Shown: positions 1 through 64,000 of the stretch, piece after piece | Layout of the letters: each line of letters opens with the position of its first letter | Position numbering within the stretch: the stretch's first letter is position 1 | Sequence record: OL770107 | From: Escherichia phage CLB_P2 | Direction: 5' to 3' (one strand) | DNA: 64,000 nt | Translations under genes and position numbers: made by a program | The notes under the pieces: generated by a model | Told to the model about the DNA's origin: nothing | The model's input: only the letters and a program-made list of their open reading frames with translations | The model's database searches: none

Positions 1-119
1 CTTTTAATAAACTCTTTAAGTCTTTAACTGAAGATGAACGTGATACTCTTATTGAGCAATTTAATGAAGGGTATGAAGATATACACCGTTATCTAATGAT
101 GTATACCTCCAATTTTTAA
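1..119 (+). CDS. asiA: anti-sigma70 factor AsiA, C-terminal fragment (gene starts upstream of window)
   Basis: Frame-3 ORF running off the 5' edge; tail ...LTEDERDTLIEQFNEGYEDIHRYLMMYTSNF resembles the T4 AsiA C-terminus as I recall it; convergent with holin t as in T4. Confidence 0.55.
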   Translation, partial: FNKLFKSLTEDERDTLIEQFNEGYEDIHRYLMMYTSNF

Positions 120-769
120 CGAGTTCGACCTAATGTTCTCCCAGCCTGACCACACATAGACGAAAGTCTAGGAAATCCTAAATCCGGTTTGATATCGTAC
201 CAATATAATGATATCGAGCCGGCATAGATGTTATCCAAATTAAAAAACGGGCATGAAAACATATAAGTGAAATGGGTTTTCTCCTTTGTAGGGAGAAACA
301 CAGATTCAGTAGATGATTCAAAATAGTTCCCGTTAACTCCCGCCATATACTCTACTGACGTTTTGTCAATCGGGAATCCTCCCGTATTTTTTGCGTCTAC
401 CGTTTCCGGTAATTTACCCTCATAAGCTACCATATCCACAAAATAATTCATGTTGGTTGGCCTAAAAGAATATATTGCTGTGAAGTCTGCGCCTGAAGAA
501 GAATGCACTATTCGGAGCTGCTCGATAGCCGCAATTTTAAATCTATTGTCCTGGTCTTGTCTAATCATTTCAGTATAAGAGGCATAAGTTGTCTCTTTGT
601 AAAAGTTTAGAATATGCTCGCCTTTATACCAAACCAATGCCATAAAGAACAATAATATTACGACTAGGACCCGGGAAAAAACTACTTTCCCGGAAGAAGT
701 ATCTTTAAAAATTCTATCAAGAAGTCCAAAAAGTAGGTCTGTTATCGAAAATCCTACTTTTGGTTCCAT
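116..769 (-). CDS. t: holin (T4 gp t type)
   Basis: 217-aa ORF; N-terminal hydrophobic segment VLVVILLFFMALVWY; strong resemblance to T4 holin T (218 aa) incl. FNLDNIYAG and YSFRP-N-NYFVD motifs; sits next to gene 38. Confidence 0.85.
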   Translation of the reverse strand: MEPKVGFSITDLLFGLLDRIFKDTSSGKVVFSRVLVVILLFFMALVWYKGEHILNFYKETTYASYTEMIRQDQDNRFKIAAIEQLRIVHSSSGADFTAIYSFRPTNMNYFVDMVAYEGKLPETVDAKNTGGFPIDKTSVEYMAGVNGNYFESSTESVFLPTKEKTHFTYMFSCPFFNLDNIYAGSISLYWYDIKPDLGFPRLSSMCGQAGRTLGRTR

Positions 770-787
770 ACTTTTCTCCTTTAAAGA

Positions 788-795
788 TATTTATA
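788..795 (-). promoter_or_regulatory. T4-type late promoter core (TATAAATA) upstream of holin
   Basis: Minus-strand TATAAATA about 20 nt upstream of the t start codon. Confidence 0.45.
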
Positions 796-806
796 ATACA
801 GAAGTA

Positions 807-1595
807 TTAAACTCGGCTGCCGTGAATAGTACCAACGTTTTGCCAAGAAGGAGCATTACCTGTAACGGCTGCACCAGCAGAACCACCTGCAGAAGTATAA
901 ACGTTAGAACCCCATCCTCGTCCGCCGCCAGCACCAACGTTACCGCCATTACCCGCGCCGTATTGGACCGTGGTACCACCTGTGCCTGCAGCAGTTAGGG
1001 ATGCGTTTGAACCGGACAATATGCTATCCGTCCCTATTTTCCCGCCGACGCCGAATGGTCTACCACCACCGCCACCACAGGAACCGTTAGTCGGGTAGTT
1101 ATTTTGCAATGATACTGCGCCACCACCGCCACCACCGCCAGCAATAGTACCGTTGTTCCGAATGCGTAATTTGGTTCCTGCTGAGTTACGTATCGCAACA
1201 CCACCATTTCCGCCTGCTGAACCGTTAGTTGAACCATTACCACCACGTCCATAAACAGTTACACCACTATTAATAGTAAGTTGAATATATGCATTAGGAA
1301 GGTCGCTAGGAAATTCTAAACAAGCATTACCTGTACTATTGGATACTAAATCGCCTGTTATAGTAATAACTACGGGCGCGCCACCTTGAGCTCTCATCCA
1401 GTTGATTAGACTATTTCTATCATAGTTATGGTTAGCCCCTATAGATAAGTAAATTTCTTTTGATTGGTTAGCCATCGAACCCATCCAGCCTGGAACTGCA
1501 ACACGAACATCTCGCATTGCAGCATCCATCCAACGTTGACCTGTTTCGTCAACCGCAGATTGTCCAATCCAACCAGGTAATCCTACAATCGCCAT
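807..1595 (-). CDS. 38: long tail fibre tip adhesin gp38 (T2-type, glycine-rich)
   Basis: 262-aa ORF directly downstream of gp37; N-terminus MAIVGLPGWIGQSAVDETGQRWM; several poly-Gly tracts (GGGGGGGAVS, GSCGGGGGRPFG, GAGGGRGWG) separating short variable segments, as in T2/T6-type gp38. Confidence 0.8.
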   Translation of the reverse strand: MAIVGLPGWIGQSAVDETGQRWMDAAMRDVRVAVPGWMGSMANQSKEIYLSIGANHNYDRNSLINWMRAQGGAPVVITITGDLVSNSTGNACLEFPSDLPNAYIQLTINSGVTVYGRGGNGSTNGSAGGNGGVAIRNSAGTKLRIRNNGTIAGGGGGGGAVSLQNNYPTNGSCGGGGGRPFGVGGKIGTDSILSGSNASLTAAGTGGTTVQYGAGNGGNVGAGGGRGWGSNVYTSAGGSAGAAVTGNAPSWQNVGTIHGSRV

Positions 1596-1606
1596 TATAA
1601 ATCCTT

Positions 1607-1624
1607 AGAGGGCCGAAGCCCTCT
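1607..1624 (-). promoter_or_regulatory. GC-rich hairpin in the 37-38 intergenic spacer
   Basis: Perfect inverted repeat AGAGGGC-CGAA-GCCCTCT between gp37 stop and gp38 start; no clear U-tract, so more likely an attenuator or processing structure than a strong terminator. Confidence 0.3.
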
Positions 1625-1626
1625 TA

Positions 1627-4600
1627 TTAGTTTAACTTAGCTTCAAGTTCTTTTACTTTAGCCGACAGAGTTTTAACTGCTTCAATTAATAGAGCAACTT
1701 GTGCCTGAGTAGAAACTGTCAGAACTTTATTACCTTTGATATCTTCAACTTCACGAATAGCTTCAGGTAATACTTCATTCAATTTCTGTGCAATAACACC
1801 TGCTTCAGTGTGAACAACCTCTCCACCAATATAATCAGCTTTATCATAGATTAAACCATCAAGCTGTTCAACCTTTTCAAGAGCGTTTTCAATTGGTTTG
1901 AAGTTTGATTTCAAACGAATATCAGAACGAATATAAACGTTTGGAGCATTTATATTCATATCTGAATAAGTGTCACCACCTTGGAATCGCATACGGCGAG
2001 AAGCATTAGTCCAAACTTCTAAAAGACCGTCACCAACTTGTCTAAAACCAGTATCGCTATCCCCAATTACAAGTGAGTTACCACCAAACCCGTTTATTGT
2101 GTTAATACCGAAGGCACTTGTTTGTGGTAGCAGTACTTTACCTGGACACTCTAAAGTACCGTCCATTACAAAGCGCCATCTTGCTTGTTGGCCATTAGCA
2201 TTGTCGCCACGTATACGAATAATACCATCACGCCATCCAGCTGTGGTACCAGAACCAACCCAACCAAACTCAAAGGTCTGACGATAACCTGCTGAACCAT
2301 AGTTACTCCACGCTCCGACAATAGGATAATAACTACCTGAATTGGATAAATCACCATGGTCTGCCATAAAGGTGATTTTAGGTTTCATTGCATCTGAGTT
2401 ATCACCCCAGCCTGCAGGTGAACGTGCAGAAGAAACTACACGAGAGGTAATATTACCAAGGTTTGTATTACCGCCTGTAACGTTTAATCCGCCACCAGTA
2501 ATATTCAGACCGTGGTTCATACCAACGCGACCATCAGCCATATTAATAGAGAAAGGTCTTAAGCCATTCCAATCACCATTAGCCGCATCGGGTTTTTCTG
2601 TCGTATTTTTATCTGTAGCTAAAATATAAAAACTTCCACCGTCGTTTCTAAGTAAAGCAGCATTAGAATCTAAATCATTACCTTTAGATTTAATACGCAT
2701 ACCTTTTTGGTTATTGGTAACATATTCACCACGAGTAACAATATCTGATTCACCAGCAGCAAACATTCCGTCAATATTGTTCAGCATTCTTACAGATTTA
2801 CCTACAATATGACCTTCAGGTAATGTTTCTACCAAAGGCTGGATGCCGCTATCCATACCTACTACGGTTACTTTACTATTGCTACTGCATGTATATTCTA
2901 CTACTAAAGAATTAGAATATCCACCCAAATAAACGTAAATATCATAGATATCTTCGCTTGTATTAACCGAAGCAATCTGGGAAATAGCTTCAGAAGTCCT
3001 ATTCCACAACGTAGCATTAAGGCCTTTAGGGTTATTATTACCAGTTCTAAGGATTATTTCAGCTATTGAAGCCTGACCATAACTTTTAAAATTAAATCCG
3101 GAACCACCAAATATTTTAAAAGATACCGTGCCTGTTGACTGCGGAATTTCTACAGTAGCAAATTTATACCAACCTGTAGTAGCACCACCCGACCATCCGC
3201 CCATATTAACTTTATGGTCTAATGTTGAATTCAGGTTTTTAAAGTTGTCTAAGGTAGAACTGCCTGTAATGTTACCATCTGTACCAATACGAATATCAGA
3301 ACCTATTTTAAGAGGCTTGGTTATATCAACAGTATCAGAGTTTAATGCAATACCATGTGAATAAGTATAGTTATGTAAACGAACAACGTTACCGCCGTCA
3401 CCAATACCAAGATACCATTTTGTAACGTCTGCTTTACGTCCTTGGATAAAGTTGGATGCTGCTTGAGATGAAGCATTCAAAACAATACCATCGGAATCCA
3501 TATTAACACGCAACCTACAGTCAGTTTGGACAAATTTACTTACGTTGTCGACTGTAAAAAGTGGACCACCTGTAGATTTATTCCCCATTATAACGGTACC
3601 ATTGGCTAAATTAATAGACAACGGACGGAGGTCGCTTATTCCACCATTTTCACCGGCGTTTTGAAGGGTAGGAATAAGATGGAATGAAGCAGAAGAACCC
3701 GTTTCTGAACGACGGAAAATCAAACCATATTCAGCGTTCCAAATTCTTAATGCGTCAGCAGTACCACCCATTTTAACTTGGCCACTAATTGAAGCGCCGC
3801 CTTGGACAAACAGGCCATTAGTCATGGTAACATTGCCACCAAAAGAACCGGTACCGGATGCACTTATATTTCCGAGACTAGAAAAATGACCTGTTTCAAC
3901 AGAGCCGTTGAACTTGAAGTTAATAGGGCCTACAGTTTCACCGGAAGCCGGATTAGTACGTTGGCCATAGAAATAATATCCTTGTGAATCTGATACTTCG
4001 AATACAGTTTCTCTATTACCGCCACCGGCGTTAAATGAGTTACCCCATGCTTTCATGGTAACGGTATTTTTGTTCTGGCCATTTCGGGTACCAGCGTCCC
4101 AGTTAATGGTTTTTGTACCATCAACACCGGTAGGAGCAGTTAATGCCAATGCAGAAGTATTATTGTTTGCGTTAAGAACTAGGCCGTTATTAACCATTAA
4201 ACGCTGTGTAGTAGAAACTGTGCCGTCTGCTCTAAGATTTAATTCGTTAACCCCGGTCTTAATATTTAAAATACCAGGTTCAATAATCATACCTTCTGCC
4301 ATAGAAATGGCTACACGACCTGTGCCACGGAAATAATGATAAAGTTTACCATTAGAATTATAACCCAAATGGGTTTGGCCATCCCCGGAGTTATTACCAT
4401 CTATTTCGGTTCTAATAGAAACCATAGAAGAATTCTGGCCCGGCAGAAGCCAAGTAAGCCCCTGGTCATTACTACGTCCAAATATGGTTTTGCTTGTACC
4501 GCGGAAACCATCAGTAGTAATAGAAGCAACAGAATAACCTCCACCCACCAAATCAAAATTACCTTGTTTAATATATTTTAAACCGGTCGCGGTATCACCT

Positions 4601-5493
4601 AAAACTAGGTATTTGTCACCCATAGCTCCGGTATTACCATAATCGCTAGATGGGAAATCGGTAGTCATAGTACCTAATGCAAGGCTATTTCTACCAATCA
4701 AACGGCCGTCGTTACGAACACCGTATTGTTTAGACTGAGGAGTATTACCTGTCCACCAAGACATTTCATCAGCTTGGCCTAATTGAGCAGTACAAAGCTC
4801 ATGCCACATAGTGCCGCCAGATTTGGCACGAACTTTACGAAGATAGTTTACACCATTTGTTTCGCCGGTGCCCGGGTATACGTAATTAACTAAAGATTGG
4901 CTGTCATACTGTCCAAACGTTTTTGAATCATGGTTTACTAAGTTAACGGAAATTGTAGGTGTTGATATTGAAGTTAAAGCCGCTAATTTACGAGCCTGAA
5001 AAATACCACCATCATTAGAAATAAAGTGAAACTCTGAATTTTGCGCGCCGGCAGCAGTACCTTGGCGAACACGCATGGTAATTACGCCTTCATTTTCAAG
5101 CTGTGGTTTAGCATATAAAACACCACGTTCAGTGCCATTTGCGTTTTCAAACCAATAATGTGCGTTAGAAGTATCATTAGACGCTCTAGAATAAAATGAG
5201 CCCTTACTAGCTCGGAAAACAGGGGCAGTAATACTACCTTCAGTTCTCATACCTGCCGTACCTGTTTGGACAAGTTCACCATTTAAATTCAAAGTCCCGT
5301 TAATATTAACATCACCATCAACTTGTCCACCTTTAGCAAAGCCCAAATCAATAATCTGTCCTTGGTCTGACTTAGTAAAAATAGTGCGGTCACGCAAGTT
5401 AATAGCCAGTTCACCTTCATCTAACTGGGCTGCAGTAGGCTTGGCTCCTGCTATTTTACTTCTTTTAAATTGTATCGATTTTAAAGTAGCCAT
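1627..5493 (-). CDS. 37: long tail fibre distal subunit gp37
   Basis: 1288-aa ORF after gp36; conserved N-terminus MATLKSIQFKRSKIAGAKP...; position and size fit gp37. Confidence 0.85.
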   Translation of the reverse strand: MATLKSIQFKRSKIAGAKPTAAQLDEGELAINLRDRTIFTKSDQGQIIDLGFAKGGQVDGDVNINGTLNLNGELVQTGTAGMRTEGSITAPVFRASKGSFYSRASNDTSNAHYWFENANGTERGVLYAKPQLENEGVITMRVRQGTAAGAQNSEFHFISNDGGIFQARKLAALTSISTPTISVNLVNHDSKTFGQYDSQSLVNYVYPGTGETNGVNYLRKVRAKSGGTMWHELCTAQLGQADEMSWWTGNTPQSKQYGVRNDGRLIGRNSLALGTMTTDFPSSDYGNTGAMGDKYLVLGDTATGLKYIKQGNFDLVGGGYSVASITTDGFRGTSKTIFGRSNDQGLTWLLPGQNSSMVSIRTEIDGNNSGDGQTHLGYNSNGKLYHYFRGTGRVAISMAEGMIIEPGILNIKTGVNELNLRADGTVSTTQRLMVNNGLVLNANNNTSALALTAPTGVDGTKTINWDAGTRNGQNKNTVTMKAWGNSFNAGGGNRETVFEVSDSQGYYFYGQRTNPASGETVGPINFKFNGSVETGHFSSLGNISASGTGSFGGNVTMTNGLFVQGGASISGQVKMGGTADALRIWNAEYGLIFRRSETGSSASFHLIPTLQNAGENGGISDLRPLSINLANGTVIMGNKSTGGPLFTVDNVSKFVQTDCRLRVNMDSDGIVLNASSQAASNFIQGRKADVTKWYLGIGDGGNVVRLHNYTYSHGIALNSDTVDITKPLKIGSDIRIGTDGNITGSSTLDNFKNLNSTLDHKVNMGGWSGGATTGWYKFATVEIPQSTGTVSFKIFGGSGFNFKSYGQASIAEIILRTGNNNPKGLNATLWNRTSEAISQIASVNTSEDIYDIYVYLGGYSNSLVVEYTCSSNSKVTVVGMDSGIQPLVETLPEGHIVGKSVRMLNNIDGMFAAGESDIVTRGEYVTNNQKGMRIKSKGNDLDSNAALLRNDGGSFYILATDKNTTEKPDAANGDWNGLRPFSINMADGRVGMNHGLNITGGGLNVTGGNTNLGNITSRVVSSARSPAGWGDNSDAMKPKITFMADHGDLSNSGSYYPIVGAWSNYGSAGYRQTFEFGWVGSGTTAGWRDGIIRIRGDNANGQQARWRFVMDGTLECPGKVLLPQTSAFGINTINGFGGNSLVIGDSDTGFRQVGDGLLEVWTNASRRMRFQGGDTYSDMNINAPNVYIRSDIRLKSNFKPIENALEKVEQLDGLIYDKADYIGGEVVHTEAGVIAQKLNEVLPEAIREVEDIKGNKVLTVSTQAQVALLIEAVKTLSAKVKELEAKLN

Positions 5494-5501
5494 AATGCCT
5501 C

Positions 5502-6161
5502 TTAATAATATCCAAAATCTTCAGACGTACCTCTAAGAACAACCTGGTCAATACGAGGAACATGTTCGTTCAATGTACCTGGATTCCTAGATATGAAATT
5601 CGGGGCTGAAAGAACACCAGCCATAGATTGTATGTTACTATTATTTATTTGGACCTGTTTTGCGTTATCTACATCACTTAATCCAACCTGGGCTTTAGTA
5701 GGGGTGTTACCAGGTGAAAATACTCGACCGGATTCATCTTTAATCTGACGGCCAAGAATATCGCCCATTACGGTAAGACGGTTAGCTCCTACTGTAGTGC
5801 TAGGGTCAAAGATTACAAATGGCGTCCCATCTGCTGTTTCAAGTCCCATACCTTTACTCATTCTAAATGAGAAAGAATACGTAGTCGACATTGGAGTAGT
5901 ATTGGTTTTTCTACCTAATTTAACCCAATAACCATCCGAATCTTTAAATTGTAGGTCTTTATCAAAGTTTACAGTACCCAAATAATTCCCACCGTTGGCT
6001 TTAGAAACAAAGTCGTTATCTGCGGCTTGGGGCTTATTAAATTCGGTATAGATTTTGTAGGTTTTATATAAAATATCATTTGATACCGGCGTCAGCGGAA
6101 AGTTACCTTGGTGCCATATAACGGAACCTCCAGCGGTTGAGCCTAATTTTAAATCAGCCAT
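5502..6161 (-). CDS. 36: long tail fibre distal connector gp36
   Basis: 219-aa ORF between gp35 and gp37 (T4 gp36 about 221 aa); N-terminus MADLKLGSTAGGSV. Confidence 0.8.
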   Translation of the reverse strand: MADLKLGSTAGGSVIWHQGNFPLTPVSNDILYKTYKIYTEFNKPQAADNDFVSKANGGNYLGTVNFDKDLQFKDSDGYWVKLGRKTNTTPMSTTYSFSFRMSKGMGLETADGTPFVIFDPSTTVGANRLTVMGDILGRQIKDESGRVFSPGNTPTKAQVGLSDVDNAKQVQINNSNIQSMAGVLSAPNFISRNPGTLNEHVPRIDQVVLRGTSEDFGYY

Positions 6162-6186
6162 AGTTATTCCTCTTTATTAGATAACG

Positions 6187-6194
6187 TATTTATA
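6187..6194 (-). promoter_or_regulatory. late promoter core TATAAATA for gene 36
   Basis: Minus-strand GCTATAAATACG about 25 nt upstream of the gp36 start. Confidence 0.5.
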
Positions 6195-6218
6195 GCAAAA
6201 AGGGACCTCACGGTCCCT
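6195..6218 (-). terminator. hairpin terminator after gene 35
   Basis: Minus strand AAGGGACC-GTGA-GGTCCCTT followed by TTTTTG, overlapping the gp35 stop codon. Confidence 0.5.
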
Positions 6219-7342
6219 TAATATTTTTCTTTAAATTCTTGAACAAATACTTTACCTGCATTACCGGATGATTTATCATTCAACTGTGCAATAACATTAT
6301 CCATTGAACGGGTTTCTGTACCAAAGTTCATACGAATACCGTTAACACCAATTTCGGCGGATTTAGGAGTATCTTCAGGTCTAGCTATTTCACCAAACAC
6401 AACATTTCTAACACCACCTTGACCGTCTAGGACAGTTTTTCTGGCATATAAGGTAAATCCATTAGCATTTAATGGAACTTCTACTACACGCTCAAAGGAC
6501 ATCCATGCGCCTGCCGGTGGGGAGCCAGCTCCTACAGGAATATTGATATCAGTGGATTGAAGCATTTCTTGCCCATTAAAAAATCGTATGGACATCTGGG
6601 TCGTCCCTAAATCTTTTAAAGCCTGGTCATAGGTCATTTGGAATTTAAGATAAAAGAAATCTCCTGGAACCATATTATAATCTGCACAAGGAGTTATAGT
6701 GGCTTCAGTAGGAAACCTTTTAATTTCTTGGGTAGCTCCACTATAATAAGTATTTTCATCTTCGACAATTCTAACCGGGAATCCTGTCCCACCTACGTCA
6801 TTAAAATTATCATAAACTACTTCTAACGGAGTTGAAACATCTTCAACTAAAACACCGTCGTTATAAAGAACGTGCTCCATTACAATGGCATTTCTTCCTG
6901 AAACGTAAAAAGCTGAATAAGAAGTATCCACTTTATCAATGAGCCATTTATCTGGAAAGGCCGCAGACCCTGCAGCTCTAAACCAATCAATTAACACTTG
7001 CGAGGCGTTTAATTTGCCGGAAGAAATAAAGCAAACAATTCTACCGGCAGGTATAGAAGAAATATAAGTTATAAACGCTTGGGAAATAACATCATGGTCT
7101 TTGGTAAAGGCGTATGATTTTGTAGCCACTATTGTGTTATTTGTCGGGTCTATTTCAACCAAATTTAGCCCGGATTGGAAATTCTGAGGACCAAAGTCCT
7201 CATCTTGAAATTTAATATAAGCCTTTTTAGTAGACTTAGTACAGCTCCCTGCTATACTAAGTTTATAACTAACGGCATTATTTTCAGATAGTACAGGAAT
7301 TTGAACGTAATCTTGTCCAAATTCAGCCATAAATCTTTCCAT
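6218..7342 (-). CDS. 35: long tail fibre hinge connector gp35
   Basis: 374-aa ORF (T4 gp35 372 aa) between gp34 and gp36. Confidence 0.8.
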   Translation of the reverse strand: MERFMAEFGQDYVQIPVLSENNAVSYKLSIAGSCTKSTKKAYIKFQDEDFGPQNFQSGLNLVEIDPTNNTIVATKSYAFTKDHDVISQAFITYISSIPAGRIVCFISSGKLNASQVLIDWFRAAGSAAFPDKWLIDKVDTSYSAFYVSGRNAIVMEHVLYNDGVLVEDVSTPLEVVYDNFNDVGGTGFPVRIVEDENTYYSGATQEIKRFPTEATITPCADYNMVPGDFFYLKFQMTYDQALKDLGTTQMSIRFFNGQEMLQSTDINIPVGAGSPPAGAWMSFERVVEVPLNANGFTLYARKTVLDGQGGVRNVVFGEIARPEDTPKSAEIGVNGIRMNFGTETRSMDNVIAQLNDKSSGNAGKVFVQEFKEKY

Positions 7343-7350
7343 ATTACCTC

Positions 7351-10300
7351 TTATGGTGTATCAATCCATTCGAATTTAACAGAACGAGTTACCGGGTCCG
7401 GAATTATACGAACGTTACCAATACGCAACCAATCACGAATGGTCAAGTTACTCATTGAAGCATTATCAGAAGGTAATGCACCGATATCAGACGGTTGAGG
7501 TGGATTACCGCCATCAAATACCTGAACAAATCCAGACCAAGCATTTTTATTTTGCTGCCAAGTACGAGTCCAACGAGTAGTGCTTCCGTCTGCAGTATTT
7601 GGATAGGTAATCCAATCCTGGTAAAGTGAATTCAGAGTGTTACCGAACTGAGTTAACGTACCAGGCGATTTAACTTCTTCACCACGAACCAAATACGGCA
7701 ACCCTGTTACTTCGTTAATTTTTTCAACCATTTTAAAATAACCAGGGAATTGGTTATATGTGGCTTCGTCATTAACGTCAACAGACCAAAAGCCGGTATT
7801 GTCTGCATTAGGTTTTCTGGAATAAAGGTCGGCAGGTTTAGTACCTTGAGAACGAATTCTCGAGTTAACCGTTAAACCACCTGAGTTAATAGTTGCGCCT
7901 TTGGCAATAATAAGACCTTCGCCAATTGTAACCTGGCCAGATGTATTACTAATAGCTAATGGTCTTAATCCATTAAAGCCACCTGTTTGATCGCCTGAGT
8001 CGGTCAGCATAAAATAGACATTAGAGTTATCATTACGAATAAAGAATCCATAATTACCACTAATTGCTCTAAATGCGTTCGAACTATAAGATATAAATTC
8101 GCCCTGAGCTGTAACCGAACGACCGAATGTTGCAACGCCATTCACATTCATTAACCCGGAAGCATTCACATTTATCGGCATTACAGTACCATTAATGCTA
8201 AACGCTATATTACCATCTTTATTGCGTTGGGAATAAAAATGGTTAGACGTTTCATCACCGACTTCAAACACGGTAGAACGACTCGTATCCGAACCACCGC
8301 CATACTGGTTACCCCATACACGGATGCTCATTGACTGAACCGGGTTAGTTCCTGTTTGAGGGCCCTTTTCAAATACTATACGAGTAGCCGTTCCCGTGTT
8401 ACGGATAGTAAATGTACTATTAGCAGCTAAAGAACCACCAAATTCACCGGTACCGCCTGTAGCCAACTGGCCATCCACTCTGATGTTTTTACGAAGGGTT
8501 AATGTTCCTTCAACTATTTGGTCGATATCTCTCCTGACGAACTGAGAGCTATCCAGGTTGTCCAATTTATCAGAGTCAAAAGCCTTACCTTTAATCGGAA
8601 GATAGTGAGTTAACGCCGTATTCAATTGAAGAGGGGAAATAGCAAAGCCGTTGTCTTCAAATTTGGCCAGGTTAGCAACAGAACCATTAGTATCGTCACC
8701 TTCCCAAGTGGCTGTACCTGTAGTTAATTTAACATATCCTCTACGAGCAGAAGTAGCTTCCCAGGATTTTTCCTGTTGGACGATATATTTGTAATGCTTA
8801 GGACTAAACGCTTTATTACTTACCGTACCATCAATAACTTCGGCCTGAGTAGCAAGCTGGATAATACCTTCGGCATTTTCGGTAGCCTTTTTAGCTTGAA
8901 GCTTAAGCGGAGTAATGATTGTTTTATCATCGGTTCCGGTATTAACTTCAGTTTGGGTAGCCAAACGGGCCGTACCACGTTGGGTATTACTTGCTTCACG
9001 GATATCTAGTGTATAATGGTTCCATAAGGTTCCTGATTCAACCAAACCACTGGCTACTGAGACAGAAGTTCTAGCAGTATTATCAAATCTTGTTTTAATT
9101 TTCAACGGAGTTGAAATAACATTATCTAATACACCTGCATCAAATTCTACTTGAGTACCAATACGAGCAATACCAGTTAAAGTCTCTGTAGCCTTCCTAT
9201 CATTTAACGTCTTAGGCGTTACCGCACGAGTATAATCAGTTCCAGCATCAGTTTCCTGTTGCGTAGCAATTTCAATTAAACCATGATTGGTATCAGTAGA
9301 ACGACGAGCACCTAATGTTTCAGGTGTGACAACCGAGTTACTAAAACCAGGGTTAGTAGCACCAGCATTAACTTCGGCTTGCGTAGCAAGATATACAGCA
9401 CCTTGGTTATTTTGGTCGGCTTTATACTGGTCCAAAGCTTTAGGAGAAATAACTAAAGTAGTAGTGTTCTTATTATAAACGTTGGTACCTACAGTTGCTC
9501 TGGAGTCCGCAGGAGTGGTTCCTGTGGTAGATACATATTTTACTATACCAGATAGGCTTTCGGTTCCCTGGCGCGTCTGTAGCTTCTTAGGAGTGATAAT
9601 GGTTGTATCATCAACACCTGCATCAGTTTCCTGTTGCGTAGCAATTTCAGCTACACCACGACGAGTTTCGGTAGCAGTACGTTCGTTTAATTTCTTAGGA
9701 GAAATAATCAAATCGTCCTGGAAAGCGAAAGTTGTATTCTGGTTTACCTGAGCAGTTGTAGCAATACGAGCAATACCACGACGTGATTCGGTGGCAACAC
9801 GATTAGCTAAAGTCTGTGGAGTAATTGCAAGTTCTTTTTCAGGATTATTTTCATGGTCGACGTTTGCCTGGGTCTGAGATGCAAGGGCAATAACACCGAG
9901 ACGAGCACGAGTTAAATCATCCTTAGAATCCACACGTTCTACAGTAGGAACGTTCTGAGCAACCACCCAGTAGTTAACGTTAATATCTGTATCTTCAAGA
10001 TAACTTAATTCGATAACCGGAGTATAACTTAAGTTACCATTAAAGGTCAATACGTCATTCAGAACCCATTCAGTATCCGGTGGATATTCCGAACGTTTAG
10101 GGAACTGGAGCAATTGAACCGAAGAAGCAATTTTATCACCTACAGCAGCCTTAATATTTACTGTCTGGGCTTTACGAAGGTAGTTCAATGCGATTTTAAT
10201 AGTATCGCCTTGCGCTACGTTAGTAGGTAAAGTGATATTAATAGTTTGTGGAGTTGTGTTATTAGGACCAAAAACAATAACACTTTCATTAGCCAAGAGC

Positions 10301-11250
10301 TCAACATCGTCACGAATTACACGTAAACGAGTTTGACGGTCTCCGTCCCAAACATACCACATTTTTTCAACAGAGTTATAAACAAAGAACCCATCACCTG
10401 AGGTACGGAATTCCATGCTGTGTTGCCCGGGCTTACCTAATGAAGACGACGCATCAAACGTTTCAACTACTAAATGGAACTTACTTCCAAGACCATCGAT
10501 ATCAACGGTTTTAACCATATCACCTTGGTTTGCATACTTAGGAAGAGTAAATTTAATTACTGCACCTGAAGTATAACGACGTAAAACGTTATCACCTGCT
10601 TGTGATTGGAACTGTGCAGTGTTAGGCTCTACACGAATACCGCGTTCTTCGTTACCTGCTTCCCAGAAATGCCAAAGACGGTTAGCAAAGATAAGCATGT
10701 TATAAGAAAAAGGTTTGGTTATCAGAGTTTCAGAGAACTGGTTACCAAATCGAACAATTTTCTGATTACCACCGCCTGGAGCAGAACTAGATTGAACCTT
10801 GATTTCATTATAACCTACACGCCCACCAATGTCCTTGATTACAATGGTATCACCATCAGTAGGGTTAGGAGGCAGAGTAAATGTAGTAAAGCTAGCAGCA
10901 GAATCCACTGCGATATATTCACCAGAAGCCAGCTGGCGTGTAGGAGATGCTACTGTAATCCATTTAGGGTCAGTACGGGTAGCGGTCCAATAACCGGGTA
11001 CAAAAGTTCCGGCCGGGGCATCGATGTCACGTTGAGCAACCCAAATACGTTGGTCATGGATTACGGCAAACCCTTTCTTATATCCGCGCGTCTCGTCGTA
11101 CGCCTGGATGGTGTTCTCATCTATAAAGAATTCAACGTTGACGCCATCATCTAGTACATTGTAATCGGCTTTGGCAACATTGATAACTTTCTCGCCCGCA
11201 GCATCGAGTCCGGATGTAGCACGGAATGCAGGTTTTAAAATATCAGCCAT
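7351..11250 (-). CDS. 34: long tail fibre proximal subunit gp34
   Basis: 1299-aa ORF (T4 gp34 1289 aa), first gene of the 34-35-36-37-38 block, divergent from rnh. Confidence 0.85.
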   Translation of the reverse strand: MADILKPAFRATSGLDAAGEKVINVAKADYNVLDDGVNVEFFIDENTIQAYDETRGYKKGFAVIHDQRIWVAQRDIDAPAGTFVPGYWTATRTDPKWITVASPTRQLASGEYIAVDSAASFTTFTLPPNPTDGDTIVIKDIGGRVGYNEIKVQSSSAPGGGNQKIVRFGNQFSETLITKPFSYNMLIFANRLWHFWEAGNEERGIRVEPNTAQFQSQAGDNVLRRYTSGAVIKFTLPKYANQGDMVKTVDIDGLGSKFHLVVETFDASSSLGKPGQHSMEFRTSGDGFFVYNSVEKMWYVWDGDRQTRLRVIRDDVELLANESVIVFGPNNTTPQTINITLPTNVAQGDTIKIALNYLRKAQTVNIKAAVGDKIASSVQLLQFPKRSEYPPDTEWVLNDVLTFNGNLSYTPVIELSYLEDTDINVNYWVVAQNVPTVERVDSKDDLTRARLGVIALASQTQANVDHENNPEKELAITPQTLANRVATESRRGIARIATTAQVNQNTTFAFQDDLIISPKKLNERTATETRRGVAEIATQQETDAGVDDTTIITPKKLQTRQGTESLSGIVKYVSTTGTTPADSRATVGTNVYNKNTTTLVISPKALDQYKADQNNQGAVYLATQAEVNAGATNPGFSNSVVTPETLGARRSTDTNHGLIEIATQQETDAGTDYTRAVTPKTLNDRKATETLTGIARIGTQVEFDAGVLDNVISTPLKIKTRFDNTARTSVSVASGLVESGTLWNHYTLDIREASNTQRGTARLATQTEVNTGTDDKTIITPLKLQAKKATENAEGIIQLATQAEVIDGTVSNKAFSPKHYKYIVQQEKSWEATSARRGYVKLTTGTATWEGDDTNGSVANLAKFEDNGFAISPLQLNTALTHYLPIKGKAFDSDKLDNLDSSQFVRRDIDQIVEGTLTLRKNIRVDGQLATGGTGEFGGSLAANSTFTIRNTGTATRIVFEKGPQTGTNPVQSMSIRVWGNQYGGGSDTSRSTVFEVGDETSNHFYSQRNKDGNIAFSINGTVMPINVNASGLMNVNGVATFGRSVTAQGEFISYSSNAFRAISGNYGFFIRNDNSNVYFMLTDSGDQTGGFNGLRPLAISNTSGQVTIGEGLIIAKGATINSGGLTVNSRIRSQGTKPADLYSRKPNADNTGFWSVDVNDEATYNQFPGYFKMVEKINEVTGLPYLVRGEEVKSPGTLTQFGNTLNSLYQDWITYPNTADGSTTRWTRTWQQNKNAWSGFVQVFDGGNPPQPSDIGALPSDNASMSNLTIRDWLRIGNVRIIPDPVTRSVKFEWIDTP

Positions 11251-11282
11251 TTTATTTCCTTTTCGTTTTCAGGGTATAGAAC

Positions 11283-11290
11283 TATTTATA
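11283..11290 (-). promoter_or_regulatory. late promoter core TATAAATA for gene 34
   Basis: Minus-strand CTATAAATAG about 33 nt upstream of the gp34 start. Confidence 0.5.
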
Positions 11291-11297
11291 GCAAAGT

Positions 11298-11326
11298 GTT
11301 TACTTCTTCCAGGGCCATGATATAAT
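11298..11326 (+). promoter_or_regulatory. sigma70-type early promoter for rnh
   Basis: GTTTAC, 17-nt spacer, TATAAT about 30 nt upstream of the rnh ATG. Confidence 0.55.
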
Positions 11327-11357
11327 AACCTTCTACACTAATTGGACAGAGGTTCAT

Positions 11358-12305
11358 ATGAACGATTTAGATTTTTTACTTCCTGAAGAAGACCAACAAA
11401 AAGATGGATTTTTACTCCTGGATTTCAGCCAAATCATCATGGCTGCGGCTTTCCAAGAATTTGGTGAGAATGCTGGATTTCCTAAAGTAACCACGGCAAT
11501 GCTTCGACATCTCGTGTTGAATTCAATCAAGAAAAACATTAAAGACTTTAAAAAACAAGGTTATAACCAACTAATCATTTGTGTTGATAACTCTAAATCA
11601 GGTTATTGGCGTCGTCGTTATTCTTCTTATTATAAGAAAAACCGTGCCAAGGCACGTGATGAATCACCATTTGATTGGGAAGGCTTATTCACTGCAATGC
11701 ATATTATTGTGGATGAACTGGAACAAAACATGCCTTATATTGTTATGAATATCGATACAATCGAGGCTGATGACCATATTGCTGTATTGACTCGTATCCT
11801 TACGGCTAAAGGCCATCCGGTTATGATTGGTTCTTCTGATGGTGACTTTACCCAACTTCATAAATTCCCTGGTGTAAAACAATGGTCTCCAATGCAGAAA
11901 AAATTCGTCAAAACAAAATCTGGTGATGCTCTGCTTGATTGTGTGACTAAGGTTATTAAAGGTGACCGCAAGGATAACGTTGCAAGTATTAAAGTTCGTG
12001 GTGATTATTGGTTGACAATGGTTGAAGGCGAACGTACTCCTAGCACTCGTGCCAAGGAACTTGAAGCAATTGCTCTTAATTATTATGACCATGATATAAT
12101 TAAAACACTTCTTACTGAGGAACAATATGAACGTTTCTGTGAAAACCAAATCTTAATTGATATGGACTTTATTCCAGATGATATTGTTGCTTTAATTACT
12201 GAAAGATATAATACGTATAACAAACCTTCGAAATCTAAAGTTTATCCTTATTTCGTTAAATCAGGTTTGTCTAAACTAACTGCTACAGTAGCTGATTTTT
12301 ATTAA
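11358..12305 (+). CDS. rnh: RNase H / 5'-3' flap exonuclease
   Basis: 315-aa ORF; motifs shared with T4 RNase H (VDNSKSGYWRR, IEADDHIAV, SSDGDFTQLH, VKQWSP); position between gene 34 and dsbA. Confidence 0.85.
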   Translation: MNDLDFLLPEEDQQKDGFLLLDFSQIIMAAAFQEFGENAGFPKVTTAMLRHLVLNSIKKNIKDFKKQGYNQLIICVDNSKSGYWRRRYSSYYKKNRAKARDESPFDWEGLFTAMHIIVDELEQNMPYIVMNIDTIEADDHIAVLTRILTAKGHPVMIGSSDGDFTQLHKFPGVKQWSPMQKKFVKTKSGDALLDCVTKVIKGDRKDNVASIKVRGDYWLTMVEGERTPSTRAKELEAIALNYYDHDIIKTLLTEEQYERFCENQILIDMDFIPDDIVALITERYNTYNKPSKSKVYPYFVKSGLSKLTATVADFY

Positions 12306-12315
12306 GGTGAATATA

Positions 12316-12585
12316 ATGGCTAAAGAAAAAGTGAAAGTTGAATTCAACCAAGAAGAACATGGTAATACCCTAGCCCAGTTGATTAAAACTGCTTCCGATA
12401 CCAAATTAAAAATGGAAGCATACGGCGACGAAATTAAAGATATCAAAGACCGTGCTAAGACTGAACTTGGTGTAGACGGTAAAATGTTTAACCAGCTGTT
12501 CTCCCTGTATCATAAAGGCACTCGTGAACGTTTCGAAGACGAAAAAACTGAAGTGGTAGAACTGTATGACACAATCTTTGAATGA
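12316..12585 (+). CDS. dsbA: dsDNA-binding late transcription enhancer DsbA
   Basis: About 89-aa ORF from ATG at 12316 (table ORF starts at an upstream GTG); RBS AAGGTGA; position rnh-dsbA-33 as in T4. Confidence 0.65.
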   Translation: MAKEKVKVEFNQEEHGNTLAQLIKTASDTKLKMEAYGDEIKDIKDRAKTELGVDGKMFNQLFSLYHKGTRERFEDEKTEVVELYDTIFE

Positions 12586-12868
12586 TTTTGACGGAGCGGT
12601 TAATACCGCTTCTGAACCTGTCCATGTATTGGTAAATAAACAACAGAATGGCCTTGATATTGAGGCCTTTGTTGAGGCTGAAGGATGTAGCTATCTCGAA
12701 GCGGCTACCGCATGGTTGGAAGAGAACAGCATCCCTGAAGGTAACTTTGCTCGTTATTTGCCTGCAGGAATTATTGATAAAATTATGAACGAGGCCATTG
12801 ATGATAACTTGCTTCGTCCTTCAATGGCACGAACGCAAAAAACTAATACCCTGGATTTCTTGTTATGA
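12566..12868 (+). CDS. 33: late transcription co-activator gp33
   Basis: 100-aa ORF; central and C-terminal similarity to T4 gp33 (YLEAATAWLEENSIPE, LLRPSMARTQKTNTLDFLL); start overlaps dsbA 3' end. Confidence 0.75.
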   Translation: MTQSLNDFDGAVNTASEPVHVLVNKQQNGLDIEAFVEAEGCSYLEAATAWLEENSIPEGNFARYLPAGIIDKIMNEAIDDNLLRPSMARTQKTNTLDFLL

Positions 12869-13518
12869 TTAAGATTCGCATGCCACCAAACAATAACCGT
12901 ATGGTGAATGGTAAGAGCGTATATTCACTATACTTAATGCTCAAACATCACTTCAATGCCAAATACGACGTTATAAAATATAACTGGGTCATGCGAATCT
13001 CTGATACGGCTTACCAAAAACGTCGTGACAAATATTTCTTCGAGAAATTGAGTGATAAATACACTTTGAAAGAGCTTGCTCTTATCTTCATGAGTAACTT
13101 GGTGGCTAACCAAGACGCATGGATTGGCGACATCAGTGATGCTGACGCCTTAGTCTTTTACCGAGAATATATCGGTAGACTTAAAAGAATAAAACAAGTT
13201 TTTGAGGACGATATCAAAAACATCTATTATTTCAGTAAGAAAGTGGAAGTTCAAGCGCTTTCTGAAATTTTTGAATATAATAAAAAAGTTAACTCGAGCT
13301 ATATTTTTAAGCTCCTTCAATCGAATGTTATTTCGTTCGAAACGTTTATTTTGCTTGATTCATTTATGGATATAATAAATAAACATGATGAACAGACCAA
13401 CGATTTAGTGTGGTCTAAGTATTCGACTAAATTAAATGCTTATAAGAAAATTCTTATAATCGATAATTTAGAAGCTCGTAAATTGTTCATTGAAACTATC
13501 AAATCTTGTAAGTTTTAA
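12865..13518 (+). CDS. 59: helicase loader gp59
   Basis: 217-aa ORF; near-identical blocks to T4 gp59 (YDVIKYNW, ANQDAWIGDISDADALVFYREYIGRLK, FETFILLDSF); ATGA overlap with gene 33. Confidence 0.85.
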   Translation: MIKIRMPPNNNRMVNGKSVYSLYLMLKHHFNAKYDVIKYNWVMRISDTAYQKRRDKYFFEKLSDKYTLKELALIFMSNLVANQDAWIGDISDADALVFYREYIGRLKRIKQVFEDDIKNIYYFSKKVEVQALSEIFEYNKKVNSSYIFKLLQSNVISFETFILLDSFMDIINKHDEQTNDLVWSKYSTKLNAYKKILIIDNLEARKLFIETIKSCKF

Positions 13519-13608
13519 TGCTTCATATTAAATGTGTTAATATACTAACTCAATCTGTTAAAAACTGTTAATAAAATACAACTGCTAAAATCTGCTAAGG
13601 TAAATAAT

Positions 13609-14514
13609 ATGTTCAAACGTAAAGACCCTTCCCAACTGGCTGCTCAACTGTCTGCAATGAAAGGTGGTTCTTCTTTCTCTTCCGATGATAAAGCTGAATG
13701 GAAATTGAAAGATGACAATGGTGTTGGTACTGCGGTAATTCGTTTCCTACCTTCGAAAAACGAAGAAAATCCATCTCCATTCGTTAAGCTCGTTAACCAC
13801 GGCTTTAAGAAAAATGGTCAATGGTATATTGAAAACTGTACGTCTACTCACGGTGATTTCGATTCTTGTCCTGTATGTAAATACATGAACCAGAACGATA
13901 CGTATAATACTAATAACGCCGAATACAAACTGATGAAACGTAAAACTTCCTTCTGGGCTAACATCCTTGTTATTAAGGATAGTGCAGTGCCTGCTAACGA
14001 AGGTAAAGTGTTTAAATTCCGTTTCGGACAGAAAATTATGGATAAAATCAACCAGATGGTTGAAGTTGATACTGATATTGGTGAAGTGCCGGTTGACGTA
14101 ACATGTCCGTTTGATGGTGCTAACTTCGTACTGAAATCTAAGAAAGTTGGTGACTTCAAAAACTACGACGATTCCAAATTCATGGGTCAGTCTGAAATTC
14201 CTAACATCAATGATGAAGCTTACCAAGCTAAATTGATGGAAGAAATGCACGACCTTTCTAAACTGCTCGAGTTCAAATCCTTTGAAACTAACGAAGCCAA
14301 GTTTAAGAAAGTTGTTGGTACTGCTGCTCTTGGTGGTGCTGCCGCTAAAGCTTCTGCAGCTGCCGATAAGATTGGTGATGACCTGGACGCATTCAGTGCA
14401 GACCTTGATGCATATGATTCTAAACCGTCTACACCGACCCGTTCCACTACTCCTGAACCATCAGTAAGTCCTTCTGATGACGATGGTTTGGACGACCTGT
14501 TAGCTGGTCTATAA
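13609..14514 (+). CDS. 32: ssDNA-binding protein gp32
   Basis: 301-aa ORF; Zn site [12 protein letters not shown]; LAST-like N-terminus [14 protein letters not shown]; acidic C-terminus [13 protein letters not shown]. Confidence 0.9.
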
Positions 14515-14530
14515 GTTATTGATTTATAAT

Positions 14531-14556
14531 GGGAAGACTTCGGTCTTCCCTTTTTT
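14531..14556 (+). terminator. rho-independent terminator after gene 32
   Basis: GGGAAGAC-TTCG-GTCTTCCC followed by TTTTTT. Confidence 0.7.
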
Positions 14557-14567
14557 GGCATTTAATG

Positions 14568-14596
14568 GTTTACAATGCCTTTAAACATGATACTAT
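14568..14596 (+). promoter_or_regulatory. early promoter cassette (PeSL-like)
   Basis: GTTTAC, 17 nt, TACTAT, then conserved TAGACC..CATGAGGAAATAAAAATG leader with GAGGA RBS. Confidence 0.5.
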
Positions 14597-14625
14597 AGAC
14601 CTATCAACTACATGAGGAAATAAAA

Positions 14626-14994
14626 ATGGAAACTGGTAAATTTTATGTATTAGACCCTGCTGCCAAAAAACAATTCATCGCTGGTAGTCCTGATAACAAT
14701 TCGCGTATGGTTAAGATTATGGAACAACATGGCAGTTCCTTTAAAGTCCTGGGCATGTGTTATATCGACGGTGATTATTTTGTCGAAAAAGTTGAAATGA
14801 AAGATGGTACCATCCTGAAGTCTGTTTATGATAATGCTGACGAGTATTTTGAACTCGCTGAATGGGAATTCAAACACTTCATAGAAGTTGATGGTGATGC
14901 TCCTGCTGTTGATACCCAAACCATTCATGTGCAGGTAAATCATAAAAATGCGGCAGAAGTTGTTGCCTTGATTAAAGCTACCTTTGGAATTTAA
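14626..14994 (+). CDS. hypothetical early protein (tandem paralog A)
   Basis: 122-aa ORF with promoter and RBS; shares DGD-FV-K, EYFEL-E-EF and IH-V motifs with the next ORF. Confidence 0.5.
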   Translation: METGKFYVLDPAAKKQFIAGSPDNNSRMVKIMEQHGSSFKVLGMCYIDGDYFVEKVEMKDGTILKSVYDNADEYFELAEWEFKHFIEVDGDAPAVDTQTIHVQVNHKNAAEVVALIKATFGI

Positions 14995-14996
14995 AA

Positions 14997-15380
14997 ATGA
15001 AAATCGGTAAAAAATACGAACTTCGTCCTGAGCGTATCAAATCTTTTATCAATATCAGCCCTATCAATAATAATGATATGGTTGATATTATCCAAGAAAA
15101 CGGTGGATGGTTTGAAGTAAAGGACGTTATGACCTCAGATGGGGATGAATTTGTAACTAAAATCAAATGTGCTAATGGTGAGGTTTTTAGTTCGGACGGG
15201 ACACTAGAGGAATATTTTGAATTGCATGAAGATGAGTTCTATTGCTTCCGTGAATACGTTGAACAAGATGAAGTTGATGAACCCGTTTCTAAGGCCGGTG
15301 TGACCCAAATCCATTGCGTTGTCACTGAACAGAACGTTGACCAAATCATTGAACTTTTGCAAAAAACTTTTAAGGCCTAA
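14997..15380 (+). CDS. hypothetical early protein (tandem paralog B)
   Basis: 127-aa ORF, 2 nt after the previous stop; paralogous to 14626..14994. Confidence 0.5.
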   Translation: MKIGKKYELRPERIKSFINISPINNNDMVDIIQENGGWFEVKDVMTSDGDEFVTKIKCANGEVFSSDGTLEEYFELHEDEFYCFREYVEQDEVDEPVSKAGVTQIHCVVTEQNVDQIIELLQKTFKA

Positions 15381-15381
15381 T

Positions 15382-15642
15382 ATGACTAAAGATGATTTCC
15401 TGGATGCCGTAGAAAAAGCCAGTGAGAAATTTGAAGTGATGGGTGTACGAGTTCATAAAGACCGAAATTATGGGCTCGATGTCCAAACGTATTCGTTATG
15501 GCTTGTAGGTGAACATAGTCTTGTAACCAGCTTAGTTATGGGTGTTGATGCTCAACCCTTACTGGTTAAATTTAGAAGTATGGAAAAAGCTACCAAAGAA
15601 ATGATTAAGCTTGGTAAATGGCTTGATAAAATTCAAAAATAA
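15382..15642 (+). CDS. hypothetical protein
   Basis: About 86-aa ORF from ATG at 15382 (table ORF extends upstream into the previous gene). Confidence 0.4.
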
Positions 15643-15644
15643 GT

Positions 15645-15673
15645 GTTTACAAGGTCTGTAGATATGATACTAT
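15645..15673 (+). promoter_or_regulatory. early promoter cassette (PeSL-like)
   Basis: GTTTAC, 17 nt, TACTAT, leader ..CTATCAACTAATGAGGAAAATAAAATG. Confidence 0.5.
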
Positions 15674-15701
15674 AGACCTATCAACTAATGAGGAAAATAA
15701 A

Positions 15702-15929
15702 ATGGCTAAGGTTAATATTGATATCGTTGATTTTGAATACACTTACGAAGTTATCCGTAATCGTTATCCTTCTTTGACTATGACTTATATCAAAGACACA
15801 CAATTCTGTAGTATGCAAATTGAAGTTCAAGGTCCTCTTGAAGACCTTACCCGCTTTATGGCTGATGAATATTGTGATGGTATGCATGCTGAAGACGCTG
15901 AATTTTATATGGGCTTAATTCAAAAATAA
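15702..15929 (+). CDS. hypothetical protein
   Basis: 75-aa ORF with cassette promoter and GAGGA RBS. Confidence 0.45.
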
Positions 15930-15931
15930 GT

Positions 15932-15961
15932 GTTTACCTAAGGCTATGGTAGTGATACTAT
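15932..15961 (+). promoter_or_regulatory. early promoter cassette (PeSL-like) with hairpin
   Basis: GTTTAC, 18 nt, TACTAT; inverted repeat AAGGCTAT...ATAGCCTT brackets the -10 region. Confidence 0.5.
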
Positions 15962-15987
15962 AGCCTTATCAACTTGAGGAGAATAAA

Positions 15988-16227
15988 ATGAAATTACAAC
16001 GCGAATCAATCAAAGATTCTGAAGTTAAAGGCAAATGGTACTTCACAATCCAAGGTAACAATCCGGAAGCTCTGGAAAAAGCCGAACAAGCTTTGTGTGA
16101 AATGGGTTGGAAAGATGAGTGTGATGGGTGTCCTCTTTATGAAGATGGTAGCTCATCTGGTTTCTGGATTCACCATTCTGATGTTGACCAATTTAAAGCC
16201 GACTGGAAAGTCGCTAAGAAAGCGTGA
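15988..16227 (+). CDS. hypothetical protein (Cys-rich)
   Basis: 79-aa ORF; CEMGWKDECDGCP motif. Confidence 0.45.
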   Translation: MKLQRESIKDSEVKGKWYFTIQGNNPEALEKAEQALCEMGWKDECDGCPLYEDGSSSGFWIHHSDVDQFKADWKVAKKA

Positions 16228-16237
16228 GGAAAATATA

Positions 16238-16567
16238 ATGCTTACTGAATACACTTGCTTTGCTAAAGATGATGCACATCCTGAACTGATTCTTGAAGTT
16301 AAGGTTAATACACTTGAACAAAAATTTGATTGGAGCCTTTACATCTATCCTAAAAATAATATTGATGGTCCACAGAAATATACGCTTAACGACAAGTGCA
16401 TTAGCGGTATCATTGGATACGGGTCTAGCGAAAGCAAATATTCATTAGAAGATATTCGCCAATCACGTTGTGCCGTCGCTTATTTTGATACTAGTACCAT
16501 TAAATATCTTTACAAATTGGTTCTTGATATTCGCAAAGATTTTACCGCAATTAAAAAATGCAGTTAA
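16238..16567 (+). CDS. hypothetical protein
   Basis: About 109-aa ORF from ATG at 16238 with GAGGA RBS (table ORF begins at an upstream alternative start). Confidence 0.4.
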   Translation: MLTEYTCFAKDDAHPELILEVKVNTLEQKFDWSLYIYPKNNIDGPQKYTLNDKCISGIIGYGSSESKYSLEDIRQSRCAVAYFDTSTIKYLYKLVLDIRKDFTAIKKCS

Positions 16568-17360
<793 letters not shown>

Positions 17361-17361
<1 letters not shown>

Positions 17362-18221
17362 TGAAACAATACCAATTTTTAATTAAAGATATCCTGGAAA
17401 ATGGCTACGAAACCGACGACCGTACCGGCACCGGTACAATTGCACTGTTCGGTACTAAATTACGTTTTGATTTAACTAAAGGCTTTCCTGCAGTAACAAC
17501 TAAAAAATTAGCATGGAAAGCCTGTATTGCTGAGCTCCTTTGGTTCCTTTCGGGTTCAACTAACGTTAATGACCTTCGTTTCCGTACTCACGGTTCACTA
17601 ATTGGCGGTAAAACTATTTGGGACGAGAACTACGAAAATCAGGCCAAAGACCTAGGTTATCATAGTGGTGAACTTGGTCCGGTATACGGGAAACAATGGC
17701 GAGATTTTGGTGGTGTCGACCAGGTTGTAGAAATCATCAACCGCATTAAAAAGATGCCTAATGACCGACGTCAAATCGTATCTGCATGGAACCCGGCTGA
17801 AATCAACCAGATGGCTCTTCCACCGTGCCATTGTTTTTACCAGTTCAACGTTCGTAATGGACATCTTGACCTCCAGTGGTACCAACGTTCTGTTGACGTG
17901 TTCTTAGGATTGCCATTTAATATTGCCTCTTACGCCGCTCTTGTGCATATTGTAGCTAAGATGTGTAATCTTATTCCGGGCGATTTAGTGTTCTCAGGCG
18001 GCAATACACACATCTATTCTAACCACGTTGAACAATGCCAAGAAGTTCTTCGTCGTGAGCCTAAAGAGCTTTGTGAACTGGAAATTAATTGGCCTGAAGG
18101 ATTCTCTGATTGGAGCACGACATTACAGCTTCATTGGGTAACAGAGCATATGGTCCATGAAGATTTTAAACTCATTGGTTACGAATCACACCCTACCATT
18201 AAGGCTAAAATGGCTGTATGA
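17361..18221 (+). CDS. td: thymidylate synthase, intron-less
   Basis: 286-aa continuous ORF from ATG at 17361 (MKQYQFLIKDI); active-site LPPCHCFYQFNV; near-identical to T4 TS over its length. Confidence 0.9.
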
Positions 18222-18282
18222 AAATTCAAATTGCTGGTACCTTATTTTTGGTTATTATGATTGGGCTGAATTTGGTGCTATA

Positions 18283-18576
18283 ATGAGAGTCTGTAGAGTT
18301 GTTAACAAGTATAAAGAAGATTTTGATGTCAATATCCAACGCGGAACCATGTGGGGTAATCCATTTAAAGATGGGACCCGTGAGGAAAACATCAAGAACT
18401 TTAAAGAATACTTTATTGCTAAAATAAAATCGGGTGAAATTAAAAGAGAACATCTTGAAACCCTTAGAGGTATGCGTATAGCGTGTACCTGTAAACCTAA
18501 GGACTGTCATGGGGATGTGATAGCCCTGGTTGTTAACAAACTTTTCAAAGACACGTTCTCATTAGAAGACCTATAA
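18283..18576 (+). CDS. hypothetical protein with GNPF and CxC-x5-CHGD motifs
   Basis: About 97 aa from the only ATG downstream of the td stop in this frame; MWGNPF and CTCKPKDCHGD motifs; start uncertain (table ORF extends to 18157 inside td). Confidence 0.4.
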   Translation: MRVCRVVNKYKEDFDVNIQRGTMWGNPFKDGTREENIKNFKEYFIAKIKSGEIKREHLETLRGMRIACTCKPKDCHGDVIALVVNKLFKDTFSLEDL

Positions 18577-18587
18577 ATATCAGTCCA

Positions 18588-18612
18588 TGCTTAACAGGTT
18601 CTATGATAGAAT
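18588..18612 (+). promoter_or_regulatory. candidate MotA-box middle promoter for nrdA
   Basis: ATGCTTAAC then about 14 nt then TAGAAT; a TATAAATA also lies at about 18572-18579. Confidence 0.3.
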
Positions 18613-18642
18613 AATTATAGAACCTAACATATTGAGGAAATT

Positions 18643-20898
18643 ATGCAAGTACAAAAAAGTAGCGGTGTATCCCAAGATTTTGACGCACAAAAAATTATTA
18701 AAGTTCTGACTTGGGGCTGTGAAGGAACCCAAATCGACCCCTATGAATTATACGAAGAAATCAAATCCCATCTTCGTGATGGTATGACCACCAAAGATAT
18801 CCAGAATCTGACTGTTAAGGTAGCAGCCAACCTTATCTCGGTTGAAGAACCCGATTACCAATATGTTGCTGCAAAGCAACTGATGTTTGCACTGCGTAAA
18901 GAAGTTTATGGGCAGTTCGAACCGCGTAGTTTTATAGACCATATTTCCTATTGTGTTAACGAAGGTAAATATGACCCTGAATTGCTGTCTCGATATTCTG
19001 CAGAAGAAATTACTTTCTTAGAATCTCATATCAAGCATGAACGCGATTTCGAATTAACCTATGCTGGTGCAATGCAGCTGAAAGAGAAATATCTGGTTAA
19101 AGATAAAACAACCGGTAAAATCTACGAAACCCCTCAGTTCGCTATTATGTGTATTGGTATGGCCTTACACCAAGACGAGCCAGGTAACCGTTTAGCACAT
19201 ATTATTCGTTTTTATGACGCTGTAAGTACTCGTCAGGTTTCGTTGCCTACTCCTATTATGGCAGGAGCACGTACTCCAACCCGTCAATTTAGTTCTTGTG
19301 TGGTTATTGAAGCAGGCGACTCGCTGAAATCTATTAACAAAACCGCTAACTCAATAATTGAATACATTTCTAAACGTGCAGGTATTGGTATCAACGTTGG
19401 TATGATTCGTGCTGAAGGTTCTCGTATTGGCATGGGTGAAGTCAAGCATACCGGTGTTATTCCATTCTGGAAACATTTCCAGACTGCTGTTAAATCATGT
19501 TCACAAGGTGGAATCCGTGGCGGCGCTGCTACTGCTTATTATCCTATTTGGCATTTGGAAGTTGAAAATCTGCTCGTTCTGAAAAACAACAAAGGTGTCG
19601 ATGAGAACCGTATTCGACATATGGACTACGGAATCCAGTTGAACGACCTTATGATGGAACGTTTCGGTAAAAATGATTACATCACGTTGTTCAGTCCTCA
19701 TGAAATGGGCGGTGAGCTTTATTATTCTTATTTTGAAGACCAAGAACGTTTCCGTGAATTGTATGAAGCGGCTGAAAAAGACCCTAGCATTCGCAAGAAA
19801 CGTATTAAAGCACGCGACCTCTTTGAATTGTTCATGACCGAACGTTCAGGCACTGCACGAATTTATCCTCAGTTTGTTGATAACACTAACAACTTCACAC
19901 CATTTATTCGTGAAAAGGCTCCTATTCGCCAGAGTAACTTGTGTTGTGAAATTGCTATCCCGACCACCGATGTGAATAGTCCGGACGCTGAAATCGGGTT
20001 GTGTACGCTGTCTGCATTCGTGTTGGATAACTTTGATTGGCAAGACCAAGACAAAATCAACGAACTTGCTGAAGTACAGGTACGTGCACTTGATAACTTG
20101 TTAGATTATCAAAGCTATCCTGTTCCTGAAGCTTTGAAGGCTAAGAAACGTCGTAACCTGGGTGTAGGTGTTACGAACTACGCCGCATGGTTAGCAAGCA
20201 ACTTTGCTTCTTATGAAGATGCAAACGATTTAACTCACGAATTGTTTGAGAGATTACAGTATGGACTTATCCGAGCATCAATCAAGTTGGCCGAAGAAAA
20301 AGGGCCTTGCGAGTATTATTCAGACACTAAATGGTCTCGAGGCGAGCTTCCTATCGACTGGTACAATAAAAAGATTGACCAAATCGCAGCCCCAAACTAT
20401 GTTTGTGACTGGTCGTCGTTGCGGGAAGACTTGGCTAAACATGGCATCCGTAATAGCACATTATCAGCACTTATGCCATGCGAGTCAAGCAGCCAAGTTT
20501 CCAACTCTACAAACGGTATCGAACCTCCGCGTGGTCCGGTAAGTATTAAAGAATCTAAAGAAGGTAACTTCCGTCAGGTAGTTCCTAATGTAGAACATAA
20601 CCAAGGCCTCTATGATTACGCTTGGAGCCTCGCTAAGAAAGGTAATAAACCTTATCTTACCCAAGTAGCAATTATGTTGAAATGGGTTTGCCAATCTGCA
20701 TCAGCGAATACGTATTACGACCCTCAGAACTATGAGAAAGGAAAAGTTCCTATGTCAGTAATGCTTGATGACCTGTTATATTTCTGGTACTTTGGTGGTA
20801 AGAACCTTTATTATCATAATACCCGTGATGGCTCTGGTACTGACGATTACGAAATCGAAACTCCTAAAGCCGATGATTGCGCAGCTTGTAAGCTTTAA
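18643..20898 (+). CDS. nrdA: ribonucleotide reductase large subunit NrdA
   Basis: 751-aa ORF; active-site NLCCEIAIP; C-terminal redox pair CAACKL; collinear with T4 NrdA. Confidence 0.9.
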   Translation: MQVQKSSGVSQDFDAQKIIKVLTWGCEGTQIDPYELYEEIKSHLRDGMTTKDIQNLTVKVAANLISVEEPDYQYVAAKQLMFALRKEVYGQFEPRSFIDHISYCVNEGKYDPELLSRYSAEEITFLESHIKHERDFELTYAGAMQLKEKYLVKDKTTGKIYETPQFAIMCIGMALHQDEPGNRLAHIIRFYDAVSTRQVSLPTPIMAGARTPTRQFSSCVVIEAGDSLKSINKTANSIIEYISKRAGIGINVGMIRAEGSRIGMGEVKHTGVIPFWKHFQTAVKSCSQGGIRGGAATAYYPIWHLEVENLLVLKNNKGVDENRIRHMDYGIQLNDLMMERFGKNDYITLFSPHEMGGELYYSYFEDQERFRELYEAAEKDPSIRKKRIKARDLFELFMTERSGTARIYPQFVDNTNNFTPFIREKAPIRQSNLCCEIAIPTTDVNSPDAEIGLCTLSAFVLDNFDWQDQDKINELAEVQVRALDNLLDYQSYPVPEALKAKKRRNLGVGVTNYAAWLASNFASYEDANDLTHELFERLQYGLIRASIKLAEEKGPCEYYSDTKWSRGELPIDWYNKKIDQIAAPNYVCDWSSLREDLAKHGIRNSTLSALMPCESSSQVSNSTNGIEPPRGPVSIKESKEGNFRQVVPNVEHNQGLYDYAWSLAKKGNKPYLTQVAIMLKWVCQSASANTYYDPQNYEKGKVPMSVMLDDLLYFWYFGGKNLYYHNTRDGSGTDDYEIETPKADDCAACKL

Positions 20899-20951
20899 TA
20901 AAATCTGATTATAATTGACTCATGGATGAGTCACTAACAAATGAGAATAAC

Positions 20952-22091
20952 ATGTCTACAGTTTTTAATACTACCCCGGTTGATGTTTTAGTCGAACCGA
21001 TGTTCTTTGGTTCAGGATTGGGTATTGCTCGTTACGATATCCAACGTCATAAAGTATTCGAAGAGCTTTGTGAAAAGCAGTTGAGTTTCTTCTGGCGTCC
21101 AGAGGAAGTTAACTTGATGATGGATGCTGCCCAGTTTAATAAGCTTCCTCAATTCCAACAAAATATTTTTACCAATAACCTGAAGTATCAATCACTTCTG
21201 GATAGTATCCAGGGACGTGCTCCTTCTGCTGCGCTCCAAGCATTGATTTCAGACCCTAGCCTTGATACATGGGTGGCTACATGGACCTTTAGTGAAACCA
21301 TTCACTCTCGTTCGTATACCCATATCATGCGTAACCTCTATACAGACCCATCTAAGGTATTTGACGAAATTCTATTAGATGAAGCTATCATGAAACGTGC
21401 TGAATCTATTGGTCGTTATTATGATGATGTTATTGAGAAAACTCGTAAATACCAAAATGCTTTAGAAGAATACCATGAGTTCAGTGAAGGTGTTAAAACC
21501 GCTAAATACGAACTAATGCGTTCTCTTTACCTCTGCCTGCATGTAATAAACGCATTGGAAGCTATTCGTTTTTATGTATCTTTCGCATGTACCTTTAACT
21601 TCCATAAGAATATGGAAATCATGGAAGGTAATGCTAAGATTATGAAGTTCATTGCACGTGATGAACAGCTTCACCTTAAAGGCACCCAGTACATTATCCG
21701 TCAACTCCAGCTTGGTACAGATGGTGATGAATGGGTTAAAATTGCTCAAGAGTGTGAACAAGAAGCAGTTGATATTTTCATGGAAGTTAACCGACAAGAA
21801 AAAGAGTGGGCCGCTCACCTGTTCAAAGATGGTACTTGCCCTGGATTAAATACTCAGAACATGGGTGCTTTTGTCGATTACCTGACAGTTTCTCGTATGA
21901 AGCAATGTGGCTTACCATGTCCTATTACTGATGCTCCTACTCGCCATCCTTATCCTTGGATTCGTGAATACCTGAACTCTGATGCTGTACAGGCTGCTCC
22001 TCAGGAAGTGGAAATCAGTTCTTACCTTGTAGCACAAATTGATAATGATGTCGATGAAAAAGTAATGGCATCATACAAGAAATATTTTTAA
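20952..22091 (+). CDS. nrdB: ribonucleotide reductase small subunit NrdB, intron-less
   Basis: About 379 aa from ATG at 20952 (MSTVFNTTPVDVL as in T4 NrdB); continuous ORF, no intron. Confidence 0.9.
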   Translation: MSTVFNTTPVDVLVEPMFFGSGLGIARYDIQRHKVFEELCEKQLSFFWRPEEVNLMMDAAQFNKLPQFQQNIFTNNLKYQSLLDSIQGRAPSAALQALISDPSLDTWVATWTFSETIHSRSYTHIMRNLYTDPSKVFDEILLDEAIMKRAESIGRYYDDVIEKTRKYQNALEEYHEFSEGVKTAKYELMRSLYLCLHVINALEAIRFYVSFACTFNFHKNMEIMEGNAKIMKFIARDEQLHLKGTQYIIRQLQLGTDGDEWVKIAQECEQEAVDIFMEVNRQEKEWAAHLFKDGTCPGLNTQNMGAFVDYLTVSRMKQCGLPCPITDAPTRHPYPWIREYLNSDAVQAAPQEVEISSYLVAQIDNDVDEKVMASYKKYF

Positions 22092-22096
22092 GGAAT

Positions 22097-22115
22097 GGGG
22101 CTTCGGCCCCTTATT
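22097..22115 (+). terminator. hairpin after nrdB
   Basis: GGGGC-TTCG-GCCCC followed by TTATTG; weak U-tract. Confidence 0.35.
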
Positions 22116-22118
22116 GCT

Positions 22119-22532
22119 ATGAAAGAAATCGCAGATGAATTTAGCTTTATCAAGTACGTTACACTGGAGCTCCAAACAGATGCTACTATAGCCCCTATCA
22201 CGGTTCCAAATAAACAAAATGTCATATATGCTATAGCGGTTGATGATATACTAGTCTACATCGGGAAGACTAAAAATCTTCGTAAGCGCATCAACTACTA
22301 CCGAACCGCCATTAATCGTAAGGACCAAACGTCGGATTCGACCAAGTCCATTCTGATTCATGAAGCATTAATGGCTGGTAAAAAGGTAGAGTTCTATGCT
22401 AGACAGTGCTTTAATCTGTCGATGACTAACGAACTTGGAACTATGTCAGTTGAGACCATGTCTCTTGAAGAGCCAATGTTCATAAAGAAATTTAATCCAC
22501 CTTGGAATACCCAACATAGGATAAAGCAATGA
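22119..22532 (+). CDS. denA: endonuclease II (GIY-YIG family)
   Basis: About 137 aa from ATG at 22119 (MKEIADEFSFIKY); VYIGKTKNLRKRINYYR motif; strong resemblance to T4 EndoII. Confidence 0.8.
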   Translation: MKEIADEFSFIKYVTLELQTDATIAPITVPNKQNVIYAIAVDDILVYIGKTKNLRKRINYYRTAINRKDQTSDSTKSILIHEALMAGKKVEFYARQCFNLSMTNELGTMSVETMSLEEPMFIKKFNPPWNTQHRIKQ

Positions 22533-23677
22533 TTGAATTATATGATAACTTGATGACTTTGGTTAAAAACTCGACTAAATCTAAGTTCTTCTTTAAAGAC
22601 TTCCAGAGTGCGCTAGGAGTCAACTATCGCATCTTTAGTTATAACTATGCATCGTACAGTGATTGGTTGGAAGACGGCGCACTAGAGTGCCGAGGCATTA
22701 TGTTTGAAATGGACGAGAATGGTCCTGTACGTATCGCTGCTCGTCCTATGCAAAAGTTCTTTAATCTCGATGAAAACCCACTGACTATTGGTTTGGATTT
22801 ATCACAAGAAAATATTGATTTGGTTATGGCCAAGGAAGATGGTTCCTTGATTTCTACCTTCATGGATAGACAATATCTTTCTGTTAAATCTAAAGGCTCT
22901 ATCCATTCATCGATGGTACATGATTCTTTACGTTTCCTTCGTCTCCCTGAAAACGAGGCCTTCGCTGCTCGTTTAGAAGAAATTACTAAAGCAGGCTATA
23001 CATGTAACCTCGAGTATGTTTCGCCTACTAACCGTATTGTGCTGGCATACCAAGAAACAAACCTTATCTTACTGAACGTTCGTAATAACGAAACAGGTGA
23101 GTATATCCCTTACGCTGAACTGTTTAAAGATGGCGCTCTGCGTAAGCATTTGGTTAAAAGCTATGAACTCGCTGAAGGTGATTTTGTTGACAATATCCGT
23201 AAACAAGAGGGTATTGAAGGCTTTATCTTTGTACTTAAAGATGGCACGTTCTTTAAACTCAAAACCGCTTGGTATAGCGCACTGCATCATACCAAAGATT
23301 CCATTAACAATAACGAACGTTTGTTTGAAGTTGTAGTGGCTGGTGGAACCGATGACCTCCGAGGTTTGTTCAGTACTGATTCATTTGCTATTGAGAAAAT
23401 CAATGCATTTGAACGTATTCATTTAGACTACTTAGAACAGTCCTTGGCTTTGTTAGAAGCAGCATATTCTCAGCTCAAGGGTCGTGACCGTAAAGACTAC
23501 GCTGTTACCGGTCAGTTAATCCTCAAAGACTTCCCAGGGCTGTTCTCTATTCTTATGCAGGCGTACGTAGGCGGTATTAATTATGATACGGTCGTAGACC
23601 AGATTAACTCTGTGTTCTTGAAAAATCATAAGGCCCAAATCCCTGAAAAATATTTGAAAGAAATTGTGATAGAGTAG
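22529..23677 (+). CDS. rnlA: RNA ligase 1
   Basis: 382-aa ORF; N-terminal block [28 protein letters not shown] as in T4 Rnl1; KEDGSL adenylation lysine motif; ATGA overlap with denA. Confidence 0.85.
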   Translation: [382 protein letters not shown]

Positions 23678-23705
23678 TTTACATCTCCTCATGATGTGTT
23701 AGTAT
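23677..23705 (+). promoter_or_regulatory. early promoter cassette (PeSL-like)
   Basis: GTTTAC, 17 nt, TAGTAT; inverted repeat CTCCTCAT...ATGAGGAG spans promoter to RBS. Confidence 0.45.
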
Positions 23706-23735
23706 AGACTTACCAACTAATGAGGAGAAAACAAA

Positions 23736-24236
23736 ATGAATATGCAAATGATTACTAACGAAATGGTTGTTAAAGCTTTTGGTGACTCTACTGACGGTAT
23801 CCAAGTTTTTAAAGGTTCTCGTGCAGTAGGGTACCTAACCGATCTTCGTGTTACTTTAGCTAAAAATGCTAAAAAGAAAATTAAGCAAAAAGAATACTCT
23901 ACCCGTTATGCAGAAGAAAAGCGTGAAGCCATGCCTGAAGCTGTTAACTCTATGGTTGAGTTTCTCCAAAACAACCTTTCCAAGTATGATGCTGAGGTAT
24001 TCATTAATATCAGCCAACCTAATGTCAAAATCGCAGGAATCACTTTCTATTTGATTTGCGACCCATTAAGCGATAAGTTTAATCGCCTTGGCATTTCGAG
24101 TCCTTACCATACCGCTGAAGAATTGTGCGTGATGTTCGAAACGTATAAAATCCAGTGTGAAAACCCTAAAACGGTTCTTATCAACTCCCTGTCACGTGAT
24201 GACATCATCGAGATTATTACCAAATGTCTAAATTAA
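23736..24236 (+). CDS. alc: Alc-like host transcription inhibitor (positional call)
   Basis: 166-aa ORF (T4 Alc 167 aa) directly downstream of rnlA; identity rests on size and synteny only. Confidence 0.5.
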   Translation: MNMQMITNEMVVKAFGDSTDGIQVFKGSRAVGYLTDLRVTLAKNAKKKIKQKEYSTRYAEEKREAMPEAVNSMVEFLQNNLSKYDAEVFINISQPNVKIAGITFYLICDPLSDKFNRLGISSPYHTAEELCVMFETYKIQCENPKTVLINSLSRDDIIEIITKCLN

Positions 24237-24577
24237 GTATTTACCTTTTAGCTGGAGCCATTGTAGTAGGTGCTTACAGTCTTATTTCGTATCAATCAAG
24301 CCGTATTGATACATTAACTGAAGAACTGAAAACAACCCAGCAAACAGCTAAACAGAACGCCGAAGCTGTTGATGACCTTCGTGGTCAATATTCAGATATT
24401 GAATTCCGTACTACTGAAATGAATGCCAGACTGGATAAAATTAAGGTAGAAAATGAAAAGCTCCGTAAAGATTCGAAGAAGGCGCACGTGGTGGCAAGTA
24501 AGCCAGGATTGGTCGAAAAACAAATCAACAAGTCCTTCGATTCCTTTACAGAAGACTTCAGGAGCATCACAGAATGA
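24224..24577 (+). CDS. i-spanin (inner-membrane spanin subunit)
   Basis: 117 aa; N-terminal TM helix LSIYLLAGAIVVGAYSLI followed by coiled-coil-like charged region; immediately upstream of a lipoprotein ORF. Confidence 0.65.
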   Translation: MSKLSIYLLAGAIVVGAYSLISYQSSRIDTLTEELKTTQQTAKQNAEAVDDLRGQYSDIEFRTTEMNARLDKIKVENEKLRKDSKKAHVVASKPGLVEKQINKSFDSFTEDFRSITE

Positions 24578-24864
24578 TTAAATTGACTGCTGTAATGTTA
24601 TCTATTGGATTGCTAGTTGGATGTGCCCAGGATGTTCCTGTAGCGCCTAAACAACAACTCCACCCTTCATGGCCACAACCTATTGCCGAACATAATGTTA
24701 AGTGGCAGGTTAAGGTAATCGATGGTAAGGCTTGGGTCGGTATGCCGTTTGAAGACTCACAAGAACATCGTATTTGGTTGAATGACGTAAAAAGATATGT
24801 ACAAGACCAGAAATCTATGTTATGTTATTATCGTTCCGGGTTAAAAGAGGAGAAGTGCAAATGA
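24574..24864 (+). CDS. o-spanin (outer-membrane lipoprotein spanin subunit)
   Basis: 96 aa; signal peptide with lipobox LLVGC; ATGA overlap with the i-spanin gene. Confidence 0.65.
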   Translation: MIKLTAVMLSIGLLVGCAQDVPVAPKQQLHPSWPQPIAEHNVKWQVKVIDGKAWVGMPFEDSQEHRIWLNDVKRYVQDQKSMLCYYRSGLKEEKCK

Positions 24865-25031
24865 TCGAGGCTTGTGCTGACGGGTGGGATATCGTTCGAT
24901 TTGGTTTTGCATGCTTTTGTTTTGGAATCGTGTTCAGCATGTGTATGAACGGTATTTTTGGAAAGTAGTGTACAAACTCTTGGGAGCAGAGTATAATGCT
25001 CCTACGGATTATAAAAATTGAGGAAATGACT

Positions 25032-25489
25032 ATGAAAATATTATGGTATGTTGAGAACGCTAATAATATCATGAAGTGTAAAGACGAATTCTTCCAAAAT
25101 CTGGCCCGAATTGGTTCTTGCCGTAAAACACCTTTGGAAGGTAAAGCTCGATTCTTTATTTCAGAATGTAAAGACAAAGCTATTACAGAAGTTGAATACT
25201 ACGCCCCATGGAATGATTTCCCGAGCAGAGTGTTGAAATTATCCAAGCCTATTCCTTCTGATGTGTGGAATTCAATCTTAGATGTTACTGCATGCTATGA
25301 AGAAAACCAATCACTTCATGAAGAAAAAGAACGTATTCGCGAACTGGTAAAAAGTTTTGAATACGCGGCTAAACGCCATGGCCAAATGCAATCCGCAGTA
25401 ACCCTTGGCGATGTTCCTGAAAGTGTTGCTTATGAATCCGGTAAAATCCTTAAAACCTGCCGTGAAGAACTTTATAAGGAGCTCGGTGT

Positions 25490-25493
<4 letters not shown>
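25032..25493 (+). CDS. hypothetical protein
   Basis: About 153 aa from ATG at 25032 with GAGGA RBS 8 nt upstream; function unknown. Confidence 0.4.
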
Positions 25494-26714
<1,221 letters not shown>

Positions 26715-26715
<1 letters not shown>

Positions 26716-26912
26716 TGGCATGGCATCATGAAACCTGGGCAGTCGTTCATGTGGACGGTGGCCTAGTTGGAACTAACAATGGGCAATTCTGTGTATTCAC
26801 TAGTCAATCTAAAGCCTGGGAAGAATGCCTTAAATTAAAAGCCAAAAACCCGGGTATTGAATTAACAGTAAAGCAAACTAAAATCCCGTTACCGTGGAAA
26901 ACCTATGAATAA
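26715..26912 (+). CDS. hypothetical protein
   Basis: About 65 aa from ATG overlapping the pseT stop (TAATG). Confidence 0.35.
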
Positions 26913-27102
26913 TATCGAAAAGATTTTTCGTACAATCGAAGAAATTGAAAAACGTAAATGCTTTTTCTTCGGCGTGTGGCCTTTAACTGATGGTCGTATT
27001 GGCCTGGATGTTATGGACTATAAAGATGAAGACAAGGTCGATGGTGGTATTTTTAAATCCGCGCCAGAACTCCTTGCCTTCTTGGAAGAACATTATGTAT
27101 AA
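26905..27102 (+). CDS. hypothetical protein
   Basis: 65-aa ORF overlapping neighbours by a few nt. Confidence 0.35.
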   Translation: MNNIEKIFRTIEEIEKRKCFFFGVWPLTDGRIGLDVMDYKDEDKVDGGIFKSAPELLAFLEEHYV

Positions 27103-27310
27103 CAAACACCACGAAGTTGAAGAAGAAGCTTATAAAGAGCTTCAGAAACTGGTAGGACAGAATATGTCTCCTGCTCTCATTAACTCGCTTGCCACTCTTC
27201 GTAATGACTTGAACGAACGTTACAAAGGTGAATATTATGTCGAGTTCGTTCCACTGACTGAAGTCGTTGACCGGTTTATTGTTAACGTGAAGGTCCATAC
27301 AGTACACTGA
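27095..27310 (+). CDS. hypothetical protein
   Basis: About 71 aa from ATG at 27095 (MYNKHHEVEEE...). Confidence 0.35.
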   Translation: MYNKHHEVEEEAYKELQKLVGQNMSPALINSLATLRNDLNERYKGEYYVEFVPLTEVVDRFIVNVKVHTVH

Positions 27311-27317
27311 GGTGATT

Positions 27318-27596
27318 ATGTTCCCTACTTATTCTGAAATTGTTAAAGTAGTTTTTAGTCAGATTGTATCTGATTACCTATACGAACCTGTCGACACGTC
27401 GACTGAACTAAAAGTGCACGGACGTTTGTCTGCTATTCTGGAAATCATGTTCCCGGATGCAGTCGATGCAATCACTGTCCAACTCACGCCCGGTGCAGCA
27501 TTTGCAATTGTTCCATTTAAAATTGATAACCACATTTTGGCTATTTCATGCAAAATGGACTTCCAGAAACAAACGGTAGTTGTCGAAGCAATTTAA
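27318..27596 (+). CDS. hypothetical protein
   Basis: About 92 aa; GAGGTG RBS upstream of ATG. Confidence 0.35.
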   Translation: MFPTYSEIVKVVFSQIVSDYLYEPVDTSTELKVHGRLSAILEIMFPDAVDAITVQLTPGAAFAIVPFKIDNHILAISCKMDFQKQTVVVEAI

Positions 27597-27598
27597 GT

Positions 27599-27637
27599 GT
27601 TTACAACACGGTAGGACTGTGGTATAGTAGTCCTACC
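27599..27637 (+). promoter_or_regulatory. early promoter cassette (PeSL-like) with hairpin
   Basis: GTTTAC, 18 nt, TATAGT; perfect 9-bp inverted repeat GGTAGGACT...AGTCCTACC encloses the -10. Confidence 0.5.
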
Positions 27638-27658
27638 GAAACAAATGAGGAAATCGAA

Positions 27659-28213
27659 ATGGGTAAGTTCTTTGAAGAGCGTAAGTTTTATAAGTTCATT
27701 AGCGAATACACTAAAAACAAATTCACTAATAACGGCTCTTATGGCCTCAATACAGCTTTTGCCAAGTATGTAGGTATGAACCCGTTTGAAGTTGAAATTG
27801 ATTACCATAATGGGCGTGAACGTGTAAGCCGAATTCGTGTATATGACGAGATGATGTTTGTCGACCCTAGCAAAATCACAGGTAATCCTGATGATGCAAA
27901 TGCTGTTCTTTTTAATTCAACAGGCCTTTTTGGCCATGAATTCGATTACTTTATTGAAGTGGTACGTCCACTGGCCTCGGTGAGTATTCCTGAAAATGGT
28001 GGACCTAAACCAGTAAAAGCCACTGCGGATTGGAAAGTGCTTATCGTTAAAAATGGTAAGATTGAAGTTCATTCTCGCCATAACACAAAGGAACAAGCCG
28101 ACCGTCAAGCCGAAGAGCTTTTGACCAGTTCGTTCCAACAAGTGTGTTATATTGTTAAAGGCGACGTTACCCAAGCTACCACTACCAAACAACTTAAGTT
28201 GGAGACCATCTAA
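27659..28213 (+). CDS. hypothetical protein
   Basis: About 184 aa from ATG at 27659 with GAGGA RBS. Confidence 0.45.
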   Translation: MGKFFEERKFYKFISEYTKNKFTNNGSYGLNTAFAKYVGMNPFEVEIDYHNGRERVSRIRVYDEMMFVDPSKITGNPDDANAVLFNSTGLFGHEFDYFIEVVRPLASVSIPENGGPKPVKATADWKVLIVKNGKIEVHSRHNTKEQADRQAEELLTSSFQQVCYIVKGDVTQATTTKQLKLETI

Positions 28214-28446
28214 TGCTGAGCGAACAACCCATTACTGTAGAGCAGTTCCAAGTTAAAGTTAAAGAATTTGCTCAGGCTCTGATTAATAAGGTTTCTGTAC
28301 GTTTTCCTGATGCAACTCTGCGAGTAATTCAGGAATCACCACGTGCGGTATTGGTTATCGTTAATCCTAAAAATGGCGGCCAGATTACCCAGTTAAAACT
28401 TGGTTCTGATGGTCTGGTCGAAGCGCAGCGAGTGTTCGTAGAATGA
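28213..28446 (+). CDS. hypothetical protein
   Basis: 77-aa ORF, TAATG overlap upstream and ATGA overlap with cd. Confidence 0.35.
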   Translation: MLSEQPITVEQFQVKVKEFAQALINKVSVRFPDATLRVIQESPRAVLVIVNPKNGGQITQLKLGSDGLVEAQRVFVE

Positions 28447-28988
28447 AAGCAAGTACATATCTTCAGATTGCCTATTTGATTTCTCAGGAATCAAAATGTT
28501 GTTCATGGAAAGTGGGCGCGGTTATTGAAAAGAATGGCCGTATTATTTCTACAGGGTATAATGGTTCTCCGTCTGGTGGCGTTAACTGTTGTGACCATGC
28601 AGTGGAACAGGACTGGACTCGTGTTGTGTATGACCCAGCACGAATGTCCCATAAATCGATTCTTCTTAAAGAACATCGTATGGCCCATGCCGCATGGTCA
28701 TCCAAAAATGAAATCCATGCCGAATTGAATGCTATCCTGTTCGCAGCTCGTACAGGAAGTTCTATTGACGGTGCTACGATGTATGTGACACTATCCCCAT
28801 GTGCAGATTGTGCTAAGTCTATTGCGCAGTCCGGAATTAAAACACTGGTTTATGCTGAACTCTATGACCGAAATCCTGAAGGTTGGGATGATATCCTCCG
28901 TGAATCAGGCATCGAAGTTATCCAGTATAACCGTACTGGCCTCCGTTCTCTGAACTGGGAATCAATTCAAAACTATTGTGGTGAATAA
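28443..28988 (+). CDS. cd: dCMP deaminase
   Basis: 181-aa ORF; zinc-deaminase motifs HAELNAI and PCADCA; N-terminus MKASTYLQIAYLISQESKCCSWKVGAVIEKNGRIISTGYNGSP as in T4 Cd. Confidence 0.85.
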   Translation: MKASTYLQIAYLISQESKCCSWKVGAVIEKNGRIISTGYNGSPSGGVNCCDHAVEQDWTRVVYDPARMSHKSILLKEHRMAHAAWSSKNEIHAELNAILFAARTGSSIDGATMYVTLSPCADCAKSIAQSGIKTLVYAELYDRNPEGWDDILRESGIEVIQYNRTGLRSLNWESIQNYCGE

Positions 28989-29221
28989 TGAAATTTCGTC
29001 TAGTTAAGTTTTCAGGTCTGAATTCAAAAGGTGAAAGCTTAGTAGCCTATTCGGTAGAATACAAAAAGTACTTTTTCTCTCGATGGAAATCGTACTATAA
29101 ATCCGAGTGGGTTTATGCCGACATGAATTACAAAACAGTGCCTATTCTTGAGAATTGCCATAGCCTATTAAGAGCTCTAAAAGAGCGTAATGCAACCACT
29201 ATTAAAACTATCCTGGAATAA
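28988..29221 (+). CDS. hypothetical protein
   Basis: 77-aa ORF. Confidence 0.35.
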   Translation: MKFRLVKFSGLNSKGESLVAYSVEYKKYFFSRWKSYYKSEWVYADMNYKTVPILENCHSLLRALKERNATTIKTILE

Positions 29222-29223
29222 TT

Positions 29224-29523
29224 ATGATTTTAACTGAACAAGAAACTATTCGGCTCCGTGAAAAAGTCAAGACTATCTTGTCTGTAGGCTTTCACGAAGT
29301 TCTGTTTGAAAAGGCGGATGGCAGCGTTCGTCGTATGACTTGTACTCGCGACCTAGACCTCCTCCCATATAAAGAAATTCAAGCACCGGGCCCAGAAGCT
29401 AATAAAGAACCGGTTAATTATATTCGTGTATTTGATACCAAGGTTAATGACTGGCGCTCGTTCCGTTTCGATAAACTGATTTCTATTAACGGGCTTCAGA
29501 CTGAAACTCTGCTTGTCCTGTAA
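29224..29523 (+). CDS. hypothetical protein
   Basis: 99-aa ORF. Confidence 0.35.
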   Translation: MILTEQETIRLREKVKTILSVGFHEVLFEKADGSVRRMTCTRDLDLLPYKEIQAPGPEANKEPVNYIRVFDTKVNDWRSFRFDKLISINGLQTETLLVL

Positions 29524-29525
29524 TA

Positions 29526-29551
29526 TGCTTTAAGAATAGCGTGTTATTATT
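29526..29551 (+). promoter_or_regulatory. candidate MotA-box middle promoter for gene 31
   Basis: ATGCTTTAAG then about 14 nt then TATTAT, about 30 nt upstream of gene 31. Confidence 0.35.
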
Positions 29552-29581
29552 AATCTATCAACAAAACAACATGGATTAAAT

Positions 29582-29905
29582 ATGGAACTTCCTATTAAAG
29601 CGGTTGGAGAATATGTTATTCTCGTTTCCGAACCAAAACAAGCTGGCGATGAAGAAACTACTGCATCTGGTATCGTTATTGGCAAACTTCATCAAGGTGA
29701 AATCCCTGAACTTTGTGAAATTTATTCTGTAGGACCTGATGTCCCTGAAGGTTTTTGTGAAGTAGGCGATTTGACTCCACTTCCTGTTGGTAAGATTGCT
29801 AACGTGCCTCACCCTTTAGTTGCATTGGGTATTAAACAGCCTAAAGAAATTAAACAGAAATTCGTTACCTGTCACTATAAAGCTATTCCGTGTCTTTATA
29901 AGTGA
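29582..29905 (+). CDS. 31: co-chaperonin (GroES-like) gp31
   Basis: 107-aa ORF; [14 protein letters not shown] and VPHPFVALG-like blocks; C-terminus [15 protein letters not shown] as in T4 gp31. Confidence 0.85.
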
Positions 29906-30065
29906 TATAAATAATAATATGGATTGGCTGATGCCATACAGAGCTTTGCTGGTGTATGGGGTTAGCTAATCCTAAGCGGTGGACTACAACTGAGAGACTT
30001 GCCGAAAGGAAGTGAAATTCAGAAGAACGTGTCCACCAATCTTTATCTCGAATTGAGAATTTAAA

Positions 30066-30314
30066 ATGAACAAACATCTGAATCACGCTCTTGAACTGCA
30101 ACGCAACGCTTGGAACAACGGCCACGAAAACTATGGTGCATCTATTGATGTTGAAGCCGAAGCACTGGAAATCCTGCGTTATTTCAAACATCTTAATCCT
30201 GCTCAGGCTACTCTGGCTGCTGAACTGGAAGCAAAAGATGAACTGAAATATGCTAAGCCTTTGGCTTCAGCAGCTCGTAAAGCAGTACGTCATTTTATTA
30301 TTACCCTGAAGTAA
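30066..30314 (+). CDS. rIII: rIII-like lysis-inhibition accessory protein (positional call)
   Basis: 82-aa ORF in the position rIII occupies next to gene 31 in T4; no motif confirmation. Confidence 0.5.
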   Translation: MNKHLNHALELQRNAWNNGHENYGASIDVEAEALEILRYFKHLNPAQATLAAELEAKDELKYAKPLASAARKAVRHFIITLK

Positions 30315-30667
30315 AATCGAGGAGCCGTCGAACTGTCTGATTAATGATTTGCGAATCATTATAGTTTTAAGACCCCGGCAGTTTTACGGTGTACCTCTTG
30401 AATGTTATTTTATAGCGGCAAGTGCATGCTACCCCGAGGTGATGGCCAATCGGGAGTACGCCTCAAGGCCTATATACCCATCAGTATATATCTTATCCTC
30501 GAGAAATCGAACCCGGAACCTTTAAGCTAACGGTGTGCAACAGATAAGAGCTATGATGACGAGGTTTATGGTTATCCTGTCGTTAAATATCCGAAACCTA
30601 TGTTCCCCTTGAGGGCTTGCGCAGGCAACGCCAATAAGTCCTGCATTCTAATTTAAGAGATTTAAAA

Positions 30668-30829
30668 ATGGCTAAGAAAGAAGTTAAAGTAGTTGACGGA
30701 ACCTCTAAACGCGCTGGTTACAAGCGTGCGTCTAACAAGCGTATCAATCAGGTAGTTGATAAGCTTCAAGCTCGTGCTCGTGCAGTATTGCGTGCAGATG
30801 CTGCTTGCTTCGGTAAAGTTATTGCATAA
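30668..30829 (+). CDS. small basic protein (53 aa)
   Basis: Below the ORF-track cutoff; read by eye: MAKKEVKVVDGTSKRAGYKRASNKRINQVVDKLQARARAVLRADAACFGKVIA; AAGAG RBS; followed by a strong terminator. Confidence 0.35.
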   Translation: MAKKEVKVVDGTSKRAGYKRASNKRINQVVDKLQARARAVLRADAACFGKVIA

Positions 30830-30834
30830 GTTAT

Positions 30835-30860
30835 GGGACTCTTCGGAGTCCCATTTTTGT
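30835..30860 (+). terminator. rho-independent terminator
   Basis: GGGACTC-TTCG-GAGTCCC followed by ATTTTTGTTT. Confidence 0.7.
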
Positions 30861-30880
30861 TTCTAAATCTTTAAAAAAAG

Positions 30881-30909
30881 GTATACATCTCCGGTAGGCA
30901 TGATACTAT
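30881..30909 (+). promoter_or_regulatory. early promoter cassette (PeSL-like)
   Basis: GTATAC, 17 nt, TACTAT, followed by the 37-nt leader GTACCAAATAATACGAAAACAAACTGGAGAATAAAATG. Confidence 0.45.
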
Positions 30910-30950
30910 AGACATGTACCAAATAATACGAAAACAAACTGGAGAATAAA

Positions 30951-31319
30951 ATGAAAATCAATCTTAACTCATACATCAAAGGTAAAGACCACGACGGTTA
31001 CAAAGCCATTGAAACTAAAGAGATGCAATGGCGCTTGTACAAAGAACAATTTGAATTTGTAGGTTGTATGACTCCTGAAGGTCCTTCCGATGACTTCTCT
31101 TGGAAAATTTTGGTAACAAACTTTTTTACTGGCGATACCTACGAACTGAAAACTATCATAACCGGTAAGATTCGTTGTAAGACCTATGAAGATGAAGAAA
31201 CCGGTTATTCTGAAGATGTTACATGGTATCAAAATGGTCGTATCACTACAGATAACCTGATCGAAAAAATGAATGCCAAAGGTGAATTAAATTTAGATAA
31301 TTGGATTAAAGTTGCATAA
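30951..31319 (+). CDS. hypothetical protein
   Basis: 122-aa ORF behind cassette leader with GGAG RBS. Confidence 0.45.
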   Translation: MKINLNSYIKGKDHDGYKAIETKEMQWRLYKEQFEFVGCMTPEGPSDDFSWKILVTNFFTGDTYELKTIITGKIRCKTYEDEETGYSEDVTWYQNGRITTDNLIEKMNAKGELNLDNWIKVA

Positions 31320-31323
31320 AACG

Positions 31324-31352
31324 GTTTACTTTGGTACAGGTTGTGTTATTAT
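31324..31352 (+). promoter_or_regulatory. early promoter cassette (PeSL-like) with hairpin
   Basis: GTTTAC, 17 nt, TATTAT; inverted repeat GGTACAGGT...ACCTGTACC; same 37-nt leader as the cassette at 30881. Confidence 0.5.
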
Positions 31353-31393
31353 AGACCTGTACCAAATAATACGAAAACAAACTGGAGAATAAA

Positions 31394-31759
31394 ATGAACT
31401 ACATCAACTTCGAACGTAAATATGTTTCTAACGGTATCGCTGGTTCTTCTGAAGTTATTTGTCTGTGGAAACACAACAACGGCACAGTGTGTGAAATCGA
31501 ACAGTGCATGACTCCTAACTACGTTTATATGCGCTTTGAAAATGGTATCACAGTTTCAATCACTATGGAAGGTTCTACTTTTAAAATCGCTTTGGACGAT
31601 GATTTCCGTCAACGTGATTTAGGTACCCATCCTTGCTGGAACGGTTCTAATCGTAAGCTTCTGGTTAAAACCTGGATTCGTCACATCCTGAGCAACCGTG
31701 CTAAACCTGAACACCTGGAAGCAATCTTTGATGTAGTTCTGAATGAATTTGATATCTAA
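31394..31759 (+). CDS. hypothetical protein
   Basis: 121-aa ORF behind the identical leader. Confidence 0.45.
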   Translation: MNYINFERKYVSNGIAGSSEVICLWKHNNGTVCEIEQCMTPNYVYMRFENGITVSITMEGSTFKIALDDDFRQRDLGTHPCWNGSNRKLLVKTWIRHILSNRAKPEHLEAIFDVVLNEFDI

Positions 31760-31770
31760 TCTTAAAAATG

Positions 31771-31790
31771 GAGGCTTCGGCCTCCTTTGA
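31771..31790 (+). terminator. hairpin terminator
   Basis: GGAGGC-TTCG-GCCTCC followed by TTTGAGG. Confidence 0.45.
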
Positions 31791-31800
31791 GGAAAATATT

Positions 31801-32088
31801 ATGTTTATGACCACTTATTTCGATACTCGTAAAAATTTCTGTGAAGTTGTTTTCTCTAAGGCAGGTAAAGATGTTCCTGCTGAAAAACAGCCTACTCGTG
31901 AATCCATTAAGGCTTATGCTGATGTGGTTTGTCCAGTAGAATTCCGTACAGTCAATGGTCGTGACACCCTAGCAATCACTAAGCTCAACCATGATATTAA
32001 CATCGACCCTAGCGCTGCCCGTGAAGTCAATACTTCTGACATCTACGGTGGTAATGTTAAATCACATGGATTTCAGATGAGGTTCTAA
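31801..32088 (+). CDS. hypothetical protein
   Basis: About 95 aa from ATG at 31801 with GAGGA RBS; the table ORF start at 31768 would include the terminator hairpin. Confidence 0.4.
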   Translation: MFMTTYFDTRKNFCEVVFSKAGKDVPAEKQPTRESIKAYADVVCPVEFRTVNGRDTLAITKLNHDINIDPSAAREVNTSDIYGGNVKSHGFQMRF

Positions 32089-32282
32089 TGCAACTATTCT
32101 TATCACAAACCGTTCAGCTAAAAGGCATAGGTATTCCTGGTATGATTTCAAAGGTTTTACCTGCTTTTAAATTAGGTAATGCTACTATTAAAGAAGCCTA
32201 CACCGTCCTATGGGTCGATGGCACTGAAGACGTTCGCATGGGTTCTGAATTGTCTGTAATCAAATGTTTGAAGCGAGGATAA
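32088..32282 (+). CDS. hypothetical protein
   Basis: 64-aa ORF. Confidence 0.35.
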   Translation: MQLFLSQTVQLKGIGIPGMISKVLPAFKLGNATIKEAYTVLWVDGTEDVRMGSELSVIKCLKRG

Positions 32283-32283
32283 C

Positions 32284-32496
32284 ATGTTTAGGAAATTGAT
32301 TCAGAAATTATTAGGTACGGAAATGGTCGAAGTGACTTATCGTGTAACCGACGTAAGTCCATGGGCCCGGAATATTGAACCATATACTAAAACAATTAAA
32401 ATGCTGAAATCTGACGGTGGATTATCTATTAAAGACCGTCTTCCCGGTTATGGACATTGGGCTGATGTCGAAATTATAAGTGTCAAAGATGTCTGA
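32284..32496 (+). CDS. hypothetical protein
   Basis: 70-aa ORF. Confidence 0.35.
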   Translation: MFRKLIQKLLGTEMVEVTYRVTDVSPWARNIEPYTKTIKMLKSDGGLSIKDRLPGYGHWADVEIISVKDV

Positions 32497-32947
32497 GTTA
32501 GAAATTAGAAGTAACTTTCCATGGCCATCATGCGCATTAAGTAACTTTGCTAAATGGCCTTTCGTTATGGATGGTATCCAATTTGGTGGACTCGAAGGAT
32601 TCCTCCAAGGATGTAAGGTGAAAAATGTTGAACAACAAAAACGTATATTTAGGATGTCCGGGTTGGACGCGCAAAAAGCTGGACGAGCTTATGCTAGAGC
32701 TGCGGACCGTGGGACGCTTTTCTGGCTTGGAATTCCCTTTTCAAGATACTCTGCAGCATGGAAAGAGTTGTATACAAATGCATATTTTGAAGCAGCGCTC
32801 CAGAACAAAGGATTCCGAGAAGCTTTACAAGCCACTAAAGGTAAGGTTTTAAAGCATTCAATGGCAAGCCACCTCAAAGAATGTGATACAATACTAACTG
32901 AAAAAGAGTTTATCGACATCCTAAACAAATTGAGAGATTTATTATGA
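32489..32947 (+). CDS. NADAR/YbiA-like (DUF1768-type) protein
   Basis: About 152 aa from ATG at 32489; LSNFAKWPFVMDGIQFGGLEGFLQGCKV resembles the YbiA/NADAR core as I recall it (FSNFAAWP..DG...SEHYFQAQKF); family call by memory only. Confidence 0.45.
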   Translation: MSELEIRSNFPWPSCALSNFAKWPFVMDGIQFGGLEGFLQGCKVKNVEQQKRIFRMSGLDAQKAGRAYARAADRGTLFWLGIPFSRYSAAWKELYTNAYFEAALQNKGFREALQATKGKVLKHSMASHLKECDTILTEKEFIDILNKLRDLL

Positions 32948-33582
32948 AACCAGTTATCTTAACAGATATCGATGGAGTATGTTTGAGTTGGCAGTCCGGC
33001 TTGCCTTATTTCGCACAGAAATATAATTTGCCTTTAGAACATATTTTGAATATGATTCAGGACGAACGTTTCTTATCTCCAGGCGAACTGTTTAATTGTG
33101 ACGACGAATTAGGCTCACGTTTAATAGAGAAGTATAACCAGTCAGATTTTATTCGTTATCTGTCCCCTTACATGGACGCATTAAAACACATCAACAAGCT
33201 CAAAAAAGACTTCGATTTTGTAGCCGTGACTGCGCTAGGCGACTCAATTGACGCTCTGCTGAATAGACAATTCAATTTGAATGCTTTGTTCCCTGGCGCA
33301 TTCAAGGAGATTCTGATGTGTGGCCATTCAGAATCAAAAGAAGACCTGTTCATAAGAGCTAAAAATACGTACGGCAAACGCATTAAGTTTTATGTTGACG
33401 ATTTGGCTCACCACTGTGATGCTGCATCCAATATTCTCATGGATATCCAAGTTTATTGGTTAGCCCGTGGTGAACGCGACTTTAAACCTAATTTAGCCGT
33501 AAAGGTTAATTCATGGGACGATATCGCAGCTATCGAATCCCTTCGTAATAATGCAGCAGTTGAATGGATTGCTCGAGGTTAA
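32944..33582 (+). CDS. HAD-superfamily hydrolase-like protein
   Basis: 212 aa; HAD motif I VILTDIDGV, motif II FVAVTALGDS, motif IV KFYVDDLAHH. Confidence 0.5.
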   Translation: MKPVILTDIDGVCLSWQSGLPYFAQKYNLPLEHILNMIQDERFLSPGELFNCDDELGSRLIEKYNQSDFIRYLSPYMDALKHINKLKKDFDFVAVTALGDSIDALLNRQFNLNALFPGAFKEILMCGHSESKEDLFIRAKNTYGKRIKFYVDDLAHHCDAASNILMDIQVYWLARGERDFKPNLAVKVNSWDDIAAIESLRNNAAVEWIARG

Positions 33583-33583
33583 T

Positions 33584-33856
33584 ATGTTTGTTGTTCATAC
33601 AATTTCAGGCCATGGCCCTACCACTACAATGGATTATGGTCACGTCAATCAGTTCTTTCGTCATCAACCTTTATTTAGGATTGCCAAAGAAAATCCTTTA
33701 TTTAAAGAATGTGTGGAGCAAGGGTTTATTTACATCAGCAAATACGACGTAAATATGTTTTCCACAGGCAATAATAGAATGATTACCTACAATAAACGCC
33801 TTGACTTGCTGTTAGAAGAAGTGGCGTATAATAGAAATCAATCCGGAAGAAGGTAA
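33584..33856 (+). CDS. hypothetical protein
   Basis: About 90 aa from ATG at 33584 with GAGGT RBS. Confidence 0.35.
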   Translation: MFVVHTISGHGPTTTMDYGHVNQFFRHQPLFRIAKENPLFKECVEQGFIYISKYDVNMFSTGNNRMITYNKRLDLLLEEVAYNRNQSGRR

Positions 33857-33859
33857 ATT

Positions 33860-35365
33860 ATGATTTTAGATATTTTGAACGAAATTGCTGCTATCGATTC
33901 TACTAAAGCTAAAGAAGCTATTATTGCACGTGAAAAGGATAACGAGCTTCTGAAACGCGTTTATCGTATGGCTTATACCCGTCGTCTGAACTACGGTATT
34001 AAAAAGTGGCCAGAACCTGGATTTACGTCTCAGTCCTTTGGTATGATTACACTTGAAGACCTTCTTGATTTCGCTGAGTTCACACTAGCAACCCGTAAGA
34101 TTACAGGTAATGCTGCTATTGAAGAACTTGCCCAAATTATTGCCGATGCTAAGGGTCAAGATGCCGAGGTATTACGTCGCGTAATGATGCGTGACCTTGA
34201 ATGTGGTGCATCGATTTCTATTGCTAACAAGGTTTGGAAAGGTTTAATCCCTGAACAACCTCAAATGTTGGCTAGTTCTTATGACGAAGCCCTGATTAAG
34301 AAAAATATTAAATGGCCAGCGTTCGCTCAATTAAAAGCTGATGGTGCTCGTTGTTTTGCTGAAGTTCGTAACGACGGGGTAACATTCCTTACTCGCGGTG
34401 GTAATGAATATCAAGGGCTTACTAAATTAGCTGAAGAACTTATTAAAATGACTGAAGAAGCTCGTCAGCGTCATCCTAATGGTGTTATGATTGACGGTGA
34501 ATTAGTTTACCATACGCCTAAGGTTGAACCGAAAGCATCTAACGATTTGTTTAGTATGTTTGATGAAGAACTTCCAGAATTAAGTAAAGCCAAGGAATTC
34601 CAGACAGTCGCCGACCGTTCTACTTCAAATGGTTTGGCTAATAAGGCCCTCCAAGGAACCATTACTCCAGCTGAAGCAGATGGTATGGTATTGCAGGCAT
34701 GGGACTATGTTCCACTGGATGAAGTTTATTCTGAAGGCAAAATTAAAGGTCAAAAATACGATGTCCGTTTAGCGGCATTAGTACAAATGGCTGAAGGTTT
34801 TACACGTGTCGAGCCTATTGAAACGCAATGGGTTAATAATCTTGAAGAAGCTAAAGTCGTTTATAAGAAATATGTCGACCAAGGCCTGGAAGGTATTATC
34901 CTTAAGAACATGGACTCCTACTGGGAAAACCGCCGTTCTAAGAATCTTATCAAGTTCAAAGAAGTAATCGATATCGCTTTAGAAGTGGTAGGTTATTATG
35001 AACACTCGAAGGACCCTAACAAACTTGGTGGTGTTGAGTTAGTATCGCGGTGCCGTCGAATTACATCCGACTGTGGTTCAGGCTTTAAAGATACTACCCA
35101 TAAGAAAGATAAATCGGGTAAAAAGGTATTGATTCCATTAGAAGACCGACCTGATTTAGACCGTGAACTTCTTATGAAACAAGCTCGTGAAGGTAAGTTG
35201 ATTGGACGTATTGCTGACTGTGAATGTAATGGTTGGGTTCATTCTAAAGGACGTACAGATACTGTAGGTATTTTCCTTCCAATTATTAAAGGTTGGCGTT
35301 TCGATAAAACAGAAGCTGATACATTTGAAGATGTATTTGGCGATTGGTCTCAAACTGGACTATAA
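33860..35365 (+). CDS. 30: ATP-dependent DNA ligase gp30
   Basis: 501-aa ORF; adenylation motif FAQLKADGARCF; N-terminus MILDILNEIAAIDSTKAKEAII and extensive blocks match T4 DNA ligase. Confidence 0.9.
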   Translation: MILDILNEIAAIDSTKAKEAIIAREKDNELLKRVYRMAYTRRLNYGIKKWPEPGFTSQSFGMITLEDLLDFAEFTLATRKITGNAAIEELAQIIADAKGQDAEVLRRVMMRDLECGASISIANKVWKGLIPEQPQMLASSYDEALIKKNIKWPAFAQLKADGARCFAEVRNDGVTFLTRGGNEYQGLTKLAEELIKMTEEARQRHPNGVMIDGELVYHTPKVEPKASNDLFSMFDEELPELSKAKEFQTVADRSTSNGLANKALQGTITPAEADGMVLQAWDYVPLDEVYSEGKIKGQKYDVRLAALVQMAEGFTRVEPIETQWVNNLEEAKVVYKKYVDQGLEGIILKNMDSYWENRRSKNLIKFKEVIDIALEVVGYYEHSKDPNKLGGVELVSRCRRITSDCGSGFKDTTHKKDKSGKKVLIPLEDRPDLDRELLMKQAREGKLIGRIADCECNGWVHSKGRTDTVGIFLPIIKGWRFDKTEADTFEDVFGDWSQTGL

Positions 35366-35366
35366 T

Positions 35367-35540
35367 ATGAAAGCTTATTTAGAAACAATTGTAATATCGC
35401 ATACTACGGCGGCCCCAGCCGTTTCTCAAACCATTTTAGAATTCACAGATGAAGCCGCATATAATAAATTTATTGAAGTCTTTGATGGCTATGAAAAAGG
35501 CCCGACATTCGAAGTATATCGTACGTTGCTACCACTTTAA
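35367..35540 (+). CDS. hypothetical small protein
   Basis: About 57 aa from ATG overlapping the ligase stop. Confidence 0.3.
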   Translation: MKAYLETIVISHTTAAPAVSQTILEFTDEAAYNKFIEVFDGYEKGPTFEVYRTLLPL

Positions 35541-35558
35541 GGCCTTCGGGCCTTTTAT
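35539..35558 (+). terminator. hairpin terminator
   Basis: AAGGCC-TTCG-GGCCTT followed by TTATGG. Confidence 0.5.
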
Positions 35559-35590
35559 GGCATAAATACGGTTATTAAAGAGGAATTATT

Positions 35591-37651
35591 ATGACCGAAC
35601 AATTGAATGAGGTGTTTGAGTCCGAAGGCACCCTGCCTACTGTAAACTTAAACCCAAAACTTAAAGTACCCCAGATTTGGAAGATTGGCGATGCTGAATC
35701 CCAATTGGTTGCTCGTATGGTATCTTATGCCTCTGAAGGCGATGCTATTAAACAGGTTAAATTAGGTGATAAATACGCCCACGTTATCCTTATGAGCCTT
35801 TCAGCTAAAGGTTCTCCAGCCGAACTTAAAGGCGGCCTAGGCCCTACTCCTATTGATGCTATCAATACCATTTTCGACGTAGTATTCGAACAAGTTAAAA
35901 AGCTTCGTATGGATGCAGTGATGTTCCGTTTTCCAACCAAGAAAATGAAAGGACAAGGCCCTATTGTCCAACGGATTATCCAACGTTTGGTAGCACAGAA
36001 AACCGGTGGACGTTTTAAAGTAGTTCCTGCTATGTACCAATTTACCGGTAAACATACTTATATCCTAGTAGTTCGTAAACAAGCTGATATCGAAGATATC
36101 AAAGGTATGCCAGGAATTAATTCCGAATTATACACTAAGGTAGATTCTGATGTCGGTGAAGTTTATATTTCTAAAAAAGAAGGCGTACAGGTTACTAAAG
36201 AAACTGCTATTGCCGGCAGTATTGCCAAAGTTGAAGAACGTCGCACTGATAAAATGGTTATAACCAAGACTAAGATTTCTCGTCGCGCTATTGCAGCAAG
36301 CCAGTCTTTAGAATCCTATCGTAATGAAAGTGAACTGTTTAAGAAATATGAAGCCACTGCCGCTGATTTTAATAAACCGGCAACAGCTCCATTAATCCCT
36401 GAGGCCCAGGAAATGGTCACCAATAACAATTCTCCTGCGGCTAAAAATAAAGTTGCTAATATAGTAGCTGAAGGCACTGCTGAAGAGTTGCATTACGATT
36501 ATAAAATGTTTCCTCTTCACGGTATAGGTGAAATCCAAGAGAAAATTAAAGAGAAAATCCTTACAGCCATCAAAAACGAACCTTTGACATCTGTTAAAGC
36601 TCTAGAAAAATATGCCTCTGTTATTAATACAGTTTTTGAAGAATATAAAGGCGAATGGCTGGCTATACATAACAAAACTCGTAAAGGTCAACCTGACGAC
36701 GTCTGGAATGAATTAACCGAGTCCAAGTGGAAAGCCGCTAAGACCAAGTTCATTAAAAAACGTGTTTATAGTTTTGCTGGTGTAGGTGGCGGTATTATGG
36801 TTGATATTACTTTAGGTCATAGTGCAGATAAATACACCCCTTCTCAAAAACGTGGTATTCGTGAATATTGTGGCTCCGGATATGGCGATATCAATAACCT
36901 TCTTTTAGGACGATATAATCCTCAGAACTATGAAGTTATGAGCGAAAAAGATATCGAATCTGCAGTTAATAATTTGGATTCTGCTTTTGAAAACGGTGAT
37001 AGATTACCTGAAGGCATCACAGTTTATCGTGCACAGAGTATGACGTGGGCCATATATAATGCTTTAGTCAAAAATAAAGTATTCTATTTTAGAAACTTTG
37101 TATCAACTTCACTGACCCCTATTATTTTCGGTCGTTTTGGTGTTACTCATGCCGGTGTAGGTCTTTTAGAGCCTGAAGTTAGAGCCGAACTTACTGTAGA
37201 TAAAAATGATGAAGGTTATACTAAGGTCCAAGGTTCCGGCGACAAATTGGTTAAAGTTGGTTGGGCCATTGACGGTGCTTCTAAAGTTAACGTGGTATTC
37301 CCAGGACAACTTGGTATTGCTACTGAAGCTGAAATCATTCTTCCGCGCGGACTAATGGTAAAAATTAATAAGATAACAGATGCATCTAATAATGATGGTA
37401 TAATATCCAACAATACAAAACTCATTCAAGCTGAAGTTATGACATCAGATGAGCTTCAAGAATCTGTAGTGTATGATGGTGACGTACTAATGGAAACCGG
37501 TGAATTGGTTGTATACCAAGATGACTTCGATACTTCCGAAAGCCCTGTATCTTTTGATTCATTTGTTAAATCTACACGGTTTGACGTACTGCCTCTTTTG
37601 GCTTCATGCATAGACCTCTATGACATACCAGAAAAATTCATCCAAGGGTAA
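35591..37651 (+). CDS. alt: Alt-like ADP-ribosyltransferase (paralog 1)
   Basis: 686 aa (T4 Alt 682 aa); LNE near N-terminus; C-terminal R-S-ExE motifs YRAQ, STS, EAEIILPRG; N-terminal 230 aa shared with paralog 2. Confidence 0.8.
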   Translation: MTEQLNEVFESEGTLPTVNLNPKLKVPQIWKIGDAESQLVARMVSYASEGDAIKQVKLGDKYAHVILMSLSAKGSPAELKGGLGPTPIDAINTIFDVVFEQVKKLRMDAVMFRFPTKKMKGQGPIVQRIIQRLVAQKTGGRFKVVPAMYQFTGKHTYILVVRKQADIEDIKGMPGINSELYTKVDSDVGEVYISKKEGVQVTKETAIAGSIAKVEERRTDKMVITKTKISRRAIAASQSLESYRNESELFKKYEATAADFNKPATAPLIPEAQEMVTNNNSPAAKNKVANIVAEGTAEELHYDYKMFPLHGIGEIQEKIKEKILTAIKNEPLTSVKALEKYASVINTVFEEYKGEWLAIHNKTRKGQPDDVWNELTESKWKAAKTKFIKKRVYSFAGVGGGIMVDITLGHSADKYTPSQKRGIREYCGSGYGDINNLLLGRYNPQNYEVMSEKDIESAVNNLDSAFENGDRLPEGITVYRAQSMTWAIYNALVKNKVFYFRNFVSTSLTPIIFGRFGVTHAGVGLLEPEVRAELTVDKNDEGYTKVQGSGDKLVKVGWAIDGASKVNVVFPGQLGIATEAEIILPRGLMVKINKITDASNNDGIISNNTKLIQAEVMTSDELQESVVYDGDVLMETGELVVYQDDFDTSESPVSFDSFVKSTRFDVLPLLASCIDLYDIPEKFIQG

Positions 37652-37654
37652 ATA

Positions 37655-39778
37655 ATGGAAAATTTAAACGAAGTTTTTGATAGTGATTCCGCTAAAAACT
37701 ATCCAGTAACAAATCTTAAGCCAGGCTCAGGTATCCCACAGATTTTCTCTATCCAAGCACCAGGTAATGATAACCTGGTTGCTCGTATGGTATCTTATGC
37801 GTCTCAAGGAGACGCTATTAAAATGGTTAAGCCTGGCGACAAATATGTCCACGTTATTCTAATGAGTTTGTCAAGCAAGGGTGCTCCGGCTGAACTCAAA
37901 GGTGGGCTTGGTTCCGACCCGCTTGGTGCATTGAATACTATTTTCGATACGATATATGAACAAGTAAACAAACTTAAAATGGATGCAGTTTTGTTCCGTT
38001 TCCCTACCAAGAAAATGAAAGGTAAGGGTCCTACTGTTCAGCGGGTATTAGCTCGTTTGGTGATGGCACGTACCGGTGGTAAGTTTAAAGTTGTTGATAA
38101 CATGTTCCAATTCAGTGGAAAACATACCTATGTTCTTTTAGTACGTCGCGGCACTAATATCGAAGATATCAAGGGTATGCCTGAAATTGATGCTGACCTT
38201 TATACCAAGGTTGAGTCTAAAGTTGGTGAAGTTTATGTTTCTAAGAAAACTGGCCGGGCCGTAAGTAAGGTCGAAGCCGTGGCGGCATCTATTGCACAGG
38301 TTGAAGAGAAACGTACCGATAAGGCTGTTATCTCTCGTACTAAGATTTCTCGTCGTATGGCTGCAGCAGCACAGTATTCTACTGCCGAACCTGAAACTTT
38401 ATCCCCTAAAGAATTGCAGGTTTATAATGAGTTTGAAGCTTCTGTACCTGTTCATTCGGCTGAAGGTCCTGAGAACGAAGGTATTGAACAAATTAGCCAG
38501 AACTTTAAAAAAGGTGCTATTACTAAAATGCGTCAGGCCTCTCAGTTTAAATCTAAGAGTGAGGACCTTGCCAACTTTAGATACACCATTGCTCTCACAC
38601 ACGCTTTAATGACTGATAGTAAATTTAAACTAAATTATGCTAATAGAGATAAACAAGGGTTTGAAATTTACTCTAATAATATGGCATTTTTTAATACGGA
38701 AGTCGATAGACTTTTAAGCGGCCTTTCTCAAATCAATACTACCAATAGTCTGGATATTATTAAGAGAATTGTTAATAACCTGAGTGCCCGTTTTCAGGGG
38801 TCTCCTTCAGAGAAAGCATCCCGAATTGCTTTCGCTATGGAAGCCGTTTATAAACTGATTAACGATTCTATTAGCGATGCATATGCTTATTCAGGCGAGC
38901 TCATTAAACCTAAGGGCTTGACCAAAGACGAAAGTAATGCCATTATTGAATATTGTGCGGCTGAATATGCTCCTATGAACTTATTCCTTTTAGGTAAACC
39001 TGAATCCGAAAACAATACAACAGCTATTAAATTGATTAAGGATTTAGACTCAGCATTTACCAAGGGTATTAAACTTCCTAAAGGTACTATTTTGTATCGT
39101 GGTCAGGATTTACCATACAAAATTCTGCGCCATAATATTGATAACAAAACCTTTTACTTTAAGAACTTTGTATCCGCTTCATTAAAGCCTAATATCTTTG
39201 GTGAATTTGGTAAAAATTATATGGCCCTCGACAACCAAGCAGTTTTTGTTGGTGATGAAGGTTCTTTATCCTCCGCCGATGAGTTGTTTAAATTGGCCAG
39301 TGGTAGTTCATCTGACGTAGGTGAAGTTGATGATGAAGAGGTAGAATGGGAAGAAGACGAGTTTGGTAATCCAATTGCACCTGAAGGCCCTGCAGACAGG
39401 ATTGCTGAAATTGGTATGGTTATTCGAGGTGCTGAAGCAGTTAAAGTTATCGCTCCTGGTGACCTTACAGAATATGCCGAAGAAGCGGAAATTATCCTTC
39501 CGCGCGGATTATTGTTGAAGGTTGATAAAGTAGCAGCTTTTGCTATGAATGATAGGGTATCTCACAAATACCTTATGGAAGCTACAGTGACATCTCCTTC
39601 AGAACTCAGTGAGTCCGTTTACGATGGTGACCATCTGATGGAAACCGGCGAAGTTAAATTGATGAATGGGTTTAAAGAATTCCTAGTTTCAGAATCTGTT
39701 TCAGAAAGTAACGAGGCTATGGAAATCCTTGCTGCATCTTTGGACATCTCTTCTTTACCAAATAAATTCAAAATGTAG
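37655..39778 (+). CDS. Alt-like ADP-ribosyltransferase (paralog 2)
   Basis: 707 aa; same N-terminal module and C-terminal YRGQ / SAS / EAEIILPRG motifs; unrelated central 250 aa and acidic insert DDEEVEWEEDEFG. Confidence 0.75.
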   Translation: MENLNEVFDSDSAKNYPVTNLKPGSGIPQIFSIQAPGNDNLVARMVSYASQGDAIKMVKPGDKYVHVILMSLSSKGAPAELKGGLGSDPLGALNTIFDTIYEQVNKLKMDAVLFRFPTKKMKGKGPTVQRVLARLVMARTGGKFKVVDNMFQFSGKHTYVLLVRRGTNIEDIKGMPEIDADLYTKVESKVGEVYVSKKTGRAVSKVEAVAASIAQVEEKRTDKAVISRTKISRRMAAAAQYSTAEPETLSPKELQVYNEFEASVPVHSAEGPENEGIEQISQNFKKGAITKMRQASQFKSKSEDLANFRYTIALTHALMTDSKFKLNYANRDKQGFEIYSNNMAFFNTEVDRLLSGLSQINTTNSLDIIKRIVNNLSARFQGSPSEKASRIAFAMEAVYKLINDSISDAYAYSGELIKPKGLTKDESNAIIEYCAAEYAPMNLFLLGKPESENNTTAIKLIKDLDSAFTKGIKLPKGTILYRGQDLPYKILRHNIDNKTFYFKNFVSASLKPNIFGEFGKNYMALDNQAVFVGDEGSLSSADELFKLASGSSSDVGEVDDEEVEWEEDEFGNPIAPEGPADRIAEIGMVIRGAEAVKVIAPGDLTEYAEEAEIILPRGLLLKVDKVAAFAMNDRVSHKYLMEATVTSPSELSESVYDGDHLMETGEVKLMNGFKEFLVSESVSESNEAMEILAASLDISSLPNKFKM

Positions 39779-39807
39779 TTTACAACACCACAAGGATGTG
39801 GTACTAT
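39778..39807 (+). promoter_or_regulatory. early promoter cassette (PeSL-like)
   Basis: GTTTAC, 18 nt, TACTAT, then CATGAGGAGAACATTATG leader. Confidence 0.45.
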
Positions 39808-39835
39808 TACCTTACACAAACATGAGGAGAACATT

Positions 39836-40126
39836 ATGAAATCTGCATTCCGTTTTAATGGTCAAGAACTGGTAGTTGAAAACGTTATCCCTGCTTCTGA
39901 AGAGTTCGACAGTGCAGTAGGTAATGAATTACGTCGAGTTTTCGGCGAAGACAAACAGTTCGACTTACGCCCGGTTGAAAATTTTTCACAACCTGAGCAA
40001 ACCGAAAATATTTTTAATGGTGTAGTAACCGGTCAGCTTGAATCTGAAGCTCCTATTTCTATCACGGTCTTTGTTAAAAAGCAGCCATTAATGACCGCTG
40101 CAGGTTTTATCTCGTTCCGTAAATAA
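39836..40126 (+). CDS. hypothetical protein
   Basis: 96-aa ORF behind cassette promoter. Confidence 0.4.
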   Translation: MKSAFRFNGQELVVENVIPASEEFDSAVGNELRRVFGEDKQFDLRPVENFSQPEQTENIFNGVVTGQLESEAPISITVFVKKQPLMTAAGFISFRK

Positions 40127-40133
40127 ACCCCTA

Positions 40134-40159
40134 AAGGAGAGCGTAAGCTCTCCTTTTTT
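40134..40159. terminator. bidirectional terminator between convergent genes
   Basis: AGGAGAGC-GTAA-GCTCTCCT flanked by A-run and TTTTTT. Confidence 0.6.
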
Positions 40160-40160
40160 G

Positions 40161-41114
40161 TTATAACAACCTGGATACTCCATTATTAATAGCACGCCCA
40201 CCAAATGTATTAACCAACCCGGTCAATCCACTAGAAGCTCCTGAAAGTCTACTTAATTTAGCTACAGAAGAACTTAATGAGTTACTCTCACTTATACCTG
40301 CTACGCCTTTAAGGACTTTATCTTCCAGCCATTCATAAGCAGCTTGTTTACCGACTGCACCCGTCTGTACACTTCTATAAGCAAATGTAACATCAAACGA
40401 AGCAATCTGGTTATCGCCATCATAAGATAATTCCGGCGATGAAACACTTACAGGAACACATCCATTAAGCATTACTACCGTATGTGGCAATCCATTACGA
40501 GAATGAAGGTTGACTTGGATATCGGCTTCAACATCCTCTGGCAATGCTCTTAATTGTGTAATAGGGTCTTGGACACTGTTGACCCAATCATTAAAAGCAC
40601 GGTAGTTAGCAGCTTCAGAATCCATACGGAAGCTTAATACCAATGGAGAATATTCTCTTCCGGTAATTTTGATATTAGGCGAGTTGTGATTCAAATCCAT
40701 TTCATAGTTCAAAGTATTATCTGGGATTTTAACAGCATGGACTAAAAGACCTGCCGTAGGATAAGCCATATTGAAAAAATCCATCAGATAAGTCCCGACT
40801 TCAAACTCACCTAGTAAGCTCTGCACAACCCTGGATGACATAGCACCAATCAGATATTTACTTATGCCTGACTTACGAATCAACTTCTGAGTGCCCGCGG
40901 TCACTAATGTCGTAACACCTTGAGTCAACTCTCCTTGAGTAATTCCAAACAAATCAGTGTTCAATGGGATATTGTTAAATAAAGCTCCACCGAACTGGTC
41001 GAGGAGCGCTTGGGATTTAGAAGAAGGAACTGTAGCAAATACTACACTAAACAGGTTATTCCTCTGTAGGTCAATATTAATTGCCTGGTTTTGAAATTCT
41101 TGTAAAGTATACAT
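40161..41114 (-). CDS. 54: baseplate tail-tube initiator gp54
   Basis: 317-aa ORF (T4 gp54 about 320 aa), last gene of the 51-27-28-29-48-54 operon. Confidence 0.75.
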   Translation of the reverse strand: MYTLQEFQNQAINIDLQRNNLFSVVFATVPSSKSQALLDQFGGALFNNIPLNTDLFGITQGELTQGVTTLVTAGTQKLIRKSGISKYLIGAMSSRVVQSLLGEFEVGTYLMDFFNMAYPTAGLLVHAVKIPDNTLNYEMDLNHNSPNIKITGREYSPLVLSFRMDSEAANYRAFNDWVNSVQDPITQLRALPEDVEADIQVNLHSRNGLPHTVVMLNGCVPVSVSSPELSYDGDNQIASFDVTFAYRSVQTGAVGKQAAYEWLEDKVLKGVAGISESNSLSSSVAKLSRLSGASSGLTGLVNTFGGRAINNGVSRLL

Positions 41115-42208
41115 TAGAATCCTTCCGTATAAAGTGAGCCACGGTTCAAAGTAATGATTTCACGGAAAGTAACTTCTAAACTAAACGTAGATGGTAAGTT
41201 AGGAGCAATAGCCAAACCGTTAAAATGTCCATCAGGAGTTTTATCAAATCGTATACTTTGGATTTGGCAGGGTCCGAAAATATCTTCACGGCCATCGTAT
41301 GAACTACTATCACCAAAGTTTCGAATATACCAAATAGTTGGGTTACTTACCACAATAACATTAGAAAGGAAGCTCGTAATACCTTCGCCTAATAGTTTGC
41401 CGTCAAAGTTATCAATAGCTTCTTTTTTAAATGTGGAACGGTACCAAGTATCAATCTTCTCTTTTAATTCACCGGCGAAGGCAGAGTTACCGGTTTCACC
41501 ATAAGAATAGTAATTAAAGATTTCGTATATTTTAATAATCTGAATAAGGTCTTGGGCGTTTCTAGGGGTCATTTCCCAAGTAAATACCTTAGTACGGTTA
41601 TCTGGCCCTGCATACATACTACGGGCGGTTGTGTATATTTGCTCACCTGAATCGGCCATTACGCCGTTAGTTACGGATTCCAATGCTCCAAATACAGCAG
41701 TACTGGCAACGTTACTCAAAATACCGGTAGCAGTACCACCACCTTTAGTAATTAATGATTCGCCTACATCATTAAATTTATGGGTAACCGAATCAACATC
41801 AGATTTAGAACGTGGGAGCAAAATATTGGCTAAAGCCTGGCTATCAAATTTAACTCCTTTAGAGTTGTTACTAAACAAGTTTTTAACCGCACTGAATCCT
41901 CCGGTATTACCGGTAAGTTTACTAGCGGCTTTTGAAAACTTTTTAGTCATTTGGCTTGAACGGTCATTACGCAAATCGGGTGATACACGAGAGCTAAAAT
42001 TATATGCTGTAAAAAGTAGCCCGTTTTTATATAAATCGCTTAACACCATATCCGTAGAGGTGTCATTACCAGAGGCCCTTTCTGCTGGGTATTGGGCCGT
42101 TACTGTAGTTTGGACCGGTTTAGCTTTAGACTGGCCGGCGGAGGTCTTTGAACCTCCTTTAAACAAGGAGGCTACGTCAATGTCAATTTCTTTTACTTTC
42201 ATTATCAA
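41114..42208 (-). CDS. 48: baseplate tail-tube cap gp48
   Basis: 364-aa ORF (T4 gp48 364 aa); ATG overlap with gene 54. Confidence 0.75.
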   Translation of the reverse strand: MIMKVKEIDIDVASLFKGGSKTSAGQSKAKPVQTTVTAQYPAERASGNDTSTDMVLSDLYKNGLLFTAYNFSSRVSPDLRNDRSSQMTKKFSKAASKLTGNTGGFSAVKNLFSNNSKGVKFDSQALANILLPRSKSDVDSVTHKFNDVGESLITKGGGTATGILSNVASTAVFGALESVTNGVMADSGEQIYTTARSMYAGPDNRTKVFTWEMTPRNAQDLIQIIKIYEIFNYYSYGETGNSAFAGELKEKIDTWYRSTFKKEAIDNFDGKLLGEGITSFLSNVIVVSNPTIWYIRNFGDSSSYDGREDIFGPCQIQSIRFDKTPDGHFNGLAIAPNLPSTFSLEVTFREIITLNRGSLYTEGF

Positions 42209-42210
42209 TC

Positions 42211-43947
42211 CTAATTAACTTTAGTAGCTTGACGCATACCAGGAGCAGGAGTAGAAGACTGTGGTGGTAAATTATAACTGGTCTTACTCGTTTTCTTGAT
42301 ATTCGTTTGCTGATTTATTTGAGTTGGAGCTTGCTGACTATATTTAGCATTTTCCTTTGCTCTCATTTGCTCGTCAACCTTTTTAACCTGGGTGTTTTCA
42401 GGAGATTCCGCTACAGAAGCAGGTTTAGGCTTTTCAGCTTCGTTAAATTTCTCTAAAGATTTATTCATCTTATCAAGTAATTGCTGGATATTAAGGTCCT
42501 TAGGTGCTCCACCTTTAGCCATAATAGGGTCAGCCAATTGTTTCTCGATATCCGCTTTAAATGCCTTGGCATTTTCGATATCTTTAGAATCAGGCTTCAT
42601 TATATTATCGGCGGTTTGAGTTAAACGAATAATATCGGCCTGTGCTTTATCACGTTTCTTGAAATACTCTAAACGTTCTTCTTCAGGGAGGTCACGGAAG
42701 CTTGTGTCAATTCCACCTGCGCGTAATTGGTCAGCTTGTTCTTTAGTAAGGTTACCGTATTTCTCTGCCTGGTTTATAAGCTCGGGTTTATCCTTATACT
42801 TCTTATTCATTTTCTCGGCTGCTTCTAAAGCCTCGGCAGAACGTCTATCATGATACTTGGCTACTTTAGTTTGGTCTTCGTCATCTAAAGTGGCTCCGGT
42901 ATTTTGTTGATATGACATTAAAGCGGATGCCTCTACGTTTTCAGCCAACTCGCCCATACCTGGTATTTTACTTAAAATGGCAGAAATCAATTTAGAAATA
43001 CCGAGCATTAACAGTTGTGCCATATTTTTGGTAAGATTAACCATACCGCGAATAATAGCTTCTGCCAGACCTAGCCAATTTCTTTCGCTAAACATAGCTT
43101 CAGCATTCTTGGCCCAGGTCATTAAGCCTTCAAGTACAGGTCCCCACTCTTTAAACTTATCGTTAAATTTTTTCCATCCTTCATTAAATTGGTCCATGAA
43201 ATATTGGAAGTATACACGAATAGCATCTATACCAAATATTAAAAGGGCTAAACCTGCGGCAAGTTTAGCGGCTTCTGCAGCAGCAGTAATAGTATACTTA
43301 AAAAGCATGTCTGAAATTCTATCAGCGACGCCTATAGAAGCTTTAAATCCTTTTTCGGTTATTTTTGTAAGGGCTTCGATTTTATCAGAAAGAGAAGACT
43401 TATCACCTTCTTTACCTTCATCCGAATTTTTAGGAGGCTCTGGCATAAATTCGGCGTCAGGTTTATTATCTTCAGGCGGAAGAATATCTTCAACAACAGC
43501 AGGGACTTTAGGAGTTTCGGCCTTGGGTTCTTCCGGAATAGAGTCTTCAATAACCTTTAATGAGCTCCCGTCCGGTGGAATAGAAATACCGGAAAATTTA
43601 GCCTCCAACATATTAGAAAGCTTATTAATCTTTTCGTTTAATGCATCCGAAAGAGCTTTAGACTGTTGGGTTTGTTCTGATATAGCTTCAGCTGTTAATT
43701 CTGTTCCAGCGACAACGTCTTGGACGCTTTTATCTACTCTATCTACAGAATTAATAATCTGATTGGACTTTGTCTCAACCACTTCAGAGAGCAATTCAGA
43801 CGCCGCCTGGGAATCAGATAAAACATCTGATATATTTCCTAATTCATCGTTCTGAGTTTGGGCTAGCGCCTCAGCACGACGCTGAGGAGCCATTTCTTCA
43901 ATCAGTTTATTGCGACGAAAACTATTCTGATTAGATTCATTCTTCAT
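42211..43947 (-). CDS. 29: baseplate hub / tail length tape-measure protein gp29
   Basis: 578-aa ORF (T4 gp29 about 590 aa); extended helical, charged composition. Confidence 0.75.
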   Translation of the reverse strand: MKNESNQNSFRRNKLIEEMAPQRRAEALAQTQNDELGNISDVLSDSQAASELLSEVVETKSNQIINSVDRVDKSVQDVVAGTELTAEAISEQTQQSKALSDALNEKINKLSNMLEAKFSGISIPPDGSSLKVIEDSIPEEPKAETPKVPAVVEDILPPEDNKPDAEFMPEPPKNSDEGKEGDKSSLSDKIEALTKITEKGFKASIGVADRISDMLFKYTITAAAEAAKLAAGLALLIFGIDAIRVYFQYFMDQFNEGWKKFNDKFKEWGPVLEGLMTWAKNAEAMFSERNWLGLAEAIIRGMVNLTKNMAQLLMLGISKLISAILSKIPGMGELAENVEASALMSYQQNTGATLDDEDQTKVAKYHDRRSAEALEAAEKMNKKYKDKPELINQAEKYGNLTKEQADQLRAGGIDTSFRDLPEEERLEYFKKRDKAQADIIRLTQTADNIMKPDSKDIENAKAFKADIEKQLADPIMAKGGAPKDLNIQQLLDKMNKSLEKFNEAEKPKPASVAESPENTQVKKVDEQMRAKENAKYSQQAPTQINQQTNIKKTSKTSYNLPPQSSTPAPGMRQATKVN

Positions 43948-44458
43948 TTAAGATATCCATGATTTTAAGCAATCCTTTGATAGGACCATTAGGACCAGGG
44001 ATAGCTACAGTAGAAGTTATATCGTCGGCCCATGTAGCAACAAAGGCAGGCATATCCAGAAAATCTGGTACATCGTTACCAAGGTAAAGAGATTGTAATA
44101 CACTATCAACCGGACCAAAGGTCTGGAATGGTTCGTGTGATTTGAATTTAAATGTTTTACCTTGGAATTGGAATTCAAGTCGCTGGCAGATATAAAGGTC
44201 ATTTAGGTTATACGTAAACCCGTCTTTAGTTACTTTACTTTTTAATCTTCCATTGAATTCTAAAAGATGAAGAGCAGCGAAATCAGTCTCCGCTGCAGTT
44301 AAACCCTTATAAATGGAATTCATTAATATATGAAGAGCTTTATAAGGGTCCTTTTCATCTTTAACCAATTTTTGGTGTTTAAGACCTAATTTAGGAATGG
44401 AAATCTCTTTATCACCCAGCGTTATTTTCTTGATCGGGAGTATCAGTTTTAAGTTCAT
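43937..44458 (-). CDS. 28: baseplate hub distal subunit gp28
   Basis: About 173 aa from ATG at 44458 (AAGG RBS); the table ORF extends upstream to 44500 with an alternative start; overlaps the gp27 3' end. Confidence 0.65.
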
Positions 44459-45581
44459 TTTTAACCTTCGGTGGTTCTTCAATCTTAATAGGCTTACCAT
44501 TAGTAAACATATAAAGGTTTGTAATTGATGTATTGTTACTCACTTCATGAATAACTTCGTCTACATAAAAATCGTACTGGAATTGGTTTTTAGGGTCATA
44601 GAAATTAATCTTATCACCTGGAGTTAATTCAAAGTTCCCATATACCTTACAATGAGCATAACCATCGTACTGGGCCATTGTAACTAATCTATCAGCTTCT
44701 TCAAATCCATTTCGGTAGGTATAATCAGAATATCCACCTGAACGAGAAACCAATATACTGTTTTGTCCATCACCAAAAGTAATTCGTGTAGCGTTTTTAT
44801 CTAGGAACGAATGGGCATATACTGTAGCATTTTCGTATGGCTTTCTGGTATGTTGGTTAGCTTTAGTTAGCCACTCAAAATCAAATGCAATAGGGGTATC
44901 CATATCTTGGACGTATTGGCCTATTAAACGAGGCTCACCAACCACAAAATTGATAGGCTCCTGATTAACCATAAATTCGTAGTCCATGATAGAAATACCA
45001 TCTATATCTTCCCAGACAAATACAAATTTATCGGATTCAACAGCCATACCTACTTCTCGCACAAATTCCATATATCTGTCCATAGAATCACACCACGGAA
45101 CATTAGGAACGTAAACGTTTATTCCGTTCAAAGGAGGAGCAAGTAACGGACGGTCTTGGTAAATAACACCAATCATTTCTGTTAATGTTTCTTGAACGCT
45201 AGGGAAGAACATACGTCCGAATTTAAGATTTTCTAAAAAGTGGATAGGGGCGAGTTGTATTGTTATGATATTGTCGCCCTTAGAATCCACCCCTACTGCA
45301 AAGTGTTTACTTCCGTAAATTCTTGATTGGGTACGTTCAGAGTTGGCATTCTTAACAGAAACTTGGATAATTTGTTCACCATCCATTTTAGTATGAAGGT
45401 TTTTTGCATCATAAAACTGGAGCAATCCTTCATTACTACCGTAAAGGCCATCACGCATTGTTAGGGTAGTAAATGTCGCGCCTAGTTCAACAAAACGATG
45501 CTCTAACCAGGCGTCATAATCTTCGTAAAGGCGTATACTAATATTAGGAAAGCCTTCACGCTGCATAGTTTTTGAACTCAT
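44412..45581 (-). CDS. 27: baseplate hub subunit gp27
   Basis: 389-aa ORF (T4 gp27 391 aa) between 51 and 28. Confidence 0.8.
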
Positions 45582-46330
45582 TTCTTAAGGTCCTTTTCAA
45601 CCAAAGACAAAGCAATACCGCGTTCGATTGGAATCATCTGCATAATGCTTTCTAATGAATAATTGTTCTTTACCAATAAATGGTTTATTTGGTAAAATAA
45701 AAATATCTCATCCGGATTGACTATAAGCTTAAACACCTCTAAAATATCGGTATACGTAATTGTTCTACGATTACAGCATCCATATTTGAGTTCGAAATGA
45801 ATAGGGCTTGTTTGTTTGACTATATCCTCTAAAGTGGATAAGTCTATAGCATCTATTACGGCCAACTGGTCTTCTTCAGAAAGGTCAGTCCAATTATATG
45901 TCCCATTTTCATCTTCGACGGTTTGGAGGGTGTTCAAAATCAATTCAGATTTGTCGTGATATTCTATTTCCGGAAATTTGAATGTTAGTTTCAAGCCAGC
46001 CACTTCAATTGTAGGGTTATCTAACTTGGCCTGTTTCAAATTGAATAAGACTTGTTTATCCTTTTCACACTTACTGCAAGTGTATCGGATAGGAATTTTG
46101 GTCTTGCCGAGTGATGACGTGTAAAGTTCAATGAACATATACGGGCGCCATGACATAGGATATTCACCGAAGTATTCTTCCAGTAACTCATCTAAAATTT
46201 GTTTTTGCTCTTCAGGTGATTTATTATTCATGTCATTTCGAATCAAAATAAAATCACGATAATCAGCTACTGTAAAAGGTTTAAATCGGTGGACTCCATC
46301 GGGCATTTCACAACGTACTATATTAGCCAT
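45578..46330 (-). CDS. 51: baseplate hub assembly catalyst gp51
   Basis: About 250 aa from ATG at 46330 with GAGGA RBS (T4 gp51 249 aa). Confidence 0.7.
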
Positions 46331-46350
46331 AGGGTGTCCTCTTATTGATG

Positions 46351-46362
46351 TATTTATAAATA
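46351..46362. promoter_or_regulatory. divergent late promoters (palindromic TATTTATAAATA) for genes 51 and 26
   Basis: TATAAATA readable on both strands within 12 nt, centred between the divergent 51 and 26 starts. Confidence 0.5.
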
Positions 46363-46380
46363 AGCTTAAAGGAGAAGACA

Positions 46381-47004
46381 ATGAATTATACTTTTGACGT
46401 AAAAATTAAAAACAAAACCATAAAATGCAGAGCATTTACCCTCAGAGAGTATAAGGACTTGCTCCAAGCTAAATTAGAAGGCAGAATAGAGTCCTTTATC
46501 AATGAACTCATTTCGAATTGCACAGATGCTCGTGATTTAAACAAGCAAGAATCTGAGCTCCTGGTGATAAACCTGTGGGCCCATTCATTAGCTGAAGTTA
46601 ATATAGAACGTGAGTGGGTTTGTAGTTGTGGTCGCTCACAGGTTGTTCCTATGACACTAACTCGCGCAACATTAGGTAAAGAGCCAGATGTTATTAAAGA
46701 CTTTGGCAACTTTAAAATCGTGTTCAGATATCCTAAACTCTTTGAAGATAAAAATAGAGCTATGATGGTCGCAGGGTGTATCGATTATATTTTAACTTCT
46801 GCAGGCGAAAAGCTTTTTCTTTCCGATTTAAGTGATGCGGAACTTGATGACCTTTATTCTGTGATAACAGAAAAAGATATAAAAGAAGTTTATGATGCTC
46901 TAGTTGCCCCTAAGCCTATTTTGGCCATACCTATTTCTTGTGAATGTGGTGAACATACCGTCCATGTTATTGAGGGACTTAAAGAGTTCTTTAAGGTGAT
47001 GTAA
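46381..47004 (+). CDS. 26: baseplate hub subunit gp26
   Basis: 207-aa ORF (T4 gp26 208 aa); AAGGAG RBS. Confidence 0.75.
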   Translation: MNYTFDVKIKNKTIKCRAFTLREYKDLLQAKLEGRIESFINELISNCTDARDLNKQESELLVINLWAHSLAEVNIEREWVCSCGRSQVVPMTLTRATLGKEPDVIKDFGNFKIVFRYPKLFEDKNRAMMVAGCIDYILTSAGEKLFLSDLSDAELDDLYSVITEKDIKEVYDALVAPKPILAIPISCECGEHTVHVIEGLKEFFKVM

Positions 47005-47393
47005 TGAATATCAATAAAATGTATTCAGATTTAGACCCTGAAATGAGGACGTCTTGGAATAGAGACGTCGCTAAAGCTACAGGGGCCCGTGCAGTAAAAA
47101 ACAGTTTGCTAGGCATTATTACCACCCGTAAGGGTTCTCGCCCTTTTATGCCTGAATTCGGTTGTGATATCAGTAATCAACTATTTGAGAATATTACTCC
47201 ATTAATCACGGATACCATTAAGCGTAATATAGTTTCCGCTGTGCGGAACTTCGAACCCAGAATTTCTGCTCTTGCCGTAGGCGTTACCCCTGTTTATGAT
47301 GACAACTCTATTATAGTAACCGTCCAGTTTAGTATTGTTGATGACCCGGATACATTAGAGCAAATTAGAATCCAGCTCTCACAGAGTGGTTAA
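47004..47393 (+). CDS. 25: baseplate wedge subunit gp25
   Basis: 129-aa ORF (T4 gp25 132 aa); ATGA-coupled to gene 26. Confidence 0.8.
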   Translation: MNINKMYSDLDPEMRTSWNRDVAKATGARAVKNSLLGIITTRKGSRPFMPEFGCDISNQLFENITPLITDTIKRNIVSAVRNFEPRISALAVGVTPVYDDNSIIVTVQFSIVDDPDTLEQIRIQLSQSG

Positions 47394-47394
47394 T

Positions 47395-47420
47395 TGCTGT
47401 TCAAATGAATAGTGTATAAT
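47395..47420 (+). promoter_or_regulatory. candidate MotA-box middle promoter for uvsY
   Basis: TTGCTGT then 15 nt then TATAAT about 30 nt upstream of uvsY. Confidence 0.35.
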
Positions 47421-47451
47421 GGTCCTATGGTTATTACACAGGAAACATGCG

Positions 47452-47886
47452 ATGAGTAAAGAGATTGAATATAAATTGGAATCATTCCAAGATGCATTAG
47501 ATGAAGATTTAAAAATTGATGGGACTCGTTTACAGTATGAAGTACAGAACAACGTTTTGCTGCACAGCAAATGGCTAAGGCTGTATACGAATTGTAAGAA
47601 AGAGATAATGCGATTAGAAATCCAGAAAAAGACCTCTCTCAAGAAGAGATTAGATTTCTACACGGGACGTGGAGAGCCTGGTGATGAGGTTTGTATGGAC
47701 CAGTATGAGAAGTCAGAATTAAAGACTGTAATGGCCGCAGATTCTAGCGTGATTAAAATCGATACATCAATTCAATATTGGGCTTTATTACAGGACTTTT
47801 GTAGTTCGGCACTTGATGCCATTAAGGCGCGTGGGTTTAACCTTAAGACCATGCATGAGATGAGACAATTTGAGGCAGGTAAATAA
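47452..47886 (+). CDS. uvsY: recombination mediator UvsY
   Basis: About 144 aa from ATG at 47452; blocks LQYE-QNNV-L-SKWL, YEKSE-KTV-AADSSV-K-DTS-QYW and C-terminus FEAGK as in T4 UvsY. Confidence 0.85.
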   Translation: MSKEIEYKLESFQDALDEDLKIDGTRLQYEVQNNVLLHSKWLRLYTNCKKEIMRLEIQKKTSLKKRLDFYTGRGEPGDEVCMDQYEKSELKTVMAADSSVIKIDTSIQYWALLQDFCSSALDAIKARGFNLKTMHEMRQFEAGK

Positions 47887-47996
47887 TGAAAAATATTAGT
47901 GAGATTCTTGATGAGATGGTTGTTTCTGCTAACAGAATAACCGAAATTGTTAACGAATTGAAAGCAAAAGCCGCAGCAATGAAGGCTAATAAATAG
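47886..47996 (+). CDS. mini-ORF (36 aa)
   Basis: ATG overlaps the uvsY stop; T4 has small ORFs in this position; below the ORF-track cutoff. Confidence 0.3.
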   Translation: MKNISEILDEMVVSANRITEIVNELKAKAAAMKANK

Positions 47997-48024
47997 ATAT
48001 GTAAGATAAACTAAGGAGACAATC

Positions 48025-48192
48025 ATGTCAGATAAGATTTGCGTTGTCTGTAAAACTCCAATCGATGCTGCATTGGTTGTTGAAACAGAAAAAGGTCCGG
48101 TTCATCCGGGTCCATGTTATAATTACGTTCAAAGCATGCCTGTTACGGAAAACACTGAAGAACAGCTGAACGAAACCCAATTATTACTTTAG
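48025..48192 (+). CDS. mini-ORF (55 aa) with CxxC...C motif
   Basis: AAGGAG RBS; MSDKICVVCKTPID...PGPCYNY; ends at the bidirectional terminator. Confidence 0.35.
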   Translation: MSDKICVVCKTPIDAALVVETEKGPVHPGPCYNYVQSMPVTENTEEQLNETQLLL

Positions 48193-48222
48193 TCTAGTGT
48201 GTATAGCCATTTTATGGTTATT

Positions 48223-48254
48223 GGCCCTTCCGAAAGGTTGGGCCCTTTTTGTTT
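48223..48254. terminator. bidirectional terminator
   Basis: GGCCCTTCC-GAAA-GGTTGGGCC flanked by T-runs on both strands. Confidence 0.5.
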
Positions 48255-48482
48255 TTAGAACTCTTCTTGCTCTTCGTCATCCATGGATTCTAATTCAGCT
48301 CGTTTACCTGCTAGGGCATCACGAACACTGATATCATCCGAATCTCGAAGTTCAGCTTCTTTACTACGAGTTTTGTAATACTTCTCCAATTCCTTCAAAC
48401 CGTCCATGGTTTGACAAGAACTAATTTTAGACATGAAGCTCTCGATAGAGGCTTCATAGATAACTTCTTTAAAGGACTTCAT
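48255..48482 (-). CDS. UvsW.1-like small acidic protein
   Basis: 75-aa ORF immediately downstream of, and start-overlapping, the uvsW helicase gene. Confidence 0.5.
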   Translation of the reverse strand: MKSFKEVIYEASIESFMSKISSCQTMDGLKELEKYYKTRSKEAELRDSDDISVRDALAGKRAELESMDDEEQEEF

Positions 48483-49975
48483 AAATCCACCTGTTTCATT
48501 ACGTAATTAAATTTCTCGTCAGCATAACGTTGAATACGTTCTAAGGCATGTTTTAATGCATAATTCAAATGAACATATTTCTTTTTAGCATTTGCTGATT
48601 TAGGCTTAACGCCCATGTCGTCTATAATGTCCCAAACTTGTGCTGTTGATTTAGAAGCATGTTTACGGAGCACACGACCTATTGTCTGGAGTACAATGAT
48701 TTTGGATTTTACCGGATGCGCAAATACTACATGGTGAAGGTTCTTAACGGAAATACCGGTAGAGAACACACCGTAACTTGCCACAACAATAATACCCTTA
48801 CCATTTTCCGCCATTACTTTAAGAGCATTACGAGTTTCTGTATTAACTTCACCTGATACGTAATAAACTTCTTTATGTTGCTCTTTAACCATTTCAAAAA
48901 GAGTTTTACCGTGCTCGATGTTTTTAAACATCAGGAATACGTTCTCTTCTTTCTTAGCGAGTTTAACAGCTAAATTAGCAACCCATTTATTACGACGGGT
49001 AGCCTTAGTAATGACTTTAATTTCTGATTGGTAATCTTTACCTTTCATCTTAACAGTGAATTCATCTGGATAACGAAGGAAAATACTGTTTATTTTTAAA
49101 TCAGTGACCTGTCCTTCTTCCATTAACTGTGAAGTGGATACTGGCTTAAACACATCACCAAACAAACCCATATATTGCATTAAATTGGCTTTACCGTCTT
49201 TTAAAGAACCGGACAAACCGAATTTAAACATACAATTGGTAAGGCCTTCGATGATGGTAGAAATTGATTTACCTGTTGCCAAATGGCATTCGTCGTTCAT
49301 AAACATACCAAACTGAGCAAACCATTCTTTAGGTTGTTTAATAGCCGTTTGATAAGTTGAAACATAAATCATTGCATCGGAATCACGAGCAGTACCTGAA
49401 CGAATACCAAGCATAGCAGCTTTAGGGAACAAACGATAATCAATGAAGTCATTAATCATCTGGTCGACAAGTGCAGTAGTAGGAACTAAGATAAGAATTT
49501 TACCTTCATAGTTCTCAACGTAATATCGACTCAGGAGCGCCTGAATCAATGATTTACCTGCAGATGTAGGTAAATTCAGAATTGCACGACGTTTTGTCAG
49601 ACCGTTGTATACGGCTTCATTCTGATACCAATGTGGCTCAATCTTGGTAGAACCTGAATAAATCTCTTGTGAAGCTACCCATGAGTCAAAATCTTCACGT
49701 GAAATATCTTCTTGTTCAAGAATTCGTGGGTCAATCCAAAGAGAGTATTCAAACTGGTCAGCGAATTTTTTAATTTGTGGGACTAGACCATACGGAAGTT
49801 TACGGTTATAATCTAGAAGACGAATTCTCCCATCCCATTGCCCGTAACGGTATTTAGGGTTAAATTTATATCCATCAGCTTCAAAGCTGAAATAGTCTCT
49901 GAGTTCGTAGAAGGTGGATTCATCACACTCAACACGAACATGACTAAAATTATCAAAATGTACTTGAATTTGCAT
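48479..49975 (-). CDS. uvsW: UvsW DNA/RNA helicase
   Basis: 498-aa ORF; Walker A LPTSAGKS, Walker B DECH; N-terminus MQIQVHFDNFSHVRVECDESTFYELRDYFSFEADGYKFNP as in T4 UvsW. Confidence 0.85.
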   Translation of the reverse strand: MQIQVHFDNFSHVRVECDESTFYELRDYFSFEADGYKFNPKYRYGQWDGRIRLLDYNRKLPYGLVPQIKKFADQFEYSLWIDPRILEQEDISREDFDSWVASQEIYSGSTKIEPHWYQNEAVYNGLTKRRAILNLPTSAGKSLIQALLSRYYVENYEGKILILVPTTALVDQMINDFIDYRLFPKAAMLGIRSGTARDSDAMIYVSTYQTAIKQPKEWFAQFGMFMNDECHLATGKSISTIIEGLTNCMFKFGLSGSLKDGKANLMQYMGLFGDVFKPVSTSQLMEEGQVTDLKINSIFLRYPDEFTVKMKGKDYQSEIKVITKATRRNKWVANLAVKLAKKEENVFLMFKNIEHGKTLFEMVKEQHKEVYYVSGEVNTETRNALKVMAENGKGIIVVASYGVFSTGISVKNLHHVVFAHPVKSKIIVLQTIGRVLRKHASKSTAQVWDIIDDMGVKPKSANAKKKYVHLNYALKHALERIQRYADEKFNYVMKQVDL

Positions 49976-49988
49976 GTCTAATTCTCAG

Positions 49989-50010
49989 TTATAAATATAA
50001 TTATATTTAT
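49989..50010. promoter_or_regulatory. divergent late promoters for uvsW and the inh-like gene
   Basis: Plus-strand TATAAATA at about 49989-49996 and minus-strand TATAAATA at about 50003-50010. Confidence 0.45.
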
Positions 50011-50030
50011 ACACCAACAAGAGACTAATT

Positions 50031-50702
50031 ATGGATACTCAATATATTGAAGAGCTTCGTGCACTCGAAGATAAAAAAGAAGCTAAAGCTAAGTTAATCG
50101 AATACGGCGAACAGTTCGGTTTAAAACTTAAGAAAACCCGTTCGTTTGATAATTTGATTATCGATATCTCTGAAGGCCTTAAAGCCCTGGCTGATGAACC
50201 ACTTCCAGAAACCGAAGGTTTGTCTATTTCTGATTTGATTGATGCCGCCGACGAACTCACAGGTGCTAACGAATTTGTTGATGGTGCTGAACCTGCCAAA
50301 GAAGAAGCTACCCTATTATTTGATGCCCCTGAAGCGGTAGTTGAAGTTATTGAGGTAGCCGAACTTCCTAAGGTAGAGATTATTGAAGAAGATGTTCCTT
50401 TTGTCGAAGAGAAATTCAAAGAGGCTGTAGCCGAGGTTATTGAATCTGAAAAACCTGTATTCTCTTTGCCTGAAAACTTTAGTCCTAATCTTTTGCTTAT
50501 TGGTAAAAACCCTGGTTACTGTACTGTTCCTTGGTGGATTTATCAATGGATTTCTGAAACCCCTGATTGGAAAGACCGTCCTAAAGATTTCCAACACCCT
50601 TCTGCCCACCAAACATTATTCAGTCTGATTTATTACATCAATCGTAATGGCTCAGTATTAGTACGTGAAACACGTAATTCATCTTTTGTAACTTTAAAAT
50701 AA
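50031..50702 (+). CDS. inh: Inh-like protein (possible prohead protease inhibitor), positional call
   Basis: 223-aa ORF (T4 Inh about 226 aa) immediately upstream of hoc; acidic N-terminal half; identity by synteny only. Confidence 0.4.
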   Translation: MDTQYIEELRALEDKKEAKAKLIEYGEQFGLKLKKTRSFDNLIIDISEGLKALADEPLPETEGLSISDLIDAADELTGANEFVDGAEPAKEEATLLFDAPEAVVEVIEVAELPKVEIIEEDVPFVEEKFKEAVAEVIESEKPVFSLPENFSPNLLLIGKNPGYCTVPWWIYQWISETPDWKDRPKDFQHPSAHQTLFSLIYYINRNGSVLVRETRNSSFVTLK

Positions 50703-50711
50703 GGGTAAAAT

Positions 50712-52124
50712 ATGGCTTTTACTGTAAGTATAGCCGGCGCTGCGTCTATTAAAATAGGCGAAAGCGCCAACTACACTGCTACCGCAACAGGTGCAGCTGT
50801 AGAAGGAACCGTTACATATGTATGGACCATTGACGGTGCTTCTAATCCGGAGGCAACCAATGTTTTGAGATATACCGGTGCGGCTCCAGCTGGTAAGAAA
50901 GTTTTAAAAGTAGTAGCAACTTCTACTCCGGCCGAAGGCGAACCTGAGGTAGCTGAAAAAACTTTTGAAGTTACCGTAGCTAATAAGACCATGACTATTT
51001 CTTTGGCCTTAGACCCTACTTCCGTTTCTAAAGAAATTGGCCAGTCCCAAGTTGTTACTGCTAACGTGACGGGTGCTCCTGCTGGTGCTACAATTGCTTA
51101 TGTTTGGAAACGTAATACAACTGTAATTTCAGGACAAACTGGTAAAACTATTACTGTAACCGAAGCAGCAGAAGCAAATTACACGTTGAACTGTGAAGTT
51201 ACTGTTACCGCCCCTGAATATGACCCGGGTACCGCTACTAAAGGTGTTGCGGTAACTTTTGTTAAGAAAACTATATCAGGTGCTTCCGTTACTTTAACAC
51301 CAGCCTCAATTAGTACAGAGAAAGGCTCATCTGCACAGTTTAAAGCGGATGTAGTTGGCGCTCCTTCCGGCGTAAATGCAACTTATTCTTGGAAGAAAAA
51401 TGGTTCTATTATTCCAGGCGAAAGCAGTAATATTCTTGCCGTCGATACATCTACAATAGGTTCTTACTCTATTGAAGTTTCGGTACTCCTAAAAGGTACG
51501 GATTATAATGATTTAACCGTTACCAAAACAGGAAGTGTAACAATTACTAAAAAGACTATGGCAGGTGTTTCTGTTAATTTAACGCCTGCTTCTATTACTG
51601 TCTCTGAAGGAATCCCGGCTTCTTTTAAAACCACGGTAGTCGGTGCGCCTAGTGGTGCTACTTTTGCTTATTCTTGGAAGAAAGATGGTTCACCTGTTGT
51701 GGGTGCTACGGATACATTAGTAATTGACACAAGCGCTGAAGGTTCACAGGTTATTGAAGTTTCTGTTGTGGTTTCGGCTACCGACTATAATTCTGTGACC
51801 GTCACAAAATCCGGTAATGTAACAATTACGGCTAAAGTCGCTCCTGAACCAGAGGGCGAACTACCTTACGTTCATCCGCTACCAGTTCGTAATTCAGCTT
51901 ATATTTGGTGTGGTTGGTGGGTTATGGACGAAATTCAGAAAATGACCCTTGAAGGCAAAGACTGGAAAACTGACGAACCTGATAGTGAATATTATCTCCA
52001 TCGTTATACCCTTCAAAAAATGGTAGCCGATTATCCTGAGGTTGATGTACAGGAATCTCGTAATGGTAGAATTATTCACAGAACCGCTTTGGATGCTGGA
52101 ATTATTTACGATTACGTTTATTAA
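50712..52124 (+). CDS. hoc: Hoc capsid decoration protein with four Ig-like repeats
   Basis: 470 aa; four repeats of about 90 aa each with a Y-W-K pattern; C-terminal capsid-binding block IWCGWWVMDEIQKMT...YPEVDVQESRNG as in T4 Hoc. Confidence 0.8.
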   Translation: MAFTVSIAGAASIKIGESANYTATATGAAVEGTVTYVWTIDGASNPEATNVLRYTGAAPAGKKVLKVVATSTPAEGEPEVAEKTFEVTVANKTMTISLALDPTSVSKEIGQSQVVTANVTGAPAGATIAYVWKRNTTVISGQTGKTITVTEAAEANYTLNCEVTVTAPEYDPGTATKGVAVTFVKKTISGASVTLTPASISTEKGSSAQFKADVVGAPSGVNATYSWKKNGSIIPGESSNILAVDTSTIGSYSIEVSVLLKGTDYNDLTVTKTGSVTITKKTMAGVSVNLTPASITVSEGIPASFKTTVVGAPSGATFAYSWKKDGSPVVGATDTLVIDTSAEGSQVIEVSVVVSATDYNSVTVTKSGNVTITAKVAPEPEGELPYVHPLPVRNSAYIWCGWWVMDEIQKMTLEGKDWKTDEPDSEYYLHRYTLQKMVADYPEVDVQESRNGRIIHRTALDAGIIYDYVY

Positions 52125-52128
52125 TAAA

Positions 52129-52148
52129 GGGCCGCAAGGCCCTTATTT
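52129..52148 (+). terminator. terminator after hoc
   Basis: GGGCC-GCAA-GGCCC followed by TTATTT. Confidence 0.55.
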
Positions 52149-52209
52149 AGTTTATGATAATGTTTCGGGAGATTAAGTTATTGACGAATAATTTTTAATA
52201 GGTGGATAT

Positions 52210-52389
52210 ATGAAATTTAACAAAGATATAGGGTTGTTGGTTTTCTTTATAGTGCTGTTTTTGTTTTCGTTAATTTCATTAACTAGTGGGTTGTTTGCTT
52301 CTATATTGGCTCTTTTCACATGCATTAGTTCCTTTTTTGGGATAATAGCTACTATAGATAAAATTTTACATACCAAAAAGGGCCCGTAG
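52210..52389 (+). CDS. small hydrophobic protein (59 aa, two predicted TM segments)
   Basis: Below the ORF-track cutoff; MKFNKDIGLLVFFIVLFLFSLISLTSGLFASILALFTCISSFFGIIATIDKILHTKKGP; sits between two terminators. Confidence 0.3.
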   Translation: MKFNKDIGLLVFFIVLFLFSLISLTSGLFASILALFTCISSFFGIIATIDKILHTKKGP

Positions 52390-52405
52390 GCCCTTTATTA
52401 TTTTT
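52376..52405. terminator. bidirectional terminator
   Basis: GGGCC-CGTA-GGCCC flanked by AAAA and TTTATTATTTTT; overlaps stop codons of both convergent ORFs. Confidence 0.6.
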
Positions 52406-53264
52406 CAGGAGGGACGTAAACTAAGTCTTTCCTTTCTAAGATGTAGCCATTTCTCGACTCTTGTATCTCTACTTCAGGATACTTAGACAAAAGGTCGGCT
52501 ACTTTTTGTAACTCACATTTATACTTGTATGGGCTGTTGTTTATATCCAAAGTCCAATCTTCTCCCAATCTAACGGCTTCTCTTATTTCGTCCCATACCC
52601 ACCAACCTATCCACATATACGATTCATTTCTTCCACCGCCATATGGTAAATAAGCATTAAGGTCGTTATCATATATGAAAGGGCACTGCAATACATCATC
52701 CCTAGGTTTTATTTCAACTAAAAGTTCTTCAGAAGCAGGGATATATGCTCCTTCGCAGGTCGCTATAGATTTTAATGTATAATCTCCAAATTTATCAGGG
52801 TCGTCTATTAATATATCAATATCTTCGTCTTTAGATAATTCTACTCCATCTCTATACCATCTACAAATTCTTTCGGCATAAGTGGGTTCCACTCTACACG
52901 ACGGGCGAAGTGAAACTGTTTCTCCTATATTGGCATATATTAATTCCCTAGAGTTTATATCTAGGACTATTCTTCTTGGAAGGGTACCTATTTCAAGTTC
53001 TATTTCGTTACTCTTTGTTATTTCACCACTTTTCTTATTTGTTATGGTCGCATAAAATGTTCCTGCCGCCGGGAATCCTACTTCCCATAAATTTAATTCA
53101 AAAGGGTCTTCGGTAGGAAGTTGTGGAATATGGACATCGTTTTTATACCAATTAATTTCTACATCATCTAGAGTAGAACCGGGTGGTAATACAAACCCGG
53201 TATAAAAGGTTACTGTCCTGCCAACCAATTCATATCTAGGACCATTTATTTTAAGTACAATCAT
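52398..53264 (-). CDS. second Hoc-like Ig-domain protein with Hoc-type capsid-binding C-terminus
   Basis: 288 aa; Ig-like motifs INWYKNDV and CRWYRDGVEL; C-terminal block MWIGWWVWDEIREAV...YPEVEIQESRNG parallels the Hoc tail; AAGGAGG RBS. Confidence 0.6.
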   Translation of the reverse strand: MIVLKINGPRYELVGRTVTFYTGFVLPPGSTLDDVEINWYKNDVHIPQLPTEDPFELNLWEVGFPAAGTFYATITNKKSGEITKSNEIELEIGTLPRRIVLDINSRELIYANIGETVSLRPSCRVEPTYAERICRWYRDGVELSKDEDIDILIDDPDKFGDYTLKSIATCEGAYIPASEELLVEIKPRDDVLQCPFIYDNDLNAYLPYGGGRNESYMWIGWWVWDEIREAVRLGEDWTLDINNSPYKYKCELQKVADLLSKYPEVEIQESRNGYILERKDLVYVPPEK

Positions 53265-53273
53265 TTAACCTCC

Positions 53274-54779
53274 TTAAAACGTGCTCATATTGGTATGGTC
53301 TTCGACAGAAAATAAAACTTCAACAGGGATATCTGTAGTCGTATTAAGAGGGCCGCCTACAATAAACACAGATACAGTGTAGTATTTTCTAGTATCACGG
53401 TCAAATATTTCGTAACGGTTAAATTGTCTTGCACTAGAATAAGCCAAATCGTCGAATAATTCAGGAGATGATGACCACAACACATTACTCCAGTTGGCAC
53501 ATTCTATTCCGTTTTCATAGTTGGTAAATCTTTTAATATCAAGCCTATTAGTAAGACCTGCATTAGTAGCCCTTATATGGATGCCTACAGATGAGTACAT
53601 GCGAACATGAAGAACCATATTAAGGTCCCACAAACGTATTTCCTTCCACTCTGAAGTGTTCAGAGGCTTATCAAATCTTAAAGAGCCTTTCCAATATCTA
53701 GGTGGATAGAATGGGAAAAGTTTATCATATAAAGATTTTAATTGAGACTGGGTTAAAGAATCGACATCAAATACTGCATCTTTGCCTGGCGCACCTGCAG
53801 GACCTATAGGACCTTGAATACCTTGAGGACCTTGATCGCCTTTTTCACCTTTAGGTCCTGGATTACCTTGTGGACCCTGCGGCCCTTGAGCACCGGGCGC
53901 GCCATCTTCTCCTGGATATCCAGGTCTTCCTTCTTGTACAAACAAATGCCAATAATCAACCCATAGGTCTCCACGGCCTGGATAACTATCATTATTTGCT
54001 ATATTGTCCTGAATACAAATCCAAGAAGACCCTTCGCACTGGACTAAATCATTTACATAATAAGGTGTGCCAGGGTCCCAGTTTCCGGCCCAGATAAACC
54101 CATTACCATCTTGGCCTGGCGCGCCTTGTGGACCTTGAGGGCCGGTTGGGCCTGTTGGTCCTTGAGGACCTGGTGCACCGATATTAGCCAATAGCGCCCA
54201 AACTCCTTCGCTAGGAGGTATTGTTCCTGTATTAGAACTGATGCAAAAATAAGAAGCTCCCTGGTATCCAACTGCATCGTCTTTAGAGTATTGGGTAGAT
54301 TCATCCCAGGCTCCCTTCCACACCAAACCTGCCGGGCCTATAGGACCTTGTGGTCCTTGCGGTCCTACTTCTCCTTGGGCCCCTTGTAAACCCTGAGGGC
54401 CTTCTTTTCCTGGTGAACCCGGGTCTCCTTTAGGACCTTCTGGACCTGCTGGTCCTGGTTCGCCCTTTTCTCCTTTAGGACCCGGGTTACCTTGAATACC
54501 TTGCGGCCCTGGGTCTCCTTTAGGGCCTTGTGGACCTTCAGTACCAGGTGTTAGCATCTCATTAGTTATACCTAAATGGGCCAACGCGCCTTCCCTAGAA
54601 GCTTGTTTTATAAATTCAAGTCCATAACTTTGAGAAGAATCCAACATAGTAGGGTCTAAGGTGCTTTCACTAGTGAGTATGTCTGCAAATTCCAATGATT
54701 TATCCTGCGGAACTTCTACTAATGATACGCCTCTAAAGTGACCTCTACCGTCATGCCCGTATAATGGATTGTCTGACAT
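53274..54779 (-). CDS. collagen-like triple-helix repeat protein with Trp/Tyr-rich interspersed modules
   Basis: 501 aa; three Gly-X-Y blocks (about 24, 9 and 17 triplets) separated by two 50-aa modules (W.GAWD...Y..D.V.Y.G..Y.C...P....W); 180-aa C-terminal globular region. Confidence 0.8.
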
Positions 54780-54789
54780 AAAATCTCCT

Positions 54790-54819
54790 GTTTACAAGTT
54801 AAAATTCTCATGTTACTAT
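54790..54819 (+). promoter_or_regulatory. early promoter for the small HTH-like ORF
   Basis: GTTTAC, 18 nt, TACTAT in the 70-nt divergent spacer. Confidence 0.45.
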
Positions 54820-54848
54820 TGAATAGTTCAAATCACAAGAGAACTGTT

Positions 54849-55061
54849 ATGGATAAGATTAAAGTACATTTTTTACATGAATCGGGTATGAATTTTATTG
54901 ATATTGCTAAAAAGATTGGCGGAACTGCCAGAGATATGGCTAAAGCTTGGGCCGAAGTTGAGAATGCTAAGGCCAAGTTTAAAGCAAGAGAGAAAGTCGT
55001 ATATCGTAAAAGATTAAACAACAAAAAAGTCAGCGCAAAGCGCGTTTTTGGTCTAAAGTAA
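54849..55061 (+). CDS. small HTH-like basic protein
   Basis: About 70 aa from ATG at 54849; helix-turn-helix-like FIDIAKKIGGTARDMAKAW; lysine/arginine-rich C-terminus. Confidence 0.4.
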   Translation: MDKIKVHFLHESGMNFIDIAKKIGGTARDMAKAWAEVENAKAKFKAREKVVYRKRLNNKKVSAKRVFGLK

Positions 55062-55175
55062 TATGCTTTAAATTTAGGTGTGTTATAATGGGTCTAGGTC
55101 CTTCCGTTAAACCATTTGGCTTGGTGACAGAAGATTACTAGCTCTTCTATTTAATTATATTTATTATGGTGATTT

Positions 55176-56183
55176 ATGTTCAAGAAATATAGCAGTCTGG
55201 AAAACCACTACAACAGTAAGTTTATCGAAAAACTCCGTACCAATGGTTTGACTGGTGGTGAATGGGTAGCACGTGAGAAGATTCACGGAACCAACTTTAG
55301 TTTAATCATAGAACGTGACGCAGTCACATGCGCCAAGCGCACTGGCCCAATTCTCCCTGCCGAAGATTTCTATGGCTATGAAATTGTACTTAAGAACTAT
55401 GCTGATTCTATTAAATCTGTTCAACATCTAATCGAATCCATTAATTATCAGTCATATCAAATTTATGGCGAGTTCGCTGGTACAGGTATCCAGAAGAATG
55501 TGGATTATGGCGATAAAGACTTTTATGTATTTGATATCCGTGTTACTAAAGAAGATGGTACCGAATCCGTTTTAACTGATACCCTTATGGAAGCTTTCTG
55601 TATTATTCATAAGTTTAAGGTTGCTCCGTGCTTAGCCACAGGTAGCTTTGAAGACCTTATTAAACTGCCGAATGATTTTGATTCTGTTATCCCAGATTAC
55701 AATTTTGCAGTGGATAACGCAGGTTTAACCATTGCTAACTCAACCGATTTTATTCCTAAGGTCGAAGGTAAAGTATTTACGGCTGAAGGCTTTGTACTGA
55801 AACCTGATGTTCCTATCTGGCTGCCTAATGGAAATCGTGTAGCAATTAAATGCAAGAACTCTAAATTCAGCGAGAAGAAAAAGTCTGATAAGCCTATTAA
55901 GGCCGCAGTAATATTGTCCCAAGACGATATGGACTTGATGTGGCAATTCACCGATTATGTGACTGTTAACCGTATTAACAACGTTATCAGTAAGATTGGT
56001 GAAGTATCACCTAAAGATTTTGGAAAGGTAATGGGACTGACGGTCCAAGATATTTTGGAAGAGGCAGCCCGCGAAGAATTAGAATTAACCGATGCAGAAA
56101 ACCCTGTTGAAGTTAAAAAGCAGCTTATCGAGTGCGTTAAAGATACGCTACGAGCTGTGTGGATTGAATTAGTATCCAAATAA
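55176..56183 (+). CDS. rnlB: RNA ligase 2
   Basis: 335-aa ORF; adenylation lysine motif [10 protein letters not shown]; near-identical to T4 Rnl2 over the N-terminal 90 aa and C-terminal region. Confidence 0.9.
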
Positions 56184-56187
56184 ACAA

Positions 56188-56218
56188 TAAAGGGACCTTA
56201 CGGTCCCTTTTATTTTTC
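56188..56218. terminator. bidirectional terminator between rnlB and the head gene operon
   Basis: AGGGACC-TTAC-GGTCCCT flanked by A- and T-runs. Confidence 0.6.
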
Positions 56219-57490
56219 TAGTGGTGGAAGTTTAACACCGAGATAAGAACTCAACTGACTTTGATTAGCCATTTTGTCCATATCCGAACCATCAATAATG
56301 CGAGCTTCTTTATCGTCCTTAGCGACGGTATAAGGGTTTGCAGTCAATGCATAACGAGCAAGCAATGCTACTGTAGGTTGTAAGCTTTCCGGGTCAACAA
56401 TAACCTTAAATTCACCTACTGAAGTATCACCTTCTTCATCAACCACATCCAAACCTTCCGTATAAGGCGCATAATATAAAGATGCGACCGTCTGTCCTTC
56501 ACCCATCTGAGCATTTACACCAACAATAACATAATCACATGGACTATTCATATCGGCATAAAGAGGTAGACCATTCTTTAATACACCATAAGCCAATTCA
56601 TCTTGGTCTTCCTTTTTCTCAACCCAACCGGAAGCGGCGAGAATAGCAGCACAACGAGAACTAGCTACTGCATAAGTCCCAGCGAAAGAAGTTTGACGTT
56701 GGACGGCAGAGTTCATCTCACACATGTAATAATATAATGTACGAGCACGGTCCTGGGCATTATCATAACGTGGGTTAGTAAGGTCCAATACGCCCTTTTC
56801 AGAAACACCTTGGACTTTAAAACGAGAACTCACCGTAATTAATGACTGTAATACGTCCTTATTAATTTCTTCTGCCATTTGAATGCCTAGCAGATTTTCA
56901 ATGAAATTAGGAGCATTAAATCCGTTTGATTCTAGGTCTTGGGCCAATTCGACTGTCAACGAAGTTTTCAGTTTACGTGATTTAACTTCAGATTGCCATT
57001 TGTCAATACGGAAGCCTGCTTCAGCAATTTCAGGATGGCCTTGTTCGAATTTAGAAGTAATAGCAGCATCTGATACCATACGAATATGTCCGGCCGCCAC
57101 TGCTTCAGAAATAACTTCACCGAGGTCGGTTTCCGTGGTTCCGGCGAAAGGAGATGCTTCTAGAACTTTAAACACTACACTTTCAAACTGGAACATATCG
57201 CCGGCTGCATAAGCTGTAGACGAATCGGTAAATTCAGGAATATTTTCACGTTCCGACATACCAATCTGACCTGCAAATGTGGCGCCACCAAGATAAGTCA
57301 TTTTGTCGTCAGGATTAAGTACACGAACCCCGTACAGAGCGGCCACAGGTTGGCTTGTTTTTTGTTCAGCAACTAGGGCTTTAAAGATTCGTTTATTAGT
57401 TGCTTGGGTGTATGAAAGAAGAGCAGGACGGCCAACCGAGTTGGCAGCCGTCAATGTGGATTCTTTAATTAGGTCTATAATCTTAGACAT
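56210..57490 (-). CDS. gp24-like head vertex protein, diverged paralog
   Basis: 426 aa; about half of positions shared with the upstream gp24, incl. RKLKTSLTVELAQDLESNGF, INKDVLQSLITVS, YAPYTEGLD and LTANPYTVAKDDKEARIID. Confidence 0.8.
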   Translation of the reverse strand: MSKIIDLIKESTLTAANSVGRPALLSYTQATNKRIFKALVAEQKTSQPVAALYGVRVLNPDDKMTYLGGATFAGQIGMSERENIPEFTDSSTAYAAGDMFQFESVVFKVLEASPFAGTTETDLGEVISEAVAAGHIRMVSDAAITSKFEQGHPEIAEAGFRIDKWQSEVKSRKLKTSLTVELAQDLESNGFNAPNFIENLLGIQMAEEINKDVLQSLITVSSRFKVQGVSEKGVLDLTNPRYDNAQDRARTLYYYMCEMNSAVQRQTSFAGTYAVASSRCAAILAASGWVEKKEDQDELAYGVLKNGLPLYADMNSPCDYVIVGVNAQMGEGQTVASLYYAPYTEGLDVVDEEGDTSVGEFKVIVDPESLQPTVALLARYALTANPYTVAKDDKEARIIDGSDMDKMANQSQLSSYLGVKLPPLEK

Positions 57491-58773
57491 TAATCAGCCT
57501 CGTAAATAATTGCTGGAAGTTTAACACCAAGCAGATAGGACATATTACTCTGACCGGCCATTAAATCCATATTGGTTGCATCGATAACACGAGCTTCTTT
57601 ATCGTCTTTAGCTACGGTGTACGGGTTAGCGGACAGTGCATAACGAACCATCAGAGAAATAGAAGGCTGTAATGAATCCGGGTCGACAATAACCTTATAA
57701 GCACCAACGTGTTCTTGGTCGTCTAAATCCAGGCCTTCTGTATATGGGGCGTAGAAAATAGAACCGACAACTTCATTACCACCATAGTTCTCTTTAACAC
57801 CTACGATAACATAATCCAATGGGCTGTTAACGTCGCAGAACAGAGGTAATCCATTCAACAAATAACCATAGGCCGTTTCTGGGAGCCAATTATTATCTTC
57901 AGGTCTATGTTTTAACCAGCCAGAACCTGCAAGCATTGCAGCCACACGACTTGAAGCCACAACAAACGTACCTGAATAAGAAGTAGTTTTCTGGATTTCA
58001 GAATTCATCTCACAAACAATTTCATAAAGTTTACGTGCAGATTCTGGAGCACTATCATAAGTCAAATCGATGATGCCATTATCAGATACACCCGTAACTT
58101 TATAGCGTTTGGATACGGTTATTAGAGATTGCAGAACATCTTTATTAATTTCATCTGCCATTACCGTAGCCAGGAGGTCTTCTAAGAATGCAGGGGCGTC
58201 GAAGCCATTTGATTCCATATCCTGTGCTAATTCTACGGTCAAAGCAGTCTTCAATTTACGGGTCTTAACAGGGGCATTCCATTTATTAACCTGGAATACA
58301 GCATCAGAGATTTCTACATCACTCTCTTCAAATTTAGTGGTATGGGCTGCATCAGGAACCAAACGACACGTTAATGACACCAAACCTTCTTGAAGAGCAT
58401 CGGCCAATTCTGTAGCGCTAGTGGATGCGAGTGGGCTTGCTTGAAGAGCCTTATAAACCACATTCTGATACTTAAAGTAGTCACCCTTGGCAATCGCCTG
58501 GGCTTTATCTGTGAGTTCCGGGATAGTTTCACGGTCTTTAGAACCAACTTCACCACCATAAACTGCACCGGTTTGGAAACTGAATTCATTATCAGGGGTA
58601 AGATATTTGACACCATACAACGCAGCGATAGGTTGGTTTGTACGTTGTTCAGCGATGATATCGCGATAAATTAGTTTAGTGGTAGCACGGGTCAAAGCAA
58701 CAAGATTAGGGCGACCCAATGAGTTGCTGGTAGTAGTTGTTGACTCGCGCAGTAATTCGTTAATCTTTGCCAT
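57490..58773 (-). CDS. 24: head vertex protein gp24
   Basis: 427-aa ORF (T4 gp24 427 aa); N-terminus MAKINELLRESTTTTSNSLGRPNLVALTRATTKLIY nearly identical to T4 gp24. Confidence 0.9.
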   Translation of the reverse strand: MAKINELLRESTTTTSNSLGRPNLVALTRATTKLIYRDIIAEQRTNQPIAALYGVKYLTPDNEFSFQTGAVYGGEVGSKDRETIPELTDKAQAIAKGDYFKYQNVVYKALQASPLASTSATELADALQEGLVSLTCRLVPDAAHTTKFEESDVEISDAVFQVNKWNAPVKTRKLKTALTVELAQDMESNGFDAPAFLEDLLATVMADEINKDVLQSLITVSKRYKVTGVSDNGIIDLTYDSAPESARKLYEIVCEMNSEIQKTTSYSGTFVVASSRVAAMLAGSGWLKHRPEDNNWLPETAYGYLLNGLPLFCDVNSPLDYVIVGVKENYGGNEVVGSIFYAPYTEGLDLDDQEHVGAYKVIVDPDSLQPSISLMVRYALSANPYTVAKDDKEARVIDATNMDLMAGQSNMSYLLGVKLPAIIYEAD

Positions 58774-58801
58774 TGCGCTTTCCTTATTGAGGGTATATGT
58801 T

Positions 58802-58809
58802 TATTTATA
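58802..58809 (-). promoter_or_regulatory. late promoter core TATAAATA for gene 24
   Basis: Minus-strand TTTTATAAATAAAC about 30 nt upstream of gp24 start. Confidence 0.5.
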
Positions 58810-58815
58810 AAAGTT

Positions 58816-58845
58816 GTTTACAGCAAGGTTCCCACGTGTTACTAT
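58816..58845 (+). promoter_or_regulatory. early-promoter-like element pointing antisense into gene 23
   Basis: Plus-strand GTTTAC, 18 nt, TACTAT, followed by the hairpin at 58863-58880. Confidence 0.35.
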
Positions 58846-58862
58846 AGTACAGAAACAAGAAT

Positions 58863-58880
58863 GGGAGACCGAAGTCTCCC
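58863..58880 (-). terminator. hairpin terminator after gene 23
   Basis: GGGAGAC-TTCG-GTCTCCC on the minus strand followed by ATTCTTGTTTCTG. Confidence 0.5.
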
Positions 58881-58896
58881 ATAATAAGGTTAGGTC

Positions 58897-60456
58897 TTAG
58901 ATACCTTTAACATAAACGCGACGGAAGTAACCATTCAGACCGAGGCTGTTAACGATGTCCGGCATACCATTCTGAATACGTTTGGTAGGTGCCTGAGCAG
59001 CTGGGTCAGCGAACGGGTTAATACCGATACCGTAACGAGTTTTGAAGCCCATTACCGGCTGGAAGTTCTTCGGATCGGAACCGCGCAGTGGGGTCAGTGC
59101 AACGTAAGGGGCGTAGTAGATACCTGCGTCCATTTCGTTGGAACCTTTATAACCGATGGTGAAGTAATCAGCACGGGCATACTGGTCGATGTAAACGCGA
59201 TATTTACCACCAAGAACACCGGCAAATACTGCTTTAGTGGTGTCAACGTTGAAACCTTGACCCAGACCTTGAGCTGCATAACTTACAGAAGTATCAACTG
59301 CAGCCAGTACGTTAACTACGTTACGGGAAGCGATGATGAAGTTACCAGCACCACGACCGGTCTGACGAGCGATTTCGGCTGCTTCTTTATCAATCTGGAA
59401 CAGAAGGGCTTTAAAGCTCTCACCGGCCCAACGAGCACCACGGATATCGATCGGGTCCTGGAAGTCAAACACACCAGCTTTAGCGCCAACGGTGTTGGTC
59501 ATACCAGATTTACCAACCTGTGCAGAGTAGTTAATCCAATCAATAACTTCACGGTTGATTTCGAGCATAATTTCGGTAGCAAGGATACCGGACAGTTCAG
59601 CATCTGCATCCATACCGTGTACTGCACGAAGGTCCTGTGCCAGTTCGATGGAGTAGCTTGCTTTCAGCTGACGGGATTTAGCTTCGATAACTTGTTTATC
59701 GATACGGAAGCCCATTTCGTTCCACGGGTTGTCCTGAGAACCGTTAAAGCCTTCCTGAAGTTCAGCGATAGAAGTAGCCATACCTTCAGCCAATTCAGCC
59801 AGCTGACCAGCTTCCAACAGAGCGGTTACGGCAACATCCAGTTTAGCAGCATCGGTAGCAGCAGCATCAACGGTTACGGCTTCAACAGCCTGGAAGTGTG
59901 CAGAACCGGTAGCTTCGAAGAAGTGAGAATAAATTTTACCAACTTCCAGAACTTTACCTGCAGCCAGTGCTTCAAAAGTCTGAGCAGCACCCTGACCAGA
60001 GAACATAGCATTCGGAGCATACATCGGGTGGAAAGCTTCTTTAGCGCCAGCAGCGATAGGGTCTTTACCGTATACTGCGCGCAGTGCAAATACCTGGCCG
60101 GTAGGGTTATTCAGAGGCTGAACACCACAAATATCAAAAGCAATCAGATGAGGAATAGCACGACGAACCATACCCATTACTGCCGGCCCAATCTGAGTTA
60201 CAGCACCAGAGGTCTGGCCAGCTGCGATATTGGTAGCATCATAACCGTGGTCACCACCGATTTCAGCTTCAGTCAGGAAAGAACCAAATGCTTCGGAGAT
60301 TTTTTCGTCACGATATTCAGGAGCGGTCAGAATATCTTGTTCCTGGTTTTCAAAGATTTTAGCGATGATAGCTTGTTTAGAAGCACCAACGATTTCAGGA
60401 AGAGCTTCGTTTTCCAGCAGAGCGGACCATTTTTGTACTAATGCATTCTTTTTCAT
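58897..60456 (-). CDS. 23: major capsid protein gp23
   Basis: 519 aa; long identical stretches to T4 gp23 (IIAKIFENQE, GGDHGYDATNIAAGQTSGAVTQIGPAVMGMVRRAIP, QLKASYSIELAQDLRAVHGMDADAELSGILATEIMLEINREV). Confidence 0.95.
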   Translation of the reverse strand: MKKNALVQKWSALLENEALPEIVGASKQAIIAKIFENQEQDILTAPEYRDEKISEAFGSFLTEAEIGGDHGYDATNIAAGQTSGAVTQIGPAVMGMVRRAIPHLIAFDICGVQPLNNPTGQVFALRAVYGKDPIAAGAKEAFHPMYAPNAMFSGQGAAQTFEALAAGKVLEVGKIYSHFFEATGSAHFQAVEAVTVDAAATDAAKLDVAVTALLEAGQLAELAEGMATSIAELQEGFNGSQDNPWNEMGFRIDKQVIEAKSRQLKASYSIELAQDLRAVHGMDADAELSGILATEIMLEINREVIDWINYSAQVGKSGMTNTVGAKAGVFDFQDPIDIRGARWAGESFKALLFQIDKEAAEIARQTGRGAGNFIIASRNVVNVLAAVDTSVSYAAQGLGQGFNVDTTKAVFAGVLGGKYRVYIDQYARADYFTIGYKGSNEMDAGIYYAPYVALTPLRGSDPKNFQPVMGFKTRYGIGINPFADPAAQAPTKRIQNGMPDIVNSLGLNGYFRRVYVKGI

Positions 60457-60477
60457 GTGTTGTATAACCTTATTAAA

Positions 60478-61293
60478 TTAAGAAATTCGAGATGCTGCGA
60501 TTGCAGACAGGTCCGCGAAGGACAGGGTAGGCTTAGCGCCTTTTTCTTCAACTGCTTCCGAAATGTAATTCAGTGCTGCAGCATCGTCTTCAGTTTTATT
60601 TATAGCGGCTTCGGTGATTGGGTTTTCAACGTCAGTCTGACCTTTAACCATTTCAACGATAGCGCCAATTTTTTTACCAAATGCATCGGAATAATCCATG
60701 CCTTCTACCAGAGAACTAACTTTTTCTTTCTGAGATTCAGTCAGGTCTTTGGTTGCTTCCATAACAGCTTGTTCACGCTGTACGTAATTAATATATGCGT
60801 CACGCTTGCCAACTTCTTCGAACAAACGAGCGGTTTCAGCTTTCTGTTCAGCCAATTCTTCTTCCATTTCAGCGACAACGTCTACTGCTTCTTCTGGAAC
60901 AACCACGTTATGTTCAACAAACAGTTCTTTCATACCCATCAACATGGATTCGAACAGTTCGGCTTTAATACCTTTATCAACAGCCAGCTGGTTTTCAGCC
61001 ATCCATTCTTTAGCGACGTGGTCAAGGAAACGTCCGGCAGCTTCTTGGATTTTCTTATCAGCTTTTTCTTCAGCTTCTTCTTTATTTTTCTCAACTTCTT
61101 CTTCCGCTTTTTCAGCGATTTTAGCGATATGAGATTCAGCCAGTTTAACGGCGTGTTGCTTGACGGTAGCTTCGAATACAGTGCCGAAAGTTTCTTTTGC
61201 TTCCGGAGAAATATTAACTGATTCGAAAATACTGTCAAGAGCAACGGAAGCATCAATATTCTGTGCTTCGGCGATCAGTTGTTCTTTAAGCAT
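60478..61293 (-). CDS. 22: prohead core scaffold protein gp22
   Basis: 271 aa; N-terminus MLKEQLIAEAQNIDASVALDSIFESVNISPEAKETFGTVFEA as in T4 gp22. Confidence 0.85.
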   Translation of the reverse strand: MLKEQLIAEAQNIDASVALDSIFESVNISPEAKETFGTVFEATVKQHAVKLAESHIAKIAEKAEEEVEKNKEEAEEKADKKIQEAAGRFLDHVAKEWMAENQLAVDKGIKAELFESMLMGMKELFVEHNVVVPEEAVDVVAEMEEELAEQKAETARLFEEVGKRDAYINYVQREQAVMEATKDLTESQKEKVSSLVEGMDYSDAFGKKIGAIVEMVKGQTDVENPITEAAINKTEDDAAALNYISEAVEEKGAKPTLSFADLSAIAASRIS

Positions 61294-61320
61294 TTTGTAG
61301 TCCTGTTGTTTAGATAATAA

Positions 61321-61328
61321 TATTTATA
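61321..61328 (-). promoter_or_regulatory. late promoter core TATAAATA for gene 22
   Basis: Minus-strand GTTATAAATATT overlapping the gene 21 stop. Confidence 0.45.
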
Positions 61329-61959
61329 ACGCTTTTTTCATGGCCTCTGCGAGAGCCATAAAGGCGTCATCGGCACTGGTATCGGTATCTACCGTTTGTG
61401 ATTCTGTAATTTGTTTAGGAGTTACATAAGCATCAGGAGCAGATGGACCCCATACTGCATCAACACCGACGGTTAATTTATAACCTTCGTTTACACGCTT
61501 ATATCCTTTATTGGTTTCAGTTAAAGAACCTAGACCACGAGAACTAACACCAGGCACCCAACCGGCTCTAATATTAGCAGCTAGTTTATCACCAGGACCA
61601 TGGTCGCCTTCAATAATACGAGCACGTCCATAAACGTCATTACCTTTCCACCACATATCTTCAATAATAATAGCGGCTTGCATAGGGTCGACGTTAGCAC
61701 GAGGCGGATGATTTAATTCTCCTAAAGCTTGTTTAGTAGCAACCTGTTCTGCCATATAATCAGCAACAGCTTTTTCCAAAATAGGTTTTGGATAAAGGCG
61801 TTTATTACGGTTAACCACTTCGGCTTGCATGAATATGCCTTCTATATAAAGGCCCGGGGCAAGTCCAGAATCTTTTCCATCATGAGATTCCAACATCGGA
61901 ACCCCATCGATAATTTCACCTGGTTGTCCCCAATGTTCGATGAGCAATTCAGGTTTCAT
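61324..61959 (-). CDS. 21: prohead core protease gp21
   Basis: 211 aa; near-identical to T4 gp21 (GVPMLESHDGKD, GELNHPPRANVDPMQAAIIIEDMWWKGNDVYGRARIIEGDHGPGDKLAANIRAGW). Confidence 0.9.
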   Translation of the reverse strand: MKPELLIEHWGQPGEIIDGVPMLESHDGKDSGLAPGLYIEGIFMQAEVVNRNKRLYPKPILEKAVADYMAEQVATKQALGELNHPPRANVDPMQAAIIIEDMWWKGNDVYGRARIIEGDHGPGDKLAANIRAGWVPGVSSRGLGSLTETNKGYKRVNEGYKLTVGVDAVWGPSAPDAYVTPKQITESQTVDTDTSADDAFMALAEAMKKAL

Positions 61960-62387
61960 TAGTTAAGTCCAAAGGCTTTACGTTTAGAACGAGCTTTCTT
62001 ACGCTTACGTTCAGCACGTACTTGAGTAGACGGGTTAGCACGTTTGGTTTTAGACGCTTTGCGAGCAATCTGACGGCGTTTTGCTTTAGACAACCCAGTC
62101 GTTTGATAAGCGTTGCGTTGACGGGTTTTAATATCTTTAGTACGAGTAAGCTCACCTTTAGAAGAGACGTGCTTAACGATAAATTCGTTAAGAGCCATAT
62201 TTTCATTCAAAGAGGCAATGGCGATAGCTGTATCGATATCACCATCAGCAATCATGTTCTCTACAAGATTATTTATATCGCTTTTCTCGAGGGCTTCAGA
62301 AAGAGTAGCAAAACGTCCCTGTGCTTCTGGAATTTTGGCCTCTACGCTTTCTAGAGTTAATTCGTAATCATCAGGGATAAGGAACAT
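61959..62387 (-). CDS. 68: prohead core protein gp68
   Basis: 142-aa ORF (T4 gp68 141 aa) between 67 and 21. Confidence 0.6.
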
Positions 62388-62665
62388 TATTCGTCGTCCT
62401 CGTCTTCATCATCATCGCCGTCATCACCTTCATCCGCATCGTCAGATTCTTTTTTGTCTTTCTTATCTGCTTTATCGGATTTTTCGTCTTTATCTTCGTC
62501 TTCGTCATCTTCGTCGGCTTCTTCGCCTTCAATCATAACGGAGCGAGCAATTTCTGCTTTACGGGCTTCAATCAAAGCGGCTACTCGAGATTCGATAAGC
62601 GGGGCTGCTGCTTTACGAACTGCTACGAGGTCGTTTGATTTAATAGCTTCGATTAAATCTTCCAT
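62387..62665 (-). CDS. 67: prohead core protein gp67
   Basis: 92-aa ORF with an extremely acidic C-terminal half; between 20 and 68. Confidence 0.6.
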
Positions 62666-64000
62666 TAGAAATCCTCTTCTTCTTCATCTGGGTTTTGGAA
62701 ACGAGCCTCTTTAGACTCTTCTTCAATTTGCTTAGCTTCTTGATTAATTTCTTCGTCAGTCATCTGAAGGAAATCTTTCATAGCCGTTTGATGTGAAATA
62801 TACTTACCAATAAATGGTTCAGCCATCGTTAGCATATTGATTCTGCGTTCCATGATTTCCGCATCTTTCATTTCACTGAAATAGCTATCACGATTGAACG
62901 TAACTTTAATATTATTTATTTCCTTTTCCCACTCATCTTCTGTAATAATCTTTTTAAGAATGAGGTTTGTTTTTAACGGGTCTAGGAAAATTTCTTCAAA
63001 TTTGTTTTGTAGCTGGCGAATCCATTTAGCAAATTTCAACTCATCACGAGTGATTGCTGTACCGGCATCAAACATAACGCCTGAATTAGATTCACTAGGG
63101 ATACGTGACTCTGGAATACGCAGTGCACGATAAAGTGCTGTGCGGAAATAAAGAACATCATCCATATCACTCATACCAGTAGCACCTGGCATTGTATCAA
63201 CTTCTGTTACCGCTTTACCGTCACGACGTTGCAACCAATAGTCTTCAGTCATAGACATATTATGTTGTTGGTTTTTAATTTTACCTGTCGAAGCATCATA
63301 CACCACACGGTTTTTCATCGTGTTCATGATATGTTGCATTTGTGCTGCAGCCTTACGTGAAGGCATATTACCTGTATCGATATAAAACACACGACGGTCA
63401 GGAGCACGTGTAATACGGTAGATGACCATTGCGTCTTCCATCAATTTAAGCTGGTTTGCAGGCTTAATAGCACGTTGCAAATAGCCAATGATGTTTTTAC
63501 CGCAACAATCTAATAATCCGGAATGTGCATAAACTACGGCAGCACGAGGAATTTTAACTTTAGTCCCGGCTGAATAAATGCGTCCATCAGCGCAATAACT
63601 TTCATGGCCTGTGTCGTAAACGAAAAACTCGCGATACCCGTCTACAATTTTAACGCCGTCTTCCATACGTGTAACGATTTCACGAATATATTGGACTTGG
63701 CGCGGGTCTAAGCGTCGAAGCTCTTGTACGCCATCTTTCATTTTTTTAGGGTTTATAATTTTATGAAAGAATATTCTCGAGTCTACATACCAACGTTGGA
63801 AATGGTCAGTGCCTTTACGTTGGAAATTTAAAAGGTTTAAAACTTCACTAAATTCAGCCAAAATTTTATCTTTAATTGATTGACTAAATTCCGTGCCGTC
63901 TAAATTCAATGCAACTACTTCTTTATCATCCTCGTAGACAATAGCGTCAGACACAATTTCTTGAACGGCATTGTCGACTTCATAGTTGTTCATCAAATTA
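62665..64000 (-). CDS. 20: portal vertex protein gp20, N-terminus beyond window edge
   Basis: ORF open to the 3' window edge; long near-identical stretches to T4 gp20 ([65 protein letters not shown]). Confidence 0.9.

Follow-up and report, generated by a model that had tools for sequence, protein, structure and literature searches.

Of the phage decoration fibres, Hoc is the best studied. In T4-type phages each gp23 hexamer of the mature capsid carries one Hoc monomer at its centre, capsid assembly does not need Hoc, and T4-like Hoc proteins are acidic, with a pI of about 4-5. We analyzed the hoc locus of Escherichia phage CLB_P2 in a stretch of 64,000 nucleotides (sequence record OL770107), the whole of which is referred to here as the window.

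The hoc gene lies at 50712..52124 on the plus strand; it starts with ATG, encodes 470 aa and includes its stop codon at 52122-52124. Its start is located 9 nt past the stop of inh, with an AAGGG ribosome-binding site ahead of it. The inh gene (50031..50702, plus strand), directly upstream of hoc, encodes the inhibitor of the prohead protease gp21 (223 aa); it matches PHROG family phrog_1051 (a phrog_1049-type match) with E = 9.2e-91, and the corresponding genes of dhaeg, JS10 and T4 carry the inh annotation. A sequence match to the T4-type late promoter consensus, TATAAATA, is found at 49990..49997 on the plus strand, with 33 nt between it and the start of inh. Chance alone would give 6.5 matches to this consensus in the window, which contains 13, and the site is probably the promoter of an inh-hoc late transcript, the two genes being probably co-transcribed. 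On the other side of hoc, 2 nt past its stop, a GC-rich hairpin, AAGGGCCGCAAGGCCCTT, with a T-rich tail gives a terminator-like sequence match at 52127..52144 (plus strand).

The gene order uvsW / inh / hoc / rnlB is T4-like, hoc of such phages following inh directly between uvsW and rnlB / gene 24: uvsW occupies 48479-49975 (Pfam UvsW_N, E = 2e-43) and a 335-aa ORF at 55176-56183 occupies the rnlB position. A second Hoc-like gene, encoding 288 aa, is located at 52398..53264 on the minus strand and is convergent to hoc. A collagen/CBM5_12 protein is encoded at 53274-54779. The idea that it carries a Hoc-type capsid-binding domain was considered and dropped: neither its Pfam matches nor the best 25 in PHROG, which are tail-fibre families, include a Hoc family.

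T4 Hoc (5vf3_Z) matches the 470-aa protein with E = 1.7e-114 in phmmer, and the PHROG 'Hoc-like head decoration' family phrog_1149 does so with E = 2.6e-123, phrog_21694 being matched as well. The window is 100% identical to the sequence of Dhakavirus CLBP2, and the hoc genes of dhaeg and dhabil, which are annotated as 'head outer capsid protein', are 96% identical to that of CLB_P2. The calculated pI of the protein is 4.99, with a charge of -11 at pH 7, and the same calculation gives a pI of 4.74 for T4 Hoc. As judged from sequence, the open reading frame is genuine and encodes the Hoc of a Dhakavirus (T4-like, Straboviridae); the identification as a 470-aa Hoc, made in an earlier sequence-only reading of this DNA, is borne out by the T4 Hoc and PHROG matches and by the inh-hoc position. 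Among the papers searched, none dealt with JS10, JS98 and hoc, and none held relevant text that links Inh with Hoc.

Modular architecture of Hoc

Hoc is composed of four modules and a C-terminal domain, all encoded on the plus strand. D1 (50712..50981, aa 1-90), at the distal tip, is the orthologue of T4 domain 1 (42% identity). D2 (50982..51263, aa 91-184) belongs to a distinct type common to the Hocs of Klebsiella phages (73-76%); it sits at the position of T4 domain 2, yet it is 31% identical to that domain. D3 (51264..51548, aa 185-279), matched by Pfam Ig_3, is the 'extra' module and also the sole basic one, with a pI of 8.2. D4 (51549..51833, aa 280-374), matched by Pfam I-set, is capsid-proximal and orthologous to T4 domain 3 (57%). 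The alpha/beta capsid-binding domain follows at 51834..52121 (aa 375-470).

This division is carried by several lines of evidence. The AlphaFold2 model (pLDDT 88.4) displays four separate 7-strand beta-sandwich modules, bounded at aa 4-90, 97-184, 192-279 and 287-373, and then the alpha/beta C-terminal domain; the pLDDT of the modules is mostly above 90, block values across residues 91-374 are 88-97, and all segments stay at 50 or above. At the DNA level, seeded direct repeats define a family with a GAPxGxxxxYxWK core spaced at 282, 285 and 285 nt, and in the protein the linker motif [NK]KT[MI] at aa 91, 185 and 280 delimits modules of 90, 94, 95 and 95 aa. Similarity between modules reaches z = 4.5-26 against shuffled controls, the highest value (z = 26) being that of D3 versus D4. 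Pfam recognizes D4 as I-set (PF07679, aa 290-342), with 31.6 bits at a gathering cut-off of 23.7, and D3 as Ig_3 (PF13927, aa 193-255), with 31.1 bits at a cut-off of 30; at E <= 0.1 it matches neither D1 nor D2, which are called Ig-like on the predicted structure and on internal similarity. Foldseek matches of the model include four- and five-Ig strings, as well as the RB49 Hoc (3shs, E = 5e-11). Whole-model TM-scores are low (0.16-0.32) because inter-domain angles differ among beads-on-a-string proteins, and E-values and the kind of match were used instead. Tandem Repeats Finder reported no array between 50600 and 52300; the modules are too diverged for this program, so that the repeat is demonstrated by direct repeats, protein comparison and structure prediction.

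Four Ig-like modules in this Hoc, as opposed to three in T4, are thereby confirmed. The sequence-only reading had proposed four tandem modules of about 90 aa, which agrees with the module lengths and with the model, and one module more than in T4: in fact the T4 alignment leaves about 90 aa unmatched. The length that it gave for T4 Hoc, about 376 aa, is correct (376 aa), and the conserved tail that it placed after the modules is identical to T4 Hoc 282-376 at 82 of 95 positions (86%). The motifs on which it relied stand in a looser form than given. TYxWK occurs exactly once (aa 224), whereas [AT]YxW[KT] is present once per module, at aa 35, 129, 224 and 319, module 1 carrying TYVWT instead of the WK form; similarly ATDYN, attributed to three modules, is exact once (aa 356), TDYN is found twice and the loose [TP][DE]Y[ND] three times. 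Parsing by Ig profiles, also suggested there, is insufficient with Pfam alone, which finds two of the four modules, and AlphaFold2 gives all four.

Origin of the additional module and module turnover

D3 and D4 are 58% identical in amino acids and 62% in nucleotides; their identical residues use the same codon in 27 of 55 cases and synonymous sites have largely diverged. The repeat-by-repeat comparison that had been proposed to date the duplication consequently points away from a recent event. In a neighbour-joining tree of modules, built without bootstrap and unable to tell independent duplications from gene conversion, D3 forms its own clade within the T4-D3-type class and T4 domain 2 is alone. 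D2 is about equally far from every T4 module (24-38%). D3 orthologues of at least 80% amino acid identity are found in only 15 phage records, and those of at least 90% in 14. By homology, D3 is an old copy of the capsid-proximal module of T4-D3 type that has since diverged, and these comparisons give the module order as follows: D1 is of T4-D1 type, D2 of a type of its own, and D3 and D4 both of T4-D3 type, ahead of the C-terminal domain.

Alignment with the whole T4 protein could be taken to mean that the inserted module is D2 and that D3 is the true orthologue of T4 domain 2. In fact phmmer places query residues 1-105 on T4 1-106 and 194-468 on T4 100-375 (E = 1.9e-98), bringing D3 opposite T4 domain 2, MAFFT likewise sets D3 against it, and an insertion at Lys109-Glu209 is described for the Klebsiella phage PMBT63 (PMC13435897). 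However, D3 is closer to T4 domain 3 (52% aa, z = 24) than to T4 domain 2 (32%, z = 11), the module tree places it in the class from which T4 domain 2 stands apart, and the module gained or lost within the genus is D3, so we consider this assignment unlikely. A recent tandem duplication specific to CLB_P2, or a repeat assembly artefact, would account for modules in tandem of nearly equal length (94-95 aa), but the divergence of even the closest pair, D3/D4, the silence of Tandem Repeats Finder, the full-length four-module gene in 10 independent phage records, including JS10 (EU863409), and the 14 records with close D3 orthologues leave it hardly any probability; it was rejected on the D3/D4 divergence and on the independent records. 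Equally improbable is a protein of three Ig-like domains with a long linker or disordered insert, an outcome that the sequence-only reading had itself envisaged. Pfam does match two regions only, within aa 193-258 and 290-342, and the T4 alignment simply leaves about 90 aa unpaired, but the four confidently modelled modules, followed by the capsid-binding domain, contradict it, the GAPxGxxxxYxW core recurs at regular spacing in all four units, and D2 is conserved as a unit in other Hocs (73-78%); on these grounds the three-domain structure was rejected too.

The reading of D3 as an old copy of the capsid-proximal module can be compared with the Hocs already known. T4 Hoc (NP_049793, 376 aa; PDB 5vf3, 8t1x) is also an acidic Ig-like string encoded downstream of inh, and in both proteins [NK]KT[MQ] linkers join the modules; the CLB_P2 protein differs in having a second and diverged module of the T4 domain-3 type, and in the distant module at position 2. 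Dhakavirus orthologues of this protein in JS10, dhaeg, dhabil and IME341 have 469-472 aa and carry the annotation hoc or head outer capsid protein; at 79-97% amino acid identity they keep the same four-module order, and their differences are only allelic or mosaic. Beyond the genus, PMBT63 (2026) has a four-Ig Hoc-like protein of 468 aa (P0046; PMC13435897), 68% identical to CLB_P2 Hoc and with the same module order, and Hocs of Klebsiella and Salmonella phages are related to it. In PMBT63 and the Klebsiella-phage Hocs, however, the proximal pair of modules resemble each other at about 77%, where the CLB_P2 pair has 58%; the two are nearer to each other than to either CLB_P2 module, and they were either duplicated separately or homogenised. 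Serratia phage Muldoon (10 Ig, 1174 aa), PNJ-9 (two Ig; PMC11853027) and RB49 follow the same plan, a number of Ig-like modules and then one capsid-binding domain, but with other module numbers and sequences, RB49 being matched at the fold level only. Among the best 120 homolog clusters, 87 have four-Ig Hocs, and in 127 representatives the N-terminal lengths step by about 94 aa.

Within the genus Dhakavirus, alleles of three, four and five modules differ by exact 285-nt units. The three-Ig Hocs of EcWhh-1 (375 aa), IME08 (377 aa) and VR20 (377 aa) share D1, D2, D4 and the C-terminal domain with CLB_P2 and differ by the absence of the 285-nt D3 unit, exactly this unit being missing in EcWhh-1 and IME08; EcWhh-1 is 92-96% identical to CLB_P2 in the amino acids of D1 and D2 and 86% in D4. 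The five-Ig alleles (563-565 aa) have one extra copy of D2, as in the 565-aa allele, where D2 is duplicated. The ends of the indels fall within the repeated linker junction. In dhaeg an exact 15-nt run, CAGGTGTTTCTGTTA, is common to both junctions; in CLB_P2 the two junctions match at 39 of 51 nt and the longest exact in-register run is just 6 nt, so a tendency of this allele to lose modules is not evident. Moreover, identity to CLB_P2 hoc varies along the gene: dhaeg is 100% identical in D4 and the C-terminal domain and 92-93% in D1-D2, JS10 is 99% identical in D1 and more distant in D4 and the C-terminal domain (84-86%), and IME341 has 56% nucleotide identity in D1 and 98% in the C-terminal domain. 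By these identities hoc is mosaic, its segments having differing histories. Both the mosaic and the indel ends in the repeated linker fit in-frame recombination as the route by which modules may be gained and lost; the exchange would take place between the stretches of linker and first strand, alike from module to module (KKT[MI]xG[AV]SVxLTPxSI), with which each module opens.

Predicted capsid docking and fibre reach, and a second Hoc-like protein

In T4 Hoc the highly conserved Tyr293, His295, Trp309 and Trp310 contact gp23, together with Tyr304, Trp306, Gln354 and Tyr360 (PMC10385173). Seven of these eight residues (Y293, H295, Y304, W306, W309, W310 and Q354) are kept in CLB_P2 as Y386, H388, Y397, W399, W402, W403 and Q447, and the only change is Y360 to Arg453. 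AlphaFold2 predicts the elements E387-389, E395-398, H402-413, H428-440, E446-448 and E453-456 in this domain, where confidence is lower (block means 64-77).

For capsid binding, occupancy, fibre length and adhesion of CLB_P2 Hoc we infer a behaviour like that of T4. Each gp23 hexamer would receive one monomer, docked at its centre through the conserved C-terminal domain, and from there the four Ig-like modules would extend outward in a roughly linear, acidic fibre, which could adhere weakly to glycans or cell surfaces and help to keep particles dispersed. That module number sets the reach of the fibre is a reasonable inference: the four-domain T4 fibre reaches about 180 Å (PMC10385173), and an extra module of about 45 Å would extend this to roughly 220 Å. 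Taken as a whole, the account of a four-Ig Dhakavirus Hoc fibre with T4-like docking, an old D3 copy and module turnover by in-frame recombination is very probably right.

The four-Ig Hoc is correct but ordinary, because Hocs of one to ten or more modules, those of four included, have already been described. Hocs with 1-10 Ig domains and two-Hoc phages are published (Fokine 2023; PMC10385173), and variation in domain number is documented (PMC10385173, PMC13435897, PMC11853027). A small useful point is that the extra module is an old, basic paralogue of the capsid-proximal one. The 285-nt module alleles within one genus, the linker-repeat ends and the mosaic hoc offer a concrete view of fibre-length evolution, and the alleles of three, four and five modules are natural material for studying how fibre length and module content affect adhesion to mucin or cells; such adhesion tests would be relevant to phage therapy and to the engineering of T4 display.

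In its AlphaFold2 model (pLDDT 83.2), the 288-aa protein encoded convergently to hoc has a pair of beta-sandwich modules and a capsid-binding domain of Hoc type. Over the 71 C-terminal residues it shares 46% identity with Hoc (E = 6e-18), it matches phrog_1149 with E = 6.2e-43, and JS10, dhaeg and IME08 have counterparts labelled as a second hoc. It is a possible competitor or partner of Hoc at the same capsid sites. A stronger proposal is that it takes the hexamer sites and that the 470-aa Hoc is displaced from them, in part or entirely, or serves elsewhere. Of the eight T4 contacts, six are identical in the 288-aa protein (Y304, W306, W309, W310, Q354, Y360), and the Tyr at T4 position 360, Arg in the 470-aa Hoc, is among them; T4 Y293 also maps to a Tyr, in a part of the model with pLDDT below 50, and His295 falls in a gap. 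Moreover, all four combinations of a three-Ig or four-Ig Hoc with or without the second protein are present among relatives. On the other hand, the C-terminal domain of the 470-aa Hoc is far nearer to that of T4 (86% against about 46%), its gene lies in the canonical, putatively late inh-hoc operon, and the two-Hoc phages known so far are interpreted as displaying both proteins (PMC10385173), which makes displacement of the 470-aa Hoc improbable.

The T4-like account could be extended to a two-tier coat in which the four-Ig Hoc, of about 220 Å, and the two-Ig Hoc-like protein share or partition the gp23 hexamers, with a linker-repeat switch that might produce fibres of three, four and five modules at appreciable frequency in phage populations. 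We regard this extension as unlikely; if true, fibre length and the basic D3 would be tunable to the mucosal or host-surface environment.

Structure of the hoc gene and its product

The hoc gene, which encodes a T4-like head-decoration protein (the long Hoc), is a real open reading frame of 470 aa at 50712-52124 (+); it starts 9 nt past the stop of the upstream gene, is preceded by an AAGGG ribosome-binding site and is followed by a GC-rich hairpin 2 nt 3' of its stop codon. The gene is 100% identical to that of Dhakavirus CLBP2 (OZ035781.1, an unannotated record) and 96% identical to the genes annotated 'head outer capsid protein' in Escherichia phages dhaeg and dhabil. The product matches the PHROGs family 'Hoc-like head decoration' (E = 2.6e-123) and, in a phmmer search of PDB sequences, T4 Hoc (E = 1.7e-114); residues 1-105 align with T4 1-106 and 194-468 with T4 100-375, leaving about 90 residues without a T4 counterpart.

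Gene order around hoc agrees with the T4 layout: uvsW (48479-49975, -; Pfam UvsW_N, E = 2e-43) is followed by inh, encoding the prohead-protease inhibitor Inh (50031-50702, +; phrog_1051, E = 9e-91), then by hoc and, beyond it, by a 335-aa ORF at the position at which relatives annotate rnlB. Ahead of inh, at a distance of 33 nt, the sequence matches the T4 late-promoter consensus, TATAAATA. The genes uvsW and inh diverge, and the 55 nt that separate them hold two TATAAATA matches in opposite orientation, at 49990-49997 (+) and 50004-50011 (-).

The sequence-only reading had proposed four tandem Ig-like modules against three in T4 Hoc, whose length it gave as about 376 aa. The T4 protein indeed has 376 aa, and four modules are confirmed by direct repeats sharing the core GAPxGxxxxYxWK, present in four copies spaced 282/285/285 nt, and by an AlphaFold2 model (44-sequence alignment, mean pLDDT 88.4) that contains four separate 7-strand beta modules (aa 4-90, 97-184, 192-279 and 287-373) and then an alpha/beta domain (aa 387-466); the interpretation is supported. 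When the model was searched against the PDB with Foldseek, the hits were RB49 Hoc (3shs, E = 5e-11) and multi-Ig proteins, Dscam1 and Sidekick, with four or five such domains in a row. Of the four units, Pfam Ig profiles recognised just two, the third (Ig_3 at aa 193-255) and the fourth (I-set at aa 290-342), and none was detected in the first two, so the profile scan alone could not settle the module count; Tandem Repeats Finder reported no repeat in hoc because the copies are too diverged. The motif counts needed slight correction: TYxWK, said to be in each module, occurs once in its exact form and once per module as the looser [AT]YxW[KT], and ATDYN, said to be in three modules, is found once in full, against two occurrences of TDYN and three of the loose pattern [TP][DE]Y[ND].

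With borders set by the linker motif [NK]KT[MI] at aa 91, 185 and 280, the modules are D1 (aa 1-90), D2 (aa 91-184), D3 (aa 185-279) and the capsid-proximal D4 (aa 280-374), followed by the capsid-binding C-domain (aa 375-470). The long Hoc is acidic (pI 4.99), as is T4 Hoc. D3 (51264-51548, +) is the sole basic module (pI 8.2) of an otherwise acidic fibre.

Origin of the extra module and allelic variation

Judged by sequence comparison, the extra module is D3, an old paralogue of the capsid-proximal module, and a recent duplication is excluded because of D3-D4 identity, the module tree, codon use and the spread of orthologues. D3 and D4 are 58% identical in amino acids (z against shuffles 26) and 62% in DNA, with the same codon at only 27 of 55 identical residues. 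Both resemble T4 domain 3 (D3 52%, z 24; D4 57%, z 26), and D3 matches T4 domain 2 at 32% (z 11); D2 against T4 domain 2 gives 31% (z 11) and D1 against T4 domain 1 gives 42% (z 18). When the modules of 12 Hocs were placed in a neighbour-joining tree, built without bootstrap support, the D3 modules of CLBP2, JS10 and IME341 form their own long-branched clade within the T4-domain-3 class, and T4 domain 2 stands on its own. Orthologues of D3 at >=80% amino acid identity were found in only 15 of 50,697 phage records; these are followed, at 58-64%, by proximal modules from Klebsiella phages, Cronobacter phages and further Dhakavirus Hocs, and then by T4 (52%). The gap in a naive T4 alignment falls at D2 and would make D2 the inserted module, which is misleading on homology, D3 being of the T4-domain-3 type.

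Among Dhakavirus relatives, EcWhh-1 Hoc (375 aa) and IME08 Hoc (377 aa) consist of D1, D2, D4 and the C-domain, with precisely D3 missing, and a 565-aa allele has D2 twice, the copies being 72% identical. That EcWhh-1 lacks D3 could be taken for the state before the duplication; this is rejected since the D2 modules of EcWhh-1 and CLBP2 are 96% identical, against only 58% between D3 and D4, and the absence is read from these identities as a later loss or replacement.

In DNA alignment, alleles with three and four Ig-like modules (3-Ig and 4-Ig) differ by exactly 285 nt, and the ends of this indel fall within AA(R)AA(R)ACTAT.. CAGGTG.TTC.GTTA.TTTAAC, the opening sequence of every proximal module. 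In dhaeg the two junctions have the exact 15-mer CAGGTGTTTCTGTTA in common; in CLBP2 they match at 39 of 51 positions, and no exact run exceeds 6 nt. Identity to CLBP2 also jumps abruptly along hoc, as in a recombination mosaic within the genus: dhaeg is 100% identical in D4 and the C-domain and 92-93% in D1-D2, JS10 99% in D1 and 84-86% in D4 and the C-domain, the latter at 84%, and IME341 98% in the C-domain and 56% in D1. The exact 285-nt units, the position of the indel ends in a repeated junction and the mosaic identity support, without proving, exchange, gain and loss of modules by in-frame recombination within and between hoc alleles, be it homologous or mediated by short stretches of homology.

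Variation in module number, the four-Ig form included, is already known, and a deposited genome contains the identical sequence. In Fokine et al. 2023 (PMC10385173), strings of Ig-like domains are reported for about 650 Hoc homologues, 10 such domains for the Hoc of phage Muldoon, and two Hoc-like proteins for some phages. A two-Ig Hoc has also been described (Fu et al. 2024, PMC11853027), as has the four-Ig Hoc of Klebsiella phage PMBT63, of 468 aa and with one Ig-like domain more than T4 (Ewertz et al. 2026, PMC13435897), which is 68% identical to the long Hoc. The long Hoc's 120 best homolog clusters (90% identity) comprise 87 of 465-475 aa, 29 of 370-380 aa and 4 of 560-570 aa. A HMMER scan of 1.84 billion representatives with the C-domain as query found 132 proteins, in a series running to about 15 units: 16 representatives have one unit, 43 two, 21 three, 6 four and 3 five.

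Predicted capsid binding and the second Hoc-like protein

The C-domain is identical to that of T4 at 82 of 95 positions and keeps seven of the eight reported gp23-contact residues (Y293, H295, Y304, W306, W309, W310 and Q354, T4 numbering); the eighth, Y360, is Arg453. The same replacement is seen in the other Dhakavirus Hocs aligned. By analogy with T4 (PMC10385173), one long-Hoc monomer would stand at the centre of each gp23 hexamer as an extended acidic fibre with a reach of roughly 220 A, since the four-domain T4 fibre reaches about 180 A; it may likewise adhere weakly to glycans or to the surface of bacteria and help disperse particles.

A second Hoc-like protein, Hoc2 (288 aa), is encoded at 52398-53264 (-), convergent with hoc; two such proteins per phage have been described for other phages (PMC10385173). 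Hoc2 matches the Hoc PHROG (E = 6e-43) and resembles Hoc in the C-terminal domain only (46% identity across 71 aa; E = 6e-18). It is strongly acidic (pI 4.5), and its AF2 model (nine-sequence alignment, pLDDT 83.2) has beta-sandwich modules at aa 3-93 and 100-187, then an alpha/beta domain at aa 198-281. Six of the eight T4 contact residues are identical (Y304, W306, W309, W310, Q354 and Y360), position 360 thus being Tyr as in T4 and unlike the Arg of the long Hoc; Y293 corresponds to Y208, within a stretch at pLDDT <50, and H295 to an alignment gap. All four combinations occur among relatives: 4-Ig Hoc with Hoc2 (dhaeg, JS10) or without it (IME341), and 3-Ig Hoc with Hoc2 (IME08) or without it (EcWhh-1). 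The JS10 copy of Hoc2 is only 50% identical, and both hoc genes are annotated in that record (EU863409).

Neighbouring genes

The C-terminal 60 or so residues of Inh (aa 158-216) resemble the Hoc capsid-binding domain, with the common pattern WW..I...DWK...E(S/T)RN; a profile made from Hoc C-domains scores 20.5 bits against Inh in seven phages including T4, and the similarity is also detected with phrog_1149 (E = 7.7e-5) and BLASTP (E = 0.006). This resemblance suggests that the adjacent genes inh and hoc have a capsid-binding module in common; no paper stating this was found in the literature searched.

Both hoc and the second hoc end in a GC-rich hairpin, and the stretch between the two hairpins contains an unannotated, very hydrophobic 59-aa ORF (52210-52389, +; MKFNKDIGLLVFFIVLFLFSLISLTSGLFASILALFTCISSFFGIIATIDKILHTKKGP). 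This ORF, which has the ribosome-binding site AGGTGG, matches no PHROG, and nothing is annotated at this place in dhaeg. Adjoining the second hoc, at 53274-54779 (-), a gene with a local GC of 0.49-0.52, against about 0.37 around it, encodes 501 aa; the product combines four collagen triple-helix stretches with two CBM_5_12 carbohydrate-binding modules, and its best PHROG is a 'tail fiber protein' family. The gene is absent from this locus in EcWhh-1 and IME341 and lies elsewhere in IME08. Finally, ORFs of 426 aa (56210-57490, -) and 427 aa (57490-58773, -) lie side by side upstream of the ORF, 519 aa long, that occupies the gp23 position. To go by their location and by relatives' annotation, they look like a vertex-protein gene duplicated in tandem: IME341 has two consecutive 'gp24 head vertex protein' genes there, and JS10 names a '24b'.

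Follow-up and report, generated by a model that had tools for sequence, protein, structure and literature searches.

The window analysed here, a stretch of 64,000 nucleotides from Escherichia phage CLB_P2 (record OL770107), was placed in the genus Dhakavirus (T4-like phages, JS98 group) from the sequence of bases 54600-55300, which share 97.7% identity with Escherichia phages dhaeg and dhabil and 86-88% with JS98, JS10 and further Dhakavirus phages. The features found around this interval are listed in Table 1. A small open reading frame lies between hoc and rnlB, with its ATG at 54849 and the end of its stop codon at 55061, and encodes a product of 70 residues (MDKIKVHFLHESGMNFIDIAKKIGGTARDMAKAWAEVENAKAKFKAREKVVYRKRLNNKKVSAKRVFGLK; 8.0 kDa, pI 10.4). 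The initial annotation had described an ORF of about this length; it had given the span as 54790-55061, where the end agrees with ours and 54790 is the start of the promoter, the reading frame itself beginning at 54849. A mechanical ORF of 83 residues from an ATG at 54810 was rejected. This ATG is located between the -35 and -10 elements and its counterpart in JS98 meets a stop after three codons, and therefore 70 residues is taken as the real product. The Shine-Dalgarno-like site reads GAGAGAA in JS98, and the purine-rich GAGAA core was observed to be kept in four Dhakavirus sequences. When the window, dhaeg, JS10 and JS98 were compared, dN/dS over codons 1-58 was found to be 0.04-0.07 with dS up to about 2, a substitution pattern which marks the ORF as a real protein-coding gene under strong purifying selection.

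Table 1. Features of the hoc-rnlB-gp24 region in the window (positions are those of the whole stretch).
Feature	Position	Strand	Remarks
hoc	50712-52124	+	preceded by inh
hoc terminator stem-loop	52127-52144	+	AAGGGCCGCAAGGCCCTT
Inserted cassette	52145-54779	-	absent from JS98
Small membrane-like ORF	52210-52389	+	within cassette
Terminator	52377-52396		within cassette
Second Hoc-like gene	52398-53264	-	within cassette
Collagen-like gene	53274-54779	-	within cassette; CBM_5_12 modules
Gene 24.3 early-type promoter	54790-54819	+
Weak Shine-Dalgarno-like site	54837-54843	+	AAGAGAA, read from sequence; 5 nt before ATG
Gene 24.3 orthologue (Pfam DUF2774)	54849-55061	+	70 aa
Predicted three-helix HTH domain	54849-54986	+	residues 1-46
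Conserved basic arm	54987-55022	+	REKVVYRKRLNN, residues 47-58
Frame-tolerant C-terminal tail	55023-55058	+	last 12 aa
Hairpin followed by T-run	55032-55046	+	AGCGCAAAGCGCGTT; within 3' end of 24.3 coding sequence
24.3-rnlB intergenic region	55062-55175	+
Middle-promoter-like site	55063-55089	+	MotA-box ATGCTTTA 55063-70, 13 nt, TATAAT 55084-89
rnlB (RNA ligase 2)	55176-56183	+	Pfam RNA_ligase + T4_Rnl2_C; PHROG 548 E=2e-127
Bidirectional terminator hairpin	56189-56210	both	between rnlB (+) and gp24b (-)
Two gp24 paralogues	56210-57490 and 57490-58773	-
Late promoter	58802-58809	-	TATAAATA, before gp24a

The product of the small ORF was found to match Pfam PF11242 (DUF2774) with E=2e-29 and 102 bits, where the curated gathering cut-off that serves as the threshold of membership is 29.2 bits, and residues 1-61 align with positions 1-61 of the 63 in the profile. 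It also matches PHROG 1566 with E=1.8e-32. A profile made from diverse members of the family recovered T4 gp24.3 (P0075) at E=8.6e-15, and PF11242 accounted for 80/80 matches; a failure of the reciprocal profile matches was looked for and did not occur. The gene is annotated as gp24.3 in JS10 and as 'RB69 gp24.3-like' in JS98. These profile comparisons identify the small Dhakavirus ORF as orthologous to gene 24.3 of bacteriophage T4 (Pfam DUF2774). No match was found in NCBIfam. A Cas1 match in PADLOC (E=0.0023), which falls over a helical stretch, was treated as chance because nothing else supports Cas1. Gene 24.3/DUF2774 is far from new to the catalogues, being a widely conserved 'conserved hypothetical' T4-type early gene. 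Literature searches on DUF2774, on gp24.3 and on the T4 genes 24.3, 24.2 and rnlB in combination found no paper, and a looser search returned unrelated papers only.

A tblastn survey placed the gene in 1083 of 50,697 phage records (1086 places), nearly always as a single copy. The carriers are almost all T4-like phages and infect Escherichia, Klebsiella, Shigella, Enterobacter, Yersinia, Salmonella, Serratia and Citrobacter. When 1.84 billion representative proteins were scanned exhaustively with HMMER, only 50 clusters were found, most of them 55-130 residues long, and DUF2774 is on this count a narrow, phage-specific family. The order inh-hoc-24.3-(variable)-rnlB on the prereplicative strand was observed in T4 (Tequatrovirus), JS98 (Dhakavirus), CC31 (Karamvirus) and Mineola (Jiaodavirus), and in phiR1-RT (Tegunavirus) 24.3 occupies the same position with hoc fragmented. 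The window conforms to this arrangement, with only the inverted cassette interposed between hoc and 24.3.

The closest described relative is T4 gp24.3 itself (UniProt P39492; PF11242; PHROG 1566), which belongs to the same family by HMM and likewise stands first in a prereplicative unit, between hoc and rnlB. The ESG..F..IA core and the EKVVYRKR arm are invariant in both proteins. However, the T4 protein has 56 residues and is missing 11 residues of helix 3. T4 24.3 also overlaps gene 24.2, of which the window has no counterpart. In T4, hoc is the immediate upstream neighbour and has the same orientation; in the window the inverted cassette stands in between. In a previous study of T4 (Wolfram-Schauerte et al. 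2022, PMC9697503 Table S2) the 24.3 transcript was assigned to class 'early' and the protein to class 'middle', and 24.3, 24.2 and rnlB share one common expression class. Undetected products are entered there as 'NA'; since 24.3 has a protein class instead, the T4 protein must have been detected by mass spectrometry.

The early-type promoter that had been proposed for the small ORF was borne out. It consists of a -35 element GTTTAC (54790-54795), an 18-nt spacer and a -10 element TACTAT (54814-54819), with TG just upstream of the latter. The pattern GTTTAC-N16-18-TAnnnT occurs at 13 sites in the window, 12 of them on the plus strand, where 100 shuffles gave an expectation of 3.0 +/- 1.65 and 0/100 reached 13; the form TGnTACTAT of the -10 region is common to several of these sites. 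The match is more than chance. When read as TTTACA-17-TACTAT (54791-54819), the promoter is an exact fit to the consensus TTTACW-N17-TAYWAT of T4-type PeSL early promoters (PMC4122927). The -35 element and its flanks were found to be invariant in dhaeg, JS10 and JS98.

An AlphaFold2 model calculated from 43 family members has a pLDDT of 86-92 over residues 1-50 and shows three helices (H1, residues 2-11; H2, 16-23; H3, 27-46) followed by a non-helical tail. The segment FIDIAKKIGGTARDMAKAW (residues 16-34), which had been singled out earlier as resembling a helix-turn-helix (HTH), corresponds in this model to helix 2, the turn and helix 3, and the predicted HTH fold can be superimposed on solved members of the sigma70 region 4/LuxR type. 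A Foldseek search against viral models returned the DUF2774 family first, followed by weak matches to psq, Hin, IS150 and sigma4 HTH proteins. At the level of sequence, sub-threshold Pfam and PDB matches fell on HTH families (HTH_38, HTH_7, GerE, Sigma70_r4_2, RpoE, IS21-type transposase and VirB). No Pfam HTH family reaches its threshold; GerE, Sigma70_r4_2, HTH_7 and HTH_38 were each found below threshold in 4-6 of the 43 members. The family profile gave marginal matches in the PDB, the best of those on HTH proteins having E=0.013-0.45, and a PDB sequence search with the single small protein returned nothing. Comparison of the family by hhalign with sigma70 region 4, GerE and Hin, for which approximate sequences were used, gave a probability of about 1% and was not significant; in the GerE and Hin alignments the expected helix1-helix2 register was observed. 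The description 'HTH-like' is therefore retained in part: a three-helix fold is predicted by AlphaFold2 and no named HTH family is significant, so that the term describes a predicted fold and does not assign the protein to a named family.

The most conserved stretch of the family in the 43-sequence alignment is the basic arm with its VYRKR core, where V51, Y52 and R53 are conserved in at least 90% of the sequences and K54 and R55 are invariant. The arm is predicted to be non-helical with a pLDDT of about 62. A Lys/Arg-rich tail had been claimed for this protein, and residues 47-70 indeed contain ten Lys and Arg residues against one Asp or Glu (pI 11.6). Helix 3, the putative recognition helix, was observed to contain no conserved basic or polar DNA-contact residues in the same alignment; positions 28, 32 and 33 vary and position 29 is always D or E. 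In the CC31 helix (KPEEAALYY), for example, all positions beyond the first are non-basic. This composition is atypical for a sequence-specific DNA binder and argues for caution on a classical DNA reading.

Compared with the HTH domains of sigma-70 region 4 and of the LuxR-GerE-NarL group (1rp3 FliA, 2h27 SigE region 4 and 1fse GerE), the 24.3 product has no significant sequence-profile relation and is predicted to have three helices instead of four. It is also a free-standing protein of 70 residues with an extra invariant basic arm, and its recognition helix is without conserved DNA-contact residues. The N-terminal HTH domains of Hin, resolvases, psq proteins and IS transposases offer another likeness, namely a small tri-helical HTH together with a short basic peptide that potentially lies in a groove. 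Weak matches to HTH_7, HTH_38, the IS5376 transposase, Tn3 resolvase and an Aeromonas phage Aeh1 'HTH psq-type' protein were observed, all below significance. However, in Hin the basic arm precedes the HTH, whereas in the 24.3 product it lies on the C-terminal side, and the latter carries no attached catalytic domain.

Taken as a whole, the locus is probably best explained as follows: the small ORF is the T4 24.3 orthologue with a cassette inserted upstream, and it would be the first gene of an early unit, encoding a basic prereplicative protein which acts through binding of nucleic acid. The early transcription unit would run from 24.3 through a variable slot to rnlB. Tentatively, and with rather less assurance than the arrangement itself allows, we suggest that gp24.3 binds nucleic acid early in infection, most likely DNA. 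The HTH would dock on the duplex, with the backbone or the adjacent groove held by the invariant basic arm, and the target would be a host or phage site common to enterobacterial T4-like phages and not the cassette. The link to HTH proteins, however, comes from a predicted structure, the sequence-profile comparisons being not significant, and the unstructured VYRKR arm, as the most conserved element, might just as well serve to bind protein or RNA. For DNA in particular, the recognition helix with its acidic position 29 and without conserved DNA-reading residues stands against the suggestion, as does the absence of operator-like repeats near 24.3. The combination of a predicted sigma4/LuxR-like HTH and an invariant VYRKR arm nevertheless provides a structural lead for DUF2774, a family carried by over 1000 phage genomes, that of T4 among them.

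If the arm were to bind RNA, gp24.3 might be a non-specific nucleic-acid- or RNA-binding accessory that assists or targets the co-transcribed RnlB. Such a role would agree with the conservation of the joint unit with rnlB in several genera, with the strongly basic tail and with the common expression class of the T4 genes of the unit. We consider it unlikely, as RnlB was found in 1376 records that include Acinetobacter, Vibrio and Aeromonas phages outside the listed hosts of 24.3 (within the sensitivity of tblastn), and phiR1-RT keeps 24.3 beside a split rnlB. Furthermore, no conserved partner gene was found between 24.3 and rnlB. The occupants of this slot (T4 24.2, the Mineola ORF downstream of 24.3, the C-terminal extension in CC31 and a 122-residue ORF in JS10) were mutually unrelated in the three pairs compared, as in a plastic slot rather than a functional operon.

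The HTH-like fold together with VYRKR could also form a sigma-region-4 mimic or protein-interaction module, which would bind the beta-flap, AsiA, MotA, sigma70 or another host protein and act in the early-to-middle switch. This seems quite unlikely. The 46-residue three-helix HTH resembles sigma4, LuxR, Hin and terminase domains to about the same degree, and the similarity of fold is therefore not specific, and no significant sequence similarity to sigma factors was observed. The narrower version, in which gp24.3 is a free-standing mimic of sigma region 4 and not a reader of DNA, with VYRKR docking on the host transcription machinery (beta-flap, sigma70, AsiA or MotA) and tuning the early-to-middle switch of enterobacterial T4-like phages, is improbable. 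If true, it would represent a new small phage-encoded RNA polymerase modulator in one of the best-studied genomes.

The preferred reading, that of an early nucleic-acid-binding protein with a cassette inserted upstream of its gene, accounts for the neighbourhood of 24.3 by comparison with JS98. Homology between the two phages was observed to break just after the hoc stem-loop (52144) and to pick up again at about 54780. In JS98 the 24.3 promoter follows the same stem-loop after about 40 nt with no cassette (GGGCCGCAAGGCCC...TTTACA-17-TAAGAT), and in the window the insert is flanked by the hoc stem-loop (52127-52144) and TTTACA-17-TACTAT (54791-54819). The cassette is present in the window, dhaeg and JS10 and absent in JS98. 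This alignment shows that a late-strand cassette of about 2.6 kb, with the collagen-like and the second Hoc-like gene, was inserted downstream of the hoc terminator stem-loop and ahead of the early promoter of 24.3. The divergent layout of 24.3 and the collagen-like gene follows from insertion at this junction and is a by-product of the cassette landing site.

Earlier work on T4-type phages (Arbiol et al. 2010, PMC2839356; Comeau et al. 2014, PMC4122927) identified elements of the PeSL type as sites of module shuffling. In JS98 the boundary between hoc and 24.3 has both a terminator stem-loop and an early promoter assigned to the TTTACW-N17-TAYWAT consensus, and an indel between close relatives lies exactly there; the boundary between 24.3 and rnlB similarly combines a stem-loop with a Mot-box promoter, in the manner of the PmSL composites. 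The JS98 group differs in being outside the published analysis, neither 'JS98' nor 'hoc' occurring in PMC4122927. The locus is a clean example of the insertion of a late-strand collagen-like and Hoc-like cassette at a terminator-promoter junction of the PeSL type, and we infer that the recombination used the motifs of this boundary.

The initial annotation had instead seen in the small HTH protein a dedicated regulator that controls the adjacent collagen/Hoc-like virion module through a facing spacer of 70 nt. A divergent spacer is present and was found to be 69 nt long, the start codon of the collagen-like gene lying at 54779 on the minus strand. The two genes are divergent and adjacent in the window, dhaeg, JS10 and the Gelderlandvirus CGG4-1 (a Salmonella phage), and no late promoter belongs to the collagen-like gene itself; these are the points in favour of a regulator. 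Our survey makes it very improbable. Gene 24.3 occurs in 1083 records and the C-terminal domain of the collagen-like protein in only 12, and the co-occurrence across genomes that a regulator-target pair would show was not observed. JS98 has the same gene, -35 region and ribosome-binding site directly after the hoc terminator, on the strand of hoc and without any cassette, and T4 also has 24.3 right after hoc and no cassette. Adjacency is not kept wherever both are present: it holds in Dhakavirus and CGG4-1, but in Erwinia phage Cronus the cassette directly follows the gp24 pair and is separated from the DUF2774 gene by five genes and about 3.4 kb. In addition, the conserved bases of the spacer are those of the 24.3 promoter, pre-existing in JS98, and no convincing operator-like inverted repeats were found in the spacer (54780-54848) or around the gene. 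The late genes of T4-type phages are transcribed with gp55, gp33 and the clamp, and regulation of late virion genes by an early protein would be unusual in such a system. The proposed link of 24.3 to the neighbouring virion module is thus not supported, and the ORF itself is an ordinary finding.

The claim that the collagen-like gene has no recognisable late promoter held up, as no exact TATAAATA was found on the minus strand between 50004 and 58802, where only variants with one mismatch occur. The variant nearest to the collagen-like gene, TATCAATA at 54896-54903 (minus strand), was discarded as it is not conserved in JS10. The collagen-like gene does have a strong AGGAG ribosome-binding site. 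The cassette is without a late promoter of its own in three genera, represented by the window phage, CGG4-1 and Cronus, and this points to read-through as the mode of expression. In Cronus the collagen-like gene begins 20 nt beyond the gp24 terminator and lacks a promoter. On the minus strand of the window, the first late promoter upstream of the cassette is the one before gp24a. The collagen/Hoc-like genes are most likely expressed by read-through of late transcripts from this gene 24 promoter (58802-58809), where passage through the hairpin at 56189-56210 and antisense across rnlB and 24.3 would be the simplest route.

That the small ORF is a chance reading frame, with conservation only of the DNA (promoter and leader), is hardly credible: its short length and the frameshift tolerated in the last 12 codons might be put forward for it, but the low dN/dS over codons 1-58 with near-saturated synonymous change already refutes it, and the protein family extends across many genera at 40-55% identity, with the T4 member seen by mass spectrometry. 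In the last 12 codons JS98 and JS10 were observed to be in another frame after indels of 2 nt and 1 nt, and both versions of the tail (KKVSAKRVFGLK and KVRRKARSSSN) are basic. Since this part tolerates a change of frame, the functional protein is taken to end at about residue 58-60, where the Pfam domain also ends.

We noticed that the DNA hairpin GCGCAAAGCGC beneath the last 12 codons is kept even though the reading frame differs between phages. By analogy with the promoter-middle stem-loop-like (PmSL) concept (PMC4122927), the hairpin at 55032..55046 represents the stem-loop half of such an element. The same paper defines the Mot-box by TGCTT, and the MotA-box/TATAAT middle-promoter-like site upstream of rnlB was found to be identical in four phages. 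A sigma70-like match on the minus strand (55183-55154) was also noted; the region is AT-rich and shows no enrichment, with 16 such matches against 12.8 expected. No Rfam match was found for the 24.3-rnlB intergenic region (55062-55175) and its predicted fold is no better than that of shuffled sequences (z = +0.55). The region is nearly invariant across Dhakavirus: its identity to JS98 is 99.1%, where the 24.3 coding sequence reaches 80.5%, and it is at least 97.4% identical in about 50 records. The high identity to JS98 extends about 150 nt into rnlB, and part of the intergenic conservation may therefore reflect a recombination patch instead of functional constraint.

The intergenic region between 24.3 and rnlB (55062-55175) shares 99.1% identity with JS98 and at least 97.4% identity across about 50 Dhakavirus records. 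The high identity extends beyond the intergenic region to about 55340, while identity in the neighbouring 24.3 coding sequence is just 80.5% and its synonymous sites are near-saturated. The region includes an 80-nt leader, which is retained in JS10 where another ORF lies downstream of it. No Rfam match was found for the intergenic region and its RNA fold was observed not to be significant. A middle-promoter-like site and a predicted micro-ORF are also located here (see table below). The ATG of this candidate overlaps the -10 TATAAT and has AGGTG located 6 nt to its 5' side.

The final 12 codons of 24.3 (55023-55061) are read in another frame in JS98 and JS10 owing to 2-nt and 1-nt indels. The DNA hairpin GCGCAAAGCGC beneath these codons was observed to be conserved between the window and both phages despite the frame change and therefore, from the alignment, the constrained feature at this end of the gene seems to be a DNA or RNA element rather than the peptide.

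Features of the 24.3 neighbourhood in the window
Feature	Position	Strand	Description
Hoc-like gene	50712-52124	+	opposite in orientation to the second Hoc-like gene
Hydrophobic 59-aa ORF	52210-52389	+	MKFNKDIGLLVFFIVLFLFSLISLTSGLFASILALFTCISSFFGIIATIDKILHTKKGP; between hoc terminator and second Hoc-like gene
Second Hoc-like gene	52398-53264	-	
Collagen-like gene	53274-54779	-	Gly-X-Y blocks, two CBM_5_12 modules, distinct C-terminal domain
MotA-box middle-promoter-like site	55063-55089		ATGCTTTA-13-TATAAT; within 24.3-rnlB intergenic region
Predicted micro-ORF	55088-55141	+	MGLGPSVKPFGLVTEDY; 17 codons, inside invariant 24.3-rnlB intergenic region
gp24 (capsid vertex) paralogues, tandem	56210-57490, 57490-58773	-	426 and 427 aa

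The second Hoc-like gene and the collagen-like gene form a two-gene cassette which travels together in Dhakavirus, Salmonella phage CGG4-1 and Erwinia phage Cronus. The Gly-X-Y blocks of the collagen-like protein are broken up by the carbohydrate-binding CBM_5_12 modules and its C-terminal domain was found in only 12 phage records. A late promoter belonging to this gene was absent in three genera. Directly 5' of its start codon (54780-54797, minus strand) the window has TTGTAAACAGGAGATTTTATG, and Cronus (L010 3938-3960) has ATGTAAACAAGGAGAAAATATG with no 24.3 gene opposite. Since the reverse complement of the upstream TGTAAACA is GTTTACA, the -35 element of the 24.3 promoter, this sequence may represent microhomology or a PeSL remnant at the cassette junction.

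The two Hoc-like products are alike in their C-terminal regions (...W(C/I)GWWV.DEI...DW......Y....LQK....YPEV(D/E)(V/I)QESRNG), and this similarity suggests that both bind one common capsid site. The hydrophobic ORF beside hoc has a ribosome-binding site (AGGTGG) and apparently two transmembrane segments. The annotation of phage dhaeg does not include this ORF, and in JS10 the equivalent gap does not leave enough room for it.

The gp24 paralogues are named 24a and 24b in the JS98 and JS10 annotations, and TATAAATA (58802-58809) precedes the upstream copy only.

Variants were also observed in the DUF2774 family. P0019, from Klebsiella phage vB_Kpn_AM_K4 (288-kb phage contig), is 167 aa long with two tandem DUF2774 domains, and the '24.3' of CC31 (L005 3501-4082) has 193 aa with an unrelated C-terminal extension; the family protein P0010 is cited alongside these two. 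The label 'DNA primase-helicase subunit' given to several members looks like an annotation error that has been passed from record to record.

Follow-up and report, generated by a model that had tools for sequence, protein, structure and literature searches.

A tandem pair of gp24-type head vertex genes in Escherichia phage CLB_P2 and related Tevenvirinae

Bacteriophage T4 is the reference model for the building of prolate capsids, and its gp24 is the standard example of a protein that derives from the major capsid protein and is devoted to the vertices. T4 and many of its relatives manage with one gp24. The ten N-terminal residues of T4 gp24 are cleaved off by the gp21 prohead protease (PMC9958956, PMC9546572), and all 55 gp24* subunits at the 11 vertices have nearly the same structure (PMC9546572). 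Within a pentamer, residues 26-29 of a gp24* subunit pair with the I-linker of the gp24* beside it, while residues 11-20 extend onto the adjoining hexamer (PMC9546572).

Two consecutive gp24 genes are annotated as 24a/24b in JS10 and IME08 and as gp24a/gp24b in JS98 (Dhakavirus), as capsid vertex protein I/II in VR5 and VR20 (Gaprivervirus), as head vertex protein I/II in Salmonella phage CGG4-1 and as gp108/gp109 in S16 (Gelderlandvirus). As the gene pair is annotated in public genomes of more than a hundred related phages, it is not a discovery, and little is added here in that respect. A literature search found no paper discussing two gp24 genes and no proteomic or structural paper on any two-gp24 phage. 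No virion proteomics is given in the paper on Kosakonia phage 305, and the virion mass-spectrometry table that was found covers single-gp24 Jiaodavirus phages only.

The pair studied here lies in a stretch of 64,000 nucleotides (the window) from Escherichia phage CLB_P2 (record OL770107), a Dhakavirus sequence that is 97% identical to JS10. Its genes are arranged in the order gp20-67-68-21-22-23-24a-24b, with the pair coming straight after gp23 among the late head genes. Two consecutive minus-strand open reading frames of 427 and 426 amino acids were found with exactly the coordinates given in the original prediction, namely, 24a at 57490-58773, the orthologue of the T4 capsid vertex protein gp24, and 24b at 56210-57490, a derived gp24 paralog of the 'capsid vertex protein II' type. 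They are flanked by the gene for the major capsid protein gp23 (519 aa, minus strand, 58897-60456; 99.4% identical to JS10 gp23) and by rnlB for RNA ligase 2 (plus strand, 55176-56183), which is convergent with 24b. The predicted overlap of the second start with the first stop amounts to one shared base that can be read directly in the sequence: the TAA of 24a (57492-57490) and the ATG of 24b (57490-57488) form a TAATG junction. JS98, JS10, IME08, VR5, VR20, CGG4-1 and S16 have the same genes in the order gp23-24a-24b-rnlB with an equally tight junction. The proteins of JS10 are 98.6% (24a) and 99.5% (24b) identical to those of CLB_P2. JS10 and JS98 differ from CLB_P2 in a small opposite-strand ORF between gp23 and 24a, which CLB_P2 does not have.

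Both products are full-length gp24-type proteins, as had been proposed. In BLASTP, 24a and 24b share 241 identities over 428 positions (56%) with 77% positives (E=0), which is far above chance level. The Pfam family PF07068 (Gp23 family) matched both over its full length, 24a with E=2e-98 (profile positions 3-376 of 376) and 24b with E=3e-97 (2-376 of 376). In a PDB search, residues 1-423 of 24b matched the solved T4 gp24 (1YUE, 7VS5, 5VF3, 8GMO) with E=4e-152, compared to E of about 1e-11 for gp23. 24b is also nearer to gp24 in identity, with 54-63% to single-copy gp24s versus 25-29% to gp23s. From its 57% identity to solved T4 gp24 over residues 1-423, 24b is predicted to adopt an HK97-like fold with an inserted I domain. 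An AlphaFold2 model of 24b built on a 30-sequence alignment was of low confidence (mean pLDDT 46, pTM 0.30). The identical blocks listed in the original prediction are present, except that the one given as CDYVIVGV is really DYVIVGV, preceded by L in 24a and by C in 24b.

The second copy had been described as much more diverged. This is true relative to T4 gp24, to which 24a is 70.8% (T4-type gp24 of RB55) and 24b 56.6% identical, but among the pair-carrying phages 24b is conserved at least as well as 24a. Both genes are under strong purifying selection: for pairs with unsaturated dS, dN/dS was 0.020-0.085 for 24b and 0.020-0.065 for 24a. The values of 24b are similar to those of 24a and gp23, and at long range 24b is better conserved than 24a. 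With its dN/dS of 0.02-0.08, the second copy is not degenerating or evolving fast today. The lower identity to T4 gp24 is the only observation that would fit a decaying duplicate or an assembly artefact. Such an explanation is practically out of the question and already refuted by the data, given this dN/dS, the intact 24b frame in about 126 independent phage records and 7 metagenomic contigs and the existence of an independent record with 100% identity. No frameshifts or stops were seen in relatives, and the frameshifts in the second copy envisaged in the original prediction are absent, both ORFs being intact in CLBP2 (100%), dhaeg and dhabil (99%), JS10 (97%) and many more. Gene conversion or concerted evolution was likewise rejected as the source of the identical blocks, because identical residues are often encoded by different codons (only 113 of 239 have the same codon) and no run of identical nucleotides is longer than 17. 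The 24a and 24b of one genome are no more alike than those taken from different genomes.

A search of related genomes for the same duplication found the pair in at least six genera of the Tevenvirinae. In every isolate examined and in 7 of 7 metagenomic contigs, a 24b-type gene directly follows a 24a-type gene on its 3' side, and the spacing is -4 to +1 nt in JS98, IME523, Kosakonia 305, pzk-kv8, S16, Cronus and the metagenomic contigs. Phylogenetic analysis was carried out with neighbour-joining trees only, in nine distance and column schemes. A 24b clade comprising Dhakavirus, Gaprivervirus, Kanagawavirus, Marfavirus, Gelderlandvirus and Roskildevirus had 100% bootstrap in all schemes. In it, 24b of CLB_P2 groups with 24b of JS10/IME08, VR5 vertex protein II, S16 gp109 and copy 2 of Cronus, with all 24a and single-copy gp24s outside. 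The 24a-type clade had 85-97% bootstrap, and the gp24s of T4, Mosigvirus, Moonvirus, Karamvirus, PEi20, PM2, EcS1 and Serratia 4S are nested inside it. The branching order of the genera is identical in the two clades. A recent local duplication was rejected: the grouping of 24b with 24a of the same genome had 0% bootstrap in the nine schemes, and dS between 24a and 24b is saturated at about 2 with a third-position identity of 42%. The duplication is ancient and common to at least six Tevenvirinae genera, not local.

Fifteen alignment columns distinguish the paralogs, and the residues of 24b at these columns (T4 numbering) include L25, S26, N32, R34, F36, R56, V57 and F72. 24b of CLB_P2 belongs to the set carrying these clade-diagnostic residues. 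The paralog-specific residues are concentrated in the N-arm and I-linker 1, with eight of the 15 positions at T4 residues 25-72. Seven Tevenvirinae and Acinetobacter-phage outgroups have the 24a state at 11-14 of the 15, while Miro, a distant Slopekvirus, gives a less clear picture (7 like 24a, 5 like 24b). As judged from these alignments, the paralog-specific residues of 24b are the derived state. Across 24a, 24b and single-copy gp24s, 92 columns are invariant, core HK97-fold motifs included.

The support for the deep position of the 24b clade was low (42-65%), and this placement is probably influenced by the long stem branch of the clade. This position bears on a different account of the origin, in which 24b is a xenolog acquired from a distant T4-like phage and set beside the resident gene, the cassette of both genes having later spread by homologous recombination. 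It concerns the origin only, is compatible with a role of 24b as second vertex subunit and stands against duplication in situ followed by losses in T4-type phages. Miro-rooted neighbour-joining trees that put 24b outside the 24a-type clade, near the gp24s of Acinetobacter phages, Jiaodavirus and Tegunavirus, would agree with it. So would the gp23 tree, in which the tandem-bearing genera are not monophyletic and Marfavirus groups with Karamvirus and JD18, and local recombination within the pair, as in TH41, whose 24b groups with JS98 and whose 24a does not. However, the 24b clade contains no single-copy phage, so that no donor lineage is seen, and the topologies of the two clades mirror each other. 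As 11-14 of the 15 diagnostic sites are in the 24a state in each of the seven nearer outgroups, the basal placement of 24b looks like a long-branch effect on a derived copy. Lateral acquisition is regarded as unlikely.

Signals for the expression of both genes were found in the sequence. A T4-type late promoter box TATAAATA (minus strand, 58802-58809) lies 28 nt upstream of the 24a start. The box has 13 matches in the window versus 6.45 expected, and the one before 24a is the sole match between gp23 and the end of 24b; the scan of the window for late boxes found none upstream of 24b. The Shine-Dalgarno sequence of 24a, read from the sequence, is AAGGA (minus strand, 58781-58785), and that of 24b is GAGG (minus strand, 57498-57501), which lies within the 3'-terminal part of 24a, 7 nt ahead of the ATG at the TAATG junction. 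A terminator-like hairpin follows gp23 (minus strand, 58861-58882), and a bidirectional one (56189-56210, both strands) closes the 24a-24b unit as well as the convergent rnlB. The two genes would thus be transcribed as a single late bicistronic message from the TATAAATA promoter before 24a to the terminator after 24b, and 24b would be translated from its own ribosome-binding site at the junction.

The N-terminus of 24a, MAKINELLRE (minus strand, 58744-58773), is identical to the ten residues that gp21 removes from T4 gp24. The putative propeptide of 24b is MSKIIDLIKE (minus strand, 57461-57490), in which the L-[LI]-x-E|S motif is kept. The motif reads LLRE|S in 24a and LIKE|S in 24b and is present in 13 of 13 sequences examined from the 24b clade. 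Propeptides of both proteins would be expected to be cleaved in this phage.

The pair is best read as an ancient, vertically co-inherited pair of vertex (penton-type) genes, and 24b is probably a specialised second vertex subunit co-expressed alongside 24a. 24a would have kept the ancestral gp24 character as the orthologue of T4 gp24. After the duplication, 24b may have passed through a phase of rapid change, mainly in the N-terminal arm and I-domain linker 1, that is, in elements corresponding to those by which T4 gp24* contacts its neighbour in the same pentamer and the adjacent gp23 hexamer. It would then have been held constant by purifying selection of the same strength as acts on 24a and gp23. 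Because the full gp24 architecture and the protease site are kept, we infer that 24b is built into the prohead shell, processed by gp21 and used there as a second vertex subunit. Since 24b was never found without 24a directly upstream, it would act beside 24a rather than replace it. The original prediction of an alternative vertex protein remains the best class of explanation, although neither a local event nor a fast-evolving copy is involved.

As to the position of 24b in the capsid, a model is preferred in which each paralog forms its own homopentamers, which would occupy different classes among the 11 non-portal vertices, for instance one apical versus ten shoulder vertices. There is no obvious structural need for two penton types in a prolate head, given that the 55 gp24* of T4 are nearly identical in structure. 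In a further, tentative combination, unlikely when taken as a whole, the two-gp24 state would be the older one in a large part of the Tevenvirinae, the single gp24 of T4 would result from secondary loss, and 24b would be the penton at such a defined subset of vertices and might also dock a collagen/CBM5_12 fibre-like protein. A homologue of this protein is encoded directly downstream of 24b in Roskildevirus-type phages. Strict linkage of the two genes was rejected, as the collagen/CBM gene is missing in JS98 and in the examined S16 locus and is present in Aeromonas phage 65.

24b could instead be an interchangeable spare, an equivalent penton with either copy at any vertex, kept for dosage, for robustness to host or temperature or for evasion of a host factor directed at one allele. 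Both copies retain all core motifs of gp24 as well as the cleavage site, both are predicted to be co-expressed from one late unit, and one gp24 is enough in T4, all of which would suit such a spare. Plain redundancy, however, is rarely so long-lived, and here both genes show dN/dS of 0.02-0.08 in a pair that has persisted across at least six genera. The substitutions of 24b at contact elements are fixed, derived and clade-wide, and it would be unexpected for 24b never to occur alone were the copies equivalent. Interchangeable copies are hence considered rather improbable.

A role outside the vertices, whether as a decoration protein, as part of the core or scaffold or as a decoy for capsid-sensing host defence, is highly improbable. 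The original prediction had proposed a neofunctionalised decoration or scaffold, and the set of derived, fixed residues would fit it, as would the expansion of other head-surface genes in the same region (two Hoc-like genes and the collagen/CBM protein). Against it, 24b has the full-length gp24 architecture with no domain gained or lost, shares the 92 invariant columns with 24a and single-copy gp24s and conserves a cleavage motif typical of shell subunits; a decoration or scaffold function is accordingly not favoured. 24b showed no similarity to Hoc or scaffold families, PF07068 being its only Pfam match, and the real Hoc-like and scaffold genes sit elsewhere in the window.

A second vertex paralog has long been kept under strong selection in many coliphages that are candidates for therapy and in Salmonella phages (JS98, JS10, S16 and relatives). 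By implication, a single penton type at all 11 vertices, as in T4, is not the general rule. Should the distinct vertex classes prove true, these would be the first T4-type heads with chemically distinct vertices. The pair offers a tractable system for the question of whether the non-equivalent vertices of a prolate head are built from different proteins.

Among single-copy relatives, gp24 of the Klebsiella phage JD18 (Jiaodavirus) is closest to 24b with 63% identity, and it is equally close to 24a (63.4%). It has the 24a state at 11 of the 15 diagnostic sites, falls outside the 24b clade and has no tandem partner. Being equidistant from both copies and 24a-like at the diagnostic sites, it was rejected as the donor of 24b. 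The older gp23/gp24 duplication of T4-like phages likewise consists of tandem HK97-fold capsid gene copies that have specialised and remain adjacent in the late head cluster (PMC9958956). gp23 and gp24 are about 21-29% identical and have demonstrated distinct roles, whereas 24a and 24b are 56% identical and have a presumed division of labour. T4 gp24 is homologous to both over its full length and shares with them the Pfam family, the place after gp23 and the N-terminal L-x-E|S protease site. While T4 has a single gp24 at all 11 vertices, CLB_P2 has an added, derived paralog with fixed changes in the N-arm and I-linker 1.

Directly downstream of gp23, the major capsid gene (58897..60456, minus strand), two intact ORFs follow each other on the same strand: 24a (57490..58773, 427 aa), orthologous to the T4 capsid vertex gene gp24, and its paralog 24b (56210..57490, 426 aa). 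They meet in a TAATG junction, where the stop codon of 24a (TAA) and the start codon of 24b (ATG) overlap by one base. A full-length protein alignment gave 56% identity and 77% similarity with three small gaps. Both proteins matched the Pfam family PF07068 end to end, and residues 1-423 of 24b matched the solved structures of T4 gp24 (1YUE, 7VS5, 5VF3, 8GMO) with E=4e-152, against about 1e-11 for gp23 structures. Thus, the original prediction of tandem gp24-type genes was confirmed. Among the identical blocks that it listed, DYVIVGV is common to both proteins, but the preceding C in CDYVIVGV belongs to 24b only. An AlphaFold model computed for 24b had low confidence (pLDDT 46) and was set aside.

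The gp24 pair is known and widely annotated in public records. Dhakavirus CLBP2 matches the 2.8-kb region with 100% identity, phages dhaeg and dhabil do so with 99%, and JS10, where the genes carry the names 24a and 24b ('gp24 head vertex protein'), with 97%. Two genes of JS98 are labelled 'capsid vertex protein' and 24b is annotated in IME08, while the names are 'capsid vertex protein I/II' in VR5 and VR20, 'head vertex protein I/II' in CGG4-1 and gp108 and gp109 in S16. A 24b at least 80% identical to the one in the window occurs in about 91 phage records. In about 126 records the best match to the distant, FBB1-type 24b reached 60% or more, and 40 out of 40 among the matches listed carried at least three gp23-family places (gp23 and two gp24 copies). 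A literature search found no paper dealing with what the second gp24 does, with its structure or with its presence in virions.

The gp23/gp24 loci of 20 isolates and 7 metagenomic contigs were sampled. Tandem pairs were present in Dhakavirus, Gaprivervirus, part of Kanagawavirus (IME523, Kosakonia 305), Marfavirus, Gelderlandvirus, Roskildevirus and FBB1-like phages, so that the same duplication was indeed found in related genomes. A single gp24 was found in T4-type phages, Mosigvirus, Moonvirus, Karamvirus, PEi20, PM2, EcS1 and Serratia 4S, and also in Jiaodavirus, Winklervirus, Acinetobacter phage ZZ1 and Slopekvirus; Tegunavirus and two further Acinetobacter phages, represented in the trees by their protein sequences alone, stand outside this single-copy list. 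In these loci, every 24b-type gene was located directly behind a 24a-type gene.

Neighbour-joining distance trees with bootstrap were calculated under nine schemes that combined different distance corrections and column sets. The 24b-type proteins formed a single clade (100% bootstrap). The 24a-type proteins were united with the single gp24s of T4, Mosigvirus, Moonvirus, Karamvirus, PEi20, PM2, EcS1 and Serratia 4S at 85-97%. A recent duplication predicts grouping of 24b with 24a of the same genome, which was recovered at 0% in all nine schemes. Both clades showed an identical genus order, with Roskilde/FBB1-like phages first, followed by Marfavirus, Kanagawavirus, Gelderlandvirus, Gaprivervirus and Dhakavirus. 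Together with the missing same-genome grouping, this indicates that the pair predates the split of Roskildevirus-like and Dhakavirus-like phages. For T4 and the other single-copy phages inside the a-type clade, two histories fit: loss of 24b, or descent from lineages in which an a+b cassette was exchanged. In PEi20 and T4, gp24 and the RNA ligase gene rnlB are separated by about 30 bp and therefore no 24b remnant is left. Deep in the trees, the order of branching between the 24b clade and the gp24s of Jiaodavirus, Tegunavirus, Winklervirus and the Acinetobacter phages received a support of just 42-65%, and the basal position of 24b probably reflects its long stem branch. The rival explanation at this point, a lateral acquisition of 24b, would concern its origin only.

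Selection acts similarly on all three genes: for pairs with unsaturated dS, dN/dS was 0.020-0.085 for 24b, 0.020-0.065 for 24a and 0.023-0.062 for gp23. With its ORF intact at such values, 24b as a decaying duplicate is refuted. It had been described as the much more diverged copy; within the clade having 24b the opposite applies, since 24b is 68-71% identical between Dhakavirus and Roskilde/FBB1-like phages, compared with 62-64% for 24a. Gene conversion as the source of the identical 24a/24b blocks was ruled out: the same codon is used at only 113 of 239 identical residues and no identical nucleotide run is longer than 17; between the two genes of the window, dS is about 2 and third-position identity 42%. 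Differing codons and short runs point to protein-level constraint. Divergence in the head module (56210..60456) was mosaic, with dS between the window phage and JS98 of 0.16 for gp23, 0.74 for 24a and 1.09 for 24b. In the Gaprivervirus TH41, 24b groups with JS98 24b and 24a branches outside all Dhakavirus 24a. Both observations indicate recombination, with break-points between the gp24 genes and around the pair.

A second capsid-surface family, Hoc-like head decoration genes, stands in two copies beside the gp24 pair on opposite strands (50712..52124, plus; 52398..53264, minus). One protein has 470 aa with several Ig-like domains, the other 288 aa, and similarity between them is confined to the capsid-binding module at the C-terminus (46% identity over 71 aa, E=6e-18). 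Both are annotated as hoc in JS10, whereas JS98 has one. The minus-strand gene at 53274..54779 codes for 501 aa, with collagen triple-helix repeats (Pfam E=2e-23) and two CBM_5_12 carbohydrate-binding modules (E=5e-11); its JS10 counterpart is shorter (335 aa, 'tail fiber-like'). In Erwinia phage Cronus (E=1e-37) and an FBB1-like contig (2e-31), homologues come immediately after 24b on its strand, which hints at a head-associated fibre. Against this, JS98 and the S16 locus examined lack the gene, and its C-terminal domain also occurs in Aeromonas phage 65. Five Roskildevirus-like loci have the order gp23-24a-24b-fibre-structural protein, with a same-strand collagen-like gene and a 165-166-aa 'putative structural protein' behind 24b; their 24a carries a three-residue N-terminal extension (MSKQYKINKLLRE|S). 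In IME523 (L003, 7370..8275), a third, opposite-strand 1464-bp gene is labelled 'capsid vertex protein gp24'. This is probably a mis-annotation because it corresponds by position to the Kosakonia 305 'tail fiber protein' and the window's collagen-like gene.

24a is preceded, at a distance of 28 nt, by a late promoter box of T4 type (TATAAATA, 58802-58809), while a motif scan of the window found none before 24b. Terminator-like hairpins follow gp23 (58861-58882) and, bidirectional, 24b (56189-56210). The GAGG box of 24b is located 7 nt before its ATG within the 3' end of 24a, and the 24a/24b junction measures -4 to +1 nt in all relatives examined. The prohead-protease motif L-[LI]-x-E|S is retained in 24b (MSKIIDLIKE|S) and in 13/13 24b-clade sequences; 24b would be incorporated into proheads and trimmed by the prohead protease gp21.

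One rival explanation takes 24a and 24b as interchangeable spare pentons. Fifteen alignment columns separate the two types, each with its own nearly fixed residue. Seven Tevenvirinae and Acinetobacter-phage outgroups have the 24a state at 11-14 of these and the 24b state at 1-3, which makes 24b the derived copy; the distant Slopekvirus Miro is less decisive (7 against 5). Eight of the 15 (T4 residues 25, 26, 32, 34, 36, 56, 57 and 72) fall within the N-terminal arm and linker 1 of the I domain. In T4 heads after expansion, gp24* residues 26-29 pair with the I-linker of the neighbouring subunit in their own pentamer, and residues 11-20 reach over the adjacent gp23 hexamer (PMC9546572). A further rival is a non-vertex role for 24b. 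Outside the diagnostic changes, 92 columns are invariant across both paralogs and single-copy gp24s. Judged from sequence, the data fit 24b as a functional, late-expressed, penton-type capsid-shell protein accompanying ancestral gp24, with fixed changes at elements of intra-pentamer and penton-hexon contact. The favoured arrangement is that 24a and 24b would form separate homopentamers at different vertex classes of the prolate head. The duplication interpretation thus stands in part, as tandem paralogs; added to the known pair are its great age, a 24b that is derived yet strongly constrained and never alone, and the place of T4's single gp24 within the 24a clade.

Related phages differ at the intergenic spacer between gp23 and 24a, which is only 123 bp in the window (58774..58896). 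JS10, JS98 and Mosigvirus have a small opposite-strand ORF of about 267 bp there, the T4-type RB55 the homing endonuclease segD, and Winklervirus Gravdalen, Serratia 4S and Slopekvirus Miro an endonuclease gene; the junction is an insertion hot spot. As for the vertices themselves, T4 uses one gp24 in 55 copies, nearly alike at all of them (PMC9546572), which disfavours a structural need for two penton types.

Follow-up and report, generated by a model that had tools for sequence, protein, structure and literature searches.

A promoter-only allele in the gene 23-24 spacer of dhaeg-like phages: a probable remnant of an early-strand cassette lost by microhomology deletion

In this work, we analyzed the spacer between the capsid genes 23 and 24 in a stretch of 64,000 nucleotides of Escherichia phage CLB_P2 (OL770107; hereafter, the window). 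Our results indicate that this spacer most probably carries three independent signals, namely the terminator of gene 23, the late promoter of gene 24 and an early-type promoter on the + strand, and that the last of these would be what remains of an early-strand cassette after a 294-bp deletion. According to this explanation, to which as a whole we assign a probability of about 0.82, the presence of an orphan early promoter beside a terminator would reflect normal wear of the genome at an insertion hot spot already known, and not a new antisense regulator. The region studied is 100% identical to that of Escherichia phage dhaeg (MN850609.1; Dhakavirus, Tevenvirinae, T4-like), by whose name we refer to this allele; window positions equal MN850609.1 positions minus 2737.

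The − strand carries the late genes, and late transcription proceeds from right to left, through gene 23 and then gene 24, the + strand being the early strand. Gene 23 (58897..60456, − strand), assigned from the ORF list and the MN850609.1 annotation, encodes the major head protein, and the C-terminal 200 aa of gp23 are 87% identical to T4 gp23. The downstream late gene 24 (57490..58773, − strand; ORF list) encodes the head vertex protein ("precursor of head vertex subunit" in the MN850609.1 annotation) and is the first of two tandem paralogues. These gene coordinates leave a spacer of 123 nt (58774..58896), the length given in the first-pass annotation; the positions it gave for the promoter motifs and for the hairpin were also borne out, as was its statement that the promoter points into gene 23 on the opposite strand, since a + strand promoter at this place faces the 3' end of the − strand gene. 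By direct reading of the sequence, a T4-type late promoter of gene 24, TATAAATA, lies at 58809..58802 on the − strand, within the interval of the first-pass annotation but not mentioned there, at the right place for gene 24 and back-to-back with the early-type promoter, and a TATTTAT(A/C/T) match occupies the same relative place in 31/31 T4-like spacers surveyed. As to the gene 24 paralogues themselves (56210-57490 and 57490-58773, − strand), their N-terminal 200 aa are ~51% identical, and the duplication is common to Dhakavirus-like loci, the copies being labelled 24a/24b in IME08 and JS10.

The + strand promoter is composed of the −35 element GTTTAC (58816..58821), an 18-nt spacer and the −10 element TACTAT (58840..58845), which the preceding TGT (58837-58839) turns into an extended −10 (58837..58845) according to both the sequence and a promoter scan. 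Promoter geometry predicts a transcription start at 58851..58853, 6-8 nt past the −10; if +1 is placed at 58852, the −35 element spans −36..−31 and a UP-like A-run (58809..58812, + strand), overlapping the late promoter, spans −43..−40. The extended −10, the A-run and the late-strand loop and tail of the hairpin (see below) are additions to the first-pass annotation. The T4 early consensus has GTTTAC at −36 to −31, frequently with an A-rich tract at −40 to −44 (PMC1524935), and T4 early promoters have been described as being of the UP/−35/TGn/−10 type (PMC2988021). Read as TTTACA-17-TACTAT, the element also fits TTTACW-N17-TAYWAT, the consensus of the T4/PST promoters of PeSL cassettes (PMC4122927), and a generic sigma-70 scan picks the same site (9/12 with TG). 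In the window as a whole, the pattern GTTTAC-N17/18-TANNNT was found at 12 sites when 2.04 ± 1.25 were expected (0/100 shuffles reached 12); 11 of the 12 are on the + strand and most of them are followed by a Shine-Dalgarno sequence and an ATG. TGn-TACTAT is furthermore the −10 of five of the nine other GTTTAC early-type promoters of the window. Taking together the −35, the extended −10, the A-tract and the location on the early-gene strand, the element at 58816-58845 is, by every sequence criterion tested, a T4-type early promoter and not a chance match.

A MotA-dependent middle promoter was also considered and discarded. The MotA box consensus is (a/t)(a/t)(a/t)TGCTTtA, located 11-13 nt upstream of the −10 (PMC1524935); CAGCAAG (58821-58827) stands where it would sit, and there is no box at −30. 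Elsewhere in the window, a family of + strand early promoters at 14568, 15645, 15932, 23677, 27599, 31324 and 39778 shares the form GTTTAC-N14/15-TGn-TAYTAT-AGACCTATCAAC...GAGGA...ATG. In addition, a weaker promoter-like sequence, TTTTAC-N15-TGT-TATTTT, was observed at 30382-30470 (+ strand), followed by 50 nt that fold at −15.7 kcal/mol; ARAGORN detected no tRNA between 29500 and 31500.

The hairpin next to the promoter, formed on the + strand by GGGAGAC (58863-58869), CGAA (58870-58873) and GTCTCCC (58874-58880), is read here as the terminator of gene 23, unrelated to the nearby promoter. On the late strand, the terminator scan, folding and conservation delimit it as AUGGGAGAC-UUCG-GUCUCCCAU (58861..58882, − strand), a stem of 9 bp with 5 GC pairs that starts 14 nt past the gene 23 stop codon and runs into the U-rich tail TCTTGTTTCT (58851..58860, − strand; terminator scan). 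The fold is worth approximately −15 kcal/mol (z ~−3.3) on either strand, −15.3 kcal/mol on the + strand, and the scan called a terminator on the − strand only (ATGGGAGAC-TTCG-GTCTCCCAT and then TCTTGTTTCT). The + strand face has a CGAA loop and the tail AUAAUAAGGU, with no U-tract; the scan called no + strand terminator at the hairpin, where the tail reads ATAATAAGGT. The reading as gene 23 terminator is based on the presence of a G+C-rich perfect hairpin after the gene 23 stop in 31/31 genomes of the T4-like survey, with compensatory changes in the stem. Counts made on fixed-register hairpin sequences gave 13 distinct variants, in all of which stem pairs 1-7 are paired (13/13), with compensatory double changes at five positions, and the late-strand tail is T-rich in every one (6-9 T of 12). 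Among the 31 genomes the late-strand loop is UUCG in 22, GCAA in four and GAAA in one, that is, UUCG or GNRA in 27. The T4 counterpart is GGGAACC-UUCG-GGUUCCC, followed by UUUUUUCUAUUUU. The UUCG tetraloop, which is exceptionally stable, was first noticed in T4 mRNA (PMC4371310), and the dhaeg hairpin resembles the C(UUCG)G terminators of T4 in its G+C-rich stem, the UUCG loop closed by a C-G pair, the U-rich tail and its position directly after a highly expressed late gene; the only unusual trait of the dhaeg site is the chance closeness to an opposite-strand promoter. A scan of 58600-59100 against Rfam (E<=1) matched no RNA family, the sole hit being a sub-threshold one to the terminator-like end of the PhrS model (15.7 bits for a gathering score of 37, E 0.11). 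The mini-ORF ATGGGAGACCGAAGTCTCCCATAA (58861-58884) was dismissed as coding, as it has no ribosome-binding site and is merely hairpin sequence.

The relationship between the two signals becomes apparent when dhaeg is compared with its sister phages. In JS10, the closest relative outside the dhaeg group (flanks 97.8% identical), an identical promoter and hairpin flank an ORF of 88 aa on the + strand; in IME08, this ORF is followed by segD, a GIY-YIG homing endonuclease gene; in T4, segD occupies the site alone, in the same orientation. Base-by-base comparison in two registers showed that dhaeg equals JS10 minus exactly 294 bp (2049-2342 of locus L002), with identity over 58640-58847 in the left register and over 58848-58895 in the right one (100% over 58640-58895) and a junction at 58844..58847 that consists of a 4-nt microhomology, ATAG. 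The missing block comprises the leader AGACCTATCAAAAC, a GAGGAG ribosome-binding site and the 88-aa ORF through its stop codon. The suggestion in the first-pass annotation that the promoter might be a relic of a lost cassette is therefore strongly supported. Searches with a 74-nt query across the junction showed it to be contiguous only in dhaeg, dhabil and CLBP2 among the records covering at least 80% of the query; the other 37 such records were split, and every split hit listed spans 368-369 nt, i.e. ~294 nt more. No exact match to the junction was found in IMG/VR or JGI metagenome contigs. The three carriers are 99.9-100% identical to one another in the region, too similar for retention of the promoter to be informative about selection or decay.

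A deletion, and not an insertion, is the best reading of this difference, on the grounds of parsimony, microhomology and the truncated leader. The JS10 promoter is followed by AGACCTATCAA..GAGGAG..ATG, the stereotyped leader of other early promoters in the window, whereas in dhaeg the promoter-leader-SD unit is cut 2 nt past the −10. The ORF is carried by the nearest relative, JS10, and by all more distant Dhakavirus records. The junction microhomology is that expected for illegitimate recombination, and deletions between short chance homologies next to PeSL elements have been discussed before (PMC4122927). Finally, the empty sites without promoter described below indicate that the promoter does not form part of the basal spacer. 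In the dhaeg/dhabil/CLBP2 lineage, illegitimate recombination between two ATAG tetranucleotides would have removed the 294 bp that begin 2 nt past the −10 and end with the small ORF's stop codon, and the core promoter, itself intact, would thereby have been joined to the stretch that immediately precedes the gene 23 terminator.

The distribution of the promoter was surveyed in the 23-24 spacers of 30 further T4-like genomes (IMG/VR loci L006-L035 and T4), besides dhaeg. Fourteen of the 30 spacers are occupied by a small ORF, by the small ORF plus segD, by a segD-like GIY-YIG gene alone or by an ORF of ~500 aa, and in 14/14 an early-strand promoter-like element lies immediately behind the late promoter: a full −35/−10 pair in nine, GTTTAC with a weaker −10 in three and an extended −10 only in two. 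The inserts are always on the early strand and have their own promoter. No promoter was found in any of the other 16 empty spacers (77-121 nt), in which the complement of the U-tract and the hairpin follow within ~10-20 nt of the late promoter; L015 and L016 have the hairpin and pre-hairpin sequence of dhaeg minus precisely the promoter block of ~36 nt. Of the 31 spacers, only that of dhaeg is empty and yet has a complete promoter, and the site exists in at least five states (empty; promoter only; small ORF; small ORF plus segD; segD alone or the ~500-aa ORF). As judged from these sequences, the spacer is an insertion hot spot for early-strand cassettes in T4-like phages and, given the promoter-like elements in 14/14 occupied spacers and their absence from the 16 other empty ones, the promoter belongs to the mobile early-strand cassette and not to the basal spacer. 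In the otherwise empty 96-nt spacer of L014, comparison with L011 and L018 reveals a TTTTACA remnant, TTGTTTTACA, directly after the late promoter and with no −10; this has the look of a further cassette loss, independent of that in dhaeg and with other breakpoints, similar to the "half PeSL" of Comeau et al. 2014.

Regarding the cassette genes, the small ORF (88 aa in JS10) matches phrog_6003 only and is found in 120 phage records; neither Pfam nor NCBIfam gave a significant match, and the window contained no paralogue of it; its residues 1-72 are 100% identical in many Tequatrovirus-like genomes. In L024, a genome of 155,101 bp from another genus, the small ORF and segD are preceded by a closely similar promoter and by a leader identical to that of the Dhakavirus phages IME08 and IME341, although its gp24 is only 68% identical to that of dhaeg and the flanking capsid genes are far more diverged than the cassette. 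Near-identical ORF and leader sequences across genera, next to such diverged flanks, suggest that the cassette spreads horizontally, possibly by homing. The ORFs of ~500 aa (L033, L034) gave only a weak DUF7487 match and contain an ELD-x-YI...EYNG-x-YWH motif that recalls nuclease domains.

The T4 segD locus offers the closest comparison. We found that segD is preceded there by TTTACA-17-TGA-TATTAT (10/12 + TG; 4754-4782 of L005, NC_000866.4, − strand, record ~107,253-107,281), a promoter-like site back-to-back with the late promoter of gene 24 and equivalent in position to the promoter of dhaeg and JS10. T4 and dhaeg share the site, the orientation, the back-to-back late gene 24 promoter and the promoter type, as well as a C(UUCG)G terminator hairpin after gene 23 whose stem differs between them by compensatory changes; dhaeg differs in having neither segD nor the small ORF, only the promoter being left. 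The promoter of T4 segD is itself not an established feature, since a review from 2010 stated that no segD-specific promoter could be found and assumed vanishingly low transcripts, while reporting intrinsic terminators on both sides of the gene (PMC2988022). The site described here contradicts that statement and agrees with time-resolved RNA-seq, in which segD RNA was classed as early and the protein was detectable from early time points (PMC9697503 supplements). A T4 dRNA-seq study reported 150 start sites (bioRxiv 10.1101/2024.04.04.588121), and segD is not mentioned in the DksA RNA-seq paper.

The promoter-early stem-loop (PeSL) cassettes of T4-like phages (Arbiol et al. 2010, PMC2839356; Comeau et al. 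2014, PMC4122927), degraded examples of which have already been described next to indels (PMC4122927), are a second point of comparison. The dhaeg site resembles them in its AT-rich upstream tract, its consensus sigma-70-type promoter and the indel between close relatives (294 bp with respect to JS10), and the Shine-Dalgarno sequence and small ORFan start codon that follow a PeSL promoter, deleted in dhaeg, are present in JS10 and IME08. It differs in lying within a conserved block of structural genes instead of a hyperplastic region, in having lost the gene and leader and no part of the promoter, and in that the neighbouring hairpin is the late-strand terminator of gene 23, with no stem-loop before or over the promoter on the promoter's own strand. 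The first-pass annotation had seen here the same promoter-plus-stem-loop layout as upstream of the small early ORFs of the window, which does not hold: those ORFs do have PeSL-type elements, but there, as in published PeSL (PMC2839356, PMC4122927), the stem-loop precedes the promoter or encloses its −10 on the promoter's strand, while the one in question is downstream and built for the opposite strand, and all 31 relatives have it, even the 16 other empty sites where no promoter is found. At 15645, 15932, 23677, 27599 and 31324, stem arms in the spacer and leader enclose the −10 (−14 to −18.6 kcal/mol), and these stems constitute a PeSL subclass. The stretch 14520-14567 (+ strand) carries a C(UUCG)G terminator, GGGAAGAC-TTCG-GTCTTCCC followed by TTTTTT, just upstream of the 14568 promoter, so that 14520-14568 shows the classical PeSL order of terminator and then promoter on the early strand. 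For the orphan promoter, we found no stem-loop upstream of it or over it on the same strand (folding of the 60 nt before it yields only −5.8 kcal/mol) and no −10-bracketing stem in the spacer-to-leader region. The fold downstream of it is strong (−15.3 kcal/mol at 58816, versus 0 to −5.8 kcal/mol for nine other GTTTAC promoters), and what folds there is the gene 23 terminator brought beside the promoter by the deletion. As far as sequence features go, the dhaeg element is a truncated PeSL-like cassette, with the promoter and AT-tract in place and the stem-loop and SD/ORF absent.

Other interpretations of the site were weighed against the loss of a cassette. That the hexamers match by chance and there is no promoter at all is, in our judgement, the least probable of them. 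Consensus scans in AT-rich phage DNA do yield false positives, and a local scan of 1.6 kb found two sites when 3.0 were expected; against this, the early-type pattern is enriched six-fold and strand-biased in the window, besides TGn and the −40 A-run, the site has a −10 found in five further early-type promoters, the same block lies directly upstream of a Shine-Dalgarno-bearing ORF in dozens of relatives, and T4 has an equivalent 10/12 + TG site before segD, whose RNA is early. Only slightly less improbable is that the dhaeg arrangement is ancestral and that the small ORF was later inserted between promoter and hairpin in JS10-like phages. Sequence comparison alone cannot orient the indel, and a site with five occupancy states clearly receives insertions, but the insertion would have had to land exactly 2 nt past the −10 and bring with it the leader usual for this promoter type (AGACCTATCAA..GAGGAG). 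Moreover, the ORF-bearing state is that of JS10 and of all more distant Dhakavirus records, the ORF with its own promoter is also found in another genus (L024), empty sites elsewhere have no promoter, and the microhomology at the junction is typical of deletions.

The remaining alternatives concern what the promoter would produce. It is about as improbable as the ancestral arrangement that the hairpin also terminates + strand transcription, the orphan promoter then yielding only an RNA of ~30 nt: the hairpin is equally stable on the + strand, and T-runs on both sides of the hairpin in L015, L017, L033 and L034 suggest bidirectional terminators, but in dhaeg the + strand tail has no U-tract, no terminator was called on that strand and a CGAA loop is not particularly stable. 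The promoter would have a reason to be kept if it made a cis-antisense RNA able to pair with the mRNA of gene 23, or to hinder late transcription of that gene, and so to tune capsid synthesis; its four consensus elements, all present and aimed into gene 23, the likely read-through past a hairpin without + strand U-tract and the 22 antisense start sites reported by dRNA-seq in T4 (bioRxiv 10.1101/2024.04.04.588121) speak for such a role. We nevertheless consider this role very unlikely, if marginally less so than the previous two. The promoter appears only alongside a cassette gene in the other T4-like spacers (0/16 empty ones), and the orphan state is known from just three near-identical genomes. 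What the RNA would overlap is the 3' end of gene 23, and neither the 5' UTR nor the ribosome-binding site of that gene. This last point also corrects the first-pass annotation, which had proposed that an early antisense RNA might cross the beginning of the capsid transcript: as gene 23 runs from 60456 to 58897, a + strand RNA from ~58852 would enter its 3' end and terminator, with the gene start another 1.6 kb away. Gene 23 of T4 is, in addition, transcribed only late. Early promoters, for their part, are shut off within a few minutes (PMC2988021). The early shut-off, the late expression of gene 23 and the lack of any cassette-free relative with the promoter make a dedicated regulatory role unlikely, and the two properties by which a cis-antisense regulator was judged here, conservation apart from the cassette and overlap with the 5' UTR or start, were both absent. 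It is very doubtful that the promoters of the 23-24 cassettes, the dhaeg orphan included, give rise early to an antisense RNA that spans the terminator and the 3' coding part of gene 23 and has a function, and that the promoter is retained in dhaeg for this reason. If they did, such an RNA might delay or damp capsid-protein expression, or prime or mark the site for cassette homing.

Under the preferred reading, that of a cassette lost by deletion, host sigma-70 polymerase probably still initiates near 58852 in the first minutes of infection, although initiation could be weakened or shifted, as the deletion replaced the native start-site region. The resulting RNA would have no ribosome-binding site or ORF, its sole ATG (58861) being part of the hairpin. 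With no U-tract behind the hairpin on the + strand, polymerase would pass it and enter the 3' end of gene 23 in antisense direction, to be halted by Rho or by a fortuitous terminator; the terminator scan marks a + strand terminator-like site at 59109-59131. This RNA, made before gene 23 is transcribed, would be a by-product that serves no function of its own. In T4, late regions are known from the literature of the 1970s to undergo early "anti-late" (antisense) transcription. The dhaeg site resembles this case in that read-through from a promoter on the early strand would give RNA antisense to a late gene; it differs in that conservation of the promoter goes hand in hand with cassette genes and the transcript is a predicted one.

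The main value of these results lies in annotation and method: promoter-like and hairpin-like signals that are adjacent can serve opposite strands and belong to unrelated units, and comparison with sister genomes resolves which signal belongs to which unit. A by-product of wider interest is the early-type promoter before T4 segD, a gene reviewed as lacking a promoter of its own. For the T4-like phages, the dhaeg spacer provides a clean, base-exact case of gene loss by microhomology deletion in the 23-24 insertion hot spot, and its natural promoter-only allele might be used as a control in studies of early transcription that enters a late gene in antisense.
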